Assembly (NCBI GenBank): GCA_013265495.1
Contig: MU063554.1
Span: 5,926,574-5,990,573 of the forward strand
Direction of reading: 5' to 3'
Source of the DNA: Vicugna vicugna
Lineage: Eukaryota
DNA length: 64,000 nucleotides
This document shows, one piece after another, positions 1 to 64,000 of the stretch. The stretch's first letter is position 1. Every line of letters starts with the position of its first letter. The translations under genes were made by a program, and so were the position numbers. Under the pieces are notes generated by a model. It worked only from the letters and a program-made list of their open reading frames with translations, searched no databases and was not told the origin of the DNA.

Positions 1-299
1 GTCATCAGTACAGAGCTGGAAAAGCCAAGAGAGAAAATAAGCTGAAAAGTTATTAGACACAATGAACACACAAAATGTTCATTAAGGTGTTCAGTGAAGA
101 TGTGAATCAGTAGTTTTCCTAAATATACACAAAAGGCAGCCAGCGAATGGAAGGGAAAATCTTACACACAAGAGCAGCAGGGTATATAGTACACCCATGA
201 ATGATGCTAACAAGAGACGTAGAGGAACTTTAAGAAGAAAAGAAATAGAAAAAGGGAAACTTGGTTAGGGCCACATAAAGATGAGGCTAAGAGAAGAGA

Positions 300-620
300 T
301 TCATCTTGTTCTTAAATGGGAAAGCTCTACATTTTATAACATTTAAATTTTCTCTAAGTTGATTTATACATTCACTGTAATTCTTATCAACATCCCAGCA
401 GAACCTTTCTGAAACTCTAACCAAAGGATTCTAAAATTCATCTAAGGACTCATTTTATTAAAAAAAAAACCCTAGGAGATCTTAAAAAGAATAATAATAT
501 AGGAGACTTGTTTCATAGAATGGAACTACAGTATTAACATATGAGGTACCAGGTGCAAAAACACTGACAGTTCACTCCAGCTGAGAGAGAATCAAGGAAT
601 AGATGCGTGTGTATGTAAGA
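300..620 (+). mobile_element. Old L1 fragment (ORF2 3' region)
   Basis: gatttatacattcactgtaattcttatcaacatcccagca...ttctaaaattcat resembles L1M ORF2. Boundaries approximate. Confidence 0.6.
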
Positions 621-2801
621 ATTAGATTTACAAAAGGTCACAATTCAAATAAACTCTGGTTACCCAGATACAACTTTTTGGGAATAAAATCTGGGGAAAA
701 ATACTTCAATATCCTATAATCTGCATCTCCTTAGAGCGAGTCATTTTAACTCCACAGATACATTCAAAGGATGTGCATCTTGGTGTTTTTAAAATTGGAA
801 AACAGCAATTGGTCTGTTAAAAGAGAATTTTAAACTAAAAATTTATGGATGGCATACTTCAAATGGAATAGTATACAGTCATTAAAATAATGTTATTATG
901 TTCAAAAAATTTTTAAAGCAGTATGTGTGGTAGGATCTCATTTTGGGATGTGTGTACGTGTGTGTGTGTCTGTCTTAGCAATGTATGTATTGCATAAGAA
1001 AAGAATAAAAGAAAAGGCTAAAAGGACCCACTCTGGGTGGTGGTGACTAAATTTTATTTTCCTTATTGCTTTCATGGATCCGTATGAAGTGCGCATGTGA
1101 TCACGTGTGGCTCATGTAACTAAATGTTAATAATAAAGGCAGGGGCATTGGGGACTGTCTGATTTTCTCTCACTCTTGAGGTCAAAAGCCCTCATGGGTA
1201 GAGTAGGTCTGTCTTCTCTGCTGAACAGTAAATTGATGACGTCACTGCGTGTCCTACTTATCCAGCAGCAGGACGTTTGTCCCCAGGGGAAGATATCTCC
1301 GGGAGAAGCAATGTCTTGGCAGATGGTGAAAATCTGAACCCCCCCATCTAGTTCCCTATTTGTCTCACTTCCCTGAAAACTGAGCTAAACTTCAAAGCCC
1401 AATTGTTCCGATGCTCTTCTGTAGTTCAGCCAAGGCAGACATCCGTGGCACCTGCCTGATCTTTCTAGAACCACTGCAGGCATCAGTCATCTGAATGATG
1501 CTGCTGAGCCTTTTAAAATCAGAGCAGGAAGAATGGTGCTGATACAAAGAACGACAGGAGCTGGATTCTAGGAAGAATCAGAAAAAGCGTTTTGATGCCC
1601 ACAAACATCCATGCTCTCTCTCGCCACTAAACGCTACATAGCCTATATATTTCCCTTTGCTTCAAAAGCCAAGGACTTATATCTGAATTCAGCGTACACA
1701 TATGGAATATAAATGATTGATGACTTGCATTTCTGCTTTCTTAAAAATACTTTAAAAATGGCCTTTCTTGCTTTTTAAAAAATCTTGAGTTAAGTTCTTT
1801 CATATTATTTAGTTCCATAGATTTTCAGGGAGACAGACAGCAGAAACTGTGACCTTCAGAGATGTGTAGAGTCAGCCTGGCTCCTAAGGAGACCCGGTGA
1901 GGGTTACAGAGCCAGCCCCTCCAGGGCCAGACTCAGCCCCTCAGTAGTCGGGGAAGGGGGCTCCTCCTAGTGGCAACACTGGCAGGTGCATTGGGGACTG
2001 TCTGATTTTCTATTACTCTTGAGGCCAGAAGAGGGAGCACTCCCAGCTCTGGAGACTCAAGCCTCCACCTCTAAGGAGGTGCCGAACCCAGAGGAGGGGG
2101 CGCCTGCGGTGGGCAGAGGCGTCTGAGCCAAGGATGGTGGCTCCTCCAGCACGTGGAAGGCGGCAGGCACAGACTGCGAGGCCCAGTGGTGGCAGCTAAG
2201 GTCGCACTGAGGACATTCACTCCATCGTTCAGCGGCTGTGAGCCCGTGACCTCAGCCCTGCCGTTAGGACCCAGCGCCAGGGTCTCTGATCCTTCACTGA
2301 TGCCCCAGTCACTCACAGCCCACCAGCCAGTTCACTCAACCTACTCTGGCTCAAGAGGCCCCTGCCCCTGTGGTCCAGATTCTGCCTCCCTGCTGCAGAG
2401 CGTCACCCAGGGATGTGTGCACAGGGTCTGGGTGCAGAGGTGAGCAGCCGGGGTCTCTGCTCCCAGGGAAGCCTCTCTCACTCTGGTCTTACTTCTCTGT
2501 CAATCCGGAGGGTTTATCTGCCTCTCAGTCCCCATAATATCACACGAGCCACTGTCACTTAATGCTCAGTAGTGACAGCAGCTATTCTGTTGTTCTTCCC
2601 CCCTTGTATAAATAGTATAAACAATATTGCCTAATAGGTTATACTGTAAGGGCATCCTGGTCCTGGTCCAAGTTTGCCCGTCAGGGAATGCGTGACCTTG
2701 GGCAGGACAACAACCTCTTTAGACCTCAGATGCCTCTTAAAGAAAGGGAAAAAACAAAAGAAAGAAAGAAGAAAGACCAGTAGATAATAAAATGCAGATC
2801 A

Positions 2802-3081
2802 CAGAGCACTTGTCCTTAAAGTGGGTCACAACGGGATGTTAGGAAGTGCTACGAGACAAAAATATTTCTGTGATCCAATGACCTTGAAAAATACTGGAAC
2901 AAAGGAAGCAAGACAAGTTTCTTCACTGCAGGACTTCCCAGTGCCTTCCAGATGGTCACGCATTTAAAGTCTCCAAGAGGGGAGGATCTAACGCCCTGCC
3001 CCCCGTATTATTTAAATACTGGGTTCTTCACAGAGTCCTTTGAGGGACTCGTGTGTCACACACTCGCTTTTAGAAACATGA
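2802..3081. mobile_element. hAT/Charlie DNA transposon relic (MER103-like)
   Basis: gtttcttcactgcaggacttcccagtgcc...ctccaagagggg and ends resembling hAT TIRs. Confidence 0.5.
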
Positions 3082-3994
3082 CAGTGGCCCTGACTGCTCT
3101 GTAGCAGCCCTGCAGCCCAGGTAGCCCAGGCTATCCTGGTATTATTGAAATATTTAGTAGCCTGCATGCTTTAGAGGTATTTCAAGCTGGTGCCCCACAA
3201 GCTGAACTCGGGATTTGGATTTGGGTCCACGGGTGCAGATGGGTTAAAATATCTGTCAAGAGATCTGCTCTTATCTCTTGCTCTCTCTCTCCACATGGGA
3301 AGGCTCAGCTGTCACACTGGCTCTGACATCTTCATATAACCTCAGGAGTCAGGCAGTCCAGGCCAGAGCCCCTCAGACAGGCTTTCAAGAAGACCAGCCC
3401 TTCCTCTGACTTGGGGGAGGGCCTTCTTTCTTGCATGGGCACTGCCCCCATCACACTTTCAGCACAGGCACTGGGACAAACATCCTTGCCTTCAGCCTGC
3501 TCTCTGAGCACCTTCTCAGCCTGCACTCTCCAACCTCTCTGTCTACCACTGGGTTCCCATCTTGAACCATCTTAATGGTAAGATTCCAGACTTGGGTTTG
3601 GGCTTTGGGGGAAACAAGTCTCTTGAGTCCGAGGCAGATGTCACTGGGTCCAGCTCGGCTGACCAGGGTTTTGTGGATGACATTGGTTCAAAGCCATTGC
3701 CAACAAGAAAACAAACCTTGGATTTTCCATTTGCCTTTTGCATCTTGCTCAGATGTCACTGTCAGGAAACTCGTGGGGAGGTGGGGCTGGGAACTCAAGT
3801 AGGATGTGGGCGGTTCCAGATCCCTGTCGTTTTGCAATTTTAATAGCACACTGGTTTTTTAACACATCAGGGGACAAAGAAAAGAACCCTCGTCTACAAT
3901 GTTGAAAGATCCAAAGAAGAAGAAACAAGATTTCTGACTACCAAGCTCATCTCACACAGTAAGGTTGCCACTGGAGACTGCAGATGAGTTGGTG

Positions 3995-4390
3995 TGGTGG
4001 GTTAGCCAGGGTTCACGAGAGAAGCAGAACCATAGAGTATCTCTGTCTCTAGCTCTTTCATTCTTTATCTATATATTTATCTTTATTATCTGAAAATGGC
4101 TTGAGCAACTCTGGAGGCTGGCAAGTCCCAAATCTGCAGAGCTGATATTCCAGTTTGGGGGCTGTTGGGGAAGCAAATTCTCCCTTTCTCAGGGGAGGGT
4201 TGGCTTTTGGTTCTGCTCAGGCCATCGATGGATTGAGGCCCACTCACATTACGAAGGACAGTCTGCTTTATTCAGTCTACTGACTTAAATGTTAATCTCA
4301 CCCAAAAAATACCCTCTCAGAAACACTCAGAATAATGTCTAGGCGCCATATGTCTGGGCACTCCGTGACCCAGCCAAGCTGACACCTACT
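3995..4390. mobile_element. MLT2-family (ERVL) LTR
   Basis: ttagccagggttcacgagagaagcagaacc...ctgctttattcagtctactgacttaaatgttaatctc...ccagccaagctgacac. Confidence 0.75.
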
Positions 4391-4829
4391 TTGAGGCCTT
4401 CACAGCTGGCATGGAACATAGCTTGGGCTTCTCTTTGTTCTAGTAAGGATGCATCTGGCTTCAGACAGTGAGAGAGAAGCTGATGTCAGCTCAAGAAAAC
4501 TATAGATGCTGGATAGAATCTAAAATATAGATGGTTAAAGGTACTGGAGGACAATGTGGGAGCTTGAATGAAGGGTGGGGACTGCTTTGCAGGGGAGCTC
4601 ACATTTGCTGCTGCCTTTCGCTCTGGGACTTCTGCTGATTTGCAGTCGGGGGCGTAGTGGTGGGCAGGATATGACGGCTTCAAGTCTGTAATAGTGTCAT
4701 CAGGCAGCGGAGACAAAAATGGGAGTTCAGAACCAACAAGAAGTTAGGACGTGAGGGTCTGAGTTCCTAGAGGAAGTGAATCCAGTGTGCTGCATGTAAT
4801 TTCCCTGCAAGGAATTTTCTGACTCCTGT

Positions 4830-4950
4830 GGGGAGGAGGCTATAGCTCAGTGGTAGAGCACGTGCTTAGCATGCACAAGGTCCTGGGTTCAATCTCCAGT
4901 ACCTCCACTAAAGAATAAATAAGTGAACCTAATTACCTATCTTCCCCAAA
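4830..4950 (+). mobile_element. tRNA-Ala-derived SINE (camelid Vic-1 type)
   Basis: tRNA-Ala(AGC)-like head TAGCTCAGTGGTAGAGC...GGTTCAAT...ACCTCCA, then AT-rich body and AACCTAATTACCT tail. Imperfect TSD AAGGAATTTTCTGACTC / AAAGAATTTTCTAACTC. Confidence 0.88.
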
Positions 4951-5229
4951 AGAATTTTCTAACTCTTCAGTGGTGAATGTATGGGATGCTATGCTGAATA
5001 GTCATGTGAAAGTCACTTGCTACAATAACAGATGTTAGCAGGCTCCTGGTACTCAGGAGACAAAAATCGGTGTATGAACATGTGAAGGGGATGGGACTCT
5101 GGAAAGCAGCCCAGGTGTTCAGTTGAGACCTCCTCACTGCTGCATTGTGAGCAAAAGGCCAAGCAAATCAAACCTCAAAAGAGACTGAAACCCAGTCTTG
5201 CCTAATCGAGGGCATCTAGCTGCCTGAGA

Positions 5230-6262
5230 GAAGAAAATCAAATCTCCTCTTGAGGAAGAAAACAGCCAAAGCTACATACATTTTGATACACATTGTCTGA
5301 CATCTAATAAAAAATGACCAGGCTTAAGAAATAACAGAAGAAAAAAAATAAGTGAAAACCAAGAGAAAAAAAAGATAACATATTCACAGGTCTCCAGATA
5401 CTGAGTTCTCAAACAGACTTTAACTGTGGTTATTCTGCATAATGAGATAGATGAGAAAACAGAGACTATCACAGAGACATGGAATCCATAAAAAGAATCA
5501 GATTAAGAGTGAGGGTGTAGCTCAGTGGTACAGCGTGTGCTTAGCATGCATGAGGTCCTGGGTTCAATCCCCAGTACCTCCATTAAAAAAATAATAATAA
5601 CTATAAATAAATAAACCTAATTACCTCCCCCCCAAACCAAACCAAAAAAAGAGAAAAGGATCAAATTAAAATTCTAGTATTAAAAAATTAAGATAACTGA
5701 AATTAAGAATTCAGTAGAATCCTTTAATAGCAGATCAAACAGAGAAAAATAGAGTAGAAGTGAGTGATGAGCAAATAGAAAATACCCAGATTAGGCCCAG
5801 AGAGATAAAAGAATAGAAAATGCAGAAAAGCATGTAAGAGACATATGGAAGGTGATGGAGACATCTAATACATGCCTAATTTTGGTCCCAGATAAAGAAG
5901 AAAAAATTGGAATAAAAGCAATTTTTAAAAAGATAGCATCTGAGACTTTTTCAAAAAGACATCAAATTGCGTATTCAAGAAGTTATACGAACCCCAAGCA
6001 GAACTGCACCTCAAGACATTATTTTAAAACAGTTGGAAGACCAAAAGGAGATAAAAAAATTTAAAGCAACCAGAGGGGGAGAAATTCATTACCTTCAAAG
6101 GATTATGAAGATTACAGATAACTTTTCAACCAAAATTGTGAAAGTCAGAGATACTGGAATGACATCTCCACAGCACTGAAACAAAACATCTGCCTACTTA
6201 GAATCCTACATCCCGTGAAATTATCTCTCAAGAGTGAAGGCAAAACAAAGGTGCTTCACTGA
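5230..6262 (+). mobile_element. Old L1 ORF1-region fragment, interrupted by the SINE at 5507
   Basis: Degenerate ORF1p-like peptide (RTPSR...IILKQLEDQKEIKKFKATRG...ITDNFS) and agaatcctacatcccgtgaaattatc...agtgaaggc. Confidence 0.7.
5507..5653 (+). mobile_element. tRNA-Ala-derived SINE (Vic-1 type) inserted in an old L1
   Basis: Same head and tail as the first copy. TSD AAAAGAATCAGATTAA (5491-5506) / AAAAGGATCAAATTAA (5654-69). Confidence 0.9.
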
Positions 6263-7494
6263 ATCAGTCTGGTTTCTTGACCGGGAAAACAGAGGCGCTG
6301 CAAGCAGTTTTTGTAATAAAGGGTTTTATTACAGGAGCTGGGGCTTCTGTGAGTGTGGATGGATTGGGGGGATATGACGGCTGGGAGGCTGCAGCTGGAG
6401 GAACAGAGAAAGTCGCCAACCACTTTAGCCTGAATTACGGGAGTGGCCAGGATAGCAAACAAACATTGAAAGCAAAACAAAATAAGAAAAGCTAACAAGG
6501 ACTTCTGAAAAACAAAGCTGGAGGATTTGACTTAATATCAAGACTTATTATAAAGCTGCAATAATTAAGACAGTGTAGTATTGACAAAGAAAAACAGATA
6601 GTTCAACAGAGTAGTAAACAAAGATTCTAGGAAAGACCCTTTTTATACATGGATAACTTTAAAGCTCTCAGCTCTGTTCCTGGCTAGAATGAAGGGAATA
6701 GAACATCTATGCCCATTTTCATGGGTTCCCTGAGACTCATGGGACCTTGAGGTGGGTGACAGACACCAGTGGCCTCAATGACATTTTCCCCATGGCGTCC
6801 TGTGTATCTGTGTAGGCTGTACCTGGCTAGTGGCTTAGTCCCAACATCCAAAGCCTACTTGCTTGCAACTCAGGGACAAAATAAGTGTACCTGGGACTTT
6901 CTGACATAACAGAGATGGCTCAAGACCCACCAGAGGCAACAGCATGAGATCTTTGAAAATGAATACATTTTAGGGAGATGTTGACTTACTTTGAAAATAG
7001 TCAGCCTCTTCCAGATGGTTAAAAGTTCGAGCTGGAGTATAAATACATATGGAATCTCCACTGGGGGATAAACTGACTGAATTCACAGATGATTGAAAGT
7101 GGCAGCTTAAGAGGGGAGGGAAGAAGCAACAGTGAATGATCACTAACAGCGATGTTTTCTAGAGAAACCCACGGGGCTCTCACCCACGTGTGTCTCCACA
7201 GGCACTCCCTCTGAGCGCCCCAGTGACACAGCGAATGTCCCTGCACCAAGAGTGCTCTCCCCTCCAGATGAAGTCTTTCACGCCCAGCCAAAGTCCCTAA
7301 GACTCACCATCCACACATTTGGGTTTCAAAGATGTGCAACCTACATGGTTTCACTGGGAGGGGTCACATCTGACACCTGGGCCTGGTGGCCACTTGGGAG
7401 ATTAGGACATTCCCCAGAGCTGAGCTGTGTTCTGTGGGAGTAAAGGGCAGCCTTGATGGCTGGGGCAGCCAAAAGAACAGCGTGGGAATAAAAG

Positions 7495-7690
7495 AAATAT
7501 TCATTGAGCACCTACTGTATACCAGGCTCTCAATGTGTCACACTCATAGCCTCATTGGGTGTTCACCATTCTGTAAATTGGGTTTCGTATTTTCCATTTT
7601 GCAAAAGAGATTGAGGCACAAAGGAGTCAAGTAACATGTCCAAGTTTGTCCGACCAGCGGGAGGGGACAAGAATTCACTAGCGTCCAGAA
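7495..7690. mobile_element. MIR SINE
   Basis: cattgagcacctactgtataccaggc...ccattttgcaaaagagattgaggcaca...aagtaacatgtccaag. Confidence 0.65.
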
Positions 7691-8129
7691 GTTTGTTTCA
7701 ACTTGTGTCTCAAGGAGAGGAGAAAGGAGAAAAGGAAGGGAAAATGTGCTGCAGGTGCAGCTTGAAAGGGAGTGGGTTCCCTCCCACTAAACCCTCACAC
7801 AGAACATGCTGTGCCCCTGTACCATGTCCTTCACCCCGCTCTCTCCATCCTCACCTCTGAGTCTGCCTCAAAATTCCCCCACACAATTATTTAGTAAAGG
7901 GGTTTGGCTGGTTATTTGAGGCCATTCTCTGACTCAGAGGATGGTTATCAACAGATAAATGGGCATGTCTGTCCTCCACCCATGCTTCTGAGTCTTTCTT
8001 CCCCAGGTGCTCCAGCTCCTGGTGTTTCTCCCATCTCTTCCCTCCTTGGACCTAGAAGGTCAGGTCCTCGCTGTGTAGGAGCCAAGGAGATGAGGTTGGG
8101 TGGCTTTTGAGCTGTGCTTCTGAGAGGAG

Positions 8130-8350
8130 GTGTGACCTAGAGGTTAAGCACAAGAGCTACGGAGTCGAACAGCCCAGTTCAAATCCAGGCTCTGCCACGG
8201 ACTAGCACACCGTGCCTCAGTTTCCCCACCTGTAAGATGGAGACACGGCAGAACTGCTGCACATGATTTCGGGGAGAACTAAGCTTGTTGATATCCAGCA
8301 ACTGTCTATAATGGTGTCTAGTGTATAGTAGGCGCACAGCTAACATTAGG
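8130..8350. mobile_element. MIR SINE
   Basis: ggttaagcac...gttcaaatccaggctctgccac...gcctcagtttccccacctgtaagatgg core. Confidence 0.75.
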
Positions 8351-10640
8351 CATGTCTCTCCCTCAGAATCAGTGTTATTTCTCAAAAAGGCACTGGCCCC
8401 AGAGAGGGAGACTGAAGGGTTGGTCGCTGATTCTGTGATCGCCATGCCTGGGCCAGACCAGAGAGTGAATGACCATCTCTGGACCAGAAGAGATGGCCAG
8501 GTTCCCCTTGCAGTCTCTCTTCGAAGAAGGGTGAAAGGAAACTCATTATAGCCTTCAGCTTAAATCCAGCCAGTGCTCTGCTTGGTCACCATCCAGGGCC
8601 CGGCTGCCCCGCGCCTGCATCGCAGGGGCACTTTTCTGCGCATGCTCTTGTCCACAGAGGACCCGTCCTTGCTGATTTCTCTCTCTAGTGTGTAATTCAT
8701 TCACTTGTTTTGTTTACTGGGTGTTACCCCCAGTAGACTATAAGCCCCATGAGGGCAGGAATTATTGTCTGCTTTGTTCACGGCTCTAGTCCCAGTGTCC
8801 GACAGTGCCCGGCACATAGTGGGTCTTCAGTAAACCTGTTCTGAAGCACTGAATGTGTGCCTCCCAATAGCCCTGCACATAGCCCACATAAAAGCCGCCC
8901 ACATACTTTAATATAAGTACTTGTTCAATGTCCATCTCCCCTGCAAGTCTGGGAGCCCCAGGAGGTTGGGATCTTGTCTGTCAGCTTCCCTACTCCACTC
9001 TCAGAATCTTCCAGAATGCCTGACCCAGTGTAAGATGTTCTACTCAGGAACCTCTTCCTTTGATATCTCTGACCTGCATGTTCTTAGGAAAACCAGTCAC
9101 TTCTTTGTGCAGAAATCAGTCCCGCTGCTGGAGAGGAGTTTGGCAGCTCTTCAAGCGTTTGAATACAGCTCGTCCTCAGGTTTTAGTTCAAAGCGACAGA
9201 AGGCTTTGTGCCTGGCAGGTGGCCCAGGCCATGGGGCGGGCTCCTGGGAATTTCTCCTTTGTAATAAGAGAAGTGGTGTCCACAGACCCAATAGGCAGGC
9301 AGCGCAGAGTGGGGAGGGGGAGCAGAGGGCCAAACGGGGCTGGTTGGATGTGGGATCCTGTGTGGGTGGCCTGGTGGAGAGGGGAGGGGTGGTCAGGACA
9401 GGGCACGTGATGGGGCTGGACTCACAATGCAGTGCCCTTCTGGCTGCCCCTCCCCTGTGGTCTCATCCATGCTCACATGTCAGAGGATTTTCCAATCACC
9501 ACCTTGTCCACATCCACACCTGCTCACGTGGGCCTACGGTGGCTCCCCACTGTCTACAGGACGAACTCCAGACCCCTGACCCCGGCATCCAAAGCCTCTG
9601 ACCTTTCACCTCCGAATCCCTGTCCAGCTCTTCTGCTCTGATCCAGCACAAGTTTGCTCTTGCTGCAAAACTGGTTTTCTTGTGTTTTCTCAGATCAGAA
9701 CCTATGTCTTTCTTTTCCCCAGTGGCCTTTGCCCATCACATATCTCCTTCACCCTCTCCCAGACTATCTTATCCTCTTTCCCTTTATTTAAGACTTCCCT
9801 GCTTTTCAAGATCCAGCTGAAGCCTCTCCTCCTTGGGGTGGGGGTGGGGATTTCTACTCCTTGGTACAGCTTCTTCTGTACATGCCCCACCCACAGCCAC
9901 TCTCTAAGTCTTGGCATCAACCTCATGGTGGGGACAGGAGTTGTCACATACATGAAACATACATGCAGCTAAGTTGGCATCTCTTTGAGTTTCCCCACCA
10001 CATCCAGATAGATGCCTTTTTAAGATGGGAGGGCGCACTTGTGGGAGCGGGGCTTCCGACCACTAAAGGATGCATCATTGCATCTGCATACTGCCCCCAG
10101 ATTCATCCCGTTGACCAGGTGTGTGCTCTATGCCCACTGTCCCATCAGGCCATGAAGACTCTCCCCTGTCTTTGATCCTGGGTTGTCCTTGGGCGTGGGA
10201 CCTCTGTATCCAGATTGGCCCATCCCCACACCCCCTTCTCCTTATGGAACATAGTTTGGAGCTCCTATCCCGGCTTCCATCTCCTTTCAGGGTGAACTAA
10301 TCCCTGACACCCAGGGATGACGTTTCAGGGTGACATCACTTTGCTGTACAGCCGAGATCGGCCACCATAAAGGGAGGGACTCGCTTACTTCTCCTGATGT
10401 ACTTTGTGCCTTTTCCTGGGACCTATACCCAAAGGGCACTCAGGAAAGCCCAGCAGTGGTGGCAGCAGTGGCGGATGTCTCCAGGGAGCCCCTAACAGGA
10501 GGCTGTTCTCATCTTAACCTTCTAACCACAACTGACACCAGATTGGAGGAAATTGCAGAGGGAATGGCTGACCACTGCTCTGCGTGTTGACCCTCCCTTG
10601 TAAGCATCTCCCCTCACTGTTCACAAAACCCAAGATCAAC

Positions 10641-10646
10641 TTTATT
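10641..10646 (-). terminator. SERPINA11 polyadenylation signal AATAAA
   Basis: tttatt on the + strand, about 115 nt after the stop. Confidence 0.7.
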
Positions 10647-10760
10647 AGCATCTTCACACCCTGACTACCTGGTCCCCACTGCACCCCCGAGATGCAGGCT
10701 GGGGCTGGCTCTCCTGATTTTCAGGCAGGGGGCAAGACACCCGCTGGCCTCCCACCACAG

Positions 10761-10964
10761 TCACCCTGCAGCTGGGTTGACAACTTTTCCCAGGAAGAGG
10801 AGGCTCTGGGTGGTCACCTCCCAAAGGAGGAGCAGGAAAGGCCGGTTGAAATGGGCATGTGGGGTGGATGTCGCGGTCAGAGACTGGGCCTGCGAGAGGA
10901 GGCTGGAGGCGGCCCCGGCCTCGGTTCCCCGCTCACTCATGTCCACTGTCGCTTTGTGTGACAC
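10761..10964 (-). CDS. SERPINA11: SERPINA11 last coding exon with reactive centre loop, ends ...GKVVNPAAG*
   Basis: Contains [20 protein letters not shown]...FNRPF...FLGKVVNP serpin signature. Acceptor ttccttgtAG, stop TGA. Total CDS 1269 nt = 422 aa. Confidence 0.97.
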
Positions 10965-12039
10965 CTACAAGGAAAGAAGAGGGGCAGAGACAGGGTCGGT
11001 CCAGGGCGCTTTGAGGGAGCAGATTCCACATGGTCTGGCACTAGGGAGGTGGGGGCGGAGTCACCCCGCTCAGGCCCCGCCTCCCGAGGAAGCAACTCCA
11101 GCCTTTGTTTCATTTCCCTCCTCTCCCCATTTTCTCTGCCTCCATCATTTCCTGAAGGGGGCAATCACGCTATGCTGATTGCTCTTTGATGGGAAGACAG
11201 ATGGACCTGAGCAAGGCTGAGGGAGGTCTGAGTATGTACCAGGCTACAGAAACCCTACAGTGATATTTAGGGACATTTCCCAAGCACATGGCACAGACCC
11301 GAGTGTCACTTTCTGCCTTGAGCTGCACTTGCCCCCTCTAAGCCTCAGTTTTCTCATCTTTACAATAGCTTGCTCAGCCTAAATCAACTGTTTTCCAAAC
11401 GAGCTCAGTGGAACGGGGTTGTCTGAGGTGCCAATCCCTCCACAGGCCTCTGTGAAAAGGACTCTTTTTTTAAAACTTCATTGTCATGCAACTTCTTAGG
11501 AAGAAAGACTTCTGAGGCTTTAACAAAGAAAAAGTTGAAAAACATTCATTTCTAAAAAGGTCTATGAAGAGCTAAATCTAACATCTAAGGTCACCGTGAT
11601 TGAAATTCTTTAAAAGGCTAAATTATTTCTTTTCCCTCTTGTTTTCTCTCTCCATGGCGGGTGAGTATGTGCGCGCACACACACACACAGACACACACAC
11701 AGGACCACGTCCCTGTTCCTTAATTTCACATTCCAAATCTCAGCTAGTCTTTCGCAAATAAAGGACAGAATACTTTCCTTATGAAATTCCCAGCAAAGAC
11801 TTAAATGTTAACTAAATGTTTCCTCTTAAACAGAAAGAAAACTGAAGACCAGAGAAGGGCTTTTTTTGGCCTCCCTAGTGTGGAAAATTGCATTATTCTT
11901 TTCAAGTGTGAGCTCCCCTTTCCTGTAGGGAGTTATCCGCCATCACCAGTGCCCTGTGACTTGCAGTGCCTCCTGCAAGAGAAGAACACAAGCGCATCCC
12001 CTTGACGGTGACCGTGACTGTGGGACTTCCTTTAGCCAA

Positions 12040-12316
12040 TGATATGTGTGTGACCTTGACAGAGATCAGGTGTGAAAAGTGTTAGGTGCCAATGCACATT
12101 TTCTCTTGTTTTGTCCCCACTGCTGGAAGAATGGTATGTCCCAAATGGGGGCTTCTCCTTAAACCTACATTCTGGAAGGAAGAAGATCTGAAGCAGATCT
12201 GTAACCAGGTGGCAGGGACATACCTCTGACACGTCACATGGACAGGAAATCAACCAGTTAGGATGAGGCACTGAGATTTGGGGTTGTTTGTTACTGCGGC
12301 AAAGCTGATAAATACA
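12040..12316. mobile_element. MLT1-family (MaLR) LTR fragment
   Basis: Ends gcactgagatttggggttgtttgttactgcggcaaagctgataaataca, a typical MLT1 end. Confidence 0.6.
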
Positions 12317-12646
12317 CTCAAGAGCTGTAATAAAGGCTGATAGAGCTCCACTGTCTGCCCTTGGAGGACGTTTAAGGGATTAAAACACCTGGGGAACTTC
12401 TGCTTCCGTGGTTGACCTTGAATGTGCATCTACTCTATTCAAGACTCTGTTCCTGCTTTGAAGAATATAGAAGTCTAGAAGAAGGGGGAGTGGAAAGGGA
12501 GCTGCCTGTGAAAAGAAACCTTAAAGGTGTGATATTAAAGAACCAGAATAGAAGAAAGGGGGAACCTGACTTTAATATGCACCTAATATCAAAGGAGAAG
12601 ACATAACCTCCCCCGCAGACAGACACATCCACGTTCACCGCCTTAC

Positions 12647-12794
12647 CCTGGACATGGTTCTGTTGAGCTGCCCAGTGATTCCTGACAAGTCAGCTTCGAA
12701 GTTGAATAAGTCAGTGAGACCAACATGGGAAAGTACCTCTTCTAGGTTGTATGTTCCCGAAATTGAAAACCTTGGCAAATGCAAATCCAACAGG
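12647..12794 (-). CDS. SERPINA11: SERPINA11 coding exon 3 ((S)[49 protein letters not shown])
   Basis: Not in the ORF track; translated by hand. 148 bp, acceptor ctctccccAG, donor AGG|GTAAGG, frame preserved. Confidence 0.95.
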
Positions 12795-14356
12795 CTGGGG
12801 AGAGAATCAGACAGAGAAGGGCTGCTGTCTCGTCATCTTGTCCTGTCTGTTGGCAGCCTGAGCTCTGGGAGGGAGACGTGTTTCCCAGAGGGAGGGGGGA
12901 CCTGTCTTCTCGTGGCTCTACCTGCGGTGCCAGAACATTCCACCACCCAGAGCCTCCTTCTCTTCCCACCTCAAGAGTGTCTGTGTCTGGATCTGAGAAG
13001 ACTTCCAGCACAGCTAGAGGTCTTTGAGTTTGTCACATTTCTGGAGGGCTTTCTGGGTGCCAGACATTGGACGAGGTTTACAAGGCTTAACCAATTGATG
13101 CCACAAAATAACCGTGTAAAGTGAATACTGTTAACATTTCCCCAACTCCACATCCATTTCACCAGCACGTCCTGTGGGCTCAGTTTCTGAACTAGATCCT
13201 GAATCCATCTATTGGCAAACCCCTTACATAAGCTACACCATTGCTCACCTGTCTGTTTCAGGGGCTTTTGAAGATCTGATGAAAGATCATGTACGTAAAG
13301 TGTGGGCGCAAATCAACAATAACTCTCTCTCCTGTTACCGGCATGCTTTTGCCACCAGAGCACCATATTCCTTGTGTTAGGTTCACAGGCTTCTTTTGAC
13401 CCAGAGAAAATCTGTCCCTTTCTCCCAGGTTTAATTCTTCTCCGGAAGTATTGTTTGACAGTTGCCAGGACACCTGCAAACTTGGTTAGTTAATAGCAGC
13501 TTGGGGACTTCTGCTTCTAATGAATGCAGATTAGAGACTCTAATTCAGGTTGGAGTACCAACCTGTTCAACTCTTGGGCAAAAATAAGGATCCAGGAGTC
13601 TAACTGAAGTGGGAGGCAGTTGCAAGTCAGGGGTTGAACTTGGAAAGGAGGAAATGGATCTGGAAACAGAAAACAAAGCCATCTCATCTCGGCCTACATG
13701 ATAAAATTTGCACAGGCAGCACTTGGAGGGCAGGCCCCCGCCATGGGGAGGGGTTTGAGTCTAGCAGAAGGGCGTCTGGTAGAGAGCCCAGCACACAGTA
13801 GGTGTCCCGCAAGTGTAAACGAAGAAATGAACAGTTACTAGGAAGTGTGGGTCCCCTGGGCAAGCTAACCTTCTTCACAGATGAATGGAGGGAAACCTCG
13901 AAGCCTGAATTTTCCAGGTCTGAAAGCCCATTAGAATACTGCCATGATATGTAACCTCTGGCGCGAGAAATAGTATCAGGGAGCATCTGAGATTTGGAAA
14001 AATGACTTGGGTTGGTTTTGATTTTTGAAGGTCAAAGTGGGAAGTCAAAACATGCCCTTCCTAAGGGAAAACCTACTGGTCTAGAAGATTCTTCCTCCTG
14101 TGAAGGGTCAGGGGCGGTTTCACCCCAAGGGAGCTTGAGAATACGGGGCTGGAACCAGAAACTGACCAGAGCTATGCAGATTCGGAGACGTCAGGATTAT
14201 ACTTTAAATCCTGGAGTCTGTTCTTGTCCTGTATCTCTTTCATTTGGTACTTGAATCTCTAGCCAAACACAAACCACCCTTTCCCTGTTTTTGGTACTTT
14301 AATGTCATTGGGGTGCTGAGAGAAGGCTCCTGTGGGCATGGAGGTAACTGATGCCA

Positions 14357-14851
14357 GGTGGTGATGGTGGATGAAAGCTGGCCATCAAGAGGTTTGATCT
14401 GTAACACCTCCCCTCCAATCTGGGTGGGCTCTGTGAGTGCTCTGACCAATAGAATCTGGCAGAAGTGACACTGTGCTGATTTCTGAGCCCTTCACTTCCT
14501 GTCTTTTGGAATCCTCCTTCCTGGAGGACTGATCTGTCATGTAACAATATCAACTGTACTGAGCTGCTGGGCAGAATCCCAAGCTAGTCCCGTGGAGATG
14601 CTTCACAGAGAGAGAGAGAGAGATGCCTGCTCAGCCCTTAGCTCAGCCTGCCAGGCTCCAGACATCTGAGTGGAGGAGCCATCAGTGCTCCAGCCCCAGC
14701 CACCATCTAACTCTAATATTTGAGAACCCCAAAGGAGAACCGCCCAGCTGAGCTCCGTCCAACCACAGAACTGATATAGCTAATATATGGGTTTTTTTCC
14801 AAGCCATTCCATTTTGAAGTGGTCTGTTATCCAGCAAGAGGTAATTAGAAC
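14357..14851. mobile_element. MLT1-family (MaLR) LTR
   Basis: tgaccaatagaatctggcagaagtgacactgtg...gaaccgcccagctgagc...ttttgaagtggtctgttatccagcaagaggtaa. Confidence 0.75.
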
Positions 14852-15564
14852 TCAAGGCCAGATTTCTCCTCGGAGGGCCCCATAACGGAAGGTAGATTCC
14901 AAGGATGGGTTAGCTGGAGTATGGGGTCTAGGGAAACCAGAAAAGGCTAAAGCCACTGTGAGAAAACCATAAACCAAAAAGCAAGCGAGACAGAAAAGGA
15001 TAGGTAAATAGCCCCCCAAACTGGCAATTCACACATTGATCTTTTACAATACTCCTCTTGGTATTTAATTTCTTGAAGAAATATTTTCATGAAAAAAGAG
15101 GCCCTCTTAAGAAATGTCCACTGTTCTGTGGGAGTCAGAATTATTCTTAATAATTCTCCTTGATCTACTTTGTTGCCTACCCTTAACTACACTTAATTCT
15201 GGTTGTAAGTTATTATTTGGAGAAAAAGGGAGGAGAAGGGAGTTTGGGTAGAAAGAAGCCCGGGAGGGGATAAGAATGATCATCGGCCATGAGCTCATCT
15301 CAAGGACCAGGTACCACTCTCATACTCTACACGCTTTAACTTGATTAGTTCTTTGAGCGACCTGATGTGGCGGTTATTACGGCCCCATCTCACACTGAGG
15401 AATTCCGAGGCCCAAAGGGTAAGGATGGCCCAAGGTCACACTGCTGGCTGCACAGCAGGGAAGCGAACCAAGCCAGGGTTTGGGGTTTTTGCAACTGGAG
15501 CTGATTAAGGCCGGCTAGGGTTTTCAAACAAAGCCTGCAGGAGTCTTCCCAATCCGGCGCTTAC

Positions 15565-15838
15565 CTGGGCAGGAGCAATTGGTCCCATTTCCGCAGGGTC
15601 TCTGGCTGCAGAGCTGCCTCCACCTGGGCCATTTTCCCCGGGTCAGGGAGGATCAGCAGGACCATGGCGTTTCCACTGTACTCTATCTGGAGGACGGTGC
15701 AAGCCACCTCCTGGTCATAGAGGAACCTGTGCATTTCCTTTTGGTGCATCATGGGGATGCGGAGAGAGGTCCTGTCATCCACAAAGAAGCTCTCTTGCTT
15801 CTGGGTCTGGTAGCGATTGAAAGGATGCTTCCACTTGG
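15565..15838 (-). CDS. SERPINA11: SERPINA11 coding exon 2 ([18 protein letters not shown]...KWDQLLLP)
   Basis: 274 bp with acceptor AG and donor AG|GTAAGC. In frame with the previous exon. Confidence 0.96.
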
Positions 15839-16019
15839 CTTAGGGCACAAAACCCACAAAACCATTAGAACACGCTCTAAGAGAGCCAAGTCTGGGCAGT
15901 CTTACACTGTCCCGCTGGTTGGAAGTGCAGAATCTCAGAATCCTCTCTCTTCCTACTTACAATCTCCACCCACAACCCCCTCCTGACTTGCCCTCCTGAA
16001 AGTACTGGTCTTGGTGACA

Positions 16020-16775
16020 CGGGGGAGGGGACCGGCTCATCCTGTCCCTCAGGCCCACACCTAATCAGTGGCCAAGCATTGCTAATTCTGCCTCCAAAGC
16101 CACAGCTTTATTCAGGTCACTACCTGTCTCTGTTCTTCCACCCTTATTCTCCTCCAAAACATTTTCCAAACTGTAACCAGATTGATCTTTCTAAAACAGG
16201 TGTGATCACATCACTCTACAGTTTCAAACGTTTTGGTGATTCTGGGATCCTATAGATAAAGCTGAGGGTTCTCAACATGGCCACTGATTATCTTTTCATT
16301 GCAACTCTCATCACACCCATCCAGGTATTCCCCTATTGTGTTTTATGCTCCATCCAACAAAATTTGTTGCGGTTTCTTGAAAATGCGTGGTAGCTCTTTT
16401 TCCTGGCCCTTTGCACGTACTGTGTTTTCAACCTGAACCCTCTTCTCTCCACCTGTCCCACAGTCTCTTCGCCTGAGTAAATTCAACTCACCCTGTGTGT
16501 CTCAGCTTAGAAGCCTCTCTTCCAGGAAGGCTCCCCTCACTTCCTGAGTCTGGAAAGTTGTATCATTCAAGAGCTCCATGGCACCCGTACTTACTCAAAC
16601 ACAGCATCACTTTCCCATTGAGTTGCAATTGTGTTTTTACTTATCGACAACTCACATGGGACTGTGAGCGACACAGAGTGGGAAAACCCTACCTTATTCA
16701 TAGATTTCCCTCAGAGGTTAGCAAGTCCCTGTGATGTAGTCAGTACTTAACGTTTGCTTTTGAATGAATAACATT
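16020..16775 (+). mobile_element. L2 fragment
   Basis: Pyrimidine-rich L2 3' region ending ttttgaatgaata. Confidence 0.6.
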
Positions 16776-17639
16776 CCTAGAGTCCTCAAACATGAGACCA
16801 AAGTTTAACTTTGAATCACTAATTTTAAAGAAATTTAAAACATGCTTGACCCTGTGTCAGACTCTGGAGAATCAAAGATTAGACTTCTGGTAAGTATCAC
16901 AGACTGATTAAAAAAAGCTTTTTTTTTTCTGCTTAAACAGTTTAGAAACCTGGGTAAAATAATGGATCCATGAACAAAAACAAATAAGTAACTGATTTCA
17001 AAAACAAGAAGCCAACTTCCAGATACAAACCAGGAGTGCACATCTCTGGCTTGGGGCTGAGGTCATCTGGCTCGGAGATTATCAGAATCAGATGCAGCCC
17101 ATACGGGTGGTATTTAATGTCTTCTCAGAGGAAATAAATGCAGTTCATGCCCGCACTTGGAACTGATCTCTCTGCAAATAGTTAGAAGCTGTAAGAGGCA
17201 ATTCCTGTCCCATTTGGGAAGCCTGGATTGAAAACTGCCCAGCAACCTGGCCATGAGATAGGACAGGTCACCACATTTCCAGGCAGGAGGAAAGAACCAC
17301 ATGTTCTTCATGCTCATTACTCATTCAGTGCAGGAATTCTCAAATCTAGAAGAGCTCTATGTTCTCATTACTCACTGGAACTCGCTAACCTAGAAATTCA
17401 TATAGAATCAGTAAAACCAATAGGACAAGACCAGAGGCAGATGTGAACTTGTCTTTTAGAGACACTTCCACAACAGTCCATAAGAAGGTTGTACAAAAGG
17501 ATAATTTCTACTGAAGATGAGCTCAAAGCTGAAAATTTCAGTCTTCTTTTGAGAGAGAATCAGTAGGGGCAACAAACCTAAGAATTCACAGTTCAGGATC
17601 CTGAGATAATAGAAATAATCTAAGAGAGAGATATTTTTA

Positions 17640-19195
17640 AGTGTGTAAAAAATGGAAGAAATAAAATTCATAGAAACAGGTCATTATGGCAAAATAATTG
17701 GTAGCCTTGAGAGAAATAAGAATTCAAATGAAAATATAGTCAGTAACCCAAAAACTCAGCAGATGGTTAAACCATAGATTAGCCATGGCTGAAGTGAGAA
17801 TTAATAAAATGGAAGCTAGAGCCAAAGAATTCACCCAGCTGGCAGCACAAAGAGATAAAGAGATGTTTTCCTCTCTCTTTTTTTTTTTTGATGTTTTCCT
17901 CTCTTAATCAGGAAATACAAAGGTGAGCCTGGTGTGTCTTGCACCAGAAAGTAAGGAAGTGTTCCCCCCAAGTCAGCAAAGATGGAGGTACAGCAAAAGA
18001 CACAGAAACCAATTAAAAGAGCTCTAACAATGGTCAGTATTAGAGAATTTTGAGCAACATAATTAGGTAGTATTGGATTATAATCCAAAATATAAGATAA
18101 ATATCCATGAGTCCATAATTATGTAAATAAGTGATTGAATAAATAAATGTGAGAGAAGAGAAAACCTCCCATGCAGAAGAATTCCAAATAATTTATATAG
18201 CTCTTCCTCTCTCAAGGAGACAGAGCGTTAACTCCCCACTACGTAAGTGTGGGGTGTACACAGTGACTCTCTCCAAAGAACACAGTATAAAAAGGGAGGA
18301 AAAGGAAGTCTGCCAAGTATCATCTTAGCCATGTGATCAAAGTCAACATCAGCAGTGATGTCAGGTTGATAGTATGTCTCCTTGATATGATGGGACAAGA
18401 ATGGCACTTCACCTCTGTGGCCTTCTTCCCATGTCCCGTAACCCCAGTCTTAATCGTGGGGAAAACACCAGGCAAATCCCAATCTTAGGACATTCAGGCA
18501 AAATATCTAGCCAGCACTTCTCAAAATTGTCAAGGTCATTAAAAGCAAGGAAAACTTGAGAAACTGCCACAGCCAAGAGGAGCCTAAATTGACATGATGA
18601 CTAAATGTAAATGTGGATCCGCATGGGATCCGGGAAGAGAAAAGAACATCAGGTAAAAACTAAGGGAACCTAAATAAAGTATGAACTGAAGTTAAGCAAA
18701 ATTTAGAAGCTCACGTTCTTCCCAGCAGAAATCTCCACATAGGCCACTAACGCAGGAAATAACTAAAGTAAAAAAGGGAAATGGACCTCCAGACGTGAAA
18801 ATTTCAGTGCAACAGTCGAAACAAGCTATCGATGTAAATTAAGATGTGATAATGACACTAAAACATAAGTACAAAATACACCAGTTGTGTTAAGTGTTAA
18901 GAGACATGGAGTGTATTATAGATGATTATGGACACGCACTTGATGTGCTAATGGTGTGAACCCATGGACATGAAGGACACACAGCAACCCGAGGGTAGTG
19001 GTTGCCTTTGGGGAGGCATGGAACAGGGAAATGGGACCAGGCAAGGACTGAAAAGGAACTGAACTGAATCTGCAATACTATATTTAAAAAAAAATCTGAA
19101 GTGAATGGTAAAATGCTACCATTTGTTCATTCTTGGAGAGGGAGTATATGGTGGTTTTTGTATTATTCTTTGCATTTCTGTAGCTTGAAATAGAT
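17640..19195 (+). mobile_element. Patchwork of old L1 fragments (ORF1 piece, L1MC-like 3' UTR, L1ME-like end)
   Basis: gaagaattccaaataatttat...gtgatcaaagtcaacatcagcagtgat...aaattgtcaaggtcattaaaagcaaggaaa...gactaaatgtaa is typical of an L1MC 3' UTR. Confidence 0.7.
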
Positions 19196-19476
19196 AATAA
19201 TTTAAAAATAAAATATTTTTATAAAAATGAATTATTAATAGAAAAGTGGGATTGAATATAAGTTTTGTTAAAAAAAGATGCAAATAGAACAGAAAAAAAC
19301 ATGGCAAAGAGAAATCAAATATTGATAAATTAAGAAGTTGTCATATAAAGACACTATTTCAATATTTGGAGGTAACTTCTGGAAGAAACAGTTGTAAGAC
19401 TTCAAGATAAGTGCTTTTTAGGGACAGGGCTGGAGATAGAGGAGGAGGCATTACACCTGCCCAGGCCAGCGCTCAC

Positions 19477-20119
19477 CTTTGAAGAAGATGTAGTTCAAGA
19501 GAACCATGAGCGTGTCTTGCGTGAACTCCTCCAGGCAGTCCACCACCTGCCCGTATGTTTGCTTTCTCACGTAGTCATTAATCTGCCTCCTAGTTGTATT
19601 GGAATCCGTGAAATTGGCAGAAAAAGCAAAAGCCCCGTACAGCTCCCTGATGATGTCCAAAAAGCGCTGCTGGGGCTTCAGCTGCTTGTCCATGAACAGG
19701 GAGCTGCTGACTTTCAGTTCCAGTTTGGGGCTGGGCAGGTCGAGGGTGTGGATGAGGCTCTGGAAGCCATGGTGGATGTCGGCTTCTGGGGTCTCCGTGA
19801 GGTTGAAGCCGAGGCCCTCCAGGATCTGAGTTGGGGTGTCAGCTTGTGCCCCCAGAGAGAGCAGGGCCAGGGTGGTGGAGATGCTCACAGGAGAGAAGAA
19901 GATGTTTCCTGGGGTTTCTGCTGCCAGCTGCTTATACAAACGCAGAGCGAAGTCGGTAATGGTAGGTGTGACTTTGTGGTAGGCGGGGAGAGGCTCTGAC
20001 AGCTGACCCCGGGGGGCTTCAGGCACCCCCAGGTTCTTATCTCCATGGGCAGGAAAGGGCTGACCGTGGACCGAGGCCAGAATCTCCGCTCCCAGCAGCC
20101 ACAGCCACGCTGGTCCCAT
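19477..20119 (-). CDS. SERPINA11: SERPINA11 coding exon 1 (gene exon 2): signal peptide to ...NYIFFK
   Basis: [24 protein letters not shown]...[10 protein letters not shown]...LLNYIFFK closely matches SERPINA11 as recalled. Acceptor ttttcAG lies just upstream of the ATG and the donor is G|GTGAGC. 643 bp, phase 1. Confidence 0.96.
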
Positions 20120-20895
20120 CCTCTGAAAACAAGATGTTAAACATGTCACTGTTTTTCATAAATAACTTCAAGGCTCTTCTTTGTTTATACAATAAACCTC
20201 CCATCCAAACTATCCCACAGACGCATCAGGCGGGGCACTGCAGAGGGTGAGGTGGGCGTGAGTAAGCAGGACTCCAGACACTTCCCCCGGGCTTCTCAGC
20301 GATGCGGCCCTTTATAGCTTTATATACTGATCTGTCTGGAAGATTTCATTGAGAAAAGGACTCTGGGCTTAAAAAAAATTCCGTGGTCTTTTCTCCCTGC
20401 CTCCCCCACTGCATCCATCCTTCCTTCCTTCCTTTTTCTTTTTCTTTCTTCTTTCCAGTCATTCTTTCGATCATTCATTAACTTTCAAAAACAGGGTTGA
20501 CCCTCAATCTATAGAGCAGATGTTCAGGACACTGTGACACAAGTGATGCCGGGCCTCACTGGCACCTGGGTGTGGCCATTAACTAGAATCTGCCAACGGG
20601 AGGGGAGAGGATGACGCGTGTATCTCCTGGGCCAGATCCTCCCAAAAAGGGGAGCGCCCTCTCCTCTTTGGGTCTTCTTTAGCTGGAGTGTGGATGTGAC
20701 CATCAGCCATGGGGACACCGTGGGTGGGGGCAGCTCAGAGGAATGAGGGGTGGCAAAGCCACAGGATGAATGGAGCCTGGGCGGAGAGATGAGAGAGGTC
20801 AACTCTGTCTCCATCAAACCTGTTATCTCAAGGACCTCTCATCACACGCAGGGGCGGAAGCCTGTATCTTAGCTGACGGTTCAGGGAAGATAGCC

Positions 20896-21343
20896 TTTAT
20901 GGGTTGAATTGTATCATTCCCTTCCCCCAGTTCCTACACTGAAGTCCTAATCCCCAGTATCTCAGAATGTGATCTTGTTTGGGAATAGGGTCACTAAGTC
21001 CATTAATTAATAAGAGGCTAATCTGGGCCCTAATCTAATATGACTGGTATCCTTCTAAAAACGGGAAACTGGACACAGACACACAGGGAGAAGACGTGAA
21101 GGTGAAGGGAGAGAGCAACCAGGGTGATGCTTCTACAAGCCAGGAAGCCCCAAAGATGGCCAGCAGACCCCCAGGAACAGAGAGGCTTAGAACAGATTCT
21201 CTCTCCGAGCCTCAGAAGGAGCCAGCCCTGCCAACACCTTGATTTCAGATTTCTGGTGCCCACATCTGTGAGATGACACGTTTCTGCCATTTAAGCCACC
21301 AGTCTGCGGTCCTGTATAATGGCAGCCCTGGGGACCCAATACA
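20896..21343. mobile_element. MLT1B/C-like LTR
   Basis: tatgggttgaattgt...ctcagaatgtgatcttgtttgggaatagggtc...ccagccctgccaacaccttgatttcagatttctgg...ggcagccct...aataca. Confidence 0.85.
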
Positions 21344-23029
21344 GTATCTCCTGCGCTTTAGGTTGTGTGACCCAGGGGGTCCCAGTGCTTCAGGGCGGGG
21401 AGTGCAGGCCCACGTCTTCACAGAGCACACACTTGGGCCCCCCACTCTACGTTGCTGTTCCCTTGCCCCCTTCAGAACTGACCCTTCCATTGTCCCAGCC
21501 CACAGCCGCTGCCCACAGCTGACCACTGTGTCCTTGCTGTTTGTCCTGGTAACTTCTGTGTCTTAATCAGCACCTTGACCTTTTGCCCAAACTAATGGTC
21601 GGTTACAAATGCCATGGTCGTGTGGGAGAGCTCTTATTTTTGCAGATGGTTTATGGCGCCCTAAATCCCCCACCAAACCCCAAAGGCCAGTTGTTGGCAG
21701 GCTGAATGTAGCCGCCTTACCGGTTATGCTGAAACACAGTTTGCAGGTCAAAGTACAGCGGGCAGTTTCCCAAGGCCACGTCCTGCCCCCTCTGCCGCGG
21801 CCCGCTTACCAACAGATTCCGTTGAAGCTGGGAAGCAGAGCAATTGAAATAGTGGCCTGCCCCTGGGAGAAATAAGAACTACAGCTGTAATAAAACTTCT
21901 TCCGGTTTATTTTTTTTTAATCCCAATGATCTCGCCACTATTTTCTACTTCCTGCACCCCCAGGATGCCCTGACTTTCCCAGAGGACTGAATTGTAAGTC
22001 CGGGGGCCTGGGTTTGAATCAAGGCTGTGCAGTTAAGTCACTGGGTGATACTGGGCAAAGGAAGCTCTCTGAACCACAGTGAGTTATTTGCAAAATGTGA
22101 ATGATAACAATGCCTACCTCCCAGGGGTGGGGTTGCTTAAGGATTATAAGAAATAACTTTGATAAGAAATACATATATACAAAAATTTTTTAAAAGTCTA
22201 AATTTGGTCCTCTCAAAAAAAATAAAAAAGAAATAATATAATATATAAAGCACCTGGCCCATAGGAAACATGCAATGTTAATTTTCACCCCTTTCTACCG
22301 AGGCTGGATGGAATCACACCCTAATTTATTTCTTTATACCCTTTCCAGAAAGATCCCAGAGGAAAATTAAGAACTCCATTAATTAATTATAATATCCCTA
22401 TTTATTGTTTATTTTGTGGTGGGGATGTTAGATACAGTGTATCACCAGTTCCAAGCCAGACTTGTGCTCAGATGCAGGGGGAGGGATGGTTATAAAGGGG
22501 GTGTGGTGGTATCTAGGATCATCTCAAAATCTGGAAGAGGGTGCTACTGGAGTTTAGTGGGAGAGAGAAAGTACTTGAAACACCAGATGTGTCACAGGCA
22601 ATGAGGAGTGGTCCATCATGTAGGATGGACCAGCAGCACCCTCATGGAGAGATACTCACTTCACATCACTTAGTTCAATCCTTCTGGGACCCTTAAGATA
22701 TTGGTAATATTATTCCTGCTGCACCTATGGGGAAACTGAGACAAACACCTGCAAAGTGGCAGGAGCATGATTCAGATTCCAGACCAGGGCTCTGAAGCAT
22801 CACTCTTCATATAACAGAGTTTCTAGTAAATTTGCTGCAGTAACGTTGTCATTTTGATTTGGATTGGATTGTTCTGTTTTGTTCTCTAACTGCCAAGAAT
22901 ACTGAGAGTTCCTTTCTCAAAAATTTTCTCAAGTCATCCATAAAAGATAATTTAAAACCCAGAAGTTCTTACTTTAAGACTTAGAAGCAGTGTATCATCG
23001 CATGTTTCTTTTAAGGGACTCAGTTCTCT

Positions 23030-23198
23030 NNNNNNNNNNNNNNNNNNNNNNNNNNNNNNNNNNNNNNNNNNNNNNNNNNNNNNNNNNNNNNNNNNNNNNN
23101 NNNNNNNNNNNNNNNNNNNNNNNNNNNNNNNNNNNNNNNNNNNNNNNNNNNNNNNNNNNNNNNNNNNNNNNNNNNNNNNNNNNNNNNNNNNNNNNNNN
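23030..23198. other. Assembly gap (169 N)
   Basis: Run of n. Confidence 1.
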
Positions 23199-23255
23199 CA
23201 AGCACGAGCGCACTGCCACTCCTGCCTTCGTTTCAGACACAAGCATGGTACTCAC

Positions 23256-23375
23256 GGAGAGGTCCCTGGGCTGGGGGCCTTGGGTCTTCAGCCCTGCATC
23301 GCCTCCTACTCACGGGAAAATAGTGTTTGAAGATCATGGCAGCCTAGTCAATATTTGCCAGGTCAATTCCTGGAA
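23256..23375 (-). promoter_or_regulatory. Candidate SERPINA11 promoter and non-coding first exon
   Basis: STAT site TTCCTGGAA (23367-75), AGGTCA half-site (23360-65) and overlapping FOXA-type GTCAATATTTGC (23347-58). These are followed on the minus strand by GTGAGT donors at 23313 and 23255. Confidence 0.55.
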
Positions 23376-24789
23376 CGGGTTTGAAGACCACGTGCAGCAA
23401 ACAGAAGCGACCTTTTCTTCCAAGTATCTGTCCTGCCTGCCTGCCCTACAGACAAAGTGGGTTGTGATTCTGGACCCAGCTTGATCTGAGGATATCCTCA
23501 TGTTGGTGATGGCAGCAGGGTGTCGGGATGCAGTGGCTGCTGATCTGTCATTGGTGTTCTGTGTGTTCCAGGTGGTGATCTGTATGAATCACCAGCACAA
23601 GAAGAATGCGGGATGTTGACTGAATCTGTTGTGTGTAAAATCAAACCACTGTGTGATACACCTTGAACTCATACAGTGACGGATGTCAGTTATTTCTCAG
23701 TAAAACTGGAGAGAAAAGAATGTGAAAGGCATGGTCCTCTCTGCTTTACGGATGGGAAACTGGGGCTCAGTGAGGTCAATAACTCGCTCAATAAGTGGGT
23801 GGTGGGGCCGTATTCAGAAGACAGATCTGCCTCCCCAGCTGAAGCCTTCACTGCAACACTAAACCATTCCAGTATTTACTGAAACTTGGAATAAATAAGA
23901 TCCACGTACAGAAAAAAAAAAACTGGCAGGAAATTTAGAAAACAGAGCAAAATCTTCTCTCCTGCTGCATCACAACCCCATAAAGTGAGTTCATCGACTC
24001 TTGTTCACTCTTCTGTTACCCAAGATCTAGAACCAAACTGGATCTTGGATCTGGAACTAAGTGAGTATGTTTCTCATGACTGATGGAACTGGGTAACTTT
24101 CCTGTTCTTTGTAGATTTTTGTCTTCTGTTAATTTCTCACAAAGAGCATGCATTTTATTTATAATAAAAAACCAATAAAACATTGTTAAAAATAGAAGTA
24201 TTTAATTGCACATAAAGCAAAATAAAAGCTTGTCTGCGTTGGCGCCGTGGTTCCAATCAAGAGGAACTTTTAAAACGTAAAGGCTTCCAGGATCCTGAAT
24301 CTGATTCTCCAGTGGGGTGGGGCTGGAGGTGCCTCTGGCCTGTCTGGTGTGTGAAAGTCCCAAGGGGAGAGCTGTAGGTGCTCACAGGAGGGTCCAATCA
24401 GTGTGTGCTGGAAGTGTGAAGGCCAAGGACATTTGGACTAGGCACTGAAGGAGTTGGCTCCACCCACCAATGCTTGAAATCCTACCCTTGGGTCTAGAAC
24501 AGTGCTGAGAACTTCCTGGCTATTTTATAAAGACACATTTGCAGTATGAATAAACGAGAATTGAAGTCTATGGCCAGAGTTCCTTTCTCATCTAAGGAAT
24601 CCAGTTCACTTTTGGCTTGCACATAAATTACCTGGCTCTTTACAGTCATTTGTCACATGCTAGCGGAGAAGAAACGACTCTGGGGGTCTCACATTTTGAG
24701 ATCTACTGCAGACTCTGTCACAATAGAGCCCATTTCACAGAGCTGTGGTGGGAACCCAATGTGGTTGTACATGGGCAGTGTCTGTGCAC

Positions 24790-25150
24790 TGCCTGGCCCA
24801 GAGCAAGGAGGGAGAAAGAAAGAGAAGGAGAGAGAGAAAGATGTTTTAAGGAATTGGTTCACATGATTACGGAGGATCACAAATCCAAAATCTGCGTGGT
24901 AGGCCCTCAGGCTGGAGACCCAGGGGGAGTGGGTGTTGCAGTCAAGTCCGGAGGCTGCCCCAGGTAGAATTTCCTCTTGCTCAGGTGATGTCAGTCCTTG
25001 TTTTATTTAGGCCTTCAACTGATTGGATGAGGCCCACCCACATGATGAAGTACCATCCGACTTACCTGAAGTCCACCAATTTAAATGTTAATCTCCTCTC
25101 CAAACACCTTTCACCAAAACATCGAGAAGAATGTTTGACCACTGTAGCCT
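24790..25150. mobile_element. MLT2-family LTR
   Basis: aaggaattggttcacatgattacggagg...ggccttcaactgattggatgaggcccacccacat...tttaaatgttaatctc. Confidence 0.75.
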
Positions 25151-27681
25151 CCTGATTGTGTGAGCAAAGGAACGAGACTTGGGCTGGAATGGTAAACAAG
25201 TTATAAAAGGCTGCAGACTCAGAGGTGAGAAGGCTGGTTAGCCAATGACGGGTAAGATCCCCAGAGGGGGGCAGCCTAAGACAGGCACAGCCGCCTGAGT
25301 CAGAAAGAATGTTGTCAAGCACCTATTTCCCTATATGTTCCGCCCTGATAAGATGTAAGGCTCACTGGCTCCACGACGAGCGTAATCTATCAAAAATATC
25401 AAAGGATCTTAAGATCCTGACCTCAAAACAATCTGTGCATCTAGGGAGTCATAAAATGACATACCATAGTTAAACATTTTCCACATTGTTCTTTTTTGCT
25501 TTACAAGCCTGTGTAGTTTAATTAACTTTTAGAGTAGCCGTCAGCTCTCTCCACATACAGTGTGTGTGTGTGCACATTGATATTGCGGTGCCAACAGACC
25601 ACGTATGTGGACAGCGTGGCCCAGACAATTTACGCATGAAATGAACCATCACATGTGTCATGTGATAGCAGGAGAGAGGGTTGAGCATCACCTCCTCGAG
25701 GGGGCTTGGCTTCTTTCTGGAGTGAAAATCTTTGATTTTGCTGCACAGACACCTCACTTGTATGTCCCAACTCAGAGTCAGAGGTCATGAACATGACCTT
25801 GAACGGGTCTCATCTCACTGTCTGCTCTGCCTTGAGACCATGCCAGCTCATTGCTGCAGTCACAAAGACGCCTACCCCGGCCTCTGGTGAAGGCACTGCG
25901 GGTTGTGGCACTGATGTCTGTGAGAAGGCCCAGCTCACCGTGAACTTGGGCAAATGGGCTTGGTTAAGTCTACAGAGTTGCCTTGGGTGCCTAGTGCTTC
26001 TCAGTCATTTCCCAGAGTCGTTTTTGTACGTGTGCCAATAATCTCCTTGTGTCACATGTCCCTGCCCACCTCCCTCCAGCACGAGGGACACCAGACCTCG
26101 TAATCCTCCAGGGTTGCCCTCTACTGATGGAATCCAGCCCTCAGCATCCTCCGGGAGCATCTTCCCCCTCTGCCTTCACCGTGGACGCACCAGCGAGCAT
26201 TTCTGGGCCTTCCTTCATCTGCTTGTGCTGCTGACACCACTCCCTCCACATCTTCTAGAACAACCCACCTTACAGTTCCTCTCTCAAGTTAGCTCCTTGA
26301 CTGAGCTATTCTCCATGCTGCTCTTGGGACCCCCTCCCCAGGGCTCTCCTTTCTTGGAGCTTGGGTTGTAAGTGGTGATGCAAGTGGCAAGCTCTTTTCT
26401 CGGGCGTTTGAGCATCCTTCTTAAAATGAATGGAAGTTCAAGTCCTGAAGTGACGCCTCTGGGAGTGGATGGGGTTCCTTCAGGGTCATGTCGTCCCCAG
26501 AAAAGAACACTTGTGTCATGTCCCACACCCCACCGGACTTGGACTTTTGGTGGATTTGGGGGACCCTGCCTTCTCTCATCCAGTCCAAGGCTTCTAGACC
26601 TACAGGTGACCCCCAGGCGGCTCCGGCTTCATCATGTCATCTCATGACGAGCAGCCAGCCCCTCGTGCCCCATCACTGGCCCCCAGCCTCCTTCCTGGCC
26701 TTGTACCTTCAGCACTAAGCCTGGGATCCCTACCAGAGCAGTTTTCTTTCACCCTCTGGCCTAGTCTGTTCTGGGTTCTTGCACTGAACTAGCCCACCCA
26801 GGCCAGGTTCTGCCTCTTAGGTATCACCCTTGGGTCAGCCTGATTGGCCAAAGTCTTTGCCAGCTGTGCTCATGGCCGCTGGGTCTGACTTCCCATGTCA
26901 GATGACTGGTTGCCACTAGACCTCATGATCCCGTGTGTCCAAGGGAATCACGGCCAGCCAGGTAGTAGCCACGTCCCAGCTTCTCTCCCTCTCCCTCTCT
27001 CTCTCTCTAACACACACACACACGCACACGTGCCCGCACACACACACACACACCCCATTCTGTGCATGAGTATCCTGTCTCTTTTCCCCTCCTCGGTTTT
27101 ACTTCCTCTCCAGTTGCGGGCCATGATAACTCCCTCATGGAGGGTTGTTGTAAAGATGAAAAGAGACCAGGGTATGGGACAGAGAGGATGCTGTTGACAT
27201 ATTTGGGGGGGCCCTCTGCTTCTCTGGGTACCACCCATTTCCCCTTGGAGCTGAGCAAACACACGGAAGTCCCCGAGGTGATTGTGGGTCCTTACCCTTC
27301 CTCTCCCCACCCTCCCTCTGTGGTGGGGCCAGTCTCCACTCAGGGCTGGCCGGGGGAGTTGGTGTGAATCCTCTTGTGCAGATGAGGGGGGTGGGCTCTG
27401 ACTGCCAGCGGGGCAGGGCGCAAGACCCCTGAGACAGCCCCAGCCTGAGACAGCCCTCCCTCACCTGCTCACACTCCTCAGAACTGCTTCCCTGCGTATG
27501 ACAGCCTTGTTCTATGACAGAAGAGGCGTCAGCCAAATGTCCCTGGAAAGCCCCAAACCCCCACTTCTTAACCCTCTCTGTTCCTGAACAGAAGACCAGC
27601 CATGACCCGGCCCCCCTCCACTCTCAGCCACACTTCCCAGTAGCAAACTCTTTGGATGCACAGATGGTGAATTGTATTCAT

Positions 27682-27687
27682 TTTATT
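27682..27687 (-). terminator. SERPINA14 polyadenylation signal AATAAA
   Basis: tttatt on the + strand, 44 nt after the stop. Confidence 0.75.
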
Positions 27688-27730
27688 CATGACCAGCTAA
27701 GTTCTCACTCAGCACAGCCTGACCCCACTT

Positions 27731-27937
27731 CTACTCAGTTTGGGGGTTGAAGACTTTGCCCATAAAGAGGTCTTTTTGAGTCATCTGATCCTCCAAAACC
27801 AGGAAGAAGGGTCTGTTGAATTTCACGACCACGGGGACCTCCTTCGCGTCCACGGGGACCTTCCACATGGCGGCATCCCTGGCTGCATCTGCCGTCAAGC
27901 CGTGCTCGCTCACCTCTAGCTCAGCATGATGCACAGC
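27731..27937 (-). CDS. SERPINA14: SERPINA14 last coding exon ([15 protein letters not shown]...[13 protein letters not shown]...KVFNPQTE*)
   Basis: Contains the KEVPVVVK motif of uterine serpins. Acceptor tttctcccAG, stop TAG. Total CDS 1269 nt = 422 aa. Confidence 0.96.
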
Positions 27938-29079
27938 CTGGGAGAAAAACATGTTCCCTCTTAGCTCTGGGCATGAACTCACCTGACTGGCCGAGAACAC
28001 ATGCCGGGCAGTGTGCCCGGTGATCCCCTCTGACGAGGTCAGGGAGACAGCCTCCCTCCACGGCTCATGGCAGGTGGAGGAAAGCTGACTTCCATTCCTG
28101 GAAAACCTCCCTGGGCTCAGATGTGCTATTGAAAGTCAGATGCCCCCGGGAGGGGTTGGTGATTGTTGAGTTCGGCCTCTCCCAGAGCAGGGCTGGTGAC
28201 TCAAGGAGTTTGCATGTTTAAGAGGGAGGAAAAGGGAAGAAAACACAGAGGAATGCTGAGTGGGCTGAAGGCTTAGAAAAAAAAATCCCACAGAAGAGCT
28301 GAGAGAGGGTCCTTTCATACACTTTCCAGAAGGATATGATGGAAACGGCTAGGGGGCTAGTTTTTGCTGTCTCCCTCCAGGCAAGGCCAATTCTCCCTCC
28401 TTGTGGAAGGACTTGTGCTTGAACGTGCACATGGCCAGGGCATTGCTCGCGTTACTGGTGAGAAGTTCGGCATCTCTCAAACCCAGCCCGGCCTCCAGCA
28501 CTCAGTGCACACTGGTCGGGTGGATTCTGTTTGAATTGGGCACAGTAAGTCACACTTAACACCCACTAGGTTACAGGAAGGACTGTACTCCAGTGGGATC
28601 CCAACCTTGGGAACTCCCTCCGATGTCTGAGTGACAGCTCCCTCATCTCACAGTTAAAGAACAGGACCCCTGCCCTGTCCCCACTCCCCAGGGTCACTGG
28701 GAGACTCAAGCCAGAGAAATAATGAAAAAGTGCTTTGTAATTTGCTCAGTGCTGTAGCACGGTGAGGAACTGTGATTGCTGCTTATGTCCTGGGCCAAAT
28801 GCTACGGGGTGGCCACAGAGTAGACAGCCGGTTAGTGACCTTGGGAGAATAATTGGAAGGCAGCCCCACGTGCCCACTGGGAGAGGTAAAGTGATCTCAT
28901 CAATGCCCCGTGGCATCTGGATGTCTAACAGGCATATCAGGTTTGGCAGAGCTGTTCCCTGCCTGCTCACCCAAACCCAATCCACCTCCATCTATCCTGT
29001 CTCAGGCGTCGGCTCCATTGTTTACCAGGCCTCAGTTTACAAACCTGACTCTTCCTTCCCTACACTTCAGCTTAGTGTT

Positions 29080-29770
29080 CAAAATGTACCCGGAGCCCTC
29101 CCACTGCTGCTAACCCTCCTCTGAGTGCCCCGTCCGACCTCCGTCACCTCTCACCTGGGTTGCCCTCCAGGCTCCCTAACTGGCCTCCCTCTTCCTCCAG
29201 GGCCATTGCCTGCTCTCCATTAGGGCAAAAAGTGGTCTTTTGTAAAGCATAGATCAGCACATGTCAGCCTCAATCGTCGCCCGTGTCAGTCAGAATAAAA
29301 CCCCAGTCCTGTCCAGGACCTGGGAGACCTGCATGTCCAGACCCTGCCTGATTTCTGTCCTTACCTCCTACCAGGCTCTGTCTCACTCCCCATTCTAGCT
29401 GCCTGGGCCCTCTTGCGGCTCCTCAAAAATGTCAAGTTCACATGCCCCCAGGATACACTTGTTCTCTTCACCTGGAACACACATCCCCAGGTGCGGGCCC
29501 CCTTGCTCATTCAGGCGTCTGCGGCAAGGCGAACCCAGCCCACCCCTCTGCCCACTCCACCCCGCATGCTCTTCAGTTTCCCTGCTTCCCCTTCTTTAGA
29601 GAGTGTGCACTGGCGGACGTAAAACCCTCCTGTCTGCCGACGTGCTCACTGTCTGCCCCGTCCAGAGAACGGAACAGCTGTGAGAAGAAGATCTTGTCTG
29701 GCTGCCTCACGACTTTATCGCCAGTACCTCTGAACATGCTTGATGCCATCACTTCTGAATGAACGAATGA
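29080..29770 (+). mobile_element. L2 fragment
   Basis: ctaactggcctccct...tcagaataaaacccca...ttcacctggaacac and a gaatgaacgaatga tail. Confidence 0.6.
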
Positions 29771-29892
29771 CAAAAGAACCCCAAAGCCCGTGGACCCAGG
29801 CAAGTAAGAGTTATAACTGCTGTTTAAAATAATTGTTTTCCAATCAGGACTGTTGGGCATAAAATAAAGACTCTGGAAATTGCCCCACTCAC

Positions 29893-30040
29893 CTCCCAAA
29901 CGGATGGGGCAGCCTTGTCTGCGATGCCCTGGAGGTCTGCTGCTCTAGTGGACTTGTCTCTGATGCCAATCTTGGGAAGCAGATGTCTCAAGTTTATCGT
30001 GGAGGAGATCTTGAACTTGGGCAAAACTAAGTGCACCAAT
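29893..30040 (-). CDS. SERPINA14: SERPINA14 coding exon 3 ((R)LVHLVLPKFKISSTINLRHLLPKIG...APSVWE)
   Basis: 148 bp, acceptor ttcttaacAG, donor GAG|GTGAGT, frame preserved. Confidence 0.93.
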
Positions 30041-31339
30041 CTGTTAAGAATGAAAACAACAAGGAGTGTGAACTAGGTCCCTCTCCTAGGGCCCAGGGTT
30101 GGGTGCGGGGGACCTTGCTTAGGCTTAAAGGCTGCTTCCAAGTGGAAAGGTTAAAAAGGTTTGCTATGAGTGTTTGCTTGGGGGTGATGAAAGATGCTGG
30201 AGTATGAGCTGCAATTTTGAATTTCCAAATAAACCATTGCTCAGAATATAACTTACTGCTCACATGATGTTCTTCCCAGGCTCTCTGCACAAGAGAAGAT
30301 GAGGGTCAGACCAAGGCGATCCAGCCCGGAGTCCCTCCACCTCTCTGTCTGTAAGCAGGGGGTTTAACTGGGCAGTGATCTAAACATGGTAAGGGAGATC
30401 CAGGGCGTAAGGCCACTTTGCCCGAGGTAGAGCAGTGGGAGTCTTCACAGGAGAGGAAGCTCCAGCCCAGATAATAAGCTTTTGAACAGAGAGGAGGAAG
30501 CCTCCTCGTACAGATCAGCAACTCTATGACTAAAGAAGTATCAGAATGCACGGCACCATGTCTCCCGCTCAACAGTTTTTGTTGCTCACAAATCAATACA
30601 TTTTAGCCTGTGTCAGGGTGGTGCTGAGCTTCTGATTGGACAGCGGCCCATTCAGTTGGGTCCCTCTATGGCTGTACCCCTCTGTCCCAACCAGGAACAA
30701 TGTGGGAGACACAACAGTGACAGAAGATGGCAGGTGCACTCTGCGGTGACCCTCCACTATTGGAGTAAACACTATTTGGAGAGTTCTTCCCAATCTACAC
30801 ATTTATTCCTGGAAGATAATACATTGGCTGTCCCCCCACCCCACCACTATGATAGGTGGGCCTTGAAAATCATGCTTTCAGTATGCAATTTATATTTGAT
30901 TGGACCTTGGTGGATACTATACCCACGCTGGATCAATTCAATTCTCTCTTCCAGAAACATGTAATTGGAACTGAAGTTGCCAGATTTACTTTGGAGTGGA
31001 ACGTTTGATTGAATGGAAGAGGGCTGTGTCTGTCCACAGTGGTCTCAGCTTGTAACGCACCTCCTTAGGATCCTTCCCTGACGGTCGTACCTAATTAAGA
31101 TCCCCTAATAATATTCCACTGAATTCTCTGTTGTATCACCCTACTCGTTTTCTCCGTAGCTATTACTAAAAATTGAAATTGCATATTTCTTAGTTAACGA
31201 CCTGCCTCTCCCACCAGATGGAAAATTCCACCATAACAGACGTGTGTTTGGCTAACCATCATATCCCCAGCACCAAGCAATTTCTGGCATAGACTATATG
31301 CTCAGAAAATATTTTTGGGGTGAGTGGATCATGTGCTAA

Positions 31340-31565
31340 AGTGTGTGTGAAAAACTGGTTTGCTGAGCTAGAGAGGTTAGCAGCAAGGACTGGTGACACC
31401 AAGAGAGGTGGAGTTCCAGGGGATGCTGCTGTCCCTGGTTCCGCTCCCTCATGAGACCTGGCTCTGCTTATTCCTATGGGTTCTGGGAAATTCCCATGTA
31501 TCTTTCCAATAAACCCCTCTCTTTACCCACTTTGAACTTATACGAAGCGGGTTTCTGATACTGTA
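31340..31565. mobile_element. ERVL-type LTR fragment (LTR16-like)
   Basis: ccctggttccgctccctcatgagacctggc...ccaataaacccctct...gggtttctgatact resembles the end of the LTR16 class. Confidence 0.4.
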
Positions 31566-31791
31566 CAGGTATTTAAAAGAACCCATAATTAAGAGCGTAA
31601 GGGGCTTCTGGCGGATAGTGGGATTCAGGCCACTATTCTTCCTGTTTGGTTTGTTTCATTTTCTACAAATATGCTAAGAAGTAACCAGATATCAAAATCT
31701 CCTCCTCCCCGAATAAGACTCTGGCTTAGAGGAAGCGAGGTCTGAGCAAAAATTCTATGTGAATCTAGAAGGTGCCTCCAGAACAGCATAC

Positions 31792-32059
31792 CTGAAGTCA
31801 CTGGTTTTCTCAAGTCTGGCTCGCTTAGCAGTCATCTGTCTCAGAACAGAGTCGAATTGTCCTGCATCTGGAAGCACGAGAAGCAGGGACACGTTTCCTC
31901 GGTAGGGCATCTTAACCATGGTAGCCAGCAGCTCCTCTGACCGGCTATAAATCATTCGTTCCGTCTTCTGCATCATGTCCACCTGCACTTTGGTGTTTTC
32001 ATTCACATAGAAGGCCTCCTTCTGCGTGAGGCTGGTCTGAAAAGCTCTTTCCCAAATAC
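31792..32059 (-). CDS. SERPINA14: SERPINA14 coding exon 2 ([44 protein letters not shown]...KTSDF)
   Basis: 268 bp, acceptor tttccccAG, donor AG|GTATGC. VQVDMM.KTERM.YSRSEEL is diagnostic of uterine serpins. Confidence 0.95.
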
Positions 32060-32481
32060 CTGGGGAAATCAGAAAGAAAAAAAGGTCAAAGAGGGATCTG
32101 GTGGAGAAGGCGTCACCACCCGCATGTCTGGGGATCCCAGGGGTGACAGGCTTGGGGAGGAAGCAGTCTATTTACAGCGACACCGTGACCTTAGTGAACA
32201 GAATACTTAAAATTCTAGATTGGTGCAAAGGAAAGAAAGCCAAATAAGCTATTTTGAAAAAGATTCAGCAGAGAATTCCTTTAAATCTGTATTTTGCAAA
32301 AGATGTTTACCCAAAAAACTCACCTCCCTAGTTGTAACACCAAGAAAGGATTTTGTTATTAAAGAATTTAGGAAACATTGATTATAATGTCCTTTCTTTG
32401 AAAATTCCCACTGCATTTGAATGTATTGAGAGTTCAAAGAAGTCCAATGGCAAAGAAATCTGTTTAAAATTGATTGAACTT

Positions 32482-32680
32482 CAGATATACATTACTATAT
32501 ACAAAATAGATAAACAACAAGGACCTACTGTAGAGCACAGGCAACTATAATCAATTTCTTGTAATGAGCCATAACGGAAAAGAAACTGAAAAAAAAAATG
32601 CTTGTATGTATATGTGTAACTGAATCACGTTGCTGTACACCTGAAACTAACATTGTAAATTGACTACACTTCAATTTAAA
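32482..32680 (+). mobile_element. 5'-truncated cetartiodactyl-type L1 3' end with TSD
   Basis: aaaatagataaacaacaaggacctactgtagagcacagg...ttgctgtacacctgaaactaacattgtaaattgactacacttcaat-A tail. TSD AAAATTGATTGAACTT / AAATTTGATTTAACTT. Confidence 0.85.
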
Positions 32681-33249
32681 AAATTTGATTTAACTTATTT
32701 AAGGAGGGAAACTTCTCATCAGAAAGACACATGCCTGTGCAAAATCCTACTTTAAGTAATAGACTTCTGCAGTGGATTTAAAAGAAGATTCAGTGTACAC
32801 ACCAGTTAAAAAATGTACCTGTCACTGAGAGTGAGGGCCATCTGGGCAAGTCTGGGAAACCTCTACAAGCGTCAGCCTTGCTTCTGAGTTAGTAGCCGGG
32901 TTCATGATCCCCTCTGCTCTGTTTCTACTACTTGCCCTCTGAAGAGTGATATAGATAAAGCTTTTGGGAAGATTTAAGAGGGAATCATGCTAGAGGGTTC
33001 CCTGGAATATCCAGAGAAATGGCTCCTCCAAGATCATTTGTGCCGCACTTTCTATGCCCCGGGCACCCAGTTTGGAACTGTGGGTCCAAATACGAATAAC
33101 ATGGTCCCAGTAGCTTGAGCAAGCACCTGTGCTGAGAAGTGTTGTTTTATGAGAATTTCCCTCACTTATCATGCAAAGGACAGACAGTCTTCATGTCCTG
33201 GTAGCAACCCTGTTTAAGCCATAATACGATGGCTATTAATTGACTCTTT

Positions 33250-34390
33250 CAAGTCAAAAATTTCTTGAGCTTCTAAAATGTGCCAGGTACCATACTGAGC
33301 ACTGAGGTTATAGCAGTGAATAAAACAGGAGAGGCCTGTGTCCTCATGGGGTCTACTCTCCAAGGGGGATGGAGAGAGAAAAGCAACCCACTCTAAGTGA
33401 TTCAGAATATGATGAGTATTAGGAAAGACTCAAGTAAGGAGCTGAGCAGTAGCGCAGACGGACTTACTCTGGATGGCCAGGGAAGGCCTCCTTGCTGGGA
33501 AGGGGGCCATTTAGGACTGAGGCTTAAAAGAAGAGGGTGCCCCATCTGGCAAAGAATGGGAGGAAGGACATTCCTAAGGAAGGAACATCATAGGCCTTTT
33601 TAAGGAAGAAGGGAAGGTCATCGTGGGCGAGGCGTAAGGCATGAAAGGGGTAGAGATGGGGAGACCCTGGAGGGACCAGCAGAACTCAAAGCACACACAG
33701 ACCGCTCTGGGTGGGATCACATTCCAAGTGCAGCAGGACTCTACAGGAAGGCTTTAGTCGGGGGAATAAGGCGATTTTATATTTTAAGAAGATTGTTCTG
33801 GCCAGTGGAGCGGGATTAGAGGCAGGCATGAATGAAAACAGAGTCATTAGACAACAGGGGCAAGTCATGTAGGTAAGACTTAGTGGTGACCTGGGCTAGG
33901 AATATGGTAGATGAGATGGTGAGAAGCCAACACATTTAAGATAAACTTTGTAGGGGGAGGATATAGCTCAGTGGTAGAGTGCGTGCTTAGCATGCATGAG
34001 GTCATGGGTTCAATACCCAGTACCTCTGTTAAATTAGAAAAATTTTTTTTTAAAAAGCTAAACTTTGCAGGCAGAATCCATAGGACTTGCTGTGTTTGGA
34101 GACTGAGGGACTGTTTTATCTGGAGCAGGTGGGTGGATGGCTCTGTGATTCTCTGGGGTATGGAGAACGTTAAAAGGGTGCAAGGTTTGGGGACTGTGTT
34201 TGGGAGTCTGTGCAACATCCAGAAGAGATGTCAGTAGGCAGATGTGTATTAGAGTTTGGACCTCAGAAGAAGTGGCCCAGGCTGTATCTAGAGATGGGAG
34301 AACATCAGAGTGCAGGCGGTATTTGAGGCCACAAGCCCAGATGATGCAGGAGACACCTTTTAGAAGTCAGAAGAGGAGAAACCAGTAAAG
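33250..34390 (-). mobile_element. L2 fragment (split by the SINE at 33955)
   Basis: Purine-rich reverse L2 sequence continues on both sides of the SINE. Confidence 0.6.
33955..34054 (+). mobile_element. tRNA-Ala-derived SINE (Vic-1 type, short tail) in SERPINA14 intron
   Basis: tRNA-Ala-like head with a 17-bp TSD AAGATAAACTTTGTAGG / AAGCTAAACTTTGCAGG. Confidence 0.9.
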
Positions 34391-35166
34391 GGGGAAAAGT
34401 CATGAGCTATGGGGTAAGAGGAAAGTTGGGGGAGTCCTCGGGCATGGAAGATGGAAGGGGACACACCCTGAGGAGGGGGAGGGGACAAGTGCTTCTTGGC
34501 TGTGACAGAATTGGAAAGCAGAAGGAGATGCGTGTGAGTGTGGGCAGGCTCCGGGCTGAGCATGTGGAGGACATTGTCTAAACTGCCTTCTTGTCCCCAT
34601 TGGGACAGGAGGAGAGGCCATTGGCTGAGAGTCCATAGAGGAAGGAGACTGAGGAAGAGGAGGAAGAGGGCATCACTAGATGTCGGTGAGTAGCAATTGT
34701 GAACCCACCTGAAGAAGCACAGGCAACGTCAAGATCTGTGACCAGGAATTTAAGGTGATATTTTAGACACCTGGTGTGTGACCCCAAATTCAACACTGAA
34801 TGCAGCTTGGGAAAATATCTCATCTCACTCTGATCTGATCTTACAAAACAAGTGAATTAGCTGATGCTCATGCCTCTGCAAAAACGATTCTGTTTTTCTT
34901 TTTTACCAGCAAGAGGTACGCGTTCTACTCCAAAATCTCTGAAGCATGGCAAACAAGAGGACTGAGAGGGTTAAGAAGGGAAACACTGGAAGACGCTAGA
35001 CAACACAATGGTATCAGAGTAAATTCAGAAGTTTTGGATCTAGTGGCTTATGGGCAAATGGGAGATACTTACAAAAATTATATATATTTTTCTGACTTAA
35101 ATCTTTTAGGAAACACAAGGGCAAAGATTACCCCAAAGGGGAATTCATGCACTTAATCAACCTCAC

Positions 35167-35812
35167 CTCTGAAGAAAACGTAGTTGACAAGATACAGGAC
35201 GGTCTGAGGGTCCAGATTGGTGATTAAGTCTTTGATTCTCTGTTGTGTTTTTTCAGCCACTTGGTTGTTGATGGCCATCTTGGTTCTTTCTGTATCTTTA
35301 AAGTCAATCATCTGGACGTCCACATCATTTATCTTGTCTATCTCCTGCAGAAACATCTGGTTGGTCCTCCTGTTGCTATCAACAAAGAGAATGTCCTTGT
35401 GCCTCAGTTGCTGCTGATTATCCAGCTTGTTCAGCATCTGGATAAGAAGCTGCAAGTCCTGTTGTGTGTCCAACACTCGGATTTTTTTGAGCTCGAGTCC
35501 CAGGCCCTCAATGAGGTTGGTGTGCGTTGTGAATCTGGTCCTCAGGGAGAGGATGGCCAGGGCGATGGAGATGCTCACGGGGGAGAAGATGATATTCTTT
35601 CTAGGATCTTCAATTAACAGAGCCCTGAACAATTTTTGGGCAAAAGCTTCATCACCAGTTTCCGTCTTCTGGGAGAGAGATGGAATTTTCTCTAATAAGA
35701 CTGGGTAAATGCTCTGTTGGGAGTTTCTTTGATTTTCACAGAAGATGCCATTAAAAAGGCCACAGAGGATGAGGACCAGAGACAGCGCCAGATGCATTTT
35801 CCTGTGGGACAT
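35167..35812 (-). CDS. SERPINA14: SERPINA14 (uterine milk protein / uterine serpin) coding exon 1
   Basis: MSHRKMHLALSLVLILCGLFNGIFCE...IEDPRKNIIFSP...LVNYVFFR matches the uterine serpin N-terminus. Donor G|GTGAGG. 646 bp, phase 1. Confidence 0.95.
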
Positions 35813-36972
35813 TTCTGCAACAATCCTGAGAGCTGTTATTGGAAAGAAGAGGTACACGGCTGAGCATTCTGTGGAACATGTTCTCAATGCTGCGGGGCTT
35901 GAAAAACGCTCATTCTTAGATGGGTGCTGTTTGCCTGGGTAGTGTTGCTATTAGTTGTTGATTGGAGGATGCTAGCTAGGAGGATTTTGAACATGACTTC
36001 AAACAAATTAAAGATGAGTGACCTGATGAAGAGGGATCTGGGTCTGTCTCTAGCCTACGCTGCAAGTGAGTCATTGTACAAGTTCCTTCTCCAAACACAC
36101 TGGGGTTTCTTTTATCTTTTTCCTTTGCTTTTCTTCCTTTTTTTATTCAGGGTTCATGACAAAATTCTAAAAATTGTGGAAAGGAAAGAACCAAGAGGAG
36201 GGAGATAGCAAGGGTTGCAGATTCAAATGCCTACCTGATCTGGCCAGAAACATACATGCGTCAAGACAGCAAGTGTAATGCAATAGTGAGCACCGGGGAC
36301 TGCGGAAAATGGAGAGGTGTGCCCAGGCCGAAGGGTACAGGTGCTGCTCATCCCCAGCCACCTCCCTGTGGGAGTGCTGGGTCAGTGGTGCCAGCTTTTT
36401 TGTCTGTCTGTTTCTGAGGCAGGCAGAAATCTAGATTTTTACCCACAAAATTCAATCTTGCCAAAAGCCCTTGCTAGCAGCAGGAAGCCCAGATGCAGGC
36501 CAGATCTTACTTTAGAGCTGCTGGTGTGATTTCTAAAGTAAAGCCCAGGTGGTGTTTAGGCAACTCGGACATCAGCTGGCCCAAGGGCCTAGCAGAGGTC
36601 GTCTCAGGAAAGCCAGGCCCCCTCACTTGGGCCCTCCCTATGCTCGCAGCTACTTCCCCTTAACCACTGTCAGGGCAAAAACCCCTTCCTGGCTCCATAT
36701 GTGCCCCCACCTCATGATTGCCAGAGACCAAAATCAGGCCTTGAAACTGAAGGGGGCACGGATGGTGGAACTTCCGCTCCCACCAATGGGAAGAGGGAAG
36801 ACGAGAACCGTGACCTGCATTTGCGTTCAAGCCTCACCTCTTTTGGGCAGGGCCATGCCCTCCCCTTCCTTGTTTTCCTGTGGTACCTAGTCCAGCTCTG
36901 GGCACAGGGTCCACTTCTCTGCAGCATCCCTGCCACCACTGGCGCCCCTTGTCACGGCGACTGAAATAACAT

Positions 36973-37354
36973 CTGCTGTGAACTGAGGGCTTCTGTCCCT
37001 CAGAACTCCCACGTTGAAGCCTCAGCTTTGAATATAATAGTATTTGGAGGCAATCAGGGTTAGATGAGGTCACGAGGCCCCTGTGTATGGCCATGTACTA
37101 GTGCCCACATAAGGAGAGACACCAGATTTCTGGCTTCCCCCCAACTCTGTCCCTGTGTGTGCATCCACAAAGCTGAGGTCAGGTGAGGACACAATGAGAA
37201 GATGGCCATCTACAAGCCAGGACTAGGACTCTCACCAGACTCCAACCATGTTGGCACCCTGATCTTGGACTTCTAGCCTCCAGAGCTGTCAGAAAGTAAA
37301 TTTCCATTGTTTCAGCCACCTAGTCTACAATTTCTTGTGATGCCGCCCAAGCTG
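36973..37354. mobile_element. MLT1A-like LTR
   Basis: gaagatggccatctacaagccagg...ccatgttggcaccctgatcttggacttctagcctccagagctgtcagaaagtaaatttcc. Confidence 0.85.
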
Positions 37355-37885
37355 CCATGGCAACATCTCTTGGCTCTCAGTCTTTGCCCCCACCAACACT
37401 TCCGGCCATCCTTCAGCCAGTGTGAGCTCCCCCAAGTGCCAATCATCATTTCCTCTTCCTGGCTCCCCGTGAGCTTAAAGAGGTAGGAGTCCAGATTCTT
37501 CAGGTGGCAGAGAAACCGTCATGTCCTGGTTCCTGCCAGCCAGACTCACGGTCCTGAGAAGTCTGTCCCACTTTGTCATTGCCTCCTCTACCCATCCTGC
37601 AATGGCCGCTGCCTCCCACTGCCAGCCACTGTTCCCCTCAGCCCCCCACCCTTCACTGCCTCCTCCATCCACCCCATCTGGGAAATGGAGGGCACTGTGG
37701 CTGAGGGGGCAGTGAGTGGGAGGGGGCCATGGGGCGGGCGGATAGTGGAGAAGATTCCAGAAAATATGCACACATACTTATCTTCCATCATCTTGCTTAA
37801 GGCAGATGCTACCTGAATCATAGCAGAAACGAAGCGCCTGCACGTGTGAAACCACACTGTCCCCAAGGGGAGAGAGGTGACTTAC

Positions 37886-38039
37886 CCTCCAGGGAAGCCC
37901 GCTGCCCTCTGCTGCTGCTGCTGCCCTCTGCCTCTGTCAGCGACTTATTTATACTGCCGTCGGGGCAGTGAAATGGACAAACCTGAATTAATATTAACCT
38001 CGCCAAAAGACTGTGTTCAAATATTGTCTGGAGCAAACA
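37886..38039 (-). promoter_or_regulatory. Candidate SERPINA14 promoter and short non-coding exon 1
   Basis: Minus strand reads TGTTTGCTCC (38039-30), GGTTAATATT (37999-90) and TATAAATA (37953-46). An ATG-free stretch follows and ends at a consensus donor GAGG|GTAAGT at 37886. Confidence 0.75.
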
Positions 38040-40553
38040 ACAGCTGAATCATTTCAGTCCCCAGTGAAACAATGAACAGATTATTGGACTGTGGTACCAC
38101 TTGAGCTACCGTTCATTACATCACTCATGTGTTATTTCAACAAACGCTCACTTAGCTCCTAGCAAGAGCCACGCTCTGGGCTAGGCGCTGGGGGAAGAAC
38201 AAGAGGCCTAAGGCCTGGCCTCCACCCTTGAAGAGAACCCCTGACTTCAAGGACCCTTGGTTTAGAGGAGGAAACAAATATGGAAAAAGGCTGCAGGGTA
38301 TATTTTGACCAGTTCATGGAGGGTGCGCGTTACCAGTAAGGAGCTGTGAAAGGAAAGAGCCGGGCACAGTTAACCATCTGGGACAATCAGGAGAGAGTTT
38401 TCATCCAACTTTAAAAAAACTTTTCATCTAAATTTTAAAAAAGAGGCAGGAATCTATGTATCATCAGGGAAGCCTGAGGAGGGCATTCTGGATGCTAGAG
38501 TAGTGTGGGGGTTCCTGGGGGGCTGGGGTCCAGGCTGCATGTGGCCGCAGGCTTTGTTGGAAAGATGGTGGGCCTGGGGTCGCATGGACCTGAAGGTGAA
38601 CACCAGAGCCCTGGCTGGTGTCTGTGAGACCACCTTCAGCAACTTATTTGTCTTTCTGAACCTCGTCTTCCTCCATAATGAGGAGATAATAGCTAATCTC
38701 AGATTGTTCTGAGGGCTTGATGACAATGTATGGAGGCAGAAGGCACCCAATACATGGTGCCCTTCTGGCTGACATCTGGCATTCTATGGGGCTCTGAGTC
38801 CCCTGGCAGCCAGACGCTGTTTCCTCTGCCTGGAACCCTGTCCCCACCCCTCCCCCTTCTCAGGCTAACCTAGCTCCTACCCACTCTTCAGGATTCAGCT
38901 CAGGTATCTCCTTGAGAAAGCCGTTCCTGACAGCCACCCCTCTTTCCCACCATCTGGGCCGGGTTAGGCTCTGTGAGTTCTATCCTGTGCTTGCCTCTCC
39001 TCACACTGGCTCACAAAATACTTGGGTTCATTTCCTCCCAGTCTGTGAAATCTTTCTTGGAATAATCTGTACCTAATTCGTGATTCTTTCCTTTGGGCTA
39101 GCACACAGTAGGCGTAGAAACATTCAATAAATAAACAAATGGGTACATCATATTCCTTTGAGGGACACTGTCTTCTCCATGGAGAAGTCCCCGTTCCCCC
39201 GAAGGGCCATCCGTCCGCCTATATGAGGGGGTCCCCTTGGGGCATTTCTTCTTTGCTTGGGGAGCAGGGGCTGAGCTAGAGGAGGGAGGAGATGCAGCTT
39301 CTATTCCTACCTCCACCTAGACCCCCGTGTATATTGTACAGGGACAGTGGTCACCACTGTGCTGGATGGCGCTGAGTGTCACACACCTGGTCTGTAGTAT
39401 CTCGTTTTACGCTCACACCCATCTAGCAAAAGCCAGTAGTGTTATTACAGTTCCCATTTTAGAAATGTGGATCTAGTCTCAGAGAGGTTCAGTAACTCGC
39501 CCACAGCCGCACAGCTAGCGGGGGACACAGATGGGATTCACACCCACGTCTACTTGACACCACAGCCATGCTCCTAATCCAGAACTCCCTGACCAGTCAT
39601 CTCCTCGTTTTGGTAATAGATCCTGGACTAAATAATTAGTGGGCAAGCTTTTAGAGATTAAGGTTTTTTAAAGTTCTTTAAATGTTTCCTTCTGTCTTCA
39701 GTAATTACATTATTATCAAGAACAGTAATATCAGCCTCCTTTCTTAAGGATTTTTTTTTTTAAGTTTCCTGGTACAGAGAGATTTCAGTTTTTGGCCTCA
39801 ACATTTTAAAGCTGGACCTCTGGACATGTTTTCTGTGGGATCAGGTGAGCTGAGGGAGGAGGGGACATTAGTACCAGAGGTCAGCCCCACACCTGGGGAG
39901 CAAAAAGAAAGTCCTTGCTTATAGAGGGTTCTGAGCTCTGACTAGGACAGAGGATGCTGGCCACACACCGGAGGGATGCCCTGGGGGACCGTATTCTGCA
40001 CCAACGCTTGCCTTTTCCTTTCAACTCCCAGCTGGGAAATGAGCTAGAAAGACACGTCTTTGTTGTTTTAAAATGTTCCTGATTTGGAAACAATAAAAAC
40101 AATGACATTAATGGGTAGCACTCACCTGGCGCCCGACAGTTTGCAAGGCATTGTCCTGAGGACTTTCCGTGTTTACTCACATGACCAGTGATGCAGGAGC
40201 TGAGGGTTTCCCAGCACCGCTGGGGTGACTGCACTGCGCTCGGGGGAGGGGGCGGTTTCTCAGTGCTCCCGCCCAAGGTAATGCTTTTGAGTCACATCAC
40301 TAGCTCCAACTTCTTGTCCCAAAATTTAGTGAAGGGCCGTATTGAACCATCACACGTGCAGTCCCTCCCCCGCCTCCACTCCAAATCATACATTCCATGC
40401 GGCAGGATTCGTTCAATGTTGAACCCCCAGCCTCAGCTGTACCTGGTCCAAGGTGTGTGCTCAATTCACCTAAATGCCTGCACACGGATTCACTGGGCAG
40501 GTGACTGGGCAGGCGGAGAAGTAACACATATGGGGGGACACACGGCGGGCCGG

Positions 40554-41051
40554 TGTCGCGGGTGGTAAAAGAGTTTACCAAAGGCCGGGAGAAGTTCAAG
40601 AACAAAGGAAAGTTTAATAGTTATGCTGCTACAGGCAACAGAGGGCCATTCAAGCAAGAGGTGCCCACGTGTTCACCGCGTGTGAACGAACGTGCAGGGT
40701 CTTTTACTGAGGACAGGGCTGTGAATGCAAAGGGACAGGGGAACAGACTTCTGATTAGCTGTAAGGGAGGCAGGGGCTTTGGTACACGGGAGGAGAGTGG
40801 ATTTATGACTGCAGTAAGATGGAGACAAGGGCTGAGACAAGTCGGCCTGAGCTACAGGGAGGCTAGTCACTTCCCAGAGCTGTTAATTCTGCTAAGGCAA
40901 ACACCCAGCAGGAGTTATCTTTGGAGGAGGAGCAGGCAGACGCCTAGGGGCTGGAAGTCTGGGGGCTGCAGGCCTCGGCAGGCACCAGTTGGCACTGCCA
41001 CCCCCGCCTAGAAAAGTGAGGTGTTCAGATGTCCCGGGTGATCTGCCAACA
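40554..41051. mobile_element. Possible ERV1-type solo LTR
   Basis: TG...CA bounded. tgtcgcgggtggtaaaagagtttaccaaagg resembles an ERV1 LTR end as recalled. No TSD seen. Confidence 0.4.
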
Positions 41052-41789
41052 TACTTCTGTGATGCGCTCTTACACGCTCTAGCACAGACATGAAGAAGGC
41101 GATAGTTTTATTTACATCCTGGGCACAGTTAACTAACAACCGAGGAATCTCATTAGCAGCAGACACTGCAGGGGGAGTTAGCATTCGAAAGAGATGGCGG
41201 CCTCTTGGAGGTGGCGGCTAGCTCTGGCTAACTAGAATTTGGACTAAAAATCCACACTAATAAGCAGAATGGATGGTTTTTTAAAAAAAGGTATTTTTCC
41301 AACGATGAAAGGACTGGTGCGGGAGATGTATGGATTGGCTAGGAATGTTGTTTGCTTCTGAGTCAAGAACTTGGAAAAGACAGCACATCTGACGTGGTGT
41401 GGGACACTGGCACCCCCAAGAAAGGAGACTTCAGACGCAACATTCCTGAAAGGGAAGAAACCAGAACAGCCTGCCTAGCAGCGGGGGGCGGGGGACCCGG
41501 GAGGATGGCGGCGTGGCGTCTGTCTCATGCCCCTGTGGCCATTGCACCAAGTGCGGCTCTGAGGAATCAGAGTAACGGTGCCAGGCCATTGTCACTAACA
41601 ACCAGCAGGGAGGAGGCTGACCGCAAGAGCTGAGTGTACGTGTGTGTGACAGCGTCAGAGCCAGGAAGGCAGCAGCCCTGATGATGGAAAACCATCACAC
41701 AGACTCAGAGAGATCTTAACAACTAGTACATTAACCCCTCATTTTCCTGTTTGAGAAACTCAACTGGTTTAATACCCTCCCCTCCGCCT

Positions 41790-42177
41790 TCCAAACCCAG
41801 ACTCCTTTCCTCAACCAGTAATACCCTGCATGATCTGACCAGGGTCCCTGTACCTCTCTGACCTTGTTTCTATCATTCCAGCCATTAGGGCATCCTTCTG
41901 TCCCTCCAATGCACCTGCTCATTCTAACTCAGCCTTTGTGCTCGCAGAAACACCTCCTTGCTGCCTCGTCCTATTCAAATCATCCTAGTCAACGCCTTGC
42001 CAGCGCTTACTGTAACTTTTAACAATTACGTTTATTTATATGTTTGTTTTTACAGTTGTGGCAGTGGCCATCTGTCACCTCCACGTAGGTCCCATTGATC
42101 AGGGACCTTGTCTGTCTGTTTCACTTCCAGCACACAGTAGGTGCTCAGTAAGTTTTTGTTGAATGAATGGATGAAGG
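41790..42177 (+). mobile_element. L2 3' fragment
   Basis: Ends cacacagtaggtgctcagtaagtttttgttgaatgaatggatgaa. Confidence 0.7.
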
Positions 42178-42306
42178 AGTTCATGTAGCCACTGAAATGT
42201 CACATACTGACGACACAGCCACCGTGACTTAGCAGATCAACCATTTTCAGACTAGGACCCTGGAGGCATGTGGGAACACTGTTGCAGGCTGAATTAACAT
42301 TTTGGG

Positions 42307-42321
42307 TTTATTGAATTTATT
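42307..42321 (-). terminator. SERPINA9 tandem polyadenylation signals (2x AATAAA)
   Basis: tttatt at 42307-12 and 42316-21 on the + strand. Confidence 0.6.
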
Positions 42322-42655
42322 ACTGTAATTCTGCAATAAAGGTGACTGATCAATATGTCACCATTCCCAGGGACTCTGAGGGCTGAAAGTCCACCAACCC
42401 AGAACTCTTCCATGAAGCTAGTGACCCGGGAGGACTTGTGGAAAAGAGCACTGACCGGGGGTCAGTGGGCTTTGGTTTGTGACTGTGGTCACTGCTGCCT
42501 TAGGATGACTGAGCTGCATGCAGCTCTGCCGGGGTCGGGTGGACCCTCAGAGCAGGAGACAGCACTTCCGAACGTCAGAGCATGAGCAGCAGGCCACGTG
42601 GGTTGTCATTTCCTGCACACCGTCAACATGTATTCAGATGACAAGCCTCTTCCAC

Positions 42656-42859
42656 CTAGAAATTAGTGGGATTTCCAACTTTCCCCAGGAAAAGGATGGT
42701 CTCTGTGATTTTGTCTGTAATCAGCAGCAGGAAGGGCCTATTGAAGCAGATGGTGGAGTCAGGGGGGCCATCCTTCGAGCGGACTGTGAACTTGGTGGCA
42801 GTGGCTGCTGCAGCCTGGGTGCCCTCCTCGCTGATGTCCAGCACAGCCTTGTGGGCGGC
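42656..42859 (-). CDS. SERPINA9: SERPINA9 last coding exon with RCL (EEGTQAAAATATKFTVR/SKDGP), ends ...GNPTNF*
   Basis: Inhibitory-type hinge with P1 Arg. Stop TAG. Total CDS 1257 nt = 418 aa. Confidence 0.96.
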   Translation of the reverse strand, partial: AAHKAVLDISEEGTQAAAATATKFTVRSKDGPPDSTICFNRPFLLLITDKITETILFLGKVGNPTNF

Positions 42860-43764
42860 CTGCCAGAGGAAGAACATCCATCAGCTCTTCCCTCACAGAC
42901 ACCTTTACTTGCTGAGTTTTGGTGTTTTGCCTGGGAATGGAGACACCCCCTTGAGAGGCTTCAAGATAATTCCTGGCATTAGATTTGCTCAACCAGTGGC
43001 AGGTGTTGTGGCTACTGGTCACCTGGCGGTCAGCATGGAGTTGAATGGTCACGAATCCAGACCGGAAGGACCTAGGTTTGAGTTCTGGTTTTGCCACTCA
43101 TGGTTGCAGAAGTTATTTAAGTGCTGTGTGTTTCACTTTCCAAATCTATAAAAGTGTGATGTTGATTGCATGTCTCCCACGAGTTTATCCACGGAGTTAA
43201 AGGAGATCACCGCGAGCAGGGGCTCATGGCCTCGCTGGAAGTAGTAACTGCTACAACTGCCTCACAGGAGACATAGGTTAGGTATTACTGAGTATGGGAT
43301 CCCTTCTTGGTCTTCTATTCCTAAATTTCAGGAGGCTGAGAACTCTCCACAATCACAAGCACTGTTTTTCGCGTGTGCAGAAAAGCATATAATGGGGAAA
43401 AGTCCATTACGCGCATCCTATTCCAGGGGGACCTCTCTGGACGCCATTCTTTCCCTGGACGCCAATGACACCAATCTCGTGCCGTGGCCCAGGGCCACTT
43501 CTGACTGTTATAATCTGTCACCCAAATAAAATTTTAGGTCAGGGATCTGAAACCCATATGTGGACAGGGGCTGGGCAGGTAACCCCAACGAGCTGAGGAG
43601 ACGTGTGGTAAGAGCAGGGGGCACATGGGGAGGGTGAAGGGCACCCTTGGGCTCACTGCTGCCATGCGGGAATTGGGCATGGTGATTTGTTTCAAGAGAG
43701 TCAAAATCTAGATTTTTTAGTTCTGATATCTTACACTGTAGAAATCAGCTCTTTTCTCCCTCTT

Positions 43765-43880
43765 TGTTTCTTTCTTTGTTTCTTTCTCTCTTCCTTCCTT
43801 CCTTCCTTCCTTCCTTCCTTCCTTCCTGCCTTCCTTCTTTCCCTCCCTCTCTCCCTTCTCTCTCCCTTCTTTCTTTCTTT
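43765..43880 (+). repeat. (CTTT)n/(CCTT)n microsatellite
   Basis: ttccttccttccttcc... tract in SERPINA9 intron 4. Confidence 0.95.
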
Positions 43881-44314
43881 CAACTGCAGATCGAGCACAA
43901 CCCATCTACCGGGTTCTCATGCCTCGCAAGCAGCCATGCTGTGACCTCAGTGTGAGCACCTGGGTTGCAGGGAGGGGAGTTCAAATGCCAGGTGGGCAGC
44001 TGCTTGTCCGCCATGGATGTCGGGGCAGAAGTGCCACCTGCTGAAGGGAGGCCTGATTCCCACAGCACTGTAGTTGGACCTTAGGAGCACTTATTTGAAG
44101 AGGAATAAAAGATGCCTGTATATCTGTGGTACGATGGCCATAAAGCCACAGGCCTGGCAGCCGTGAGACCCAGACCTATTTCTGCACAGGGAAATCACTT
44201 TGCCTCTTGGGGCCTCTGTTTCCTTATCAGTGAAATGTGAGCCCTCGATGAACCAGTCTCTACAGGCCCTTCCAATTCATTCTTTCAGGCCAATATGCTC
44301 ATTGACCAACTCAC

Positions 44315-44462
44315 TTTGGAAACTTGCAGGAATCCTCCCTTTGTGATTCCAGAAAAATCAGCATTTTTGTCAAATGCATCCCGGATGCCCAACTTCGGGA
44401 GGATGGTTTCCAGGTCATAGGAGGCAGAAATGGAACATTTGGGAATGAACACCTCCACCCAC
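44315..44462 (-). CDS. SERPINA9: SERPINA9 coding exon 3 ((R)WVEVFIPKCSISASYDLETILPKLG...FLQVSK)
   Basis: 148 bp, acceptor ttttccacAG, donor AAA|GTGAGT. Confidence 0.95.
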
Positions 44463-44830
44463 CTGTGGAAAAGAAAAAAAGACAAAGTGAGATCACCAGC
44501 CCATGGAGCCCATTCTAGGTGGCATTTCAGGGGATTTTGCACTTCCTCCAGGAACTGGTTGATGCTGGAGGGGTCAACACATCCCAGACAACCAACCCAG
44601 CTTGCTCTGGAAGCAAGCATCCTGGATGAGCAAGTCCAGCTTGGAAGGTAAATAAGATGAAAAATGGGCTTCGTAGTGAAGTAGGGGCAGAGTTGAGAAG
44701 GGGGCCCAGCAAAGGTGCCCATGACAGAGACCAGAGGGAGGCACTGGCAGTGATGGAGGTGGTTCTACCCCAGCCCAGGTCCAGAGTGTGCCTCCCCACC
44801 ACTCTTTCTGAGACAAACCCTGGCTGAGAG

Positions 44831-45039
44831 CAACAAAGTCCAACAGAACTTTCTGTACAGTTGGAAATATTCTATCTCTGTTCTGTCCAGTATGGTAGTC
44901 ACTAGCCCCATGTAGCTATTAAGAAACTTAAATGTGGATAGTGCCAACAAGGAACTAAATTTTTAATTGTACTTAATTTTAAATAAGTTAAATTTAAATA
45001 ATCACATGTGATTGGTGGTTACTATATTGGACAGCATAG
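44831..45039. mobile_element. MER3 (hAT-Charlie) DNA transposon
   Basis: gtccaacagaactttctgtacagttggaaatattctatc...gtagtcactagccccatgtagctatt...actatattggacagcatag; near full length (~209 bp). Confidence 0.85.
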
Positions 45040-46425
45040 CCCTAAAGTTCGGCACAATTTTTTCTTCCTTGGCAGTGGTTTCCCCAAACCCACATTTATT
45101 GAATAGTCCACATTTTTTGAGGATTTACTATGTGCCAGGCATTTTCCCCAGCACATTCATTAACATTATCTCCATTTTAAAGATGGTAAATCTTAGTTGA
45201 CCATGCTTTGTCCAAGGCCATGTACTTAGTGAGTCGCAGAAGGGAAAGGACAGAAGTGTGAGATGAACACTTTAGTTCCTCATTGCTGGAATTTCTCGTC
45301 TGACATCTAGCACAATGGACAGCTCTCTCTTCCCTTCCATCTCCTGCACTGGCTTGGCCAGCTCCATCTTCTCTGTGCTCCGTCTGCTACACTTTAGAGA
45401 CCCCCACCTCCACCCCCAGCCTCCGTGCTGCCTCCTCTTCCTCTTTCCAGCCCTTGCTGCAGTATGAGGAGAGAAGAAAACTCTGAAACATTCTATAGGG
45501 TTCTTTCATCCCTACTTTGCATCTTTGCTAGCACTGTTTCCTTTACCAAAAATGCCCTTCCCAACCAAGCCTCTATGTTTTATCCATCCTTCATGTCCTA
45601 CCCATACTTGTGGCTCAAATGCACCACGTCCAATGCCAGCTGAAAGTGATTTCTCCTTGCTCAGAAGCTCCTCCGAACTCTGCCCACCCTCCCCTGGGGC
45701 ACTGACCTTTGTCTTTCTTGAATTACAATGATCCCTGATACTATCTTTTCTCCCCTCCTAGACTCTGAGCACCTGGGGTTGATGTTAACAATGCCAAGAA
45801 AATATTGCTAAGAGATTGTGCACAAGACTTTGACATACCCTTTTATCTGATAGTTAATATCCTATTGATCCTTTCCATAACAAGAACTAATAATAATATT
45901 ACTATGAGCTGACATTTACTGAACACTTATCTCTGAGGTTTTTTTCTAAGCACTTTATACAAAGCAATTAGTTTTATCCTTTTAACAATTTATGAGTTTA
46001 ATAATACTATTATCGTCATCTTATAGGTGAGCAGCAATGCTCTTGTGTGTGTTTGTATAGAATAATTCCATGGAATTCAATATTGAATTGGCTGATAGAG
46101 TGAACTCTGCTAGCACAGAACAGGTACAGTTGACGTGAGACTCTTGCAAGAACACATTAGCTACACAACCTTGGGCAATTCACTTCCCTTCTTGGAGCCT
46201 CTGTTTCCTTATCTGTAATGGGGGTGATAACACTTCTTATGTGTCAAGTAATGGCGAAGTTTAAGTGACAGCATGTACACAGAGCACGAAGCTCCCTGCC
46301 CAGCATGCAGTTGGTTCTCAGTTAACAGGAGTGATTATTCAACAGCTGTTATCATGATCTTCCCCCATCCTTAGATGTACACCATCACCTCCCTCAGGCC
46401 ACAGCAAGTTGACACTGCTGCCCAC

Positions 46426-46699
46426 CTCTTCTGGAATAAGTGGCTCCACCTCCACACTGTCCTGGCTGACAAGGCTCGTTCCAGCTGCCTCATCGTTCCC
46501 TGGCCAGGGAGGACGAAGAAGGCCACGGTGTCTCCCCTGTAGTCCATCTGCAGCACAGAGCAGTTCAGCTCCAGATCCACCCCAAAAGCAACTTGCTGTA
46601 CCTGGTGCATCATTGGAACATGTACAGCAGTCCTCTCGTCCACCAGGAAGGGGAAACTTTTAGTGGTATATGCAGGGTTAAAGGGCTTCTCCCACTTGG
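46426..46699 (-). CDS. SERPINA9: SERPINA9 coding exon 2 (AKWEKPFNPAYTTKSFPFLVDE...WSHLFQK)
   Basis: 274 bp, canonical AG/GT, in frame. Confidence 0.95.
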
Positions 46700-46779
46700 C
46701 TGGCACAAAGAGAGAAGGGAGGGCTTTATGTCCAAGTATAATCAGCGAGGTGAAGACAGCAAGAAGGCGTGAAGTAAAA

Positions 46780-48520
46780 ACCTCTGAAAACTCTTTTCCC
46801 CATAAAAGTAATGAGGGTCAGAATTAACTTGTTCAGGAATCTGGAAATCAACCAAATGCTTTCAGAAAATTAGAGAATAGTTTATGAAAGAAAAACAGCT
46901 CAATCTTGGTAAGAACAGTGAGCTTTGTGCTGTTTTAACTTGCCTGAGTCCCATTCTCCACTCCTCAACTCTTGAGTAGCCTTAAAAAATAATAGCCTTT
47001 GTCTGCAGTAAGATACAGCAGCCTGGGAGCCACGTAAGGAAAAAAAGCAGGGCTAGAACCCTAGACCAAGGTAGGAAGCCCGACACTAACCAACTTCAAG
47101 ACAGACTATAAAGCTACCGTAATCAAGACAGTGTGTTATTGGTAAAAGAATAGACAAATAGATCGATGGAACAAAATAGGGAGCCCCAAAATAGTTGGAT
47201 GTAATTAGGACATTCTCTAATAAACAAAAACAGACACTAGCAGACCAGCCTATAAGAAATATGAAACGGAGTCCTTCAGGAAATGACCCTAGACGGTAAC
47301 GTGAATCCACATAAAGAAACTATATTCAATAACTTGTAATAGCCTATAATGAAAAAGAATATGGAAAGGAATATGTATATATATTACTGAATACATGCTG
47401 TACATCAGAAATTAACAACATTGTAAATCGACTATACTTCAATTAAAAAATATGAACCAAAAACTAGAAATTCAGAAAAATGTGCAAGAAACATGCAAAG
47501 AAATATACAGTACGTAAGGTGGGCTCTAAAGTAGACCTGATGAATAAAGAACATCAGATTATGCCAGGTGAAATGTTGGAGTATTGCAATGCTAATGATT
47601 ATCCAGAGTTAATCTATCTATTTTAATCAATGCTAATCAACATCTAAATATTATTGAGGGAGTTAACACATTAAAAATAAAGTAGATGGGGATTTGTCTT
47701 CTCAGTTACAATATGTAAAACAGTGAAGAACAACCACATATTAAACAGGCCTACCAGTCTGGGAGTGAAGAATGCAGAATCAGAGGGAGGAATTATGGAA
47801 ACTTATCATATCAAAGTATAGTAGGGAAAACGTAGGGAAAGACTAAATGCTTACCAATTCTTATATGGCCAACTGGCAACCCCATAGCAAATAGTATGCA
47901 TATTTCAAATCACAGGTATTATCAGATATAACTTATAATGAAATGTAAAAAAGAATGAACACACGATCCAATTAAATGCTGTCTACAAAGCAGACAATAA
48001 GCACATGAAGAGATGCTCAACATCATTAGTTGTCGGAGACAGGAATACCAAAACTGCAGTTATATACCACCTCAGACACCATATGACTATAATAAAAAGA
48101 CAGATGTTAACAAGTGTCGGGGAGAATTTGGAGAAAATGGAACCCTCAAATATTGCTCACAGAAATTTAAAATGATTCAGCCTTTGTGGAAAGCTATTTT
48201 CAGTTCCTCAAAAAGTTAAACATAGAGTAACCGTATTATCTAGTAATTTCACTCTTAAAAATACCTAAGAGAATTAAAACCATATGTCCATATACACACA
48301 AAAAACTTGTACACTAATGTTCATAGCAAAATTATTTATAATGGCCAAGAAGTGGAAATAGCCTAAATTTCCCTACACTGATGAATGGATACACAAAATG
48401 TGGCATAGCCATACAACAGAATATTATTCAGCCATTAAAAGAATGAAGTATTGATACATGTTCTACAACATGGATAAATATTGGAAACATACAGTAATAA
48501 AAGAAGCTTGTTTGACTGGG
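46780..48520 (+). mobile_element. L1 patchwork filling SERPINA9 intron 2 (old 5' region, ORF2 piece, L1MB-like 3' end), with a younger L1 3' end nested at about 47313-47450
   Basis: aatcttggtaagaacagtgagctttgtg; aaagctaccgtaatcaagacagtgtg; gcacatgaagagatgctcaacatcattag...gaatattattcagccattaaaagaatgaagt; tgtaaatcgactatacttcaattaaaaaa. Confidence 0.8.
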
Positions 48521-48572
48521 GGTGGGGAAGGAGCAGAACATTAAAACCAAAAGCAACTTCTCAGAGCTTTAC

Positions 48573-49203
48573 CTTTAAAGAAAATGTGGTTCACCAGGAT
48601 CATGACTGTCTGAGGTTCGAGGCTTTGGATTAAGTCCACAATCTTCCCTTTGGTCTCCCTCTTCACATAGCTGTTGATCTTCTTCCGGGTAGCTGAGGTG
48701 TTGGAGAAATCTGTAGAAAAGACTTTCGACTCATACAGTCCCTTGACGTTGTCCAGAAAATTTGTCTGCAGCTGCAGCTCCTTTCTGATGAAGAGGACGC
48801 TCCCCATCTTTATGTCCCGGTCCTTGCTGGGGACAGCAAGGGAGTGGACCAGATGCTGGAAGCCCTGGTGGATGGTGGACTCAGGTGTGTGTGAGAGATT
48901 GAACCCCAGGCCCTGGAGGATCTGGGTCTTGGTGGCTGAGCAGGCCCCAAGGGAGAGCATGGCCAGAGAAGCAGAGACACTCACGGGGGAGAAGAAGATG
49001 TTTGGACTCGGGGCCTTCAAAACCAGCTTCCGGTACAGGCAGAAGGCAAAGTTGGTGCTGCTGGAGGACACCTGGGAGGCAGGACTACTTTTTCTGGGGG
49101 AAGGGCAGACAGATCCTCTGCTGGGGGAGCTGGATAGGGGCACACAATATACTGGAACACAGAGGACAACAACTAAGAAGGCCTGATAAAACGAAGATGG
49201 CAT
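48573..49203 (-). CDS. SERPINA9: SERPINA9 (centerin/GCET1) coding exon 1
   Basis: MPSSFYQAFLVVVLCVPVYC...PASQV...[10 protein letters not shown]...TKTQILQGLGFNL.HTPES matches SERPINA9. Acceptor at 49219-20, donor G|GTAAAG. 631 bp. Confidence 0.95.
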
Positions 49204-50299
49204 TTTGGAATGAAAAGTCTGCAAGAGAGAAAAGAACCATTGAGGAGAGGTAGGTTGAGGGTCCAGCCCCTGAATCAGTGACCTTCTAACCCGCACATCG
49301 TTAGCAATAGAATGAGGACAAGCAAGACAGCTAACAGTTTTCTCCTGTAATCTCATTTGATTTTCACAGTAACCTCCTAATTTAGACACTAGTGCTCTTG
49401 TTTTATAAGTAAGTGAGTAAACAGATCGCAGAGAGATTGTGTAACGTACCCTGGGTCACACAGCTAGTTGTGTTCTGCCTGGAATTCAAAGTCAGGTCAC
49501 AATCCCAAATACAAATCCCAGATCCCACGCTCTTTGCTTTTTCTGCTTCATAGGCTCACTTTTTAAGAAGTGAGACAGTGAAAACAGATTGCAAAGCCCC
49601 AATCTTAGTCTCCAGAAGTGATCTCCTGCACCTTAGAGATCATTCCAAACATCCTTTGTCCCTTTGTCCCTTTGTCCCTGCGTCTCCCTAGTGAGAGGTA
49701 TTTACTACTGCAGTGATGACCCTCAAAAAACGGAACTTGAGAGCAGAAAGCTGCCTGCAACCGTGGTCCTCCAGGTGCCTGCTCTCCCGAAAGATCTCAT
49801 CCAGCAAGACTTCAGCATCAGGAGGAGTTTAGACTAAGCACCTGATGGCAGTTTGGAGTAGGTCAGGGTTGGGCCTGCATCACCTCTAACGTTCACGGTG
49901 GGCAAAATTTTAACCTCTCTAGACTTCAGGTTTTTTTTCTGCTCTGTGACATAGGGATAATTACCTGTACCCTATAGAATTGTTCAGAGGATTGAGAGCG
50001 GTAATATCACTTGCCTATGTCAGGCCAGTCTTAACACGATAGCCACGTCCTCAACAACCTCTTTGTCAAAACTAAATTGATATAAATTGGATAACATTTT
50101 ATTGCACTAGAGATGACTAAAGTTAGAAGGAACTATATGAGGAATCTTTTTGCTGAACAAGTAACTCCTTTGGGAAACTGTAAATTTCTCTCCATTTCCA
50201 TTTATTTGCTTCAGCAATTTTTGTTTTGTAGCTTCCTGTCTATTTGGCTAAAGTTAAGTTTTCTCACTAAGTTATGCTCACAAAAATCCACCCACCCAC

Positions 50300-51130
50300 T
50301 GGACAGTTTATCTGTGTGTTCTAAGCGGACCCCCTAAGCTCCCCTACCCTGAGCCTGCTCCTTCTTTCTCCTCCTCTCAGATGGTCACATCACTCATGTC
50401 GGTCATCCACGTCAGAAAACTGCCCATCACTCCGCAGGCTTTCATCACCCTCTTCCCCACACCCAGGGAGCGACCAACTGTTCTTCATTCTTGAGACGTC
50501 TCAAGCCTCGCCTTCTCTCCATTCCCCTGCCCTGTTCTTGATCCAGACTCTCCTCATTTCTCCCCTGGACAGTCCCAAAGCCTTCTGGATTCATCTTCCT
50601 CCCTCCATCCATGTTACCTCAAATCAATTTTTCTCAAGGTTGCCAGCCTGAACTCCACCAATCTCATTCTGCACGAAGACCATCTCCTGGGGGTTAGAGG
50701 CAAAGCCCTCATACGGCACATGCCCCTCCTTCCCCTCTCTTCAGCTCCATTGCCCACCTGTATGTCCATCCTCAGTCCCTCTGCATCCTTTAGCAATAGC
50801 CACCTGCCCATGACCCTCCTCTCCCAGCGCTGCTCTGACCCTCCCCACCACTAACGCCTCTGTGCCCTGGACAGGCTGATTGCTCTCCTGGAATGTCTCT
50901 CCCTTTGCTCATGGAAAAGCCCTTCTTTCTCACTCTTGAAAACTCTACTTAGACATGTACCTTCTTGAGAGGCTCCCCCAACCTCTTTTCGTCTTGTGAC
51001 TTCATCACTGTCTCTCCTCTCCTCTCCTGCTCTGACACTTGATTCTGCTCCTACTACTCCATGCACTGGCTGCGTGCAGTTCTATGTAATAATCTGTAGG
51101 TTCCTTGAGGAATAGGACCACTTATTTATA
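50300..51130 (+). mobile_element. L2 fragment
   Basis: Pyrimidine-rich L2 ORF2/3' sequence. Confidence 0.55.
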
Positions 51131-53679
51131 GTCCATGCGTTCAGTACATTGAGTTGGACATGTCATCCTCAGCAGGTTCCATGTGACGTGCTGGGGCTAC
51201 CGTGGAGGAGCAAACAGGGTCCTTGCCCTTAAAGAGCTTACTGGGAAGACAGACAGGTAGCAAATACCACCCACCAGGTACGAGACGTGCATGTGATGGA
51301 CAAGTACAGGCATCTCGTGCTAAGGACGGCTTCTACCGGAAGTGACAGCTAGCTGAGACTTGGAACCTGTTAGCGGGGGAAGAGGGCCAGAGGAGAGGTT
51401 TAGGCCAAGAGAACTGCCTGTGCAAGGTGGGTCCAAAGAACAGCAGAGGTGCCATGAAACGGAATCTCAGTGGTGCAGATGCCGGAGGGAAAGGGGGTGG
51501 GAGGCGGTGACAGGTGCAGAAATGAAAGGCCACGTGGAGAGACGGGCAGACTTGCCTCTGGGCCAGGGATCCACCGAGGGGATTGGCGTGGAGGAGTGCT
51601 CGATCAGAATGGAAGGTTCAAGGGCTATTCTGGGATTTCCTGTGTCATTGGTTTGTCTATCCTCCCCTCTTCCCACCACGCACTCCACGCACAGTGCAGG
51701 GGCTCAGTAGATACCCGTACGCTGATCTGAGTTGGAAGAGGTTTACATCAGCGTCAGAATCAAGTAAGTAAATGAGGGGGAACATGGGACTAGAACCCCG
51801 GGTTTCTTCTATGTGACGAGCTCTGTGACACCTGGGGGCCTCCTGGAAGCCCTGTGAGACTGCGGGGTCTGCAGGATGCCCTGCTGTGTTAACCTGGGGG
51901 TCTGCAGGACCACTGGCTTCAACAGTTTAATAGCAGCACTTGGTCTTGGCAGTCAACCAGAAGTCAGAGCCTAGGCAGGAACACTTGTGTCCTGCCAGCC
52001 TCAGAGCGATAGATATGCTTAAACTTAAAGCGCAGCAGCCTCGTGCAACCCCTGGCATCGCTTCCCCTCCCCGAGCTGCGCTGTCTCCTGCCTGTGAAAG
52101 AAGGTGGCTCCAAGGAAAAAATTACATGGTCTGTATTAGGCCCAGCACAGCGTCTGGCCCACAGTGGACATGAGCTCAAAGCTGCTTCTCCTCCATGGCT
52201 CTAGTGAGTCTGCATTCTTCCCTTGGGAGTGGGGTGAAGGGACAGGCTTGTTCCTGGACATCTGTGACTGTGAGAGGGGAGGAGGTTGAAGGTGGAGTGT
52301 CAGCCAGGCCCAAAGGGGAGGGAGTTGCTACCGGGGACAGGGATGAGGTGCCACAAAGCACCGGGCTGTCCCGTCTGACCAGGGGCCTGTGCCCCTTTCT
52401 GGGGAGGCTTTGATGGGCTGGGGCTCTCAGGGGCGCCTGCTAGCACCCTGTGCCTCCCAGAGGGCTCACATCCTCATCAGCACACATGGCCTTGCTACAG
52501 GACATCTGCTCTGTGCCCCAAAACCTGCACCAAGGGGGTCTGGGCTGAGCAGGGGAGACCCTGTGACCTGACAGCCTCGTCTGCCCATAGGTGTCCCGGC
52601 ACCCTGCCCATGACGCTGGCCTCCCTGTGACCTCAGGCAAGTTGCTGCTTCTCTCTGGGGCCTCAGGGAGGAAGCCTCAAAGGGCTCCTTCCTTGACAGT
52701 CTGGGCCTCAAGAAGCAGGTCCTTACTCTCGGAAAAAAGCTCCAGGAAAAAAGATCATTCGGGTTGGTTCTTATAATCCAAACTCCTTCCCTGCTTGGAC
52801 TCTCTTCGTCCAAATTCCTCTCGTGGCTGCACCTTCTCTCTGCCAGCTCCACGAAGACCCTCGCCCCTCTCTCAGCGGCGACACGACTGTGTCCTGGGGT
52901 ACCGTGTGTCCTGGGGGGCTCTGCCTGTCGGGGTGACAGGGACGCTGTCTTCCCTGCGCTCGCCCGGTCTGCTCTGGGCTCCTCTCCCACCACTGCCTTC
53001 ATTTCACCCTCCACTGCCTCTCGCCGGCTCGGTTCCTCCCCGTCTCCCAGCTGCAGTCTTCCCCGCACTGCAGACGGCCCAGGCTGTCTCCAGATGCAAG
53101 TCCCCTGTGTGTCTCACTCACCTGCTCAGACTCCTCCAGGGCTCCCCGCTGACCTTGGGAGGAATGCCCAACGCCTGGCTTTCAAGGTCCTTCTTCCCTG
53201 GGGCCCAGCTTACCTGCCCCCCCCTCTTCCCCAGCAGCGCCCTGGAGCACGCGGCTGTTCCCGCCTCCTGGGAAGGTGGCATTGCCCTCAGTGTATCCCC
53301 CTCCCAATCTTTATTTGCCTCCTTATCCAGCTTGGCTGTCGAAGAAGAGCTTGATTTCACTCCAAAACCCTGCACTCCCGGGGCCATTGTCTTTGTGACA
53401 CGCACGGTTGGTGAGGCCTCAAACCTGGGTAACCCAACTCTCTGTTCCTTCTTTGCCAAGCGCTGGGGCAAAAGTGGCTCAGCAAGGCGGGCCGGTCCGC
53501 TGTGAACTACCTGCCACCCTCCTTTATCTGCCGGGCGACATTGCCCCCATCATCTCACTCTCCCACGGCCTGTAGGGAGCGTCTCAACCTTCTCCATCTC
53601 CTTCAGGTGGACTCTTCACTCTGCCACACATGCAATTGTGCACGTGCATGCACACACACACACACACACACACCAGACA

Positions 53680-55120
53680 ACCTTGCCTCCTACCTCGCAT
53701 AAAAGAGAGACCCTCAGAAGTACCCTGCTTTCCCCAGCACTCTTCCGCCTCTCCCGGTCTTTCTGAGGTCAATCTCACTCCCCAAACTTTAAAAACCATC
53801 CTTTATCTGCACCTCAGGACCCTTATACCTCTCTCTTCTGTATTTAAACACTACTTCTCAACTAGATCCTTGCTGTTGACTTTTAAATACGTTCAAGTCT
53901 TGCCCATTAAGACAAACCACCACCACCAACAAAAAAAATAACATGTTCCCCTCTGGCTATTGCTCCATCTCCATCCTTCCCATCACATCCACAAGAGCCA
54001 CGTACTTACGGCCTCCCCTCCCACTCTCTCCCTGGCGCACTCCAGCCTGGCTCCCGGGTCCACAGAAACGGGACCAGCCTGTGAACTTACCAGGTTTTCA
54101 TCTTACCTGACTTCTCAGGAGCCTCTGACACATTCAGCACTTATCCCGTCCCTCCCCTGGGCTCTGGAAAGCCACGTTCTCCTAGATGTCTCCTGTCTCT
54201 CTGCTCCTCCTCCTTGTCCCCTCCGCCGATTCCTTGTCTCCTCCCTGTCCTCACGCGTTGATGAGCCCTCCAGCATCCGCGCCTGGTTGTGGCGCTCTCC
54301 TCTCTTTGATGGCTCCTTTCTCTCCAGCTGATCTCATTACACCCACAGTTTCATTACTAAGAAATGCAAATCACTTATTATTTTCAATCGCCAGCCCCGG
54401 GCTTTTCCTCTGAACTCCATATATCTAATCTCCTATACTTGATATCTCCTTCTGATATCACAAATGAACCTTAGGCTCAATCCGACCCAAACCAGATGGA
54501 GGCTCTTTCCCAAACACCATCGCCCAACGAAAGTTACAACCGAAACTCCCTTTCAACATCTCCATCCATGGCGCCACCACTCACCTAATAATTCAAGACG
54601 AGGACTCATCCTTGTACCGCCTTCTTCCTCGTTCCCCATGTCAACACATCACTTACCTATTTTAAATGTCCCCACAGCCTCCCATTTCCCAGAGTGGACG
54701 CCGATCCTGAATCCAAACTGCAGAGCCTCCAACTTCATCACCCATCTCAGACCCCTGCTCAGACTGCTCTGTCCAGCCATTCTGACCATCTTCATGGTCC
54801 TCACTGGTGAGGTTTGTTGTGCTCCACTTCTGGAATGTTCTTCCCACTCCCCTCACCAAACTTTCCCCCTGTTTAGATCCTGAATCACATCACTTCCTCA
54901 AGGAAGCTCTCCCTGACTACCCAGATAAGGAAAATTCCTCCTATGAAATGTTTTTTTTTATAGTACTATTAACTTCTTAGAAAAGCACCTTCCATTGTCA
55001 TGATTTTATGTTTATTTGTGTGGCTGAAAATTTAATGAGTCAGAGAAATTATCTATTTGTTCTCCATATACAGCAATGTTTGGCCAATAATAATGGCTCA
55101 GTGTTTGCTGAATGAATGAA
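53680..55120 (+). mobile_element. Long L2 fragment (RT region to 3' tail)
   Basis: catcttacctgacttctcaggagcctctgacaca...tatctaatctcctatacttgatatctcc...ttgctgaatgaatgaa. Confidence 0.7.
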
Positions 55121-55249
55121 TTGAAATAAAATTCAATGAGCAATTTACCTCTGAGGGGTGGTATTGATTACAAATGAGAAAAAGAGACTCTTTTAGGATA
55201 TTAACCAGGGTGATCATTACACAAATATGAATTGACTTTTACTTCTGAT

Positions 55250-56420
55250 CAAGACACATTAACTGACATTGGACTTGTAAACAGTTGTAAACAGTTTGGA
55301 AACTGACAAAATATATTAAACAATTGAGATGCTAAAAAATTGTAGGAAACAATTCAGACATTAGACAACAGGCAGCAAAGAGACACAAATGAAGTAATGA
55401 TGATTGTTTCCGTTTGCAGCCTCTAGGTGCTTTCTGTATAAGGGAAAGGAACCCAACGAGAGTATGTTGGCTTGCTGACAGAGGAGACAGGCATCAAACT
55501 TGGGAAAGCTAAGGGAACTACAGTTTTTGTAGCAAAAAATGTGCATTAGCTGAAGTCCAAAGATAAGTGCTAAGCTCTGTGAGCATGAAATGAAATTCCA
55601 CCAGGCTGGTCAAAAAACAAAAACAGAATAACTGTGAAGATGGAAGTGGAACAGTTCCCAGAGTTTACACACCATGGGGAGATATTTAGGTTGTGACCAG
55701 CCAGAGGAAAGAGACTTCTTTGCACACCTGGGGCATTCAGTAGAGACCCTAAAAGTGTCACCTATTGACATCAAGCTAAACTAACTTTGGTTTAAAGCTA
55801 CTCTTAGACACCCTAACACAGTCTGAAAATATGCATTGACAGAAAAAAGCAATTCTGCAGGTAATGTAGTTTGCTGTCAAAACCAGCATCAACACACTAT
55901 AAGGGAAGACAAGATAATATTGACAAAAAAGCTATAATTCACAATGTCTAGCATCCAATCAAAAATTGTTAAAAAGCTCTAAGAAAAAGGAAAATGTGAT
56001 CCATGTCCAGAAGAAAAAAATTAGCCAATAGAAACAGACATAACTGAAATTATGGAATTAATCATCAAGGACTTTAAAACAGCTACTTAAGTCTGCTTAA
56101 ATAAGAGAATATTGACATAATGTAAGAAAAATCAAATGTATAAAAAAAAATCAAACTGACCTTTAGAGGTGAAAGATTCAGTCTCTGAAATGAAAACTTC
56201 ACTGGCTAGGCTTACTAGAAAATTTAAATGGTAGAAGAAATAACTAAGCAATAGGAATTATTCAAACTGAAGAGAGCAAACTGGGGGCAAAAATAATGGT
56301 GGTCCAGTGACCCGTGGGACAAAAATCAAGTGGCCTAACATATGTGTAATTGGAGTCTAGGCAAAAAGGAGGTGGAGGAGAACAGAAAAAATGTTGAAGA
56401 AATAATGGCCAGAAATGCTT
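55250..56420 (+). mobile_element. Old L1 (L1M/ME) 5'/ORF1 fragments
   Basis: catcaaggactttaaaacagctact...ggcctaacatatgtgtaattggagtc...gaaataatggcc. Confidence 0.6.
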
Positions 56421-56917
56421 GTGTAATTTACCCTATGTAAACTATACCTAAGTAAAAGAGGCTAAACACAATAAAAGGAAATGAATACAGCCCTGCCATT
56501 TCTTTCCCTTTGCTGTGTGATCACACATGATTGTCAGTCTGCCTAGACAGCCCTCCCTACTCTCTTCACCTTGACAAACTCCTTTCCGTCTTGCCAACTC
56601 CAGTTCCAAATCACCCACTCACCAAGTGTTCCTGGATTCCACAAAAAGTCTGCCCCTCCCTTTACAAACACCTTGAGCAAATCACAGCAATTTACCTTCC
56701 TGTGTGTCTGCCTCCCTGGTTAGACAGTCTGGACCTTGCGTGGCTTCCTCCAGGGCAGGGAGTGATGGAAGAAGAATAAAGGTGGTGAAGGGAGTGGGAG
56801 GGCAGTGGGAGGGAAGGTGGGAGCCCTGAGGGCCAGGCTCTGCTGACTCATCCACACTCAGGGACTTCTGGAAAGACCTACAGTTGGTCAAACACAGGTT
56901 GGCCACCTGAAGGACTA

Positions 56918-57010
56918 TGGGGCTTTCCAAACTTGGCTAATCATCAGGAAAGCCTATGGTCTTTCTAAAATGCAGATTCCCTGGCCCCACCTAGAGCTCA
57001 GGAGTCAGAC
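56918..57010. mobile_element. MER5-like DNA transposon fragment
   Basis: aaaatgcagattccctggccccacctagag. Confidence 0.5.
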
Positions 57011-57394
57011 TTTTCAGAGAAAGATGAGAAGACTTGGGAGTGGAGAAAGCTGATGCTCCCCCCAACCCCCCACAACTTCTGCCCTTGTTCCAGAGAGAAA
57101 CTCTCCAAGATTACTTCTAGATCTGAGCTCCTCAGTTCCTGGGGCCTCAGGCTTCCTGGAAAGTGAAGGCCTGTTTCTTCCCAGATCATAAGACCAATCC
57201 TGCAACAAAGCAGGAACAGCCCCCCATCCCTGGTCCCATCAAGCTGGGGCCTTATTCCAAGTTCTCCCTCCTCCATGGAGCCTCTCCTGTCATGTTCTGT
57301 CCTCTCCAGGTCCTTTCTTTCTAGCCTATAGGATCTCTTGCCTACCTCACACATCTTTGTGCTTTGGTCCCATTTCTGGTTTATGAAGATCTTT

Positions 57395-57444
57395 ATATCA
57401 CTTCATATACCATATCACTTCATATACCATATCACTTCATATAC
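57395..57444 (+). repeat. Perfect 17-bp tandem repeat x ~3 (ATATCACTTCATATACC)
   Basis: Units start at 57395, 57412 and 57429. Confidence 0.95.
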
Positions 57445-58059
57445 TTTTCTCTTTATATGTGTATATATACATATTTTTCTTTTTTTTTAATTTCACCTTT
57501 CTTTGCTGTTACACTGTGGAGCAGATTGGGTGCCTCAAGACTGACCTTGTAATGCCATCTTATCCAAAATTAACCCTTTAGAAGCCTCCCAACAAGGACC
57601 CAACATTACCCACTGCAGGCGTGTGCACCTGCCTCACAGGGAAGTGCTCCCCTGGGCCCCCAGCAACCTCTTTTGCCACAACATTGCTCATTTCTTAGCC
57701 TGCCTGGATGGTCGCCTGGCTTGTAGGAATCTGAGATGGGAAAGGGAATGTGGAAGATCCAGACAGATGTCCAAGCCCTGAGGAGGTTCTTTTCTGACTG
57801 TTCATTTGTTTCTGGTTGGTTCTGGCAAGGAGGTCACTATTTCAACATTATGGGACACATAGTTTACTGCCCCACAAGGGCTCTTCATCTTGCAGGGCCC
57901 CTCTCCCCAGCCTAGTCCGGGAATCTGCGAGTCCTTTGTTCACAACATGCCAAGAAGAACAACAGCCAAAACAGTCTCCGTGCTGGAACGACACGCGTCT
58001 TTCACGGGAGCCCACGCGGCACACCCCCCTCCTCACCCTGGATGCCTTTAACAGGCGTC

Positions 58060-58270
58060 ACTAACACGAATGGGTGCCTACCAGGTGCAAAGTAGATTCA
58101 CATGCATTACGTCATTTAATTCCCCCCAAATACCATGAGAGATGGCGCTGACGCTCCCCACTTCACAGAGAGGAAAAACTAAGGGTTGGCGCATTTAAGT
58201 GCCTTGCCTGTTGTCACAAACCAAATGCAAGGCAGAGCTGGAATTTGAACTTCAGCCCGTCTGATGCCAG
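58060..58270. mobile_element. MIR SINE
   Basis: cccacttcacagagaggaaaaactaaggg...aagtgccttgcctgttgtcac...gcagagctggaatttgaac. Confidence 0.7.
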
Positions 58271-58319
58271 GGCCTCCGGCCAACCTCCAGCCACTTGAAG
58301 CCCCTGCCAAAGCCCTTAA

Positions 58320-58590
58320 AGTGAAAGGCCACTAAATGCAACGCAGTATCTTGGATTTGAGCCTGGAACAGAGAAAAGGTTATCAGTGAGAAGATCTGTT
58401 GGAATCTAAATGAAGTTCAGTTGCTAGTAAGGTAGCACCGTTAATCCCTCAATTGTGACCAACAACTTGCCGTTGGGTAAGATGCTAACTTTGTGAAAAT
58501 GGGGGCAGGCGATAAAAAACTCTACCGTCTTCACAGCTTTTCTGTAAATCTGAAATTATTCAACATTTTAAAAATTATATAAAAAAAGAA
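58320..58590 (+). mobile_element. L1MC-like 3' end
   Basis: ctaaatgcaacgcagtatcttggatttgagcctggaacagagaaaagg...cttttctgtaaatctgaaattatt and an A-rich tail. Confidence 0.7.
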
Positions 58591-61500
58591 GAGGCAAGAA
58601 TATCAATCAGGCACATAAGTCACAGACACATTCCAGCCTTGGCCTGAGACCGGGGGAATCAGAGAGGTGACTTCCGTGAACTCAGAGATTAAACCGTTTC
58701 AGGTGCTTTCTGCCCGGGATACTGACCCCCACAGGGACAACATCCAGGTCTCCTTGCTAATCTCCTCAAGGAGGAAGTCTCTCCTTGGTGCCAGCAAGTC
58801 TTTAAAGCCATCGGATGGCTGCTAACGTTCCTTTTTAACAAGGTGGAGCAGGCTTCAGGCTCAGAGGCTGCAGCAGACAACAGTCTTGATGGAATTTGAT
58901 CTCCAGTTTGGTTTTGCTGTGTGTGTTTTTAAAGTTAAGTTTTATTTGGGTCAAGTTTTTTTGGTTTTCTATGTATGGTTGTGGTATTAATTTTTCTATT
59001 TGAACATTTTTAACACAAATTGATTTCAAGATCAATCTGGAATGAATAACAGAACAAAAAAAATGGGAATTCAGCCACCGTCATAGAAGTGATTCAGGAA
59101 TGAATGAAGTCTGGGAAATTGAGGGGAGATGGAAAGCTTCACAGAGAAAGGGTTCCTTGGCCTTGGACTCTTACTGTCACATCTGATCACTGATGTGGTG
59201 GCCCAGGAGGGTGGGATTTGCTCTCCCGGCTGGGCCGGAACCAGAGGAAGCCGGCCACCAGACCTTAAGCTCTCACCTGGCTTTTCCACACTGCACTCTG
59301 TCTGGCACAGGTTCAGATGCTCAGAAAAATATTTGTTGACTAAATGAATGGGTGGGAGAATGAACATGCAGAAAAACTTTGAAATCAGTCCTGTCACTTT
59401 CAATACCAGTGTCAAAGTGCTGTCTGAGATAGAAGGGCGTTGGGGAACCATCCCGGGCCACCACACCCCCAATATGGCACAAATGGGGAATGGAGGCCCA
59501 GGAAGAAGGTACTTGCCTGAGCCACAGAGTCCACGTGCGGGAAGAGCAGGGCCAGGAAGCAGGACTTCTCACCCGTGATTGTCCTCGCCAGCACCCCAGC
59601 CTGTCACTTCTGGTCTATGACCGCACGAATGACCTCAGCCTGGGCAGACAAGAAACCAGCCTCCTGGCACCCTATGTGTGAGAAGCCAACTGCTCGGAAG
59701 CCACACAAAGGCTTTCCGCATTACATGGAAGGAAGGTCAAGTTGGATCACGACCAGGGGGCCTTCCTACCCTGGGACTGTGATGTTGGGCACTTGCATTC
59801 AGGGCAGGGGCTCACCCCTCTTCTGTCTTCAAGTACACCCACTTGTGGGCATCTCCTGGGCCGGAAGACTCCGGAGACTGATTGTGCATCAGAGCCCAGG
59901 GGGAGCAGGATCCCTGGGGTACCACTTTCTCAAAGAGGTTGACCTGACCACCACCAGCACCACCAGTCCCTCCAGTCACCCTTACCTTGTGTTCTTATTT
60001 ACTTATTTTTTACCCCATTGTTTACTACTTGCCTCTGTCTCCTAGCCTGGAAGCCCCACAAGGACAATGAGTTCTGATGTGTCTCCAGCCCCGGTCTCTG
60101 GCACAGACTGGACACTCGGCAAATATTTACTGAATGGATGGATGGACGAGGTCCCAATGAGTCCCGGCTCTGCAGCTTTCCAGCTGTGGGATTTGGAGCA
60201 AATTAAGTGATCTTCTTGGACCTCAGCTTTCTCGTCCATAAAATGGAATGGCCACACTCGTGTGAAGGGTGGGGGGTGTTGGGGGGCTGGTGTAAGCACC
60301 CATGCAGCGCCAGACCCCTGAGAGGCATCTAGTCAGTGCTGGTGACATCAAAGGCAGCTCGATTCACTCGCCCATGAGGTCCATCAGGCCACAAACACGT
60401 GGCTGGGTCAGGCTTCTTAGAAGAAGTGAGAGTCAGCCTTTTCTGGAAGGATGAGGAACATGGTGAGAGGAACTGGTGGGAGGGGTGAGCAAGGGGAACG
60501 GAGGAAGCACAGGGTGGAGTGGGGTGGCAGGAGCGGGGAGGCGCCCCGCAGAGGGGGTGCTCTGCAGACCCACGGGAAGCAGCAGGCTTGGCCCATCCCC
60601 GCGTCGGGGCTGCCAGGCTAAGGCATGTGGCCCTTCCTTCCAGAGGGAAGGCGAGCCTGAAGGGGGCTCGCCGGGTCTGGCACAGGGGTGGTTGCTGGGC
60701 AGACTGTCTTTTCAGCAAACACTGACCGTTTCCCATGACATGCACTGGCCTGGGCACTGCGGGCACAGGGACACCCAGTCTGCAGCCACAGGGACACTTA
60801 CAACACACAAGTTTGTCTGGGTGACCCTCCAATTAAACTCCTGCTAAAGGGCCCCCAAGTCCTTCAGTTAAAGGCCAGCATTCTCCCTGTGACCCATGAA
60901 GCAGCACCCTACCTCTCCAGCCTCACTGCCCACTTCCTCCTGCCTTATTTTGTTTTTTTTGTCATATTAACCTCATTTTAGCTCCCTGTCCATGCCACCT
61001 TCCTACCCCCGGGCCTTTGCACATACTGTTCCCTCCGCTTGGTATAGTTTCGCTCTTCTCCCCATCCCAGCTTCCTCCCCCTTTTTCCCATATAGAATTT
61101 ACTTCTGTAGTGGAGAATGAAAATATGGCTGTGAAGGTAGGAAATCATGTAGACAAATGTTTTAGAAGTGTGACAGTCATTTTAGAATAAAGTTAGTTAA
61201 AAGGAAGATGAATAAAGCACTAGAGATTAAGCTTAATTTCTACTGGAAAGACCACCAGTGTTTTATATATTATTAACTACACAAGGAAATACACACTCAT
61301 GCAGTTTTAATTAATAACTACAATTAAAAAACAGATATACTCCCAGCATTCAGAGCTTTTTGCAGTTGTCTTGTCCCCAGGGAAGCCTTGCTGGAGCCCC
61401 CAGCTTGGGTCAGACCCCCCTGTTATACACTCTCAAAGCACTCGTAGCTGCCTTTCATCGTGTTCACTGGAGCTTGCGATCATAAATTTATGTGCATTGT

Positions 61501-63289
61501 TATTCAATTCGTGGCTCTTTCTCCCCCTGGATATTAACTCCATTAAGGCAAGGGGCAGGTCTGTTTGTACTAGCCCAGGGGTTGCTGCCCCATAAGTCAT
61601 TGTTTAATACAAAATTGATTGCAGGGAAAATTTAGACCCAGGAGTCATCACAATGCATGGAGATGAGTGCTTTATTAAAGGGCTGCTAGGAAAGATGTTG
61701 GAAAGGAAGAGAACATTTCATAAAGAGGTCATAATGGACTGGGCACTGAAGGATGAGTAGGAGCTTGTTAGGCAGGAGACGAGCACGCCTGGTAGCAAGG
61801 ATAGCACCTTTTAACAAATGAGAGGGCACTGAGGCTCAGAGGCTTTAAATGACATGCCCAAGTCATCCAGCTACTAAGTGGTTTACCCGCTTGTCCCATG
61901 TTACCAGTGGCATATGTTGTGGATCTGAGCTGCCTCCTGAGGGTTCCTGTGTTCATCTGGTTGCCCTCCCACCCCCAAGGCTGGTGCCACGGAAGTGGTG
62001 ATGGTCTGCAAAGTGCTCTACAGGGGTTCCCAGTCTTCTGCTCCCATATCTGTGTCCTTGGTGCAGGATATCAATCTTCTTGCCCTCCTCCACCCTCAAA
62101 GACGGGTTACTCACTCTGGTGCTCCCCGATCTTAGCACTTAGCATCCTCTACCAGCCTTAACCCTCTCCAGGCTGCCTTCCCCACCAGCCAGTGTGGGGG
62201 TGGGGTCTCCAGGGCCCTGAGGGTGCCTAGGATGGAGGAGGTGGAGAAGGAAGCACTTACTGAATACACACCTGCTAAAGTGGACAGGGCAGCTCTCTTA
62301 CCTTGGAGTGGAGCTGAGGAGTGACTAGCGGGCCCCCAGGTCTATGTGGAATGCCTCCCTTCCTGCCCCAAACCAGATGCTACCGCTGTGTGCTGACTGT
62401 GGCTAACCACGAGGACACAGGGGAGTCACTTCACCTCTCTGAGCCTCACTTTCCACATCTGTCATATGAACGTCCATTCTGGCTGCCCATGGGGCTGCTG
62501 TGACCAGAACACAAAAGGCACACAGAGCTGTGAGTTGCTAGGCACGTCCAGGGGATGGCAGTTGGCGCCAGCTCGGGCTTCTTAGGGCCAAGCCACTGAA
62601 GATCCCCTCCTCCCAAAACACCTTACCCATTAGCACAGGCAATTCACAGCAGGAGGCAAAGGAATCAAGGTACTTAAAGAAGCCCCACACGTGTAATCTT
62701 AGCCCTGTGAACACTGGTGCCCCCTGGTGGTCACAGGCAGACCCTGCAGGGCCATGCTTTCTGGGCCAGGCTCAGAGACCCCATTCACTCTTCAACCAAG
62801 TTGCTGACGGTTCAAATGCCAGGCTCTTCATTTTGTGCCCAAAATAGTGACTCTGGAGGCAGAAAACCTAGCATTGAGTCCTGGTGCCCGCTATTCTAGG
62901 TTGCATCTGTCTAACGCTGGACTAGCCCACTTCCGTTTTGCCATCCGCCTTGATGCTTAGCTGAGCTCAGAGCTCCCACGTGGACGCTGGAGGGTAGGTA
63001 TCTGTGTAACTTACCTGCCAAAGACCCAAGGCCAAGGCTAGTTTCCTCAGAGCCCCGGTGTGGGGGAGCATCACTCATGTCCTGACTCTCCCCAGTGTGT
63101 GGTATTCATGTCCTGAATCTTTGTCTATTTCTATAGGGAACTAGAGTCCTAGAGAGGGTATGGCTTTCCCAAACACTTGGTTTCTAAGATTTGAACCCAA
63201 GTCTCTCCCACTAGGAGCCCCAGGTACTCTCCTTGGCTCACAGCTTTCCCAAATTATCCACTGACAGTCAGCAGACCTTGTGGGTGTTG

Positions 63290-63295
63290 TTTATT
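63290..63295 (-). terminator. SERPINA12 polyadenylation signal AATAAA
   Basis: tttatt on the + strand, about 280 nt after the stop. Confidence 0.6.
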
Positions 63296-63571
63296 AAATC
63301 ACAAAGCCCTTCTGCCTGCCAGGGGGAGAAATCACCATCAAGTGGGTAGGGGTGGGGAGTCTGACATCTGAGTGGGCAGAGAGGGGGCCAAGGGAGAAGA
63401 ATGGTGCACAGAAGCCCTGAGAGCCGGTGGTGCTGCCTGCTTGGACAGTGGTTTGGGAGCTTATGATTAAGGGAGATTAGATGAGAAAGTCCCTGTGGTC
63501 TCAAACCCAGGGAGACAAAACATATTCCACCCCAGGCCCTGGTGGAGGTCTGCAGCAAGCCAGATGTCTCC

Positions 63572-63760
63572 TTATTTCCCAGAAGGATTCGCAATCTTTG
63601 CTAAGAAGAGCAGGTTATTCAACCTCTCGAGAATCAGCAGCAGAAAGCTTCTGTTCATCTTGACCCTTAACGGTGCCTCCATGGGCAGGGTCTGTGCTCC
63701 GGAGCCCGCTGCCCCCTCCGTGCCCTTCTCGTCCATCTTCAGGGTAGCCTGGTGCATCGC
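63572..63760 (-). CDS. SERPINA12: SERPINA12 (vaspin) last coding exon; rest of the gene lies beyond the window
   Basis: AMHQATLKMDEKGTEGAAGSGAQTLPMEAP...KIANPSGK* carries the vaspin RCL GAQTLPM/E. Acceptor tttcctgcAG. Syntenic position next to SERPINA9. Confidence 0.93.
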   Translation of the reverse strand, partial: AMHQATLKMDEKGTEGAAGSGAQTLPMEAPLRVKMNRSFLLLILERLNNLLFLAKIANPSGK

Positions 63761-64000
63761 CTGCAGGAAACGGGAGTGAAGTCAGCGCTTTCAAAGCCAC
63801 TCAGAGGCCCTGGATGACCGAAGGCTGGCAAAAGGCCCAGAGAGGGCGAGGCCTCAGTCAGAGTCCCCCAGCACAGCAGTAACTTGGCTGGTGCCAGCCT
63901 CCCGAGGGCTCCTGGCTTTTCTTCTGTCATCACTGAAGGATACTCAACAAGCAGATGCAGTTGAAGGAAAAATGATGCAGGGGGGACATCAGCTACGGGG

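Follow-up and report, generated by a model that had tools for sequence, protein, structure and literature searches.

The uterine serpins rank with the most abundant products that the pregnant uterus of hoofed mammals secretes in response to progesterone. Our literature search found no open paper on the promoter logic of these genes, and combining uterine milk protein, promoter and HNF1 as search terms returned nothing relevant. The closest described systems are the promoters of other clade-A serpins, above all the hepatocyte promoter of SERPINA1 (exon 1C), in which a FOX-type box, an HNF1 box near -77 and a TATA-type box follow one another in the order also seen at the locus described here. 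The tissue-specific element of this promoter (hAAT, -137/-37) requires HNF1 and HNF4 sites, and a designed hAAT fragment begins at -77 (PMC12786076). A critical HNF1 site is likewise found at -77/-65 of the TBG promoter, and SERPINA1 has alternative upstream promoters (PMC12786076). According to the literature SERPINA14, the uterine serpin, is expressed in the uterus, whereas SERPINA1 is expressed in the liver; in laser-dissected bovine endometrium, HNF1B is among the epithelial genes and SERPINA14 occurs in both the glandular and the luminal epithelium (PMC8212485).

Here we analysed a window of 64 kb (the whole stretch of DNA under study) from Vicugna vicugna. The minus-strand segment 38057-37880 is probably the core and proximal promoter of SERPINA14 together with a short non-coding exon 1, with a skeleton that would go back to an ancestral clade-A promoter. 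The flagged stretch very likely comprises the TATA-box promoter of this gene and its short, non-coding first exon, and by its motifs the promoter appears to belong to the known clade-A serpin HNF1/TATA type.

An open-frame comparison revealed three serpin genes of four coding exons each and the last exon of a fourth on the minus strand of the window, in the order SERPINA12-like end, SERPINA9-like, SERPINA14 and SERPINA11-like. The flanking genes we take to be SERPINA9-like (exon 2 at about 49.2-48.6 kb) and SERPINA11-like (exon 2 at about 20.1-19.5 kb), judging by the likeness of their N-termini to the human proteins; the exon at the upstream window edge (63575-63781, minus strand) is the last coding exon of another serpin, probably SERPINA12. 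The flagged gene is identified as SERPINA14 because its protein shows 62-71% identity to uterine serpins versus 35-36% to SERPINA1, i.e., it is 70.6% identical to the Pseudorca and 69% to the hippo 'uterine milk protein-like' product, 63.5% to pig uteroferrin-associated basic protein 2 (UABP2) and about 62% to cervid UTMP, compared with 35-36% to bat SERPINA1, and in the identity comparison it is closer to known uterine serpins than to other clade-A serpins. A separate look through stored proteins for the species' own transcripts gave no entry closer than 67%. The coding sequence is intact, with 1269 nt joined from 35812-35167, 32059-31792, 30040-29893 and 27937-27731, encoding 422 aa without internal stops, and a serpin gene with a product of 422-425 aa starts 3-8 kb downstream in seven of seven orthologous loci. 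A (GT)n / (GA)n microsatellite lies at 27000-27050 on the minus strand, about 700 nt past the stop codon. The coding exons are as follows.

35167..35832, minus strand: SERPINA14 exon 2, with 20 nt of 5' UTR, the ATG at 35812, 215 codons plus one base, and the donor at 35166
31792..32059, minus strand: SERPINA14 exon 3
29893..30040, minus strand: SERPINA14 exon 4
27731..27937, minus strand: coding part of SERPINA14 exon 5, stop codon TAG at 27733-27731

The promoter motifs listed by the first-pass annotation could all be read directly from the minus strand at their positions, and the alignment of orthologs added three further blocks:

38044..38055, minus strand: conserved block GAAATGATTCAG, about -133 to -122, occupying the place of the SERPINA1 HNF4 (LF-A1) site without HNF4 likeness
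38030..38039, minus strand: FOX-like box TGTTTGCTCC, about -117 to -108
38014..38026, minus strand: conserved block CAATATTTGAACA, loosely FOX-like (TATTTGA), with no counterpart in bat SERPINA1
37987..37999, minus strand: HNF1-like box GGTTAATATTAAT, i.e., GGTTAATATT(AAT), starting at -77 relative to an assumed transcription start at 37922
37967..37982, minus strand: conserved block GTTTGTCCATTTCACT, GTTTATCCATTTCAC in other species, partly common with the SERPINA9 upstream region
37967-37962, minus strand: TGCCCC
37946..37953, minus strand: TATA box TATAAATA
37938-37931, minus strand: GACAGAGG
37886..37922, minus strand: putative non-coding exon 1 of about 37 nt, its 5' end placed from the TATA box and its 3' end from the donor
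37880..37885, minus strand: splice donor of intron 1 in the GAGG/GTAAGT junction, the last exon base being 37886

Investigating these motifs one by one, we observed that they occur at chance frequency, as illustrated by TGTTTGCTCC, which has 8 matches in the window at up to one mismatch versus 7.0 expected; it is the ordered composite that is unusual. The composite TGTTTGC-N(20-50)-GTTAATATT-N(30-50)-TAAATA has a single match on both strands of the 64 kb, and 0 out of 100 dinucleotide shuffles match it. It also matches the bat SERPINA1 promoter (5597-5682 of locus L005, the Myotis myotis alpha-1-antitrypsin locus, which served as SERPINA1 comparison sequence) and the pig and dog SERPINA14 promoters. 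The HNF1-like box itself is a 12-mer, GTTAAT/ATTAAT, one central base short, with a perfect 5' half-site GTTAAT; it lies more than two mismatches from the strict HNF1 consensus GTTAATNATTAAC in a mismatch search, and has four mismatches to the 13-mer HNF1 consensus in either register.

In the bat locus, about 4.3 kb upstream of the ATG, the promoter reads CCCTGTTTGCTCCTCTGATAAC..TTGGTTAATATTCACC..CTGCTTAAATACGG..CAATC/GTAAGT. The distance from the FOX box to the HNF1 box is 40 nt in SERPINA14 versus 31 nt in bat SERPINA1, that from the HNF1 box to TAAATA is 48 versus 49 nt, and that from TAAATA to the donor is 66 versus 70 nt. The first-pass annotation had described for human SERPINA1 the same motif order and a similar HNF1-to-TAAATA spacing; this description proved correct, because both the composite and the spacings match bat SERPINA1, with 38 intervening nt here and 39 in the bat, and the order is borne out in the fetched bat promoter. 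Moreover, the 10-mers TGTTTGCTCC and GGTTAATATT are shared exactly by SERPINA14 and bat SERPINA1, and no other site in the window has two exact matches of at least 10 nt to the bat promoter in collinear arrangement. Both 10-mers are also contained in the human hAAT vector promoters printed in the supplement of a 2025 review (PMC12786076); the exact SERPINA1 HNF1 string was not found in the main texts of papers in our literature search. As in SERPINA1, the putative short non-coding exon (about 40 nt) is followed by a GTAAGT donor.

The two promoters also differ in several respects. The FOX-HNF1 gap is 9 nt longer in SERPINA14, the 3' half of the HNF1 box is TTAATT in SERPINA14 compared with TTCACC in SERPINA1, the TATA box is the canonical TATAAATA instead of TTAAATA, and intron 1 is about 2 kb long compared with about 4.3 kb in the bat SERPINA1 locus. 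The bat HNF4 site TGGACTTAG (CTAAGTCCA on the opposite strand) has no equivalent, since SERPINA14 carries GAAATGATTCAG there, and nothing HNF4-like was found at this position. Near the promoter, the only 8/9 match to CAAAGTCCA is 38093-38085, which is specific to the window species, and matches of this type are at chance level in the window (22 found versus 27.6 expected). A further likeness concerns SERPINA7 (thyroxine-binding globulin), whose HNF1 site at -77/-65 has the same coordinates as the SERPINA14 box if the start is 37922; this likeness is positional only and depends on the start site deduced for SERPINA14.

The promoter stretch could be aligned in eight of eight Laurasiatherian SERPINA14 loci (the window species, black rhino, pangolin, fallow deer, cow, pig, dog and false killer whale; background pair identity 0.65), with DNA identities to the window of 83.5% for the cetacean, 82% for pig and 81% for cow, a nearly even divergence in agreement with a camelid, and the region from -135 to +1 as a whole ranks at the 96th conservation percentile. 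Across these species the TATA box has a pair identity of 0.95 (99th percentile), the splice donor 0.88 (95th percentile, GGTAAG in all eight) and the HNF1-like box 0.88 (96th percentile), the latter being kept as [GA]TTA[AG]T[AG]TTAA[TC]; cow and deer, from the group most noted for copious secretion of uterine serpins, have the half-site GTTAGT. The three further blocks, for which bat SERPINA1 offers no match, are conserved at least as well as the HNF1-like box: GAAATGATTCAG is nearly invariant (mean pair identity 0.98 in the 12-nt window 38046-38057, 99.9th percentile), CAATATTTGAACA reaches 0.89 (97.9th percentile) and GTTTATCCATTTCAC 0.88 (98th percentile). In the third block, GTTT[A/G]TCCATTTCAC, the G occurs in the window species alone and an A elsewhere, and the G removes a GATA-like core (TTATCC).

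The FOX box, in contrast to the earlier picture, is the least conserved part of the promoter by this alignment: its pair identity of 0.69 (52nd percentile) corresponds to the background level, the core TGTTTGC being present in the window species, pig and dog, replaced by TGTTTGT in Pseudorca, and lost in cow, deer, rhino and pangolin. The eight-species alignment shows no conservation of TGCCCC and GACAGAGG, and these two motifs are therefore treated as chance occurrences. The body of exon 1 (pair identity 0.65, 44th percentile) shows the low conservation expected for a 5' UTR; it is rich in CAG/GGCAG, and its length exceeds that of the other artiodactyls and rhino by 3 nt and that of dog and pangolin by 9 nt. 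Overall, the conservation peak of the promoter is modest, as several stretches of intron 1 score equally high. Four blocks on the minus strand, 36841-36920, 36441-36560, 36161-36200 and 35961-36000, show 0.82-0.85 identity to the window across the eight species and are candidate intronic regulatory elements.

These patterns bear on the proposal that a liver-type promoter was redeployed essentially unchanged, with FOXA2 on TGTTTGCTCC and HNF1B on GGTTAATATT driving expression in the uterine glands. The identity of both 10-mers with SERPINA1 and the uniqueness of the composite within the window speak for it, and FOXA2 is reportedly a gland-specific uterine factor in mouse. HNF1B is epithelial in bovine endometrium (PMC8212485), which also fits. 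Against it stand a FOX box that is conserved only at background level and broken in cow, deer, rhino and pangolin, the absence of the HNF4 part of the SERPINA1 element, and our literature search, in which no paper linking SERPINA14 with FOXA2 was found. We consider this reading unlikely in its strict form. Since conservation of the three SERPINA14 blocks equals or exceeds that of the HNF1 box, and since they lack a bat match, the promoter would have been partly rebuilt and not simply redeployed. The redeployment hypothesis of the first-pass annotation thus stands in part: the retention of the HNF1 box and TATA box agrees with an inherited promoter, while the drifting FOX box, the absent HNF4 site and the three other conserved blocks point to partial replacement. 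As a hypothesis on the sequence, redeployment is plausible for the HNF1 box and weak for the FOXA box.

A different question is whether the likeness to SERPINA1 reflects descent at all. The alignment to SERPINA1, which the first-pass annotation had named as a check and whose failure would count against its proposal, is not significant, as Smith-Waterman scores reached z values of 0.9-1.0 and 165-200 out of 1000 shuffles scored as high. A profile of the eight SERPINA14 promoters found no match to the bat SERPINA1, SERPINA9 or SERPINA11 promoters with nhmmer, and a k-mer chain scan using the bat SERPINA1 promoter as query produced many ties, SERPINA14 being absent from the top windows listed. 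When the 181-nt promoter was compared by BLAST with the remaining window sequence, the matches were all short and at chance level. As neither alignment nor profile searches are significant, the case for common descent is built on short blocks with their order and spacing, together with indirect links through the paralogs, whose upstream regions are the following.

51219-51205 and 51130-51120, minus strand: CCCTGTTTGCTCCTC and TATAAATAAGT, respectively, about 2 kb upstream of the SERPINA9-like exon 2
23403-23394 and 23366-23347, minus strand: TGTTTGCTGC and TTGACCTGGCAAATATTGAC, respectively, about 3.2 kb upstream of the SERPINA11-like exon 2

The 15-mer CCCTGTTTGCTCCTC is identical in the SERPINA9 upstream region and bat SERPINA1 and constitutes the longest exact match of the window to the bat promoter. 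At the same time, the SERPINA9 upstream region shares TGTTTGCTCC and the 11-mer TATAAATAAGT with SERPINA14 at an equal FOX-to-TATA spacing of 86 nt, and also aligns to the third SERPINA14 block (TGTCCA..TCA.TG). Pairwise alignments with SERPINA9 gave z values of 3.3-3.6, and SERPINA9 did not stand out in ungapped diagonal scoring. Unlike SERPINA14, the SERPINA9 region lacks an HNF1-like box at the corresponding position; the minus-strand stretch 51120-51219 is possibly the SERPINA9 promoter. For SERPINA11, TGTTTGCTGC and TTGACCTGGCAAATATTGAC are similar to the region of the FOX and HNF1 boxes in SERPINA1, where TTGACCTTGGTTAATATTCAC corresponds to TTGACCTGGCAAATATTGAC (z 2.7 for SERPINA11 versus SERPINA1), the box is degenerate (GCAAAT) with no clear TATA box after it, and the Smith-Waterman alignment of SERPINA14 to SERPINA11 is not significant when compared with shuffles. 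The SERPINA11 upstream stretch (23240-23414, minus strand) runs into a run of N at 23030-23198. The 'SERPIN11' of a bovine endometrium study is presumably SERPINA11. In that laser-microdissection study, it is listed among the proteinase inhibitors tied mainly to endometrial epithelial cells (PMC8212485). Because of this report, SERPINA11 may share uterine regulation with SERPINA14.

The simplest reading of these links is common descent of the promoter skeleton with SERPINA1, because the paralogs bridge the similarity and the genes are tandem duplicates with a shared exon plan; we infer it with fair assurance. If the likeness were instead coincidental or convergent, SERPINA14 would have a TATA promoter of its own, its AT-rich palindrome would be read by another homeodomain-type factor, and the SERPINA14-specific blocks or elements in intron 1 would be responsible for tissue and hormone control. 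Such an origin agrees with the missing significance of the alignment and profile searches, with single motifs at chance frequency, with GAAATGATTCAG, CAATATTTGAACA and GTTTATCCATTTCAC ranking at the 98th-99.9th percentile without a bat SERPINA1 match, and with the intron-1 blocks of 0.82-0.85 identity. It is quite unlikely, given that a composite absent from 100 shuffles matches bat SERPINA1 as well as pig and dog SERPINA14, that the HNF1-to-TATA and TATA-to-donor spacings are nearly identical, that the SERPINA9 and SERPINA11 upstream regions bridge the similarity, and that the genes are tandem duplicates of one exon plan.

The short exon 1 that the first-pass annotation had placed about 2 kb upstream of the coding exon is upheld by a donor that is conserved and used in a cervid transcript, its 5' end being deduced. 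A cervid-type UTMP RNA contig, L004 (Logan, SRR19451608), starts with CCTGGAGG followed by exon 2 sequence (CATTGGGAAC; CATTGGGAACACG); its first 8 nt, CCTGGAGG, are those with which the predicted exon 1 ends, and it extends no further into this exon. In bovine genomic DNA, CAGCCCCTACAG precedes CATTGAGAAC, unlike the exon 1 end in L004. As this contig joins the end of exon 1 to exon 2 in a cervid relative, the exon 1 donor is right. A further sequence considered as cDNA, L003, was rejected because it is bovine genomic DNA. Regarding the proposed junction of 37886 to 35832, the donor side is thus confirmed by L004, whereas the acceptor is not the one used in this sole transcript, which matches 35890/35889, i.e., 57 nt upstream of 35833/35832. 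The difference concerns one stretch:

35833..35889, minus strand: 57-nt stretch, exonic if the acceptor 35890/35889 (..CCGCAG/CATTGAG) is used and intronic if 35833/35832 is used

The acceptor at 35833/35832 is strong (..AATAACAG then CTCT, after a pyrimidine tract), and its AG and pyrimidine tract are present in eight of eight species; the upstream AG at 35890/35889 is missing in pig and rhino. A word test on 35813-35960 gave an ambiguous result, as RNA runs of study P3 contain 4-5 of 13 sampled words, and the RNA runs X1-X4, which contain SERPINA14 exon 2 sequence, are not among the runs listed for the 35813-35960 words. Both acceptors may be used.

That most transcripts start elsewhere, either from a different promoter further upstream or immediately 5' of exon 2, and that the flagged exon is a minor or lineage-limited leader, is very improbable, because the TATA box and donor are conserved in eight species and the sole transcript contig that reaches the 5' end is spliced from exactly the flagged donor, even if the start site in the window species is a predicted one, SERPINA1 itself has alternative upstream promoters (PMC12786076), and RNA runs contain part of the stretch just upstream of the acceptor 35833/35832.

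Taken together, we favor a conserved clade-A promoter that was partly rebuilt. Transcription would start about 30 nt past the conserved TATA box, near 37922, where a CA at 37923/37922 lies 30-31 nt past this box, and splicing would join the leader of about 37 nt, through the GTAAGT donor at 37885, to exon 2 some 2 kb further on, at acceptor 35833/35832 or 35890/35889. The promoter would descend from an ancestral clade-A serpin promoter that was also the source of those of SERPINA1, SERPINA9 and SERPINA11, and would have kept from it the FOX-type box, the HNF1-type box near -77, the TATA box and the short first exon. Within the SERPINA14 lineage, constraint would have stayed on the HNF1-type and TATA boxes only, and the HNF4 and C/EBP part of the SERPINA1 element would have been replaced by GAAATGATTCAG, CAATATTTGAACA and GTTTATCCATTTCAC. 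The conserved box may be read by a protein of the HNF1 family, for which HNF1B is the obvious candidate in endometrial epithelium, and the SERPINA14-specific blocks may account for control that is uterine and depends on progesterone. Occupancy of the promoter by HNF1B, and by FOXA2 in species with an intact FOX core, is speculative.

In conclusion, this study provides a promoter map in which a TATA box, an HNF1-type box and three further conserved blocks are found within about 135 bp. It raises the evolutionary question of whether a tandem duplicate can change its tissue of expression by keeping an old cis-element and using a paralogous factor. Extending the favored reading, it is possible, if tentative, that purifying selection has maintained a liver-type HNF1 element in Laurasiatherian SERPINA14 from a time before the orders diverged, despite expression in the uterus and not in the liver, that HNF1B reads it in endometrial epithelium, and that the tissue switch consists of the paralogous factor acting on an unchanged core element plus the gained blocks. 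If true, HNF1B would act on SERPINA14 directly, and the gene would illustrate cleanly, in nature, how a promoter is redeployed after tandem duplication.
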